Shown piece after piece: positions 1-36,864 of a stretch of DNA of 36,864 bases (position 1 is the first letter of the stretch; every line of letters starts with the position of its first letter). The stretch is from Bifidobacterium breve (GTDB lineage Bacteria > Actinomycetota > Thermoleophilia > Gaiellales > F1-60-MAGs149): NCBI GenBank assembly GCA_945877865.1, contig CAMDVX010000003.1, positions 1 through 36,864 of the forward strand. Direction: 5' to 3'. Below the pieces are notes generated by a model, which saw nothing but the letters and a program-made list of their open reading frames with translations, searched no databases and was not told the DNA's origin. A program made the position numbers and the translations under genes.

Positions 1-3000
1 GGCAGCGACCGCTCGCCGGCGACGTTGACTGCGATCGTCGTAAACCAGTACGTCGTCCCATCGACGAGGCCTGTGATCGTGCACGTCCCGCTCGCTCCGC
101 TGATCCCGCACGAGTGCACCCCATCGCTCGCCATGATGGTCAGCGAGGCGGCACCCGCGACGGGTGACGCAACAGTCACCGTGGCTGTCCCCGGGCTGAC
201 GACCGCCGTCGGGGCCACCGTCGGGCCGGCGAAGGTGTAGTTGATTGGCCACGTGCCGTAGGTCCCCGGCACGGTGCCCCAGCCGGTCGCCGAGCGCAGG
301 ACGTGAATGGTGGCGTTAGGCGCGGTGCCGTAGACGCTGCTACCGCTGCTTGATGGCGAATCGCCTCGAAAGTAGATATCGCGGAGGTTGGGAACGTCAA
401 GAAAGTAGATTCCCCGGTGATCACTTGTCGGCCGGGCGGTGGTGAGGCCGCTGCCGAAGCTGACCCAGGCGAGGTTCGGTATGCGGTGGAAGTGGTCGCC
501 GATGAAGGTGACGCTGTCAGGCAGCGCGACGCTGCGCAGCCGTGCCGCGTCGGAAAACGTGCCCCATCCCAGGCTCGCAATACCCTCTTCGACTACGACC
601 GTCAGCATCGTCGCTCCGCCGAAACCCGAGTTCTGAATCGCGCGCACCGTCAGCGGCGATCCTCCGGGCGGCGTTACGGTCGCCGGCACGACGACGTGGT
701 CGGGCAGGTCTGCGGTATAGCCATTGCTCGGTACGTACGCCACCGAACCCGGCGTGACGTACACGTACTTGATGCCGCCCTGCACGAGGGTATGGCCCGT
801 GATGGGATCCGACGCCGGCGACACCGGTGAATCGCCGCTCGAGTTGCGCCCAACCGCCGTAAACGTGTGCGCCACATCGTCCGCGAGCGCGTTCAGAAAG
901 CACGATCCCGACTGGCCGGTGATGGTGCAGGTAGCACCACCTGGACTAGCCGTGACTACCACCGACAGCGCATTGTGCACCGGCGTCGCGACCGTCACCT
1001 TGACGATCGCCGTCGTCCAGCCCTGATTGCACGCTTGGAGGTTCTCGGAATCTGCCAACGAGCACATCTCGACCGTCGGCTTGACCGGCGCCGTATCGGG
1101 CGTGGGGGTGATCGGCAGCGCAGCGGTCATCACATTCCCGCTCGTCGAGACAGCGACGAAGCGACCCTCCCCGAACGTGAGGCTCGACCACCCGCTTGAG
1201 TAATCCCTGCTGCTGTTGCCGCTGTCGCCAAGCTCCTCCTGCCAGGTAATGCCATCCCTGCTGGACGCCACCATGTCGTGCCAGTTGAGGACCCACTGGC
1301 CGATCTGCGTCCACACGCCGTTGCCATACTCCGACCCCCCCCACGGGAGCATCCACCGCATGGCCGGCGGAGAGCGTAGCGTCCAATTGACCCCATCGGG
1401 GCTCCACTTGATGATGCCGTTCTGAGCAGCCCAGAGGTAGTTCCCGTTGCCGTAGGAGATGTGCGAGCCCGAGTCGTACTGACCGAGATAGCTACTTGAC
1501 TGTATCGTCCAGACGATGCCGTCCGGGCTCGTCGCAACGTGTTGGTAGGCGACCGCTACGAAGAGGTTATCTCCGTACACCACGTCATTCCAGATGTCTA
1601 AGCTACCCGTATCGGCCCGCAGAGTCCACGAGGCTCCATCCGTGCTCGTCATGAAGCGCCCATTCCGCCCCACCACCACGAATCGCCCATTGCCGAACGT
1701 GAGATGTGAGCCCCAGTCGATCATGGTGCGGTTGCCTGACGACCACGTGTCGCCATGATCCGTCGTCACGGCCCAGTCGTCGCCGCTCATCACGACAAAC
1801 CGCCCGTTGCCATAGGCCACGTCGATCGAGCCGTCCCAGCTGAGTCGCCAGGCCGGCCCGGTCTTCGTCGTCCAGGTGACACCGTCCGGGCTGGTCATGA
1901 CGGCCCCGCTTGGGCCAATCGCCATGAAGATGCCATCCCCGTAGGTGACCGCTTTCCACCAGCTCAAGCTCGCCGGTGTCCGGACCGTCCAGCCCGCGTC
2001 GGTCCAGGCAAGCGGGATGCCACCGATCGTGCCCGGGACCACCCAACCGTCCGTGTACGTCGAGACGTGCGCAGTCGCAGCAGCGTGGCTGCCAGCGAAC
2101 GCGTCGGCTGCAGCCGTCGGCGCGCTGCCAAGCAGGCTCACGTTCGTCAGCGTCGGAATGCTTGCAAACGCCTGCGCACCAATCGTCGCGACATCCGCAG
2201 CCAGCGTCACTGCACCCGTTAGCCCCGTCGCGCCGCTAAATGCGTTCGCGCCAATCGTCGTGACGCCCGCCGGAATCGTCAGCGACCCCGTGAGACCCGT
2301 ATCGCCCGCGAACGCACCCGCACCGATGGCGGTGACCGCACAGCCCGCCGCGCACACCGTGCCCGCCACGGTCGCGCTCGTCGGCAGCGTCCAATCGTGC
2401 GCCACGACGCTGCTTGGCCCGGTCAGCGTAATCGTCTCCGGTCGCGTGCCATTGGCCGACCACGCCACGCCGCTGACAGGATCCGTGCCCGTCGTGGGGT
2501 TCGGCGTGACTGCCGACGAGGCGCTCGATGGCGCCGAATCCGTCGAGCCGTTGTTCGCCTTCGCCGTAAACGCGTACGACGCACCATTTACGAGACCGCT
2601 AATCGTGCAACGATCCGCCGTCGCGCTGATGGCGCACGTCGTCGTCGGATCACCATTGACGGCAATCTGCACCGAGTAGCCCGCGCTGACCGGCGCACCC
2701 ACGACGACCACCGCAGCCGCATTACGCGCAATTGCCGTCGGTGCAGACGGCACCGCAATTGGCCGCACCCCTGCCGAGGCAGGCGACGGCGACGAGGAAC
2801 CATCCGCATTCGACGCCACCACGACAAACCCGTACGCCTGATTGCCGAGCCCCGACACCGTGCAGCTCGTCGCCGGCACCGTCACCGTGCACGTGCGCCC
2901 CTCGGGGACTGACGTCACCACGTACGCGGTGGCAGGCGCGCCGCTCGACGCCGCGGTCACCGTCACAGCCGCCGACGCAGCGCCTGCCACCGCCGACGGC

Positions 3001-6000
3001 GCCACCACCGCATCGGGCGCCAACATGTCCGACGTCGCCACGACCGACGAGCCTGTTCCAACCGCCGCAAACACCCCGTTGCCATACGCCACGCCCATCC
3101 AGCTCACGCTGCCCGGCAGCGTCTCGCTCGACCACGTCACCCCATCTGCGCTCGTCATCGCCCGATTCGACGCAGGCCCATCCGACACCGCCACAAAGCG
3201 ACCGTTGCCATACGCCACGGATTCCCACTGCGAGGCGGCCGCCGCCGCCCGTGGGGACCACGCCACGCCATCCACGCTCGTCATCACCTGCCACTGCAGC
3301 GAGTCATACCCCACCGCCACATACACGCCCCCACCGTATGCCACGGACCGCCAATCGCTAAACACGCCTCGGCTCGACGACCAGGACACGCCGTCATCCG
3401 TGCTGACTGCCACCCGATGAGCACCACTCGTCGCAACCGCCACAAAGCGCCCGTCGCCGTACGTGACCGCGCGCCAGCTATCTCCCGCATCGCCGCCCAA
3501 CACCGCCCGCAAGGTCCAGCTCGCACCATCGGTGCTCGTCATCACCGCGCCCGCCAGCCCGACCGCCACGAACGTTCCGTGCCCAAACGCCACGCTGCGC
3601 CACGACGCCACCGGAGCCGTCTGACGCACCCAAGTCGCACCATCGCTGCTCGTCATCACCGCGCCCGCCTGCCCGACCGCCACAAACTGCCCCGCGCCAA
3701 ACGCAACCCGATACCACGCCGCCGCCGACCCCGGCACCGTTCGCGCCGTCCACGTCAACCCGTCGACGCTGCTCATCGCCCCACCATCAAGACCGACCGC
3801 CACAAAGACCCCACCGCCGAACGCGACATCAGACCAGGTATGCACTCCGGCTGCATGCGCAATCCAGCGGCTCGGCGTCACGCTCGCCGATGCGGCCGAT
3901 GCCGCCGACGCACCATCCGCATTCGACGCCACCGCCGTAAACGTGTAGGCCGTCCCGTTGGCCAGACCTGTCACTACACACGATCCTGCTGCACCCGACA
4001 CCACGCACGTCTGCGACCCGCTGCCGCTCGCGGTCACCAGATACGACACCGGCACGCCACCCGAGCCCGCTGCCATCGTCACCGTCGCCCGAGCATTCCC
4101 CGCGTAGACGACCGGCGTCACCGGCACGCCCGGCGGATACAGCGGCGTCACGCTGTTGGAGGCCACGGAAGCCGACGAGGTGCCCGCGCTGTTGGTCGCG
4201 GTCGCGGTAAACGTATGCGGCACAATCGACAGCCCCGACACCACGCAGCTACCCGACGCGCCCGTCACCGTGCACGTCGCCCCACCCGGGCTTTCCGTCA
4301 CCAAAAACGACGCTGCCACCCCACCCGAGCCCGACCCTGCAGCCACCGTCACCGTCGCGCTGCTACTGCCCCGCACCGCCACCGGCGCCGCCGGCACATC
4401 CGGCACCGGCAACGGCGTCGCTGCGCTCGACGCCAACGACGCCGACGTCGCACCCGCCAGATTCGACGCCACCGTCGTAAACGTATACGCCACACCATTC
4501 GTCAAGCCCGACACCTCACACATGCCCGAAGCACCCGACACCGAACACGTAACCGCGCCAGGCGACGACGTCACCACAAACCCCGTCGGCGGCCCACCCG
4601 ACCCCGACCCCGCACCCACCGACACCCGCACAGCCCCATCACGCGCCACCACACCCGACACCACCGGTCGATCCGGCACCACATCCGGCACCACGCTATT
4701 AGACGCCGGCGACGCCACCGAATCACCCACCGCACTGCGCGCCACCGCCGAGAACGTATACGACTGATACCCAAGCCCACTCACCACACAGCTCGTCGCC
4801 GGCACCGTAATCGTGCACACCGCACCGCCCGGACTCGCCGTCACCAGATACGACACCGCCTGCGGACCATCCACCGCCGGCACCACCGACACCACCGCCG
4901 ACGCCGTCGCCGCCACCGCCACCGGCGCCGCCACCGGAGTCGGCTCCACCGTATTCGACGTCATCACCACCGAACCACTCATACCACCCAGCTGCAACGC
5001 CACGAACGTGCCATGCCCATACGCCACCGCATGCCAATTCGCCGATAGGCCCATCGACCCCGTCGTCCACGTGATCCCATCAGCGCTCATCATGTAAGCG
5101 GCCCCAACCCCATACACCGCCACAAAATGCCCATTGCCAAACGCAATCGACTGCCCATTCTGACCACCCGACACCGCGCGCCTCGTCCACGTCACCCCAT
5201 CCGGACTCGTCAGCGCATCGTCGGCGTGATCATTCGTCACCACAAACAGCCCATTGCCATACGCCACCCCAGCAAACGTTGACGAAATCGGCGTCGCCCG
5301 CGCCGTCCACGACACACCATCCGTGCTCGTCATCACCTGATCAACCGCCGGCACGCTCGACCCCGTCTGCGCCACCGCCACAAACCGCCCATTGCCATAC
5401 GTCACCGCCTGCCACGGATTGCTCGCCGCAGCCACCCGCGCCGTCCACGTCACCCCATCCGGACTCGTCATCACCCGATTACCCGACCCACCCGCCGCCA
5501 CCGCCACAAACTGACCACCGCCATACGTCACCTCGGCCCAATACATCGACGCTGCCGACGAAGGCGACGACCGCGCAGTCCACGTCACACCATCCGGACT
5601 CGACGCCACCACCCCATTCGCACCCACCGCCACAAACACACCAGCACCAAACGCAACCGAGTAATAATCCCCACTCGCCAAACCACTCCGCACCGTCCAC
5701 GTCACCCCATCGTCATCACTCGACATCGCCCGCGGCTCACTGTTCTCATAAATCCTGACAGCCACAAACCGACCCACCCCCGACCCCACACCCGGCCCAT
5801 ACGCCACCCCAGCCCAACTCCCCGCCACACCCGTCCGCTGAATCCACTCCGCCGGCGTCACGCTATTTGACGCCACCGACGCCAACGACGAACCATCCGC
5901 ATTCGACGCCACCGCCGTAAACGTGTACGCCGTCCCATTCAAAAGCCCCGACACCACACACGAACCCGCCGCACCCGACACCACACACGTCTGCGACCCA

Positions 6001-6545
6001 CCACCACTCGCCGTCACCAGATACGACACCGGCACGCCACCCGACCCCGCCACCACCGTCACCGACGCACTCCGCGAACCCGCCACCGCCACCACCGACG
6101 CCGGCACACCCGGCGGCGACAACGGCAGATAGGTATACGCCCCTACCTCCGTCACAGCGGCGCCAGCCTGCGTCACGGTCACATCAACCAGCCCCGAGGC
6201 CGCGCCCGCCGGCGTCGTAAACGTCACCTGCGTCGCGGAATCCACCGAGACGCCCGTCGCTGCCACACCATCGACCGTGACCGTCACGGGTGCGGCAAAG
6301 CCCGTGCCCGCCATCCTCACCACGGTGCCACCCGCAACGCTCCCCGCTGACGGCGTCAGCGTGCTGATGGTTGGCGGCACCGGGCTCGCATCAGCGGTCG
6401 CCGCGATCAGCACGAGCACGAGCATCACGCAGACCGCAAGCAGCTCCGACAGGCCAAACGGCAGCCGCCGCCGCCAGCGGCCACCACGGCTCGGCTCAAG
6501 CGAGCCGCCACCGTCGACCCGATCGGCAGCTCCACCGGGCTCCAT
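1..6545 (-). CDS. Giant modular secreted/surface protein (>2180 aa, 3' end outside the window): signal/TM segment, IPT/TIG, multiple FN3 domains, three BNR/beta-propeller-like repeat blocks, two BspA-type LRR blocks
   Basis: The ORF track has no stop-terminated minus ORF in this frame, and all plus-strand shadow ORFs (25, 439, 724, 1216, 1945, 2842, 4156, 4813, 5923, 6277) share one register. Manual translation gives RWRRRLPFGLSELLAVCVMLVLVLIAATADA (signal-like), PTISTLTPSAGSVAGGTVVRMAGTGF (IPT), SGLLNGTAYTFTAVASNADGSS (FN3), SVAFGAGVFVAVG and SSDDGVTWT (propeller blades), LTIPAGVTTIGANAFSG and VALPDSVTFIG (LRR_5). The start codon is uncertain; ATG at 6545 was chosen. Confidence 0.88.
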   Translation of the reverse strand, partial: MEPGGAADRVDGGGSLEPSRGGRWRRRLPFGLSELLAVCVMLVLVLIAATADASPVPPTISTLTPSAGSVAGGTVVRMAGTGFAAPVTVTVDGVAATGVSVDSATQVTFTTPAGAASGLVDVTVTQAGAAVTEVGAYTYLPLSPPGVPASVVAVAGSRSASVTVVAGSGGVPVSYLVTASGGGSQTCVVSGAAGSCVVSGLLNGTAYTFTAVASNADGSSLASVASNSVTPAEWIQRTGVAGSWAGVAYGPGVGSGVGRFVAVRIYENSEPRAMSSDDDGVTWTVRSGLASGDYYSVAFGAGVFVAVGANGVVASSPDGVTWTARSSPSSAASMYWAEVTYGGGQFVAVAAGGSGNRVMTSPDGVTWTARVAAASNPWQAVTYGNGRFVAVAQTGSSVPAVDQVMTSTDGVSWTARATPISSTFAGVAYGNGLFVVTNDHADDALTSPDGVTWTRRAVSGGQNGQSIAFGNGHFVAVYGVGAAYMMSADGITWTTGSMGLSANWHAVAYGHGTFVALQLGGMSGSVVMTSNTVEPTPVAAPVAVAATASAVVSVVPAVDGPQAVSYLVTASPGGAVCTITVPATSCVVSGLGYQSYTFSAVARSAVGDSVASPASNSVVPDVVPDRPVVSGVVARDGAVRVSVGAGSGSGGPPTGFVVTSSPGAVTCSVSGASGMCEVSGLTNGVAYTFTTVASNLAGATSASLASSAATPLPVPDVPAAPVAVRGSSSATVTVAAGSGSGGVAASFLVTESPGGATCTVTGASGSCVVSGLSIVPHTFTATATNSAGTSSASVASNSVTPLYPPGVPVTPVVYAGNARATVTMAAGSGGVPVSYLVTASGSGSQTCVVSGAAGSCVVTGLANGTAYTFTAVASNADGASAASAASASVTPSRWIAHAAGVHTWSDVAFGGGVFVAVGLDGGAMSSVDGLTWTARTVPGSAAAWYRVAFGAGQFVAVGQAGAVMTSSDGATWVRQTAPVASWRSVAFGHGTFVAVGLAGAVMTSTDGASWTLRAVLGGDAGDSWRAVTYGDGRFVAVATSGAHRVAVSTDDGVSWSSSRGVFSDWRSVAYGGGVYVAVGYDSLQWQVMTSVDGVAWSPRAAAAASQWESVAYGNGRFVAVSDGPASNRAMTSADGVTWSSETLPGSVSWMGVAYGNGVFAAVGTGSSVVATSDMLAPDAVVAPSAVAGAASAAVTVTAASSGAPATAYVVTSVPEGRTCTVTVPATSCTVSGLGNQAYGFVVVASNADGSSSPSPASAGVRPIAVPSAPTAIARNAAAVVVVGAPVSAGYSVQIAVNGDPTTTCAISATADRCTISGLVNGASYAFTAKANNGSTDSAPSSASSAVTPNPTTGTDPVSGVAWSANGTRPETITLTGPSSVVAHDWTLPTSATVAGTVCAAGCAVTAIGAGAFAGDTGLTGSLTIPAGVTTIGANAFSGATGLTGAVTLAADVATIGAQAFASIPTLTNVSLLGSAPTAAADAFAGSHAAATAHVSTYTDGWVVPGTIGGIPLAWTDAGWTVRTPASLSWWKAVTYGDGIFMAIGPSGAVMTSPDGVTWTTKTGPAWRLSWDGSIDVAYGNGRFVVMSGDDWAVTTDHGDTWSSGNRTMIDWGSHLTFGNGRFVVVGRNGRFMTSTDGASWTLRADTGSLDIWNDVVYGDNLFVAVAYQHVATSPDGIVWTIQSSSYLGQYDSGSHISYGNGNYLWAAQNGIIKWSPDGVNWTLRSPPAMRWMLPWGGSEYGNGVWTQIGQWVLNWHDMVASSRDGITWQEELGDSGNSSRDYSSGWSSLTFGEGRFVAVSTSGNVMTAALPITPTPDTAPVKPTVEMCSLADSENLQACNQGWTTAIVKVTVATPVHNALSVVVTASPGGATCTITGQSGSCFLNALADDVAHTFTAVGRNSSGDSPVSPASDPITGHTLVQGGIKYVYVTPGSVAYVPSNGYTADLPDHVVVPATVTPPGGSPLTVRAIQNSGFGGATMLTVVVEEGIASLGWGTFSDAARLRSVALPDSVTFIGDHFHRIPNLAWVSFGSGLTTARPTSDHRGIYFLDVPNLRDIYFRGDSPSSSGSSVYGTAPNATIHVLRSATGWGTVPGTYGTWPINYTFAGPTVAPTAVVSPGTATVTVASPVAGAASLTIMASDGVHSCGISGASGTCTITGLVDGTTYWFTTIAVNVAGERSL
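3912..6044. repeat. Intragenic direct repeats from duplicated FN3 modules
   Basis: 36 bp at 3912-3947 is identical to 5892-5927, and 32 bp at 4033-4064 is identical to 6013-6044 (both offset 1980). 20 bp at 2863-2882 equals 4789-4808. A blade repeat at 3534-3555 equals 3648-3669 (offset 114 nt, 38 aa). Confidence 0.85.
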
Positions 6546-7250
6546 CACGCTGCCAGCCAGGTCAGTCAACCGCAAAATCCAGTGGCCCGGGCAGGTCCGT
6601 CGACTGCCCACCAGCCACGCCGGTCCGTCCTGCCATCCACGACCTTGATCCGTGGGGAGCGACTCAACCGGCGAGCATGGTGCGCGCTCCTGCAACCGCT
6701 CATGGCTTGCGATCGCTCGCTGCGAAGCGCCGCGTGCCACGCAAACCGCGCGCTGGCGGTGCGCAAGGCAACATAGTGTGAGAGCACGCGTTTCACAGGT
6801 GTCACTACGCTTCTGGCGGAGGAAATCCTGCCCACCCGACGGCGACGGCCGCCCTCATCAGCGAGCGAGCGCGGACGCTCACTGCGCGCACCCGCAAGGC
6901 CCGCGTGTGCAGGGCCATTTTGCGCGCGACACAGAGGCGAACGAGCGGACAGGAAGGCCATCCGCGACCCGCGAAGGGCCGCAACGGCCACAGGCGCGCG
7001 ACGCACGCAGATCCTGCCGCTCCTCCCGCCAAAACCTCTTGTCACAGCGATCTCCTCGCCGATGTCGTTCGGGCTGCCCCATCACCGAATGCGACAGCTC
7101 CCTAATAGCGGCGATCAACCGCGATGTTCACTCCCCCCAATGTAGCAGGATAAAAATCACAAGTGTGTGCAAGAAGTCAACCTGTCGCTAGACCACGCAC
7201 CCACGCACGAGTCCCGCTACCGCTCCACAGACCGAAACGCGCCCGCAGGC

Positions 7251-8054
7251 TCAGCCCTTCGGCGTGATCGGCGAATGCCGAAACATCCCCGGCGCCAGCG
7301 ACTCGCCGCCGTCAAGCACGAGCGTCTCGCCCGTCACGTACGACGCGTCGTCAGACAGCAGGAAGCGCGCCGAGCCGACGATGTCCGCGAGCGTGGCGAA
7401 CCGTCCGAGCGGAATCTCGCTCGTCATCGCATCGCGAATCGCGTCCGTGGGAAACAGGTTCGCCGAGGCCGCCTCCGTCTCGGTCGGGCCGGGAGCCAGG
7501 CAGTTGACGCGCAGACCAAGCGGCGCCCACTCCACGGCCAGGCTCTTCGTCAGGTTCCAGACGCCCGCCTTGGCCGCCGCCGAGTGCGCCGTACCGGGGT
7601 TTCCCGTCCACGCATACGTCGCGATGATGTTGAGAATCGAGCCGGTCGCAGCCGTCGCCTGCGGAAAGCCAAGCGCGAGCGCACGCGAGCAGTAGAACGT
7701 GCCGTTGAGGACGATGTCGATGACGGCCCTCCAGCCGTTTGGCGACAGGTCGACGGCGTTCGCGACGAAGTTGCCAGCCGCATTGTTGATTAGCGTGTCG
7801 GGCGCACCAAAGCGCTCCGTCACGCCGGCGAAGAAGGCCTCAACTTGGGCCGGATCGCGCACGTCGCACGTCAGCGCGACAGCCGTGCCACCCGCCGACT
7901 CGATCAACGCGACGGTCTCCTCCAGCGGCTCCACGCGGCGACCGCAGACAGCGACGCTCGCACCAAGCCCAGCCAGGTCGACGGCCATGGCGCGACCCAT
8001 GCCGCTCCCACCGCCCGTGATGGCAACTACTCGCCCCTCGATGCCTCGGCTCAT
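7251..8054 (-). CDS. SDR-family oxidoreductase, 2,4-dienoyl-CoA reductase-like
   Basis: TGGGSGMG Rossmann motif, INNAAGNF, LSPNGWRAVIDIVLNGTF and HSAAAKAG, typical of DECR-like SDRs. Confidence 0.9.
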   Translation of the reverse strand: MSRGIEGRVVAITGGGSGMGRAMAVDLAGLGASVAVCGRRVEPLEETVALIESAGGTAVALTCDVRDPAQVEAFFAGVTERFGAPDTLINNAAGNFVANAVDLSPNGWRAVIDIVLNGTFYCSRALALGFPQATAATGSILNIIATYAWTGNPGTAHSAAAKAGVWNLTKSLAVEWAPLGLRVNCLAPGPTETEAASANLFPTDAIRDAMTSEIPLGRFATLADIVGSARFLLSDDASYVTGETLVLDGGESLAPGMFRHSPITPKG

Positions 8055-8749
8055 CTCAGCTCCTCCACGTCGTCGCCCCCGGCCAGCGGCACGAGGTAGT
8101 GCTCCAGCACATCATCAGCGAAGGCCGCAGCCGGGCCCATCGCACCCTCCACCGCCTGACGAAAACGATCGGGCGAGCCGTCACGCGAGAGAATGCGGAT
8201 CGCGGCCCACAGCGACTGCGCAAGCTGCTCCAGCGGATCGCTGCCCTGTCCGGTCAGCCGAGCAGAGACCTGGCCCGCCTCCTCCTTGAGCAGCTCAAAG
8301 CGATCGCCCAGCAACGCTGCCGCATCCGCGAGCCGGTCAAGGTAGGTCGGATCCGCCACGCGCAGCCCGGTGACGAGCGGCTGCAGCGTCTCAACCGCCT
8401 GGTACGCGGCGTGCGTCGCCAGCTCGGCGCCAGCCTCGCCGAGCGACCCAGCCAGCCGCCACGCCTCCGCCAGCGCGGGCAGCGCCTCATCCACCGCCAA
8501 GGCGGCCGCCGACTCCTCCGCAGCCTCGCAGATGGCGGCGATTTCAACGACGCCGCGAATCCGCGCACGGTCGTCAAGCGGAGAGCCGGCAGCGTCGACG
8601 ACGACCCAGTCGAGCCCGTCGGAGCGTGGCACAGCACACACGAAGGACGCACCCAAGCCCGGCTGGTGCACCGGCACGATCGCCTGCGGCTGACGACCAA
8701 ATCGGCCCACAACCTGCGCTGCCGCCAGCTCGATGCCCGCCTCGTCCAC
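8051..8749 (-). CDS. Hypothetical protein, translationally coupled to the SDR
   Basis: Long ORF with good codon pattern and an ATGA overlap with the SDR start. Start moved to GTG 8749 because TACGCT (-10-like) lies 6 nt upstream and the longer ORF would overlap the divergent gene. Confidence 0.7.
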   Translation of the reverse strand: MDEAGIELAAAQVVGRFGRQPQAIVPVHQPGLGASFVCAVPRSDGLDWVVVDAAGSPLDDRARIRGVVEIAAICEAAEESAAALAVDEALPALAEAWRLAGSLGEAGAELATHAAYQAVETLQPLVTGLRVADPTYLDRLADAAALLGDRFELLKEEAGQVSARLTGQGSDPLEQLAQSLWAAIRILSRDGSPDRFRQAVEGAMGPAAAFADDVLEHYLVPLAGGDDVEELR

Positions 8750-8825
8750 GACGCGAGCGTAACCGCTTAGCGCGTTGTCCGCGCTGAGGGGAACCCCCGG
8801 GGACCGCTTGGGGTAGGATTGAGCC

Positions 8826-9029
8826 ATGGCACCGACCTCTGAACAGCCAACTGCCGTTGTAACCATCTCCGACGCCGTCGTGGAGTGGCGACGCGAGACG
8901 CTCGAGCGCGCCGGCCTCGATAACGAGCGCGCTCAACGGATCGCCGCCTCCGATGCGGATCTGCACGAGGCGGTCCGCCTCCTTGAGCAGGGCTGCGCTC
9001 CCGAGCTGCTCGAGCGCATCCTGCTCTAG
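8826..9029 (+). CDS. Small hypothetical protein (67 aa)
   Basis: Helical, protein-like sequence (WRRETLERAG...DLHEAVRLLEQGCAPELLERILL); TAGGAT lies 6 nt before the ATG. Confidence 0.7.
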   Translation: MAPTSEQPTAVVTISDAVVEWRRETLERAGLDNERAQRIAASDADLHEAVRLLEQGCAPELLERILL

Positions 9030-9074
9030 CCGAGCAGGACGCCGCCTCGCGGCGACGCCCGCGCTCAGCGCTAG

Positions 9075-9314
9075 GAGGTTGCCTTGGGCGAGCGCCGGGC
9101 CAAACCAGCGCGCCGGATTCATTGCGCCACCGGTCAGCGGGCCACCCATCAGGATGTCGAAGAAGATCACGAAGCCGTGCGCGGCTGCGACTCCGACCAG
9201 CGTCCCTCCGTTCGTCCAGTCGGCGGCCGTCATGATCGCGCCCGCGCCGATGAAGCTCAGCGCAAACGTGCCCGCGAGCTCTGCGAGCAGTCGTGCAAGT
9301 GCGTTCTCCACCAC
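9075..9314 (-). pseudogene. Internally deleted MIP/aquaporin remnant
   Basis: GGAGG then GTG. AELAGTFALSFIGAGA (MIP TM1) and LVGVAAAHG (TM2) are joined directly to DILMGGPLTGGAMNPARWFGPAL (second NPA loop). There is only one NPA, no final TM and no proper stop; the frame runs antisense through the neighbouring gene. Confidence 0.75.
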
Positions 9315-9408
9315 GCGCCTCCTCCCGGAATTGCCTCCGGCGTTGATGACCACGAGCCGCTCGCTGCCAGCCAGCCAGCTCCTGCCTGCTGCTACACCTC
9401 CGACTGCG

Positions 9409-10317
9409 ATGCGCGCCTTTACCCACGACCGCTGGACGTTTCCGCTCCAGCCAGGCAACCGCTTTCCGCAGGAGAAGTACCGGCTCGTGCGGGAGCGAGT
9501 CGAGCAGCTGGACGCCGTCGAGCTGCTCGAGGCCGCGCCGATCGCGTGGAGCGACGCCCTGCTCGTCCATGACGCAGAGTGGCTCCGTCGCATTCGCTAC
9601 GGGCTGCTGACGCGCCGCGAGGAGGCCGCGCTCGGGCTGCCGTGGTCGCCCGAGCTGGCTGAGCGCACGCTCCACGCGACGGGCTCGACGGTCGCCGCTG
9701 CGCGTGCTGCTCTCGCTGACGGCGCAGCCGCAGCGCTCGGTGGCGGCACGCACCACGCTCGGCGCAGCGTCGGACGCGGCTACTGCCTCGTCAACGACGT
9801 TGCCGTGGCGACGGCGCTGCTGCGGGCCGACGGCTATCGCGAGCGCATCCTCGTGCTCGACCTTGACGTGCACCAGGGCGACGGCAACGCCGACTGCTTC
9901 GCTGCCGACGCCAGCGTCGTCGTCGCCTCAATCCACGGCGCCCGCAACTACCCGTTCGAACGCATCCTCGGAGACCTCGACGTCGACGTCCCAGACCGTA
10001 CGGGCGACGCGGCCTACCTCGCTCTCGTGGAGGGCCTGCTCAGCGAGTGCGCCGCTCGCGGGCCATTCGGCCTCGTGTTCCTGCTCGCGGGGGCCGATCC
10101 CTGGGAGGGCGACCGGCTGGGGCGGCTGGCGCTCACCGAGGCCGGGCTCGTGGAGCGCGATCGCCGTGCCATCGCGTGGGTCCGCCAGCACGACGCGGCG
10201 CTCTGCGTCACCCTCGCGGGTGGCTACGGTGAGCCGATCGAAACGACGGCGGACATCCATGCCCGCACGATTGCCCTCGCCGCTACGCCGCCGGAACTGC
10301 TCCCCGCAGCTCGATGA
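9409..10317 (+). CDS. Histone deacetylase-family (Zn-dependent) deacylase
   Basis: GGTHHA, GYC, DLDVHQGDG, GADP..GD.LG and GGY motifs; likely start ATG 9409 (MRAFTHDRW). Confidence 0.92.
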   Translation: MRAFTHDRWTFPLQPGNRFPQEKYRLVRERVEQLDAVELLEAAPIAWSDALLVHDAEWLRRIRYGLLTRREEAALGLPWSPELAERTLHATGSTVAAARAALADGAAAALGGGTHHARRSVGRGYCLVNDVAVATALLRADGYRERILVLDLDVHQGDGNADCFAADASVVVASIHGARNYPFERILGDLDVDVPDRTGDAAYLALVEGLLSECAARGPFGLVFLLAGADPWEGDRLGRLALTEAGLVERDRRAIAWVRQHDAALCVTLAGGYGEPIETTADIHARTIALAATPPELLPAAR

Positions 10318-11230
10318 AGTCTGGCCCGGGCGTGAAGCCCAGCGAGCGGTTGATGCCACGCATCGCCTCGTTGCCAACCGCGTTCTCTGCGCTCATTCGC
10401 TCGGCACCACGCTCGATCGCCCACCCGATTGCGGCCCGCTTGAGCGCCTTCGCAATGCCACGACCCCGCCAGGCGCGCCGCGTGCCGGTTAGCGCATGCC
10501 CGACGACGCGGCCGCGCTGCTCGTTGAGCAGCCGGCAGAAGCCGACCACGTCATCGCCGGCGACCGCGAGCAGGTAGCCGTCGAGCGGCCCGTCCGGCGT
10601 ATCGACGTCACGCAGCCGCCACTCCTCGAAGCTGCCTGCCAGCACGGGCTCAGGGTCCGGCAGGTCGGCGAAGATCTCGACGGCTGCCGCGTAGGCGCTC
10701 TCCCGTAGGGCTGGCTCAGCCGCCAGCGACGACAGGCGCACGCCCGCGGGCAGCACCACCTCAGGTGCGACGACCCCAGCCAGCGGCAGCTCGACGCGCG
10801 CCATGCGGTCGTACTCAACGAAGCCGCGAGCGGTCAGAAACCGCACCCCTTCGGGACGATCGCCGCTGCACGGCACCTGCAGGCGCGACTTGCCGAGCTG
10901 CGGCGCCGTCGCCTGTGACCACGCGAGCAGCGCCGACCCGACCCCACGCCCGCGCACCGCTGCGCGCACGCCGAGCTCGCACCAGGCCGACGGATCGTCG
11001 ACCGGAAACACCCAGATGCGACCGACCGTCCCAAACCCGACGGCCTCGCCGTCGAGCCGCGCGATCACCCGCCGCTGCGTCGGATCGAGTGCGAACGTGG
11101 CCAGCATCTGCTCCACCGAACGCGACGACTCCGGCGTGATCTCCAGCATCAGCTCGCTGAAGGCACCCAGCAGCTCGACGTCAGCACCGACGACGACGAG
11201 CTCGAGCCCGCTCGGCGGCGCAGGCGTCAC
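10283..11230 (-). CDS. GNAT-family acetyltransferase with two GNAT domains
   Basis: Two acetyl-CoA-binding motifs (VRGRGVGSALL and WRGRGIAKALK) and a C-terminal N..MRGINRSLGF. Confidence 0.88.
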   Translation of the reverse strand: MTPAPPSGLELVVVGADVELLGAFSELMLEITPESSRSVEQMLATFALDPTQRRVIARLDGEAVGFGTVGRIWVFPVDDPSAWCELGVRAAVRGRGVGSALLAWSQATAPQLGKSRLQVPCSGDRPEGVRFLTARGFVEYDRMARVELPLAGVVAPEVVLPAGVRLSSLAAEPALRESAYAAAVEIFADLPDPEPVLAGSFEEWRLRDVDTPDGPLDGYLLAVAGDDVVGFCRLLNEQRGRVVGHALTGTRRAWRGRGIAKALKRAAIGWAIERGAERMSAENAVGNEAMRGINRSLGFTPGPDFIELRGAVPAA

Positions 11231-12000
11231 CGCCCGTGGAACTTGGGCTGCCGCTTCTCCGTGAAGGCCCGCAGGCCCTCCTTCGCATCCTCCGTGGAGA
11301 ACAGGATCGAGAAGAGGTCGGCCTCGACCATGTAGTTCGTCGCGAGATCACCGGCCAACGCCCGATTCGTCGACTCCTTCGCGTAGGCGATCGCGACGGG
11401 GCTCTTGGCGCTAATCTCGTGGGCCATCTTGAGCGCGCGCGGCATCAGCTCGTCGAGCGGCATCACGTGCTGCGCCAGACCGCGGGCTAACGCCTCGTCG
11501 GCCTTGACGCGACGACCCGTGAAGATCAGCTCCTTGGCAAAGCCCATCGACGTGGTGCGAGCCAGGCGCTGCGTGGCACCCCAGCCGGGCATGATGCCGA
11601 GGTCGACCTCAGGCTGCCCGAACACGGCGTTCTCCGAGCAGAGCCGGATGTCGCAGGCCAGCGCCATCTCCGAGCCGCCACCGAGCGCATAGCCGTTGAC
11701 GGCCGCGATCGTCGGTGCCCGCATGGTCTCGAGGTAGCGTGCGCACTCCTGCCCGAGGACCGCGTACGCGCGCGCCTCTAGCGGCGTCTTCGTTGCCATC
11801 TCCGCGATGTCCGCACCGGCGATAAACGCCTTGTCACCCGCGCCCGTCAGGATCAGACAGCCCACCGTGGTGTCTCCGGCGATTGCCGCCAGCTCGGAGC
11901 GGAGCTCCTCGAGCAGCGCCGACGACAGCGCGTTGAGCGCCTCCGGACGGTTGATGGTGAGAATGGCGACGCGCTCTTCTCGGCGGACCTCAATCGACAT
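11227..12000 (-). CDS. Enoyl-CoA hydratase/crotonase
   Basis: INRPEALNAL, AFIAGADI, NGYALGGGSE and FGQPEVDLGIMPGWGATQRL (both catalytic Glu present). Confidence 0.93.
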   Translation of the reverse strand: MSIEVRREERVAILTINRPEALNALSSALLEELRSELAAIAGDTTVGCLILTGAGDKAFIAGADIAEMATKTPLEARAYAVLGQECARYLETMRAPTIAAVNGYALGGGSEMALACDIRLCSENAVFGQPEVDLGIMPGWGATQRLARTTSMGFAKELIFTGRRVKADEALARGLAQHVMPLDELMPRALKMAHEISAKSPVAIAYAKESTNRALAGDLATNYMVEADLFSILFSTEDAKEGLRAFTEKRQPKFHGR

Positions 12001-12009
12001 GCGCTTCCC

Positions 12010-12411
12010 CTAGGCCTCGGTTGCGGCCAGTGTGGCCAGAAACTCGACGATCGCGCCCGTTGGCGACCCGGGCGTAAACACCTCTGCGACGCCGAGGCGC
12101 TTCAGCTCCTCCGCATCGTCCGGCGGGATCGTCCCGCCCACGACCACGCAGACGTCATCGACGCCACGCTCCCTCATCAGATCGAGGATGCGCGGCACGA
12201 GCGTCATGTGGGCACCCGACAGCACGGACACGCCGAGCGCATCCGCGTCCTCCTCAAGAATCGTCTCGACGATCTGCTCCGGCGTCTGATGCAGGCCCGT
12301 GTAGACGACCTCCATGCCAGCGTCGCGGAGGGCACGGGCGATGACCTTCGCGCCACGATCGTGACCGTCGAGGCCCGGCTTGGCAATGACAACTCGAAGA
12401 TGGCGTTCCAT
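12010..12411 (-). CDS. Cobalamin-binding small subunit of an acyl-CoA (methylmalonyl-/isobutyryl-CoA) mutase
   Basis: [14 protein letters not shown] (DxHxxG), SVLSGAH and VVVGGTIP. Confidence 0.93.
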
Positions 12412-12466
12412 GACCGTGCAGTGTAGACGGCTACCGGGTTCGTGCTGCGCGCGTTAGCATACGGGC

Positions 12467-13021
12467 ATGGTTTCCTCGCTCCCGCGTCCCGCTCTGCTCC
12501 TCTGCCTGCTGCTCGCCGCGATCGGTACCGCCGCCTGCGGTGGTGGCGAGGATGCTCCGAAGTTCAATGACGCAGGTGCGCCGTTCGCGTTCTCGTACCC
12601 GGCCGACCTGCAGAAGGTCTTCGCGGATACCGGCCGGGAGATCAAGGGGCTCGAGCCGACGTTCCGCGTGGCCTACGGCACCGACGAGACGAACGTCGTG
12701 GTCGTTGCGACCTACGCGCTGCAGAAGGACGTCGCCAAGGTCAAGAAGACCGACCTCGCCGTCGCCGTTGAGCGGGCCGCCCGAGCCCTCGCCCGCGCGA
12801 TGAAGGCGGATGCGCCCAAGCGCAGCAAGGCCGAGCTGGGCCCGCTGCCTGCGACGCAGTACGACTTCGCCACGAACAGCGGCTCGCTAACGACGCGCCT
12901 GCTCTACGCCTTTCAGGGCAAGACGCAGTACTTCGTTCGCTGCCAGTGGGACGACTCGGGTGCCAAGGCGATCACTGCCGCCTGCGACGAGGTCGCCCAG
13001 AGCTTCTCCCTAGCGAAGTAG
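12467..13021 (+). CDS. Lipoprotein of unknown function
   Basis: Hydrophobic signal ending in a lipobox-like TAA-C followed by GGG; coherent codon usage. Confidence 0.8.
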   Translation: MVSSLPRPALLLCLLLAAIGTAACGGGEDAPKFNDAGAPFAFSYPADLQKVFADTGREIKGLEPTFRVAYGTDETNVVVVATYALQKDVAKVKKTDLAVAVERAARALARAMKADAPKRSKAELGPLPATQYDFATNSGSLTTRLLYAFQGKTQYFVRCQWDDSGAKAITAACDEVAQSFSLAK

Positions 13022-13046
13022 GGGCGCCCGCCGGCGACGCGCCACC

Positions 13047-13649
13047 CTAGCTGCGGCTGGCACCCGGACGCCACATTGCCTCGCCGCCCTCACCGTTGCC
13101 GGCGCGCGCCAGCACGAACAGCAGGTCGGACAGGCGGTTGAGGTACGTGATCACCTCGCGGGTGACGGGCTCCTGCGCAGCGAGCTCGACGGCGTCGCGC
13201 TCGGCACGGCGGCAGATCGTGCGGGCCACGTGGAGGTAGGCGGCCAGCGGCGTGCCGCCTGGCACCACGAACGACGTCAGCGGCGGCAGCGACGCATTGA
13301 CCGTGTCGATGCAGTCCTCGAGCCACGCGACCTGCTCCACGCTGACGCGCAGCCGCGAGCGGTTGCGCTGGTCGTCCTCGGGGGGTGGCGGCACGCAGAG
13401 GTCTGCCCCAACGTCGAAGAGGTCGTTCTGGATGCGCTCTAGCCACGCCGCATGCGCCGTGCCAGCGGCATGCAGGCGGGCGACGCCGAGCGCCGCGTTG
13501 AGCTCGTCGACCGTGCCGTAGGCCGCGACGCGCGGATTGTGCTTCGACACTCGGTGCCCGTCACCGAGGCTCGTCTCACCGAGATCGCCGCCACGGGTGT
13601 AGATGCGATCGAGGCGGACGACGACGTCATCGTTCGGCGCATCGCTCAT
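13047..13649 (-). CDS. pduO: PduO-type ATP:cob(I)alamin adenosyltransferase
   Basis: RIYTRGGDLGETSL, AYGTVDELN, LHVARTICRRAER and YLNRLSDLLF; likely start ATG 13649. Confidence 0.93.
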   Translation of the reverse strand: MSDAPNDDVVVRLDRIYTRGGDLGETSLGDGHRVSKHNPRVAAYGTVDELNAALGVARLHAAGTAHAAWLERIQNDLFDVGADLCVPPPPEDDQRNRSRLRVSVEQVAWLEDCIDTVNASLPPLTSFVVPGGTPLAAYLHVARTICRRAERDAVELAAQEPVTREVITYLNRLSDLLFVLARAGNGEGGEAMWRPGASRS

Positions 13650-13686
13650 GCGCGTGCCCCTGCAGCAGCGGTGCGCTCGGAGCAGC

Positions 13687-14868
13687 TCATGCCGGCAGGA
13701 CCTCCAGCACCATCGCGTCGCCCTGCCCGCCGCCCGAGCAGATCGTCGCCACGCCGATGCCGCCGCCCGCGCGGCCAAGCTGGTGCACGAGCGTGCCGAT
13801 CAGCCGCGCACCGCTCGCCCCAACCGGGTGACCGAGCGCGACCGCGCCGCCGAGGCAGTTGACGCGGTCCACGTCGATGCCCAGCGTCTTGACGGTATTG
13901 AGCGCGATCGAAGCAAACGCCTCGTTGACCTCGAGGCGATCAACGTCGCTGATGCCCAGCCCGGCCTTGGCCAGCGCCAGTTCGACCGCGACCGCTGGCG
14001 CGCAGGCGAGCCGGCGGGTGATGTCGGCGGCAACCGCCGAGGAGCGGACGATTGCCAGCGGCTGCAGCCCTCGCTGCGCAGCCACCTCCTCGGAGACGGC
14101 GACGACCATCGCGGCACCGTCGGTGACGCCCGGGCTGTTGCCTGCGGTGTGCGTGCCTCCGTCGGTCAGCGGGCCGAGCTTCGCCAGCGACTCCAGCGTC
14201 GACTCGGCACGCGGGCCTTGATCCTGCTCGACCACGCGCTCGGACCGACGCTCGCGGATCGTGACGGGCGTGATCTCCGCGGCAAACGAGCCGTCGCCCT
14301 GCGCCGCTACGGCGCGCTCGTGCGAGCGCAGCGCCCACGCGTCGAGCTCCTCGCGCGTCAGCCCAAGCTCTTCCGAGACCTCGTTGGCCTGGTCGTACAT
14401 GACGCGCTCCGTCCACGGATCGCGCAGGCCATCGTGCAGCACCGCGTCGACCAGCGCCGCGTCGCCAAAGCGCAGGCCCTGACGCGCGCCGAGCGCCATG
14501 TACGGGGCGCTCGTCATGGACTCCATGCCGCCCGCCAGCACGACGGCTGCCTCGTCGAGGCGAATCAGATAGTCCGCCAGCGCGATCGCCCGCATGCCCG
14601 ACGCGCAGACCTTGTTGATCGTCTCCGACCCGCTCTCGACGGGAATGCCAACGCGCGTCGTGACCTGCCGCGCCATCGCGTGCATCTGGCCTGCCTGCAC
14701 CACGGTGCCGATGAACGAGTAGTCGATGTCCGCACCCGCGAGGCCGGAGCGCTCAATCGCGGCGGCGGCGGCAGCAGCACCGAGGTCGACGGCCGAGGCG
14801 CCGGACAGATCGCCGCCGAGGCGGCAGAAGGGAGTGCGTGCGGCACTGACGATCACGGTGCGGGTCAA
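13687..14868 (-). CDS. Acetyl-CoA C-acyltransferase (thiolase)
   Basis: INKVCASGM, NEAFA, GGAVALGHPVGASG and ATICSGGGQG; likely TTG start at 14868 after GGAGG. Confidence 0.93.
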   Translation of the reverse strand: MTRTVIVSAARTPFCRLGGDLSGASAVDLGAAAAAAAIERSGLAGADIDYSFIGTVVQAGQMHAMARQVTTRVGIPVESGSETINKVCASGMRAIALADYLIRLDEAAVVLAGGMESMTSAPYMALGARQGLRFGDAALVDAVLHDGLRDPWTERVMYDQANEVSEELGLTREELDAWALRSHERAVAAQGDGSFAAEITPVTIRERRSERVVEQDQGPRAESTLESLAKLGPLTDGGTHTAGNSPGVTDGAAMVVAVSEEVAAQRGLQPLAIVRSSAVAADITRRLACAPAVAVELALAKAGLGISDVDRLEVNEAFASIALNTVKTLGIDVDRVNCLGGAVALGHPVGASGARLIGTLVHQLGRAGGGIGVATICSGGGQGDAMVLEVLPA

Positions 14869-14947
14869 GGCGCTGAAAGCCTCCGAAGACGTCGCCGTCG
14901 CAGGCTGCGACAACGACGGGAGGCTACCACGGAGATCAGCCAGTCGA

Positions 14948-14976
14948 TTGACAGATCCGCTCGCTCTTGACACGCT
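14948..14976 (+). promoter_or_regulatory. Sigma70-type promoter of the trp leader
   Basis: TTGACA (14948-14953), 17 nt, CACGCT (14971-14976), then 6 nt to the leader ATG. Confidence 0.7.
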
Positions 14977-14982
14977 GCACCT

Positions 14983-15045
14983 ATGCAGCGATTCCGCAAC
15001 GAGGCGTGGTGGTGGTGCCAGCTCGGGCGGGATCCCGTGCGCTGA
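14983..15045 (+). CDS. trpL: trp operon leader peptide MQRFRNEAWWWCQLGRDPVR
   Basis: 20-codon ORF with three tandem TGG codons (15007-15015), directly upstream of a terminator and trpE. Confidence 0.9.
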   Translation: MQRFRNEAWWWCQLGRDPVR

Positions 15046-15098
15046 CGCGCACAGCCGATCCGAACCGCCCGGGCTTCCCACAAGGGGAGCCTTTTTTT
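15021..15098 (+). terminator. trp attenuator (antiterminator plus intrinsic terminator)
   Basis: Terminator GGCTTCCC-ACAA-GGGGAGCC-T7 (15072-15098). GCTCGGGCGG (15021-15030) can pair with CCGCCCGGGC (15065-15074), which overlaps the terminator 5' arm. Confidence 0.88.
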
Positions 15099-15118
15099 AT
15101 GCCTCCGAAACGAACCAG

Positions 15119-16519
15119 ATGAACCCGACCCAGCCCAGACCGAAGCCCCTCTCCCGCCTCCGCCCCAGCGTGCGCGAGCTGCCGGCCGACCTGCTGACTC
15201 CGGTCGGGGCCTACCTGCGGCTGCGCTCGCTCGGCCCTGGCTTCCTGCTGGAGAGCGTCGAGGGCGGGCTGCAGGTCGGCCGCTACTCGTTTCTGGCAGC
15301 GGGCTGCGAGCGGCTCGACCTTGACCTCCAGGAGGCGGACGCCTTCGGTCCGCTGCGAGCGCGCCTCGCGGAGCACGCGGACCTCGACCTGTCGGGGCTG
15401 CCACCGTTCGCTGGTGGCGCCGTTGGCGTCGTCGGGTACGACGCAATCCCACGCTTCGAGTCGACGGTGCCGCTGCCTGCCGCCGAGCCGGGCGACCTTG
15501 CGCAGCCCGCCAGCTTTCTGCTGGCACCCGTCGTCGTGGCCTTCGACCACGTGCGCGCCACCGTCCAGGTGATCGCGCAGCCAGGCCACGAGGGGCTCGC
15601 CGACGACATCACAGCGCGCCTGCTCGGCCCCTTGCCCGATGGCGTGCAGCCCGTGCCCGCCCTCGTCGACGCCGGTACGTCCGTCGCGGACCTCGAGATC
15701 GACGAGTACATCGAGCGCGTCGAGCTCGGCAAGCAGCACATCACCGCGGGCGACGTCTTTCAGGTCGTGCTGTCGCAGCGCCACCGCCGCCGCACGCCGC
15801 GCAGCCCCGTGGCGATCTACCGTGCCCTGCGCGCCGTCAACCCCTCGCCCTACCTGTTCCTGCTCGACCTCGGCGACTTCGCCTTGATCGGCGCCTCGCC
15901 CGAGACCCACGTTGCGCTGTCGCGCGACGGCGAGGCCGAGCTGCGGCCGATCGCTGGCACGCGGCCCCGTGGTGCGGATGCCGCTGAGGACGATCGTCTC
16001 GCCGAGGAGCTGCTGGCCGATCCGAAGGAGCGGGCCGAGCACCAGATGCTCGTCGACCTCGCCCGCAACGACCTCTCTCGCGTCTGCGATCCGGGCACCG
16101 TCCGGCCCACCCGCCTGCTGGAGATCGAGCGCTACAGCCACGTCATGCACATCGTCTCGCGCGTCGTCGGCCGCCTCTCTGCCGACGAGGACGCCTTCAG
16201 CCTGCTGGCCGCGACCTTCCCCGCTGGCACCGTCTCCGGGGCTCCGAAGGTGCGCGCCATGCAGATCATCAGCGCGCTCGAGCCGCACCGCCGCGGCGCG
16301 TACGCCGGCGCAGTCGGCTACCTCGGTACGGACGGCGCGCTCGACACGTGCATTGCGCTGCGCACGATCCAGCTGCGCGATGGCGTCGCGACCCTGCAGG
16401 CAGGCGCCGGCATCGTCGCCGACAGCGACCCGGCCGAGGAGCACCGTGAGTGCCTCCGCAAGATCGCTGCTCTGCAGCGCGCCGTCGACCTCGCCGATGC
16501 CGGAGCGTACGGGCGATGA
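15119..16519 (+). CDS. trpE: Anthranilate synthase component I
   Basis: LLES, GRYSF, NPSPY, RPIAGTRPRG, EHQMLVDLARND and GTVSGAPK; start ATG 15119. Confidence 0.95.
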   Translation: MNPTQPRPKPLSRLRPSVRELPADLLTPVGAYLRLRSLGPGFLLESVEGGLQVGRYSFLAAGCERLDLDLQEADAFGPLRARLAEHADLDLSGLPPFAGGAVGVVGYDAIPRFESTVPLPAAEPGDLAQPASFLLAPVVVAFDHVRATVQVIAQPGHEGLADDITARLLGPLPDGVQPVPALVDAGTSVADLEIDEYIERVELGKQHITAGDVFQVVLSQRHRRRTPRSPVAIYRALRAVNPSPYLFLLDLGDFALIGASPETHVALSRDGEAELRPIAGTRPRGADAAEDDRLAEELLADPKERAEHQMLVDLARNDLSRVCDPGTVRPTRLLEIERYSHVMHIVSRVVGRLSADEDAFSLLAATFPAGTVSGAPKVRAMQIISALEPHRRGAYAGAVGYLGTDGALDTCIALRTIQLRDGVATLQAGAGIVADSDPAEEHRECLRKIAALQRAVDLADAGAYGR

Positions 16520-17100
16520 GCCGCGTGCTGCTGATCGACAACTTCGATTCGTTCACGTACAACCTCGCGCACGGCTTCGCCGAGGCGGGCGCGGACGAGG
16601 TGATCGTGCGCCGCAACGACGCGATCAGCGTGGACGAGGCGCTCGCGCTGGCCCCCTCGCACCTCGTCATCTCGCCCGGCCCCGGCACCCCCGACCAGAC
16701 CGGGGTGTCCGCCGACCTGATCCGAGCGTTCGACGGCCAGCTCCCGATCCTCGGCGTCTGCCTTGGCCACCAGCTGCTCGTCGAGCTCCACGGCGGCACG
16801 GTCGGCGCAGCCGTCCAGCTCGTCCACGGCAAGGCCGACGACATCACTCGCGTGGCACCTGATGCGCTGCTCGACCTCCTCGCTGAGCGCTTTCGCGCTG
16901 GCCGCTATCACTCGCTGGCAGCCCACGAGCCGATCCCCACGACGCTCATCGTGACGGCGCGTGCCGACGACGGGACGGTGATGGCGGTGCGCACCCCCGA
17001 CCGACCGACGCATGGCGTGCAGTTCCACCCGGAGAGCATCCTCACGCCCGACGGCCCCGTGCTGATGGCCGCATTCCTCGCGCTCGGAGCCGTCGCGTGA
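16516..17100 (+). CDS. trpG: Anthranilate synthase component II (glutamine amidotransferase)
   Basis: IDNFDSFTYNL, SPGPG, GVCLGHQ, RYHSL and QFHPES; ATGA overlap with trpE. Confidence 0.95.
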   Translation: MSRVLLIDNFDSFTYNLAHGFAEAGADEVIVRRNDAISVDEALALAPSHLVISPGPGTPDQTGVSADLIRAFDGQLPILGVCLGHQLLVELHGGTVGAAVQLVHGKADDITRVAPDALLDLLAERFRAGRYHSLAAHEPIPTTLIVTARADDGTVMAVRTPDRPTHGVQFHPESILTPDGPVLMAAFLALGAVA

Positions 17101-18137
17101 GCGCGGCGGCGCTGCTCGAGGCGCTCCCGCGGCTGCTGGCTGGCGAGGACCTCACGCCTGCCGAGGCGCGCGCGGCGCTCGACGTGGTCATGCGTGGCGA
17201 CGCGACGCCCGCTCAGATCGCCGCGCTCCTCGTTGCGCTGCGTGCCAAGGGCGAGACGCCGGCGGAGATCGCCGGGTGCGCCGGGGCGCTGCGCGACCAC
17301 GCCGTCGCGGTCCGGCCGCTGCGCACCGACCTCGTCGACACGTGCGGCACGGGTGGCGATCGCACCGGGTCGTTCAACATCTCGACGGCCGCCGCTCTCG
17401 TGGCCGCCGGCGCGGGGGCAGGGGTGGCGAAGCACGGCAACCGCTCGGTCTCGTCCAAGTCGGGCAGCGCCGATGTGCTCGAGGAGCTCGGCGTCCCCGT
17501 CGAGGTGCCGCACGCTGCCGTGGCGGCGATGATCGATGCGCACGGCTTTGGCTTCCTCTTCGCACCGAGCCACCACCCGGCGATGCGGTTTGCGGGGCCC
17601 GTCCGTCGCGAGCTCGGCATCCCGACGATCATGAACCTGCTCGGCCCGCTCGCGAACCCCGTCGGCGCACGCTTCCAGGTCGTCGGCGTCCCCCGCCCCG
17701 ACCTCGTCGCCACGCTGTCTGAGGTGCTCCAGCTGCTCGGCACCGAGCGGGCGCTCGTCGTCCATGGCGAAGGCGGGTTCGACGAGATCACCCCGGGCGG
17801 CACGACGACGATTGCCGAGGTGACGCCCGCCGGCATCACCGTGACGACCTTCGACCCCGCCGCGATCGGCATCCCGCGGAGCCCGGCCGCTGCTCTGGCT
17901 GGCGCCGGACCCACCGAGAACGCCGCGATCATCCGCCGCGTCTTCGCCGGTGAGGCGGGTCCGCCACGCGACGCCGTGGTGCTCAATGCCGCAGCGGCGC
18001 TCGTAGCCTGCGGCATCGCCGACACTCTGGAGGCCGGCGCGGCCTTGGCGTGCGCGGCCATCGATAGCGGGCAGGCCGCGGCGGTGCTGGAAGCGGTTGG
18101 AGCGGCGGCCCGGGCGGCCGCGAAAGGAGGCACGTGA
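17097..18137 (+). CDS. trpD: Anthranilate phosphoribosyltransferase
   Basis: DTCGTGGD, FNIST and KHGNRSVSSKSGSADVLE. Confidence 0.96.
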   Translation: MSAAALLEALPRLLAGEDLTPAEARAALDVVMRGDATPAQIAALLVALRAKGETPAEIAGCAGALRDHAVAVRPLRTDLVDTCGTGGDRTGSFNISTAAALVAAGAGAGVAKHGNRSVSSKSGSADVLEELGVPVEVPHAAVAAMIDAHGFGFLFAPSHHPAMRFAGPVRRELGIPTIMNLLGPLANPVGARFQVVGVPRPDLVATLSEVLQLLGTERALVVHGEGGFDEITPGGTTTIAEVTPAGITVTTFDPAAIGIPRSPAAALAGAGPTENAAIIRRVFAGEAGPPRDAVVLNAAAALVACGIADTLEAGAALACAAIDSGQAAAVLEAVGAAARAAAKGGT

Positions 18138-18859
18138 TGGGGTACCTGCAGGAGATCGGCGCCTGGACGCACAACGAGGTCGCGCGGCGGCGGGAGACGC
18201 GGCCATTTGCCGGTGCTCTGCACGTCCCCGGCCAGACCCAGATTATCGCGGAGATCAAGCGCGCCTCGCCGAGCGAGGGACCAATCGCGCCGCTTGCCGA
18301 CGCGGCCGAGGTGGCCCGCCACTACGAGGCCGGTGGCGCCGCCGCGATCTCGGTCCTCACCAGCCCCAAGGACTTTGCCGGCTCGCTGCTCGATCTCGCC
18401 CGCGTGCGGGCCGTGACGAAGCTGCCGCTGCTGGCGAAGGACTTCTTCGTCGATCCGTACCAGGTCGTCGAGGCGCGCGCCCACGGGGCCGATGCGATCC
18501 TCGTGATCCTCGCGCTCGTCGACGACGCGCTTGCTCAGGACCTGATGCAGGCTGCGGAGGACCATCAGATGGACGTCCTCTGCGAGGTGCACGACGAGGC
18601 AGAGCTGGCTCGGGCGCTCGCGCTCGGCTGCCCGGTCATCGGCGTCAACGCGCGCAACCTCGCCACCCTCAAGATCGATCCGATCCTCCAGCGCAAGCTG
18701 CTCGCCGCCATCCCCACGGGCTTCGTCAGCGTCGCAGAGTCGGGCGTCACGAACCGGGCCGAGCTTGAGGCGGCCGCTAAGGCCGGCGCCTCCGCTGCCC
18801 TCGTTGGCACCGCGCTGATGCGCAATCCCTCGCTGCTCACGGAGCTGACCCGACCGTGA
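18137..18859 (+). CDS. trpC: Indole-3-glycerol phosphate synthase
   Basis: IIAEIKRASPSEG, ISVLT, KDF, EVHD, GVNARNL and VAESG. ATG 18137 is best spaced from AGGAGG; GTG 18134 is the alternative. Confidence 0.95.
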   Translation: MGYLQEIGAWTHNEVARRRETRPFAGALHVPGQTQIIAEIKRASPSEGPIAPLADAAEVARHYEAGGAAAISVLTSPKDFAGSLLDLARVRAVTKLPLLAKDFFVDPYQVVEARAHGADAILVILALVDDALAQDLMQAAEDHQMDVLCEVHDEAELARALALGCPVIGVNARNLATLKIDPILQRKLLAAIPTGFVSVAESGVTNRAELEAAAKAGASAALVGTALMRNPSLLTELTRP

Positions 18860-19461
18860 CCCTCGTCAAGGTCTGCGGGATGACGCGCGCCGACGACGTC
18901 GAGCACGCGGTCCGTCACGGGGCTGACATGATTGGCTTCGTGCTGGTGCCGTGGTCGCCGCGCGGCATTGACCTCGCCACGGTGCGAGCGCTCCGTGGCC
19001 ACGTGCCTGCTGACGTGGAGGCCATTGGCGTGCTGGCAGGCGAGACCGCGGAGCACGCGGCACACGTCCTCGCTGAGGCCCGGCTCGACCGCGTTCAGGT
19101 CTACGGGCCGCACGCGGGCGCGACCGCTGCGCTGCTCGGCGACCGGGCGCTCGTCGCCTGCCGGCTCCCCGACGACGATCCCGAGAGCGCAGACCCGGTC
19201 GTGCTCGACCGCCGCTTCGATGACGCGCCCGACCCCGACGCGCTCGCCGCGCACTGGGCGCTTGCTGCGCAGCTCGCCGACCAGGGCCGCCGCGTCATGC
19301 TGGCCGGCGCCCTCACGCCGAGCAACGTCAGCGCAGCAATCACGGCTGCCCGCCCGTGGGCCGTCGACGTGGCCCGCGGCGTCGAAGCGAGCCACGGTGC
19401 GAAGGACCACGACAAGCTATCGGCGTTCCTCGCCGCCGCGCGAGAAGGAGCAAGAGCATGA
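18856..19461 (+). CDS. trpF: Phosphoribosylanthranilate isomerase
   Basis: VKVCGMT, S.R.I, LAGAL...NV and VDVARGVE...G.KD; position in the operon. Confidence 0.9.
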
Positions 19462-20678
19462 CCGACACGCACCTGTACACCGACGGCACGCCAGCCGATG
19501 CCTACCCGCCCGACGCGCTTGGTCGCTTTGGCGAGTTCGGCGGCCGCTTCGTGCCCGAGACGGTGATGGCCGCCCTCGACGAGCTCGAATCGGCGATGGA
19601 CGAGGCGTTCGCCGACCCCGCCTTTCACGCCGAGCGGGCGCTGCTGTCGCGCGACTTCGTCGGCCGCCCCACCGCGCTCTACCTTGCCGAGCGGCTCACC
19701 GCCGACGTCGGCGGTGCCCGCATCTGGCTCAAGCGCGAAGATCTGGCGCATACGGGCGCCCACAAGATCAACAACGCGCTCGGGCAGGCCCTAATCGCGA
19801 AGCGGCTTGGCAAGCAGCGGATCGTCGCCGAGACGGGTGCCGGCCAGCACGGCGTCGCAACGGCGACCGTCTGCGCGCGCTTCGGGCTGCAGGCCGTCGT
19901 CTACATGGGCGAGGAGGACATGCGTCGCCAGCGCCCCAACGTCGTGCGCATGCACTTCCTCGGCGCGGAGGTCATCCCGGTCACAAACGGCGCGGGCACC
20001 CTCAAGGACGCCCTCAACGACGCGATTCGCGACTGGATCGCCAACGTTGAGACGACGCACTACATGATTGGCACCGCCGCCGGCATGCACCCGTACCCCT
20101 ACCTCGTGCGTCGGCTCCAAGCGGTGATCGGCGAGGAGGCGCGCGCGCAGATGCTGGAGCGCGCCGGGCGCCTGCCTGACGCCGTCGTGGCCTGCGTCGG
20201 TGGTGGCTCAAATGCGATCGGCATCTTCCATCCGTTCCGCGACGACCCCGTGCGGCTCGTCGGCGTCGAGGCCGGTGGCGACGGCGCTGCGCTGCACGCC
20301 AAGACCTTGAGCGGTGGCCGCGTCTCGATCCTGCACGGCTCGCGCTCCTACGTGCTGTGCGATGCCGACGGCCAGGTCGTCGAGACGCACTCGATTAGCG
20401 CTGGCCTGGACTATCCGGGCGTCGGGCCAGAGCACGCGGCGCTGATGGCGTCTGGCCGCGCCGAGTACGTCGGCGTCTCCGACGAGGAGGCGCTCGTGGC
20501 GTTCGACCGCCTCTGCCTCCTCGAGGGCATCATTCCAGCGCTGGAGTCGAGCCATGCGCTCGTCATCGCTGAGCGCCTCGCCCGCGAGCTCGGGCCGGAC
20601 GCCGACATCCTCGTCGGGCTCTCCGGGCGCGGCGACAAGGACGTCGATCAGATCGCCGAGCGACGGGCAACGGCATGA
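19458..20678 (+). CDS. trpB: Tryptophan synthase beta chain
   Basis: [45 protein letters not shown] and SGRGDKD; start ATG 19458. Confidence 0.97.
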
Positions 20679-21421
20679 ACATCCCCCGCCCCTCGCTCGC
20701 GGTCTACCTGATGGCCGACGAGCAGGCCCCCGACTACGCCGAGGCCGCGGTCCGCGGTGGCGCCACCATCATCGAGCTCGGCATCCCGTACTCCGACCCG
20801 CTCGCCGACGGCACGACCATCCAGCGCGCCGCGCAGGCTGCGCTCGACGCGGGCATCACCCCCGTCCGCGCGCTCGAGCTGCTCGCGGAGATCAAGAGCC
20901 GCGTCAACGTCCCCCTCGTGCCGATGACGTACGGCGCCATCGTCGAGGGCTACGGCGAGGAGGGCTTCTGCCGCGATGCGGCTGCCGCTGGCGCTGAGGG
21001 TCTGATCGTCGCCGACATTCCACCGGAGGAATCGGGCCGGCTCCGCAGCGCTGCGGTGTCCGCCGGGATCGACCTGATCCACCTCGTCGCGCCAACCTCC
21101 CGGCCGGAGCGCATTGCCGCCGCCGCCTCTGCCAGCCGCGGCTTCGTCTACCTCGTGGCCGCCGTCGGCGTGACGGGCGCGCGCGAGCACCTCGACGACC
21201 GCGTGGCGGCGCTCGTCGAGCAGACGCGGGCAGCGGCAGGCGACACGCCCATCCTCGGTGGCTTCGGCGTGTCACGCCGCGAGCACGTCGCGGGCCTGAT
21301 CGCCGCCGGGGCGGATGGCGCCATCGTCGGCTCGGCGGCCATCGACGCGATCGACGCGGGCGGCGCCGAGGCGCTTGAGGCGCTCGTGCGCGAGCTGGCG
21401 GCCGGGCTCCAAGCCGTCTGA
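20675..21421 (+). CDS. trpA: Tryptophan synthase alpha chain
   Basis: [31 protein letters not shown] and IVGSA. Confidence 0.96.
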
Positions 21422-22003
21422 GCAGCCCCCTATCGGCAACGTCGGGATCTGACGGTTGGCGGTGAAGGCACGGTAAGTTGGCCCCCGTGCTGCACTTCGT
21501 CATTGGTGCGCGGTCCTGAACGGATTCGACGGCTGGTAGTGAAGCAAGAGCAGCACGAGGCCCTAACCACAGCACCGTGAAGCACAAGCACCAAATTCGG
21601 ATTGTTCAACCACAGGACGTGGTGCGTACCTCTCGATCAGATTCCACCCGGTCGAGTGCGGCCAGCTACGTCTCACAAACACCAAAGGTGGCCGTCAGAG
21701 CTGCGAGCCAGCAACCACTCGACTCTGACCACGCAAGATGGCCGCGAGCCGCAGTGACGTGATCAAGCTAGCGTCAACGCAGTGGCAGTCCCCACAGCGA
21801 CGAGATAACAACCACCAGCGCTGGTCAGCTTGACCGTCACCGTGGCCGAGCCGGCCCCGAGCGCGACGCTCTTAACCGAGCCCAGCGTAGAGACCCCGTT
21901 CTGCGGCGCGGCGTGCTTGAGCGCAGCGGACTCCCGCGAGGCGCTGAGCCGTGCTCAACCTTCGAGCCACCGACGATGTCCTCGGAGGCGTCGAAACTGG
22001 CCT

Positions 22004-22046
22004 ATCGCCGACCCGGGCCGGCACCGTGGCCGACCCGGGTGACGAT
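22004..22046. terminator. GC-rich hairpin immediately downstream of katG (possible terminator)
   Basis: ACCCGGG (22011-22017) and CCCGGGT (22034-22040) form an inverted repeat flanked by ATCG/CGAT; there is no U-tract. Confidence 0.4.
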
Positions 22047-22051
22047 CGTGA

Positions 22052-24274
<2,223 letters not shown>

Positions 24275-24464
24275 TCACGGCACCCGCACTCCACTCCCGA
24301 CCAAATCGGAGGGGATGACGTCTGGCTGCTGCACGTGTCCTGACGATAGTACGGATTGCCGTTGCGCGGCTCGCTCCCGACCATTGCTCGCTGGTCCCGA
24401 CCACCGTCAACCATCAGCTGCCGACGTTGCCAAGGGGGAAGCCGCCATTGCTACGGTGGTGGGC

Positions 24465-25499
24465 ATGCCAGGGCTGCGGCTGATTGTGCTCGGGCTGCTG
24501 GGGCTGAGCCTCGGGCTGCCGGGCACCGCGCTCGCCCACGGCGGTGCCACGAGCGGTACCGATTACCGCTCGTCGCTCCTCGGCACGCCCGCGGGCATCG
24601 TCGCCCGCATCATCGGCGGTGATGACCGCATCCTGATCGAGCGCACGACTGCCCAGACCGTGGTCATCCTCGGCTACGGCGGCGAGCCGTACCTGCGGCT
24701 TGACGCGCAGGGCACCTGGCAGAACGCTCGCTCGCCCGCCGTCGCTCTCAACGCTGGTCGCACCACCACGGAGCCGCTCGCTGGCAGCAGCGCCACACCC
24801 GCCTGGCAGCGGCTTGGAACGGGCACGAGCGTCGTCTTCCACGACCACCGCAGCCACTGGATGGCTGCGCAGCCACCGGCGAGGGTGCGGGCAAACCCGG
24901 CCGCAAGCCAGCGCCTCTCCGCCTGGACGATCCCCGTCATCGTCGACGGCACGCCTGCCGCGATCCACGGCGACCTGACGTGGGTCGGCCAGCCACGGAC
25001 GTGGCTCTGGTGGTGCGTCTCCGCCCTGCTTGCGCTGTGCGCCGTGGCGGTTGGTTGGCGCAGCCAGCATCGGCTTGCCATCGCCACGGTCGGTGGCGTG
25101 GCCGCCGCCGCAATCACGCTCGTGACGGGCATCAGCCGCGCGCTCGACCTGCCCGACCCGACGACGCCGGTGATCATCGCCACGGCGATCGCTGGGACGC
25201 TGATCACCGCAGCCGTCATCGGCGCCTGGCTCGTGCGCCGTACCCCGGTTTACGGCGCGACGATCATGCTTCTGCTGGCGCTCATGACCAGTGGCGCAGA
25301 ATCAGTCGGGCTCGCTGCCTCGGCCTTCACCTCCGGCCTCGTCCCTGGTCCCCTGCCGACCACGCTGACGCGGATCCTGCTCGCCGTCGCGCTCGCAGGC
25401 ACCAGTGCGGCTGCCGCTGCGGCAGCCGGCGGCTGGCGTGCCCTGCTGACGACCGAGCGCCGAGCAGGCGGCGAGACGACCGCGCCGAAGAGCTGGTAG
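24465..25499 (+). CDS. Uncharacterised exported/membrane protein with a predicted mature N-terminal His and an HDHRxHWM motif
   Basis: Signal peptide ending ALA|HGG, a soluble domain (GYGGEPYLR, HDHRSHWM) and about five C-terminal hydrophobic segments. ATG 24465 is preceded by TACGGT. Confidence 0.8.
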   Translation: MPGLRLIVLGLLGLSLGLPGTALAHGGATSGTDYRSSLLGTPAGIVARIIGGDDRILIERTTAQTVVILGYGGEPYLRLDAQGTWQNARSPAVALNAGRTTTEPLAGSSATPAWQRLGTGTSVVFHDHRSHWMAAQPPARVRANPAASQRLSAWTIPVIVDGTPAAIHGDLTWVGQPRTWLWWCVSALLALCAVAVGWRSQHRLAIATVGGVAAAAITLVTGISRALDLPDPTTPVIIATAIAGTLITAAVIGAWLVRRTPVYGATIMLLLALMTSGAESVGLAASAFTSGLVPGPLPTTLTRILLAVALAGTSAAAAAAAGGWRALLTTERRAGGETTAPKSW

Positions 25500-25502
25500 C
25501 CG

Positions 25503-26093
25503 ATGCTCGCGCGCAGTCGCTCCTGTTGGCTGGTCATCCTGCCGCTGCTCGTGTCGGGCTCGCTGGCGGCGCACGCCGTTGCCTACCGCCTGGTCGGCGG
25601 CTCGGCAGCCGACGCGGACGAGCTGCTCGCCGCCACGGGCCACGGCTACCTCGCCGAGCTGCCCATCGGCACGATGATCGGTCTCGTCACGGTCGCCATC
25701 GGCGTCGTTGGTCTGGGCGTCGAGCGACGGCTCGGCCGCGCCAACCGGGCGGTGCCACCATCGGCCTACGCGTTGCTGCCGCTCGTTGGGTTCGCCATGC
25801 AGGAGCACCTTGAGCGGCTGTGCGCGAGCGGGGCGCTCTCCACGCACCTCCTCACCTCGCCGATCTTCCTCGTGGGGCTCGCGCTCCAGCTGCCCTTCGC
25901 AGCGGCAGCCTGGCTGCTGGTGCGTCTGCTCAGCCGAGTCGCCGACGTGGTTGCTGCGCTGCTGCCAGCGCCCACGCCCCCCCACGCTGGCGTTGCCCCA
26001 GCACGCGTGGTCGAGCGGGTGCAGCACAGCCGCGGTGCCACGATCGCCCGCCACCTCGCGCCGCGCGGCCCGCCCCCGCTCTGGGCACGCTGA
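25503..26093 (+). CDS. Multi-pass membrane protein with a C-terminal RGPP motif (candidate arrest peptide)
   Basis: About four hydrophobic segments with His residues (AAHAVAY, GHGYL, QEHLE), a Pro/Ala-rich spacer, and the ending LAPRGPPPLWAR. Confidence 0.78.
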   Translation: MLARSRSCWLVILPLLVSGSLAAHAVAYRLVGGSAADADELLAATGHGYLAELPIGTMIGLVTVAIGVVGLGVERRLGRANRAVPPSAYALLPLVGFAMQEHLERLCASGALSTHLLTSPIFLVGLALQLPFAAAAWLLVRLLSRVADVVAALLPAPTPPHAGVAPARVVERVQHSRGATIARHLAPRGPPPLWAR

Positions 26094-26150
26094 CGACTCC
26101 GCCACCGGCCAGCGCCGACGGCCTCACCGTAACCGATTGGAGCACCAACC

Positions 26151-26816
26151 ATGCGGAATCACCGCATCCTCAGCCTCGTAGCGTTTAGCGCCGCGCTGGC
26201 CTTCCCTGCCACGGCAGGGGCGCACGTCCACCTCGACCCGGAGCAGGCACCGGCCGCCGGCAGCATGATCTTCTCGATCGTCGTCCCGCACGGCTGCGAG
26301 GGATCGCCCACCACGGGCATCACGCTGCAGCTTCCCCCCGAGGTGCTGTCCGCCAAGCCGGCGCCGCTGGCCGGCTGGACGCTGAGCACTACGACCGAGA
26401 AGGTCGACCCGCCGCAGCCCGACGGCATCGGCGGCGAGCTCACGGAGCGCACCGCTACCATCGCGTGGAGCGGAGGCAACCTCCCCGACGGGCAGCTCGT
26501 CGAGCTGAGGGTGCAGCTGACGCTGCCAGACAGCGCAGGAACCACGCTCTACGTGCCCACCCTCCAGACCTGCAAGGAGGGGGAGACGCGCTGGATTGAG
26601 GTCCCCGCCGCCGGGCAGACGGAGGATGATCTCAAGGCACCTGCGCCGAGCATCCTGCTCGCGGCGGCCAGCGCGGGCCACGGCCACGGCGACGCTGCCG
26701 CGCCCCATCAGGACAGCCATGGCGTACCCATCGCGATCATCCTCGGCGCACTCGGTGCTGCCGCTGGCTGCGCCGGGCTCGTGCTCGGCCTACGCGGGCG
26801 CCGCCGGGCGAACTAA
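26151..26816 (+). CDS. ycnI: YcnI/DUF1775-family copper-binding membrane-anchored protein
   Basis: Signal ending AGA|HV, VPHGCEG, P..GW, I.W.GG, PTLQTC..G...W, PAP and a C-terminal TM followed by Arg residues. Confidence 0.88.
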   Translation: MRNHRILSLVAFSAALAFPATAGAHVHLDPEQAPAAGSMIFSIVVPHGCEGSPTTGITLQLPPEVLSAKPAPLAGWTLSTTTEKVDPPQPDGIGGELTERTATIAWSGGNLPDGQLVELRVQLTLPDSAGTTLYVPTLQTCKEGETRWIEVPAAGQTEDDLKAPAPSILLAAASAGHGHGDAAAPHQDSHGVPIAIILGALGAAAGCAGLVLGLRGRRRAN

Positions 26817-26824
26817 GGGAACAT

Positions 26825-26852
26825 GTCCGGGCCGGCAGCTGCCGGCCCGGAC
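26825..26852. repeat. Perfect 28-bp palindrome between ycnI and copCD
   Basis: GTCCGGGCCGGCAG followed by its exact reverse complement CTGCCGGCCCGGAC. Confidence 0.9.
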
Positions 26853-26858
26853 CCCACC

Positions 26859-28487
26859 ATGCCACGCCACCTCCTCCTCATCCCAATCCTCCTCGCGGCG
26901 CTCGCCGTGCCGACCAGCGCGTCGGCGCACGCAGCGCTGGTCGCGGAGAGCCCTGTCGCCGACTCCGTCCTTGAGCGACCGCCGACCGCGATCGATCTCA
27001 CCTTCACCGAGCCAGTCAATGCCATCGGTGCGCGCGTTCAGATCATCGCCGCCAACGGCAAGCACTACGAGCGCGGGGCACCGACGGTTCGTGACCGCAC
27101 GCTCTCGGCGGGCCTCGACCCCGCGCTCCCTGCAGGCACGACGACGGTGGCGTGGAGCGCGATCTCCGATGACGGCCACCGCGTCAGCGGCGCCTTCACC
27201 TTCGCCGTCGGAGCCGCAACGACGGCTGCACCGAGCGCCACGAGGGCGGCTACGCGCCCCCGCGGTGCCGCCATGAGCAGCACGGTGCTGCGGGCCGCCC
27301 GCTTCGCAGCGATTCTGCTGCTGCTTGGCCTCGTGGCGCTCCTGCTGCTCGTCTGGCAGCCCACCGTGCGCCGTGGTAGCGAGCTCGCGCCGGCCGTTGC
27401 CGACGCTGCCGACGCGGCGTTTCGCCACGTGGCGCGCCGGCTCGCGCTGCTCGTGCCGCTCGCGCTCGCGGCAATCTGCGCGGTCTACCTCCCCGTCGAG
27501 GCCCGTGCCGACGGCATCTCCGTGGCTGAGCTGCTGCGCCTGCAGCAGGGCCGCATCGACGTGCTCGCGCTCGCCATCGCGCTCGCCATCCTGCCGTGGC
27601 TGTGGTGGGCGGCTCGCAGCGATGCTCGTTGGCCGCTGATCGCCGCTGGCCTGCTGGCGCTCGGCCTCGCCGTCACACCTGGGCTGGCTGGGCACGCCGG
27701 CGTGCAGGACCCGGCCTGGCTGGCTCTCCTCGTCGACGGCGTCCACGTGGCCGCGGCTGGCAGCTGGGCTGGCGGGGTGCTCGTGCTCGCGCTGGCTGCA
27801 CCAGCCGTCTTCCGCGCCACGAGCCCCGAGACCCGCGGGCCGCTGATCCACGGCGTCGTGCGGCGCTTCACGCGGGTTGCGCTGGCGGGGCTAGGCGCGC
27901 TCGTGATCACCGGCACCGTCGCCACCATCTCCCTCACGAGCTCCCTGACCGACCTCTGGCAGACGCCGTGGGGAACGATCCTGCTCGCAAAGCTCGCCGT
28001 CGTGCTGCTGGCCGTCGTCGCTGCCCGCTTCGTGCGCCGCGCCATCGCCAGCTTCGAGCGGTCCGTGCAGGTTGAGGCGATTCTGATCGTGACGGTCATC
28101 GCGCTGACCGGCGTGCTGACCGGGCTTGCCCCGCAGCTCAGCCCCGCCAGCCCAGCAGGCGGCCCGCTCCACCTAGAGCGGCGAATCGACGCGCGCACCG
28201 CACAGCTCGACATCGCGCCCGGGCAGGCCGGAGCACCGAGCGAGGTGCACCTCATCGTCGTCAACGACGTGGGACAGCCGGCCGTCGACGTGGCAGACGC
28301 CAGCGTGGAGCTGCGGTCCGAGCAGGCAGGCATCACGCTGCCGGTCACGCTGACGCGCATCGCTGCGGCGCACTGGGCCGGCACGATCACGATCCCCGAG
28401 CCCGGCGCGTGGACCGTCGTCGCTCGGCTCCGCATCGGCGAGTTTCGCGACGAGTCGATCACGACGACGATGACTGCGCTGCCCTAG
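26859..28487 (+). CDS. CopC-CopD fusion (YcnJ-like) copper uptake/resistance protein with a C-terminal soluble domain
   Basis: ASA|HAAL..ESP, LTFTEPV and W.AIS.DGH.VSG.FTF.VG (CopC); GHA, DGVH.AA...WAGG, RRF and G.ILLAKL (CopD). Start ATG 26859; 26823 is the alternative. Confidence 0.9.
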   Translation: MPRHLLLIPILLAALAVPTSASAHAALVAESPVADSVLERPPTAIDLTFTEPVNAIGARVQIIAANGKHYERGAPTVRDRTLSAGLDPALPAGTTTVAWSAISDDGHRVSGAFTFAVGAATTAAPSATRAATRPRGAAMSSTVLRAARFAAILLLLGLVALLLLVWQPTVRRGSELAPAVADAADAAFRHVARRLALLVPLALAAICAVYLPVEARADGISVAELLRLQQGRIDVLALAIALAILPWLWWAARSDARWPLIAAGLLALGLAVTPGLAGHAGVQDPAWLALLVDGVHVAAAGSWAGGVLVLALAAPAVFRATSPETRGPLIHGVVRRFTRVALAGLGALVITGTVATISLTSSLTDLWQTPWGTILLAKLAVVLLAVVAARFVRRAIASFERSVQVEAILIVTVIALTGVLTGLAPQLSPASPAGGPLHLERRIDARTAQLDIAPGQAGAPSEVHLIVVNDVGQPAVDVADASVELRSEQAGITLPVTLTRIAAAHWAGTITIPEPGAWTVVARLRIGEFRDESITTTMTALP

Positions 28488-28540
28488 CCCCCCGAGGGTG
28501 CGCGTCATCGCTATTCTTGCGCGATGCGAAAAGGATCTTT

Positions 28541-28876
28541 ATGGAGCTGACGCTGTGGCAGGAGATTCTGTGGGGCTGGGTCGTCATGACGATCGCCCCC
28601 AAGCTCGTGATCATTCCGATCTGGCGGTGGATGTGGCTCGCGCTGGAAGACACCCGTCGGCAGGATGAGATCGATGCCGCCTGGCGCGCCAGCCTGGAGG
28701 ACTCGGGCTCGGGGCCGGACGGCCGCCGCCGCCAGCGCCCGCGGCAGCCATGGAGCCGCGGACCGCGGCGTGGCCCGGGCGGCTCGGGCGGGGCGGCTGC
28801 TCGCGTGGCGCCGCGCCCGCCTAGCCGCTGCGAGGCACGCGCGCGGCGGCTGCCACGACCTACGCCATCGCGGTGA
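28541..28876 (+). CDS. Small Trp-rich membrane protein with an Arg/Pro/Gly-rich tail
   Basis: AAAGGA then ATG 28541; MELTLWQEILWGWVVMTIAPKLVIIPIWRWMWLAL; GTGA overlap with the next gene. Confidence 0.6.
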   Translation: MELTLWQEILWGWVVMTIAPKLVIIPIWRWMWLALEDTRRQDEIDAAWRASLEDSGSGPDGRRRQRPRQPWSRGPRRGPGGSGGAAARVAPRPPSRCEARARRLPRPTPSR

Positions 28877-29496
28877 CGCCTCCGCCCGACGGGGCGTCTG
28901 TGCTGATCGACCTCCTCGCCGGCTGCGAGACGGGCCGCCTCTTTAACCCCTATCGAGCCGTGGACCCGCTGCACGACGCTGCCGACGGCGCGGCCACTCG
29001 CCGACGCAACCTCGCCACGTACCTCGCCGCCCGCAGCGCACCGCGGGCGCTCCTCGTCGGCGAGGCGATGGGCTGGCGGGGCGGTCGCTTCAGCGGCATC
29101 GCCTTCACCAGCGAGCGCCAGCTGGCCGACTGGGGCGCACCCTACGCGCAGTCATCGTGCCGCCCTGCGGGCTGGACCGAGGCGTCGGCGACGATCATCC
29201 ACGGCGTCCTCGCCGAGCTCGGCATCGAGGACAGCGTGGCCCTCTGGAACACCGTGCCGTTCCACCCGCACCCGCCCGACCGACCGCTGGCCAATCGCGC
29301 GCCGCTGCGCGGCGAGGTCGCGCTGGGCCTCGGGTTCCTCGACCAGGCGATCGCCCTCCTGCGGCCGGAGCGCATCATCGCGATCGGCCGGGTCGCCGAA
29401 GGCTCGCTTGGTGATCGTGCGACCGCACGCGTTCGCCACCCGGCGCAGGGCGGCGCGACGGCGTGCCGAGACGGCCTGCGTCGTCTGCTTGGCTAG
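28873..29496 (+). CDS. Uracil-DNA glycosylase superfamily protein
   Basis: LVGEAMGWRGGRFSGIAFTSE, EASATI, WN.VPFHPH, NRAP, IAIGRVA and VRHPAQGG. Confidence 0.85.
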   Translation: MTPPPDGASVLIDLLAGCETGRLFNPYRAVDPLHDAADGAATRRRNLATYLAARSAPRALLVGEAMGWRGGRFSGIAFTSERQLADWGAPYAQSSCRPAGWTEASATIIHGVLAELGIEDSVALWNTVPFHPHPPDRPLANRAPLRGEVALGLGFLDQAIALLRPERIIAIGRVAEGSLGDRATARVRHPAQGGATACRDGLRRLLG

Positions 29497-29505
29497 CGGC
29501 GCGGC

Positions 29506-30288
29506 TTAGGCGCTGGCGAGGCCGCGGGCGCACCAGTCGCTCCACGAGCCCGGGTACAGCTGCGCGTCGTCGCGTCCTGCATCAGCGAGCCGAAGAATCA
29601 GCGCGCAGGCGGTGACGCCAGAGCCGCAGTAGGCGATCGGCGCGTCAGCAGCGCCGAGCACGTCCGTCGTCACAGCATCGGCTGCGTCGAAGGGCGCGTT
29701 GCGTGCGCCCGCGATGTGGCCCGCGACGGGATCGACCGGCTCCACCTCGCCGCTGTAGCGCGCTGGCGCCCGCGCGTCGAGGACGAGGCGGCCCGCGCCC
29801 AGCGCAGCCTGCACGCCGGCCGCGTCGACGACATCGTTGGCGCGCTCCGCACCGAGCGTGAGGTCGCCCGGCTCGGCGTCAGGATCGCCCTGCGCGAGCG
29901 GCTCGAGCCACGCGGCGAGGCCACCCGCCAGCACGCGGCTGGCGACGCCGTGGTGGCGCAGCAGCCACCACGCGCGTGCTGCCCCGCCCATCCCGTCGTC
30001 GTAGAGCACGAGCTCGCGATCGGCGCGCAGCCCGGCGAGGCGCAGCGACGCCGCGAAGGCATCCCGCCCGGGCAGGGGGTGGCGCCCGCCGATGCGGTCC
30101 TCGCGGACGGGCGCGCTGAGGTCGTCGTCGAGGTCGAGCCGCAGGGCACCAGCGATGTGGCCCGCACGAAAGAGGTCGGCGCCCGCGCCGTGCTCGCCGA
30201 GCCGAAAGCGGCAGTCGACGACCTGGCCGCGGCCTGCGGCCAGCAGGTCGCCGAGCTCGGCTGCGTCGATCAACGGGCGGCTGCTCAT
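29506..30288 (-). CDS. Tandem-domain sulfurtransferase (SseA/rhodanese family)
   Basis: GHIAGA twice, GRHPLP, AARAWWLL, active-site YCGSGVTAC and LYPGSWSDW. Confidence 0.92.
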   Translation of the reverse strand: MSSRPLIDAAELGDLLAAGRGQVVDCRFRLGEHGAGADLFRAGHIAGALRLDLDDDLSAPVREDRIGGRHPLPGRDAFAASLRLAGLRADRELVLYDDGMGGAARAWWLLRHHGVASRVLAGGLAAWLEPLAQGDPDAEPGDLTLGAERANDVVDAAGVQAALGAGRLVLDARAPARYSGEVEPVDPVAGHIAGARNAPFDAADAVTTDVLGAADAPIAYCGSGVTACALILRLADAGRDDAQLYPGSWSDWCARGLASA

Positions 30289-31214
30289 GGTGCGCTCCTT
30301 GGGGGCGTCAGCCGCGGCTGGATCGTGAGGCCGTTGGCGTGGTCGATGTCGATCTGGATCGTGGCATGGTCGATGCCGAACTCGTCTCGCACCACCGCCT
30401 CGATCGTGTGGAGCATGGCGTGCTGATCGACCCCGGCTTCGACGACGACGTGGGTGGCGAGCGCCGGAAACCCATCGGCGATCGTCCAGACGTGCAGGTC
30501 GTGCACGTCGCGAACGCCCGGGAGTGCAGCGAGGCGCCGACCGATCGCGGTCGGGTCGGTGCCGACCGGCGCCACCTCGAGCAGCACGCGAATCGCGTGT
30601 CGCAGCACGCGGACGGAGGCCACGATGATCAGCGCAGAGACGGCCACGCCGGCGACGCCGTCGGCCTCGTACCAGCCGCTGACGGCGATCACGACGCCGG
30701 CGACGACGGCAGCAGCCGACGCCAGCACGTCGCCCGCGAAGTGCAGCATCGTGGCGTTGAGGTTGAGGTTGTCGCGTGCCCCGGCTCGCAGGAGCAGGAT
30801 CACGGGCACGAGGTTGAGCACGACGCTAATCGCCCCCACCACGGCGACTCCTGAGCCACCCACGGTTGGCGGGTCGGCGATCCTGAGGGCCGACTCCCAG
30901 GCGAGCCAGAGGCTGAGCGCAATCAGGAAGCCCGCGTTGACGGTTGCCGCCAGCACCTCGGCGCGCTTGTAGCCGAAGGTGCGGGCTCCGCTGGCTGGTC
31001 GTCGCGCCAGCCAGGCTGCGCCGAACGCCAGGCCGACGGCGACCCCGTCGGACAGGTTGTGGATGGCGTCGGCTGCGAGCGCCAGCGAGTCGAAGGCGAT
31101 GGCCGAGCCGACCTGCAGCCCGCCGAGCGATACGGTCAGGACCAGCGAGACCCAGAGGGCGCGCCCGGCGCCGTGCGAATGGCCGTGCCCAGAATGGCTG
31201 TGATCGTGTCCCAC
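30285..31214 (-). CDS. Cation diffusion facilitator (CzcD/ZitB-like) metal transporter
   Basis: His-rich N-terminus, SLALAADAIHNLSD, TFGYKRAEVLAA, H..GD, VHDLHVW and HATIQ; likely start GTG 31214. Confidence 0.92.
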   Translation of the reverse strand: MGHDHSHSGHGHSHGAGRALWVSLVLTVSLGGLQVGSAIAFDSLALAADAIHNLSDGVAVGLAFGAAWLARRPASGARTFGYKRAEVLAATVNAGFLIALSLWLAWESALRIADPPTVGGSGVAVVGAISVVLNLVPVILLLRAGARDNLNLNATMLHFAGDVLASAAAVVAGVVIAVSGWYEADGVAGVAVSALIIVASVRVLRHAIRVLLEVAPVGTDPTAIGRRLAALPGVRDVHDLHVWTIADGFPALATHVVVEAGVDQHAMLHTIEAVVRDEFGIDHATIQIDIDHANGLTIQPRLTPPRSAP

Positions 31215-31289
31215 GGAGAGAATCGTATCGTGTTGGTGTGTTTTCTTGGTTCCCGCGTATGCTGCACGCATTGAAGGTTTTGAAGGGGG

Positions 31290-32738
31290 ATGAGGGTGTC
31301 TAACAGCACAACGACCGTAACGCTGCTAGCTGGGGATGGTGTCGGCCCGGAGGTGACGGAGGCCGCTCGGCGCATCGTGGATGCGGCGGGCGTCAAGATC
31401 ACGTGGGAGGAGCACGAGGCCGGCGCTGAGGTCTTCAAGAAGGGCCTCGCGACGGGCGTGCCCGACGATACGATCGACTCGATCGAGCGGACGCGCGTCG
31501 TCCTCAAGGGTCCGCTAGAGACCCCGGTCGGCTTCGGCGAGAAGAGCGCGAACGTTACGCTCCGCAAGCTGTTCGAGACCTACGCCAACGTCCGTCCCGT
31601 GCGAGAGATGCCGGGCGTGCCAACGCCGTACTCGGGCCGTGGCATCGACCTGGTGGTCGTCCGCGAGAACGTCGAGGACCTCTACGCAGGCATCGAGCAC
31701 ATGGAGACCCCCGATGTTGCGCAGACGCTCAAGCTGATCTCCCGCAAGGGCTGCGAGAAGATCGTTCGCCTCGCCTACGCGCTGGCCGAGGCTGAGGGCC
31801 GCACGAACGTCGCCTGCGCCACGAAGGCGAACATCATGAAGATGTCCGAGGGCCTCATGAAGCGCACGTTTGAGGAGATCGCGCCCGAGCATCCTGAGAT
31901 CGATTCGTGGCACGTCATCGTCGATAACTGCGCGCACCAGCTGGTCAAGCGCCCCGAGCAGTTCGAGATGATCATCACGACGAACATGAACGGCGACATC
32001 CTCTCCGACCTGACGTCGGCGCTGGTTGGCGGCCTCGGCTTCGCGCCGTCGGCGAACCTCGGCACGGAGGTGGCGATCTTCGAGGCCGTCCATGGCTCCG
32101 CTCCGAAGTACGCGGGCAAGGACTCGATCAACCCGACGGCGATGATCCTCTCTGCTGTCTTGATGCTCCGCCACATCGGCGAGCTCGAGGCCGCCTCGCA
32201 GATCGAGAACGCGGTCATGGCGACGCTCGCCGACGGCGTGCGCACGCGCGACGTGCTCGGCGACGAGGGCAGCGTCGGGACGCGCGCGTACACCGAGGCC
32301 ATCATCGGCAACCTTGGCCGCTCTGCCGAGGCGTGGGAGGCTCGCCCGGTGCAGAAGATCAAGATGCCGGTGCCGAACCCGGCTGCTTCGCTCGTGCACC
32401 CTGATGTCGTCGAGCTGATCGGCCTGGACGTGTTCTTCCAGACGGAGGAGACGCCGGCAGCGGTTGGTGCGGCGGCGGCGGCGCTGGCCGAGGGCTCTGC
32501 GTTTGCGGTCAAGATGGTCGAGTGTCGTGGCACGCAGGTGTGGCCTGCCACGCACGCGCAGCTTGATCCGACGGACGTCATGCGCGCCCGCTTCATCACG
32601 CGCTCCAGCGTGGTGACGGACGAGGATATCCTCGAGCTGCTGCGGCGCTTCAACGAGCGCTTCAGCTGGGTGCACCTCGAGAAGCTGCGGACGTTTGATG
32701 GCGAGCCGTCGTTCTCGCGGGCGCAGGGCGAGTCGTAG
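31290..32738 (+). CDS. icd: Isocitrate dehydrogenase (type with a C-terminal extension, probably NADP-dependent)
   Basis: GDGVGPE, KSANVTLRK, RENVEDLYAGIE, KANIMK, NMNGDILSD and FEAVHGSAPKYAG; GTG 31296 is an alternative start. Confidence 0.92.
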   Translation: MRVSNSTTTVTLLAGDGVGPEVTEAARRIVDAAGVKITWEEHEAGAEVFKKGLATGVPDDTIDSIERTRVVLKGPLETPVGFGEKSANVTLRKLFETYANVRPVREMPGVPTPYSGRGIDLVVVRENVEDLYAGIEHMETPDVAQTLKLISRKGCEKIVRLAYALAEAEGRTNVACATKANIMKMSEGLMKRTFEEIAPEHPEIDSWHVIVDNCAHQLVKRPEQFEMIITTNMNGDILSDLTSALVGGLGFAPSANLGTEVAIFEAVHGSAPKYAGKDSINPTAMILSAVLMLRHIGELEAASQIENAVMATLADGVRTRDVLGDEGSVGTRAYTEAIIGNLGRSAEAWEARPVQKIKMPVPNPAASLVHPDVVELIGLDVFFQTEETPAAVGAAAAALAEGSAFAVKMVECRGTQVWPATHAQLDPTDVMRARFITRSSVVTDEDILELLRRFNERFSWVHLEKLRTFDGEPSFSRAQGES

Positions 32739-32778
32739 CGGTTGCTACGGTTAGCCTTCCCGGCCAGGATGTGACGCG

Positions 32779-34098
32779 ATGATCTTCGAGCAGCTCATCA
32801 ACAGCGACCTCGGGTGCGCCTCGTACGTGGTTGGCTGCCAGCAGTCGGGCGAGGCGGTCGTGATCGATCCGGCGCTGGACACGCGGCCCTTGGAGCGCGC
32901 GCTAGAGCGGCACAATGCTCGGCTGATCGGGGTGATCGAGACGCATACGCATGCCGATCACGTCTCGGCGCACGGCATCTTGGCGTTGGAGCACGGCGTT
33001 CCGATCTGGGTGTCGCCGCTCGCCGACGTGGCGTTTCCGCACCAGCCGCTCGTCGATGGCGCCAGCATCAGCGTCGGCAACATCGAGCTCGTGGCGGTCC
33101 ATACGCCGGGGCACCGCCCCGAGCACACGGCGCTGCAGGTCATCGACCACACGCGCTCGGACGAGCCGTGGCTTGCGCTGACGGGCGACAGCCTCTTCGT
33201 TGGCGATGTCGCTCGGCCCGATCTCGCCGTGGCGGGCGAGGAGGGCGCGGTCGGTCTCTACCGGTCGCTGCAGGAGCGCCTGCTGACGATGGCGGATGGG
33301 GTTGAGATCTTCCCGGGGCACGTCGCCGGATCGCTGTGCGGCAAGGGCATGAGCGCGAAGCCATCGACCACGCTGGGCTTTGAGCGTCGCTTCAACGACA
33401 TGCTGCAGCCGATGGGCGAGGCGGCCTTCGTCCAGGCTGCGAACGCGGGGCTGGCACCGAAGCCGCCAAACCTGAGCCGCATCGTCGACCTCAACCGCGG
33501 CCCGCTCGTTGCGCGCCCGCGTCAGCCAGAGCGGCTGTCGACGCTTCCGACCGACGCGCCGCTGCTTGATGTCCGGGCCACGGCAGACGCCATCCATGGC
33601 CTCGTCGCCGGTGCCTACCACGTGCCGGTCAACCAGACGGGGTTCGGCATGCGCGCCGGCTTCCTGCTCAATCCGGACGCGCCTGTCGTGCTGATCGCCG
33701 AGAGCGAGGAGCAGGCGCTGCGTGCAGCTCGTGCGCTGCAGGCGATCGGGCACCTCGCGCAGCGCGGCTGGATCTTGGCCGCTGATGCCCATGGCACCGT
33801 GGTGCTGCCCGCGTTGACGGTCGATGAGTTTCTCGCGGAGCGCGCTGCGGTCCAGATCGTCGATGTCCGCACCGACGATGAGGTCCCTGCCGTGCTGGCG
33901 GGCGCGACGCAGATTCCGCTGCACGTGCTCCACACGGACGCGCTCGCCGGGCTCGATCCCGCGCGGCGCACTGCGGTGATCTGCCAGTCGAGCGCCCGCT
34001 CGGGCATTGGTGCGGCGATCCTCGCCGCGCGCGGCTTCAGCGACGTCCACCCGGTGGTTGGCGGCGGCATGGGCTCGCCGCAGTTCGCGTCTGCCTGA
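32779..34098 (+). CDS. MBL-fold (persulfide dioxygenase-like) protein fused to rhodanese domains
   Basis: ETHTHADHVS, HTPGH.PEH, TGDSLFVGDVARPDL, PGH.AGSLCG and a C-terminal rhodanese with ICQSSARS. Confidence 0.88.
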   Translation: MIFEQLINSDLGCASYVVGCQQSGEAVVIDPALDTRPLERALERHNARLIGVIETHTHADHVSAHGILALEHGVPIWVSPLADVAFPHQPLVDGASISVGNIELVAVHTPGHRPEHTALQVIDHTRSDEPWLALTGDSLFVGDVARPDLAVAGEEGAVGLYRSLQERLLTMADGVEIFPGHVAGSLCGKGMSAKPSTTLGFERRFNDMLQPMGEAAFVQAANAGLAPKPPNLSRIVDLNRGPLVARPRQPERLSTLPTDAPLLDVRATADAIHGLVAGAYHVPVNQTGFGMRAGFLLNPDAPVVLIAESEEQALRAARALQAIGHLAQRGWILAADAHGTVVLPALTVDEFLAERAAVQIVDVRTDDEVPAVLAGATQIPLHVLHTDALAGLDPARRTAVICQSSARSGIGAAILAARGFSDVHPVVGGGMGSPQFASA

Positions 34099-34148
34099 CG
34101 CTCCTCGTCGCCCGCTGCCGGCGCTGCGCGGCCCGCAGCAAGCGCGCG

Positions 34149-35363
34149 TTAGATCGAGGTCCGCTCGGCGGGGTAGCCGCTTGCGCGAACCTGCTCGAGG
34201 ACCCGATCGCCGTGCGAGCGGTCCTTCGTCTCGACGGTAATGTCGACGGCGGTGTCGGTGACGCGCAGGTCGGTTCCGTCGCGGTGATGGAACATGTCGA
34301 CGATGTTGACGCGCTCGGCCGTGAGGATGTCGAGGAACTCGCGTAGCGCGCCGGGCCGGTCGATCAGGCGGGTGGTAAAGCGCATGTAGCGGCCGGCGGA
34401 TGTCAGCCCGTGCCGCATGATGCCTTGCAGGAGCAGCAGGTCGATGTTGCCGCCGGAGAGGACCACGACGACGCGCTTGCCGCGCACCTCACCAGCGGCT
34501 CCGCTGACGAGCGCGGCGACCCCGGCGGCGCCGGCGCCTTCGACGACGAGCTTCTGCCGCTCGACGAGGAGGGTAATGGCGGCTGCGAGCTGCTCGTCGT
34601 CGACCGTGAGCATGCGCTGCACGTGCTGCTGGACGAGCGGAAAGGTGATGACGCCGGGGCGCTTGACGGCGATGCCGTCGGCGATCGTCGCGGCGGACGT
34701 GGCCGAGCGGATGCCGCCGTCGGCGAGCGATTCGACGAACGGCGAGCAGGCGTGCGATTGGACGCCGACGACCTCCGTGCGCGGGCTGAGGGCCTGCACG
34801 GCCACCGCTAGGCCAGAGATCAGCCCGCCTCCGCCGCAGGGGACGATGACGAGGTCGGGGTCGGGCACCTGGTCGATCAGCTCGAGGCCGACGGTGCCTT
34901 GCCCGGCGATCACGTCCTCATCGTCGAAGGGGGAGATGAAGACGCTGCCTTCCTCGGCGCAGAGCTCCTTTGCTCGTGCGAGCGCATCGTCGAACGTCTG
35001 GCCGGCTAGCTCGATGCGGGCGCCGTAGCCGCGGGTCGCCTCGACCTTCGTTAGCGAGGCGTCGATGGGCATGCAGATGGTGGCGGGCACGCCGAGCGCG
35101 TGGGCGGCGAGCGCGACGCCTTGGGCGTGGTTGCCGGCGCTGGCGGCGATCACGCCGCGAGCGCGCTCGGCCGCGGTCAGCAGCTTGACGCGGTTGGAGG
35201 CGCCACGAATCTTGAAGGAGCCGGTGCGTTGCAGGTTCTCGGCTTTCAGCCAGACGTCCGCCCCCGTCAGATCAGACAGGTAGCGCGAGTGCAGCATTGG
35301 CGTGACGAGCGCGACGCCGTCGATCTCGCGGGCTGCGGCGCGAATTCGCTGCAGGTCGATCAT
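34149..35363 (-). CDS. ilvA: Threonine ammonia-lyase with a C-terminal ACT domain
   Basis: KAENLQRTGSFKIRGA, ASAGNHAQG, GGGGLISG, SGGNID and the ACT motif DRPGAL. Confidence 0.93.
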   Translation of the reverse strand: MIDLQRIRAAAREIDGVALVTPMLHSRYLSDLTGADVWLKAENLQRTGSFKIRGASNRVKLLTAAERARGVIAASAGNHAQGVALAAHALGVPATICMPIDASLTKVEATRGYGARIELAGQTFDDALARAKELCAEEGSVFISPFDDEDVIAGQGTVGLELIDQVPDPDLVIVPCGGGGLISGLAVAVQALSPRTEVVGVQSHACSPFVESLADGGIRSATSAATIADGIAVKRPGVITFPLVQQHVQRMLTVDDEQLAAAITLLVERQKLVVEGAGAAGVAALVSGAAGEVRGKRVVVVLSGGNIDLLLLQGIMRHGLTSAGRYMRFTTRLIDRPGALREFLDILTAERVNIVDMFHHRDGTDLRVTDTAVDITVETKDRSHGDRVLEQVRASGYPAERTSI

Positions 35364-36316
35364 GCCTCACCCCGGACGCGCGCATCGAGGAGGCGCGCGA
35401 CGGCGAGCGGGTCGAGGTGGCCTGCTCGGAGCCCCGTGATGGCCACGCCGACCGCTGGGTCTGCGTCGATCGCCTGCTGCGCCCGCGCGCCGGCTCTGGC
35501 GGCGACGCCCGCGACGATCTCGCGCTCGAGCCCCGCTGCGCGCCGCGCTCGCACGCCGTCGTCTCCGAGCACAGCGCGCTTGCTCAGCACGGCGTCCCAC
35601 AGCTCTGCGCTGCCTTCACCGTTGACTGCGGAGGTCTCGACGAGGGCGGGCGCGCGCTCGGGGTCTGTGCCGAGCGCGAGGCGAAGCTCGCTTCGAAAGT
35701 GGTCCACGCCGGGCAGGTCTCGCTTCGTCAATGCGACGACGTCGGGGATTTCCATTACTCCAGCCTTGATGGCTTGCACGCTATCGCCGCTGCCGGGCTG
35801 GAGCGCCAGCACGACCACGTCGACGAGGTCTGCGATGCGGATGTCGGATTGCCCCGCACCAACGGTCTCGATCAGCACGACGTCGAACCCGGCGGCGTCC
35901 AGCACGGCCGCTGCGAGGACGGTGCCTTCGGCGATTCCACCGAGCCGTCCACGGCTCCCCATCGACCGGAAGAACACGGCGGCGTCGGTGTCGTGCTCCA
36001 CGAGCCGCACCCGATCGCCGAGGACGGCGCCCTGCGAGAACGGGCTGGACGGGTCGACCGCCACGACCCCGACGGTGCAGCCGCGTCGCCGTACCTCGCG
36101 GACGAGCGCTCCGAGCAGCGTCGACTTGCCGGCGCCGGGCGGGCCGGTGAGGCCGACGACCATGGCCCGACCGACGTGTGGCCAGATCGCGGCAACGAGC
36201 GCCGCAGCGGCCGGATGCTCGTCCTCGACCCACGAGATGGCGCGGGCGATTGCGCGCCGATCGCCCGCGACGACGAGCCGCGCGAGCTCCTCGGGTTCTC
36301 GGGTCAGCGCGGCCAT
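35360..36316 (-). CDS. meaB: MeaB/ArgK GTPase chaperone of B12-dependent mutases
   Basis: GLTGPPGAGKST, VDPSSPFS.GAVLGDR.R, IETVGAGQS and GDSVQAIKAGVME. Confidence 0.93.
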   Translation of the reverse strand: MAALTREPEELARLVVAGDRRAIARAISWVEDEHPAAAALVAAIWPHVGRAMVVGLTGPPGAGKSTLLGALVREVRRRGCTVGVVAVDPSSPFSQGAVLGDRVRLVEHDTDAAVFFRSMGSRGRLGGIAEGTVLAAAVLDAAGFDVVLIETVGAGQSDIRIADLVDVVVLALQPGSGDSVQAIKAGVMEIPDVVALTKRDLPGVDHFRSELRLALGTDPERAPALVETSAVNGEGSAELWDAVLSKRAVLGDDGVRARRAAGLEREIVAGVAARAGARAQQAIDADPAVGVAITGLRAGHLDPLAVARLLDARVRGEA

Positions 36317-36379
36317 GCCGACACGGTAGCGATGCGGGTGTCCGCTCCGCGCGGCTGCTTGGGTCTACTGTTCATTCAT

Positions 36380-36864
36380 ATGGCCGCTGACCTTCCAATC
36401 TTTCCACTCGAGCTCGTGCTTGTCCCCGGCGAGCCGCTGCCGCTGCATATCTTTGAGGAGCGCTATCAGGAGCTCGTCGCCCGCTGCGTCGACGACCACG
36501 AGCCGTTCGTAATCGTCCTCTCCGACCAGGATGGCATGCGCGACGTTGGCTGCACCGCCGAGATCACGGACGTCTCGGAGCGCTTCCCTGATGGCCGCTC
36601 AAACATCGTCGCGCTTGGCCGCAACGTCGTCCGGCTCAGCGGTGTCCATGACGATCACGCCTATCGCTCTGCCCTCGCCGAGGACCTCGCAGACGACCCC
36701 TCGGAGGCGCCGCAAGACCAGCAGGACGACGCGATCGCGATCTACGCCTCGCTCGCGATGGAGCTCGGCGGCTCCGTGCCCGAGGCCCCCACCCCTGGCC
36801 CCGGCCTGTCGTACGCGCTGATCGCCCGCGTCGACCTCGGCCTCGACGTCAAGCAGGCGCTGCT
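36380..36864 (+). CDS. LON peptidase substrate-binding (LON_N) domain protein, partial (runs off the window)
   Basis: MAADLPIFPLELVLVPGEPLPLHIFEERYQELV...VGCTAEI...DGR.NI, open to the window end; missing from the ORF track because there is no stop. Confidence 0.88.
   Translation, partial: MAADLPIFPLELVLVPGEPLPLHIFEERYQELVARCVDDHEPFVIVLSDQDGMRDVGCTAEITDVSERFPDGRSNIVALGRNVVRLSGVHDDHAYRSALAEDLADDPSEAPQDQQDDAIAIYASLAMELGGSVPEAPTPGPGLSYALIARVDLGLDVKQAL

What the first reader, a model, noticed from the sequence alone, without database searches (positions are those of the whole stretch)
25503..26153. Membrane protein ending in RGPP directly upstream of ycnI-copCD: candidate copper-sensing ribosome-arrest regulator
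Seen: a 196-aa multi-pass protein with His residues in or near its membrane segments, a low-complexity spacer, and RGPP (26064-26075) a few codons before the stop, 57 nt before the ycnI ATG. GCTCTGG (26078-26084), within the footprint of a ribosome stalled at RGPP, can pair weakly (three G-U pairs) with TTGGAGC (26137-26143), which contains the ycnI Shine-Dalgarno. CTCC (26097-26100) is another possible anti-SD. Known: RAPP/RGPP-type motifs stall ribosomes (ApdA, ApdP, ApcA), and the DUF2946 proteins CruR and CutF, which carry CxxC plus a C-terminal Pro-rich motif, control downstream copper genes in Proteobacteria. Inference: this may be an analogous actinobacterial system using a His-based membrane sensor without CxxC, coupling membrane insertion or copper to translation of YcnI/CopCD.
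Basis: partly seen in the sequence, partly recalled or inferred. Interest (0 to 1): 0.85.

Follow-up and report, generated by a model that had tools for sequence, protein, structure and literature searches.

The report
Ribosome-stalling leader protein before copper-uptake genes
A four-helix membrane protein ending in the ribosome-stalling motif Arg-Gly-Pro-Pro sits directly before copper-uptake genes and is most likely a built-in translational switch of a kind first described in 2022-2025, so it is a good new example, not a new kind of system.

Summary
ORF 25503-26093 (196 aa) ends ...LAPRGPPPLWAR*, 57 nt before a DUF1775/YcnI gene, which a CopC-CopD fusion follows.

R[GA]PP lies close to the C-end in 253 of 260 relatives and is written with varied synonymous codons. 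H24, H47, E101 and E104 are invariant and H102 nearly so. The spacing from helix 4 to the motif is fixed at 52-63 residues. The next gene in related loci is mostly DUF1775 or CopC.

In many relatives the Pro-Pro and tail codons pair with the next gene's Shine-Dalgarno, inside a stalled ribosome's footprint. In this window that pairing is weak.

The class is already published: RAPP/RGPP membrane proteins upstream of YcnI genes, with arrest shown for Streptomyces lividans examples (EMBO J 2025, PMC12992588). This scan noted similar leaders before on other DNA.

Verdict: new member of a known kind. It is not DUF2946. Arrest, copper sensing and the sign of regulation remain untested.

The parts
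25503..26093 (+). Leader or sensor gene: 196-aa four-helix membrane protein ending in RGPPPLWAR*
   Evidence: ORF. No Pfam or NCBIfam family. 469 homologues and 858 cluster representatives. AF2 model with pLDDT 87 and pTM 0.73; helices 6-32, 35-44, 48-76, 86-109, 114-118, 120-153 and 178-184.
25572..25574 (+). His24 codon in helix 1, invariant
   Evidence: Invariant in the 42-sequence alignment A1; codon CAC read.
25641..25643 (+). His47 codon (G-H-G-Y at the outer start of helix 2), invariant
   Evidence: G46, H47 and Y49 are invariant and G48 is in at least 90%.
25800..25817 (+). Q100-E101-H102-L-E104-R105, a conserved polar cluster at the outer end of helix 3
   Evidence: E101 and E104 are invariant; Q100, H102 and R105 are in at least 90%.
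25962..26063 (+). Non-conserved Pro/Arg/Ala-rich linker (residues 154-187) of conserved length
   Evidence: Low pLDDT of 59-71. No conserved columns. The distance from QxPF to the motif's Arg is 52-63 in 221 of 222 proteins, and 56 in the window.
26064..26075 (+). RGPP arrest motif. Expected stall has Pro190 (26070-26072) in the P site and Pro191 (26073-26075) in the A site.
   Evidence: R188, P190 and P191 are invariant. 253 of 260 proteins carry the motif. The P/A-site assignment is by analogy with the CruR toeprint in PMC12992588; it was not measured here.
26076..26093 (+). Tail codons P-L-W-A-R plus the stop.
   Evidence: In relatives this segment is the anti-SD. In the window it is degenerate.
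26097..26100 (+). CUCC, an alternative 4-nt anti-SD just after the stop, outside the footprint of a ribosome stalled at RGPP
   Evidence: It pairs with GGAG in the MFE and centroid of fragment 26064-26153. Forcing it in the longer fragment costs only +1.0 kcal/mol.
26139..26142 (+). Shine-Dalgarno GGAG of ycnI, 8 nt before the ATG
   Evidence: Read. Its four bases are unpaired with probability 0.04-0.77 in the free RNA.
26151..26167 (+). Local hairpin AUGCGG/CCGCAU that holds the ycnI start codon
   Evidence: Pair probabilities are 0.77-0.98. It is also present in the MFE.
26151..26816 (+). ycnI (DUF1775), a membrane-anchored Cu(II)-binding protein
   Evidence: Pfam PF07987, E 8.3e-39.
26823..28487 (+). 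copC-copD fusion (YcnJ-like putative copper importer)
   Evidence: Pfam CopC 8.4e-22 and CopD 1.4e-09; NCBIfam CopC and CopD matches, below their curated cut-offs.
24465..25499 (+). Upstream gene of the same cluster; its stop lies 3 nt before the leader's ATG. Signal peptide, then probably a mature N-terminal His (ALA|HGG), an outer domain and a multi-helix membrane tail.
   Evidence: Homologues lie in 18 of 80 related loci, usually after ycnI. No family beyond a sub-threshold YwiC match.

Best explanation
The gene encodes a cis-acting regulatory 'arrest' protein of the copper-uptake cluster.

Proposed sequence of events:
1. Helices 1-4 insert into the membrane with the N-terminus inside. This follows from the positive charges at residues 4-6 and 74-82 (inference).
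2. That places H24, H47, Y49, Q100, E101, H102, E104 and Q129 near the outer face, where they could form a metal site (inferred).
3. About 57 residues after the conserved helix-4 motif, the ribosome reaches RGPP and stalls with Pro190 in the P site and Pro191 in the A site. This is inferred from published RGPP/RAPP behaviour.
4. How long the stall lasts depends on whether the nascent four-helix bundle folds or binds copper and pulls on the chain (inferred).
5. While stalled, the ribosome covers the mRNA just 3' of the Pro codons. In many relatives that stretch is the anti-Shine-Dalgarno of the next gene (predicted, not measured). Stalling would therefore switch translation of YcnI/CopCD on.
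6. My preferred sign is CruR-like: low copper gives a long stall and uptake genes on; copper releases the stall and turns them off.

My odds: stalling at RGPP 0.85; cis-control of ycnI/copCD 0.7; copper as the signal 0.5; copper relieves the stall 0.3-0.35 against copper induces it 0.15-0.2.

In this particular window the SD-masking stem is weak, so the output step is the least certain part.
For: - Motif: R[GA]PP in 253 of 260 relatives, 1-7 residues from the end in 245 of them. Synonymous codons vary at all four positions (Arg CGC 52, CGT 11, CGG 8, CGA 5; first Pro CCG 46, CCT 15, CCA 10, CCC 5).
- Sensor domain: invariant H24, H47, E101 and E104, with H102 nearly invariant. The four-helix model is confident (pLDDT 87).
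- Spacing: a fixed distance across an unconserved linker (mode 57-58). This resembles the conserved CxxC-RAPP spacing reported for CruR (PMC9426467, passages).
- Linkage: DUF1775 in 39 and CopC in 15 of 77 immediate downstream ORFs. tblastn finds CopCD or YcnI downstream in 57 of 80 loci.
- RNA: in 65 loci, the expected number of the 13 SD-window bases paired to the stalled-ribosome footprint is 3.69. It is 0.96 after shuffling the motif-to-stop segment (Wilcoxon p 8.9e-5) and 0.62 for a window shifted 30 nt upstream. 26 of 65 loci have at least 5 such bases paired. Partner positions peak at +5 to +16 from the P site.
- RNA, second tool: among 19 relatives picked, the MFE pairs the post-PP tract with the SD, and 12 of 19 have z <= -1.8.
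- Literature (PMC12992588, sections 8, 10, 13, 14 read): RGPP gives the most robust arrest. RAPP/RGPP arrest is refractory to EF-P (abstract of PMC12992588). Seven S. lividans RAPP/RGPP proteins stall in Bs and Sl PURE systems and in vivo in B. subtilis, and Arg-to-Ala abolishes the stall. One of them has 4 TM segments, three conserved His and a metal-related downstream gene.
- Physiology: YcnI and YcnJ serve copper uptake under limitation in B. subtilis (bioRxiv 10.1101/2025.05.23.655588, passages).
Against: - No experiment exists on this protein or on any member of this family.
- In the window the SD is largely free in the predicted ensemble. Folding is no better than shuffles (z +0.33 and -0.10).
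- The best local partner of the SD is CUCC at 26097-26100, which a ribosome stalled at RGPP would not cover.
- RNAalifold found no consensus stem: 0 pairs on 27 sequences and 2 trivial pairs on 10. Support for the stem therefore rests on per-sequence folds of related, non-independent loci with heuristically chosen start codons.
- 39 of 65 loci have fewer than 5 SD bases paired to the footprint.
- The leader is not first in its cluster here. Another gene ends 3 nt before its ATG.
- Copper as the ligand is inferred from the neighbouring genes only.
Confidence: 0.6

Rival explanations
1. The stall is the same, but in this lineage the output is transcriptional polarity, as in CruR. The stalled ribosome would shield a C-rich, unstructured stretch from Rho. 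Release of the stall would then allow termination before ycnI.
For: A C>G bubble runs from about 25920 to 26240 and peaks at 26040-26117 (C 0.53, G 0.29). SD masking in the window is weak. CruR works this way, with a C>G bubble running from the 3' part of the uORF into the intergenic region (PMC9426467, passages).
Against: The intergenic gap is only 57 nt, against 162 bp in B. pertussis. The C-richness follows in part from Pro and Ala codons. No Rho test and no rut prediction was done. Relatives show SD masking instead.
Confidence: 0.2
2. The protein is mainly a working membrane subunit or chaperone of the YcnI/CopCD copper system. RGPP would be a constitutive pause that sets stoichiometry, allows co-translational assembly or keeps the mRNA at the membrane. 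It would not respond to any signal.
For: The four-helix domain is far larger and better conserved than a simple leader needs (16 invariant columns, pLDDT 87). The gene sits inside the cluster here, not at its head. Seven of 260 relatives lack RGPP/RAPP.
Against: Of those seven, one has RSPP and the other six have aberrant tails, Arg-rich and frameshift-like in several. RGPP and RAPP are strongly avoided in proteomes (PMC12992588, section 13). The fixed spacing to helix 4 and the anti-SD placed beside the motif point to a regulated stall.
Confidence: 0.15
3. The stall monitors membrane-insertion capacity (YidC/Sec), as MifM, SecM and ApdA do, and copper plays no part.
For: Helix 4 ends about 48 residues before the P-site Pro. 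By recalled force-profile work, membrane insertion can pull on a nascent chain at that distance.
Against: The downstream genes are copper proteins, not sec or yidC, in the window and in most relatives. The conserved His/Glu cluster has no role in this reading.
Confidence: 0.05
4. RGPP is a conserved structural or docking motif that does not stall this organism's ribosomes.
For: In Ec PURE most S. lividans examples gave mainly full-length product, so stalling depends on the ribosome (PMC12992588, section 14). The ribosome of this lineage is untested.
Against: All seven S. lividans proteins stalled with S. lividans and B. subtilis ribosomes (same section). The motif sits in a disordered tail next to the stop, with variable residues around it.
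Confidence: 0.05

Closest known systems
RAPP/RGPP-containing transmembrane proteins encoded upstream of YcnI-family genes, including S. lividans SLIV_18480 (Fujiwara et al., EMBO J 2025, PMC12992588)
   Same: Small protein under 300 aa. RGPP lies a few residues from the C-end. It has transmembrane segments (four), three conserved His, and a YcnI or copper gene next on the same strand. The phylum is Actinomycetota.
   Different: That protein is described with one Met ligand and a Cys40/Cys127 pair. Here no Met or Cys is conserved, and Glu101 and Glu104 are invariant. The profile found matches in few families outside the Thermoleophilia-type ones, for example 0 of 28, 0 of 19 and 1 of 31, with a strict first look. 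The paper's main text does not mention Shine-Dalgarno masking.
CruR (Bp2923) of Bordetella pertussis, Pfam DUF2946 (Roy et al. 2022, PMC9426467)
   Same: A protein ending in R-A/G-P-P three to five residues before the stop. It lies upstream of copper-acquisition genes. The spacing between the sensing element and the motif is conserved. The proposed logic is that ligand binding relieves the stall.
   Different: CruR is an exported protein with a signal peptide and a CxxC motif, and its output is Rho-dependent termination across a 162-bp gap. Here there are four helices, His/Glu residues, no CxxC, no DUF2946 match and a 57-nt gap.
CutF of Rhodobacter capsulatus, DUF2946 (bioRxiv 10.1101/2025.02.05.636593, abstract read)
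   Same: A stall at a C-terminal Pro-rich motif melts an mRNA stem that shields the next gene's ribosome-binding site. The same architecture is predicted in many relatives of this gene.
   Different: In CutF copper induces the stall and the target is the detoxifying oxidase CutO. CutF is a secreted DUF2946 protein with a PPP motif that interacts with EF-P.
Sec/YidC monitoring substrates with RAPP-like motifs (ApdA, ApdP, ApcA, SecM, MifM)
   Same: C-terminal RAPP-type arrest chemistry and unmasking of a downstream SD by the stalled ribosome (SD unmasking is recalled general knowledge for SecM and MifM).
   Different: Those proteins sit upstream of sec or yidC genes and sense translocation or insertion. 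This one sits before ycnI-copCD.

Membership tests
RAPP/RGPP arrest proteins upstream of YcnI-family genes (class of Fujiwara et al. 2025) | Small ORF of under 300 aa | tested here: met
   196 aa.
RAPP/RGPP arrest proteins upstream of YcnI-family genes (class of Fujiwara et al. 2025) | RAPP or RGPP close to the C-terminus | tested here: met
   RGPP at residues 188-191, 5 residues before the stop. Conserved in 253 of 260 relatives.
RAPP/RGPP arrest proteins upstream of YcnI-family genes (class of Fujiwara et al. 2025) | Next gene on the same strand is a YcnI-family (DUF1775) gene | tested here: met
   PF07987, E 8.3e-39, with a 57-nt gap.
RAPP/RGPP arrest proteins upstream of YcnI-family genes (class of Fujiwara et al. 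2025) | Transmembrane segments or a localisation signal | tested here: met
   Four long hydrophobic helices in a confident AF2 model. No dedicated TM predictor was run.
RAPP/RGPP arrest proteins upstream of YcnI-family genes (class of Fujiwara et al. 2025) | Arg-dependent translation arrest | not testable with these tools
   Needs in vitro translation or a toeprint.
RAPP/RGPP arrest proteins upstream of YcnI-family genes (class of Fujiwara et al. 2025) | Sequence homology to the tested example SLIV_18480 | not tested
   The sequence could not be obtained and the supplements are closed.
DUF2946 (CruR/CutF) | Match to the Pfam DUF2946 model | tested here: not met
   0 Pfam families at E <= 0.1.
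DUF2946 (CruR/CutF) | Conserved CxxC motif | tested here: not met
   The only Cys are C8 and C107, and no Cys column is conserved.
DUF2946 (CruR/CutF) | C-terminal RAPP or Pro-rich stalling motif | tested here: met
   RGPP.
Sec/YidC monitoring substrates (ApdA, ApdP, ApcA, SecM, MifM) | Encoded directly upstream of a sec or yidC gene | tested here: not met
   The downstream genes are DUF1775 and CopC-CopD.

The most novel reading that the evidence does not exclude
This is a large, unannotated family (858 cluster representatives, no Pfam model) of co-translational copper sensors built on a four-helix His/Glu membrane bundle. It is evolutionarily independent of DUF2946, and possibly of the Streptomyces example too. 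Metal-dependent packing of helix 4, a fixed ~57 residues before RGPP, would pull the chain and end the stall. The tail codons after RGPP would double as the anti-Shine-Dalgarno of the copper-uptake genes. One short stretch would thus encode both the stall site and the RNA switch.
Probability: 0.3. Interest if true: 0.65.

Novelty: new member of a known kind. Interest (0 to 1): 0.42.

Why it matters
Post-transcriptional copper control through nascent-chain sensing has been shown in only two proteobacterial DUF2946 proteins. For the YcnI-linked membrane class, only the stall itself has been shown. This family offers many natural variants: fixed spacing, invariant His and Glu residues, and strong as well as degenerate anti-SD stems. 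With them one could test directly how a membrane-embedded metal site is coupled to the peptidyl-transferase centre, and which way copper sets the switch. It would also give annotators a name for a widespread 'hypothetical protein' of Thermoleophilia-type actinobacteria.

Tried and rejected
- Pfam and NCBIfam on the protein gave no family.
- The ESM Atlas gave only unnamed actinobacterial clusters.
- Foldseek against the PDB gave 0 matches at E <= 0.001, so no solved relative exists.
- RNAalifold found no consensus stem on 27 or on 10 MAFFT-aligned intergenic regions. The stems sit in different registers, so alignment-based covariation could not be obtained.
- A test of cognate against non-cognate anti-SD/SD duplexes was written, but the script machine was lost. 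It was not done, and no further scripts were possible.
- Linking the family to S. lividans SLIV_18480 failed. A search from a distant member (L112:1031-1756) returned only unnamed metagenome proteins.
- The sigma-70 promoter and intrinsic terminator scans of 24100-28700 found 0 sites.
- For expression, no RNA holder was listed.
- Laying contigs of four DNA runs showed strain variants but no informative compensatory change.
- A look-up of earlier scan findings by sequence found nothing.
- A Sec/YidC-monitoring reading was considered and rejected because of the downstream genes.
Full report
**What is there**

The window holds a same-strand cluster.
- 24465-25499: a membrane protein of no known family. 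It has a signal peptide followed by ALA|HGG.
- 25503-26093: the 196-aa protein in question.
- 26151-26816: DUF1775/YcnI (E 8.3e-39).
- 26823-28487: a CopC-CopD fusion.

katG lies divergently upstream. The 196-aa protein ends ...IARHLAPRGPPPLWAR*. RGPP occupies 26064-26075, the stop is at 26091-26093 and the ycnI ATG is 57 nt later. Every coordinate in the finding is correct.

**Is it a real, selected feature?**

The protein has no Pfam or NCBIfam family, but it has many relatives:
- 469 proteins at E <= 1e-3 in the 90% clustered collection;
- 858 representatives of 50% identity clusters;
- 162 confirmed places in species genomes, of which the 80 kept are mostly Gaiellales, Solirubrobacterales and other Thermoleophilia MAGs.

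In a sample of 401 genomes of the phylum, 86 had a match. The matches concentrate in five families (14/26, 17/21, 8/10, 15/21, 18/22), and several large families had none. That search used a strict first look, and its tally includes eight unpublished genomes: G148, G226, G088, G174, G001, G239, G018 and G082.

Of the 260 relatives whose sequences I held, 253 carry RGPP (180) or RAPP (73), mostly 1-7 residues from the end. One has RSPP. Six have aberrant tails, Arg-rich and frameshift-like in several. Among the 80 genomic loci, 76 have the motif, two have RSPP and two have none. The four codons vary synonymously, so selection acts on the peptide.

The ~35 residues before the motif are not conserved in sequence. 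Their number is conserved, though. The distance from the helix-4 motif QxPF to the Arg is 52-63 (mode 57-58) in 221 of the 222 measurable proteins, and 56 in the window.

**The sensor-like domain**

A 42-sequence alignment has these invariant positions: H24, L42, G46, H47, Y49, F97, E101, E104, G110, G125, L128, P131, F132, R188, P190 and P191. Near-invariant positions are G19, Y28, G48, P54, Q100, H102, R105, F122, L126, Q129, L143 and A147.

AlphaFold2 on that alignment gives a confident model (pLDDT 87, pTM 0.73). It has helices 6-32, 48-76, 86-109 and 120-153, a short helix at 35-44 and a low-confidence tail.

By the positive-inside rule (R4 and R6; R75, R76, R79 and R82) I infer that the N-terminus and the tail are cytoplasmic. 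The conserved His, Glu and Gln residues would then lie toward the outer face. I could not measure distances, because no coordinates were available. No solved structure resembles the model.

A distant sister subfamily has the same four helices and ends in GRAPP (L112:1031-1756; E 3.9e-9 to the profile). Its first outer loop is His-rich. That fits metal binding outside the cell.

**Linkage to copper genes**

tblastn with the window's own CopCD and YcnI finds one or both downstream, on the same strand, in 57 of 80 related loci. Some of the other 23 loci end shortly after the gene.

I chose one immediate downstream ORF per locus: it starts within 200 nt of the stop and has the highest GC3. That gave 76 loci plus the window. 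Pfam found DUF1775 in 39, CopC in 15 (13 of them with CopD), and smaller numbers of DUF7350/Iron_transport/YtkA, SCO1, redoxins and Cu/Zn-SOD-like domains.

**The RNA side**

By analogy with the CruR toeprint (PMC12992588), a stalled ribosome would hold Pro190 in the P site. By general knowledge of toeprints, it would cover roughly 13 bases upstream and 15-16 bases downstream of that codon.

Over 65 loci with a 15-150 nt gap, I computed how many of the 13 bases before the next start codon pair with that footprint.
- The expected number is 3.69.
- It is 0.62 for a window shifted 30 nt upstream.
- It is 0.96 when the motif-to-stop segment is shuffled (20 shuffles per locus; Wilcoxon p 8.9e-5).
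- 26 of 65 loci have at least 5 bases paired.
- The partner positions peak at +5 to +16 from the P site.

The structures show the second Pro codon and the tail codons (for example CCGCCUCUCCUCCUC) pairing with GAAGGAGG across a GC-rich inner hairpin. A second tool confirmed these folds for 19 relatives. Because I picked those 19, they are not an unbiased sample. 12 of the 19 have z <= -1.8, and three reach -3.6, -5.4 and -5.9.

Three caveats apply. The loci are related to one another. The start codons were chosen heuristically. RNAalifold found no consensus stem on the alignments.

**The window itself is a weak case**

- The fragment folds no better than shuffles (z +0.33; -0.10).
- SD-to-footprint pairing is 0.02 of 13 bases.

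Alignment with the nearest relatives shows that the stem is nevertheless at the homologous place. L004 has GCUCUAAUCGG paired with CGAUUAGGAGC. The window keeps CCGAUUGGAGC on the SD side, but the 5' side reads GCUCUGGGCACG.

The SD's best partner in the window is CUCC at 26097-26100. That lies at +27 to +30, beyond a ribosome stalled at RGPP but within reach of a terminating ribosome. A local hairpin also holds the ycnI start codon, and a C>G bubble spans 25920-26240. In this lineage the output may therefore be weaker, or it may run through Rho as in CruR.

Strain variants in four lake or freshwater metagenome runs leave RGPP, the SD and both candidate anti-SDs unchanged, while nearby intergenic bases vary. 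One variant turns Pro192 into the family-typical Leu.

**What is known**

Fujiwara et al. (EMBO J 2025, PMC12992588; sections 8, 10, 13 and 14 read in full, passages of section 15) report the following.
- RGPP gives the most robust arrest.
- RAPP and RGPP are depleted from proteomes.
- The motifs are enriched near the C-end of small secreted or membrane proteins upstream of, among others, YcnI-family genes, and most of that group are transmembrane.
- Seven S. lividans proteins stall in an Arg-dependent way in vitro and in vivo. One of them, SLIV_18480, has 4 TM segments, three conserved His plus one Met, and a metal-related downstream gene.
- Whether arrest regulates the downstream genes is left open.
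- The main text does not mention SD masking.

CruR is a DUF2946 protein with CxxC and RAPP. It relieves its arrest on copper and lets Rho terminate (PMC9426467, abstract and passages). CutF stalls on copper and melts a stem over the cutO ribosome-binding site (bioRxiv 10.1101/2025.02.05.636593, abstract). YcnI and YcnJ serve Cu(II) uptake under limitation in B. subtilis (bioRxiv 10.1101/2025.05.23.655588, passages).

This scan had already noted similar His-rich RGPP leaders, and RPPP variants, on other DNA.

**Verdict**

The gene meets every sequence-level criterion of the published YcnI-linked RAPP/RGPP class. It fails those of DUF2946 and of the Sec/YidC monitors. It is a new member of a known kind.

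What this analysis adds is at family level: the invariant His/Glu set, the fixed helix-4-to-motif spacing, and the anti-SD written in the tail codons of many relatives. Stalling, the ligand, the sign of regulation and the output step in this window all remain to be shown.

Noticed in passing
window 24465-25499 (+): The gene just upstream (344 aa from MPGLRL...) has a signal peptide that would leave a mature N-terminal His (ALA|HGG). This is like YcnI here (AGA|HVH) and CopC here (ASA|HAAL), and a multi-helix membrane tail follows. Homologues lie in 18 of 80 related loci, usually after ycnI. It has no family and may be a further copper-binding component.
   Followed up: partly
window 26151-26167: The ycnI start codon sits in a small hairpin, AUGCGG/CCGCAU, with pair probabilities of 0.77-0.98.
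   Followed up: no
window 25920-26240: There is a C>G bubble on the coding strand, peaking at 26040-26117 (C 0.53, G 0.29). It is reminiscent of the rut region of cruR.
   Followed up: no
L112:1031-1756 (+) and P0261-P0380: A distant sister subfamily has four helices, a His-rich first outer loop (runs of H, G and Q), a conserved ...CP(M/L)AD..AGRAPP tail (9 of 10 read; one has GRPPP) and a putative lipoprotein with DGGxxF repeats downstream, not ycnI.
   Followed up: partly
L061 (2481-3014 and 5442-5765); L064 (4001-4558 and 5363-5932): Two loci carry two copies of the leader gene. In L064 each copy is followed by ycnI or copC matches; in L061 only the second copy is. L064 thus carries twin modules.
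   Followed up: no
L058, L069, P0234; P0380: Variant motifs occur at the same position: RSPP in three sequences and RPPP in one. Motif searches for RAPP or RGPP would miss these.
   Followed up: no
window 26077 and 26104-26146: Strain variants appear in lake or freshwater metagenome contigs. C>T at 26077 turns Pro192 into Leu. Several intergenic changes and a 1-nt deletion occur at 26130/26131. RGPP, the SD and CUCC are unchanged.
   Followed up: partly
window 22052-24268 (-), 28873-29496 (+), 29506-30288 (-), 30285-31271 (-): Neighbouring ORFs: a 738-aa ORF that reads like catalase-peroxidase KatG, placed divergently from the cluster; a UDG-superfamily protein (Pfam); a 260-aa ORF that reads like a rhodanese; and a 328-aa membrane ORF with a His-rich N-terminus that reads like a cation-diffusion facilitator. 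All but the UDG protein are named from the translations only and were not searched.
   Followed up: no
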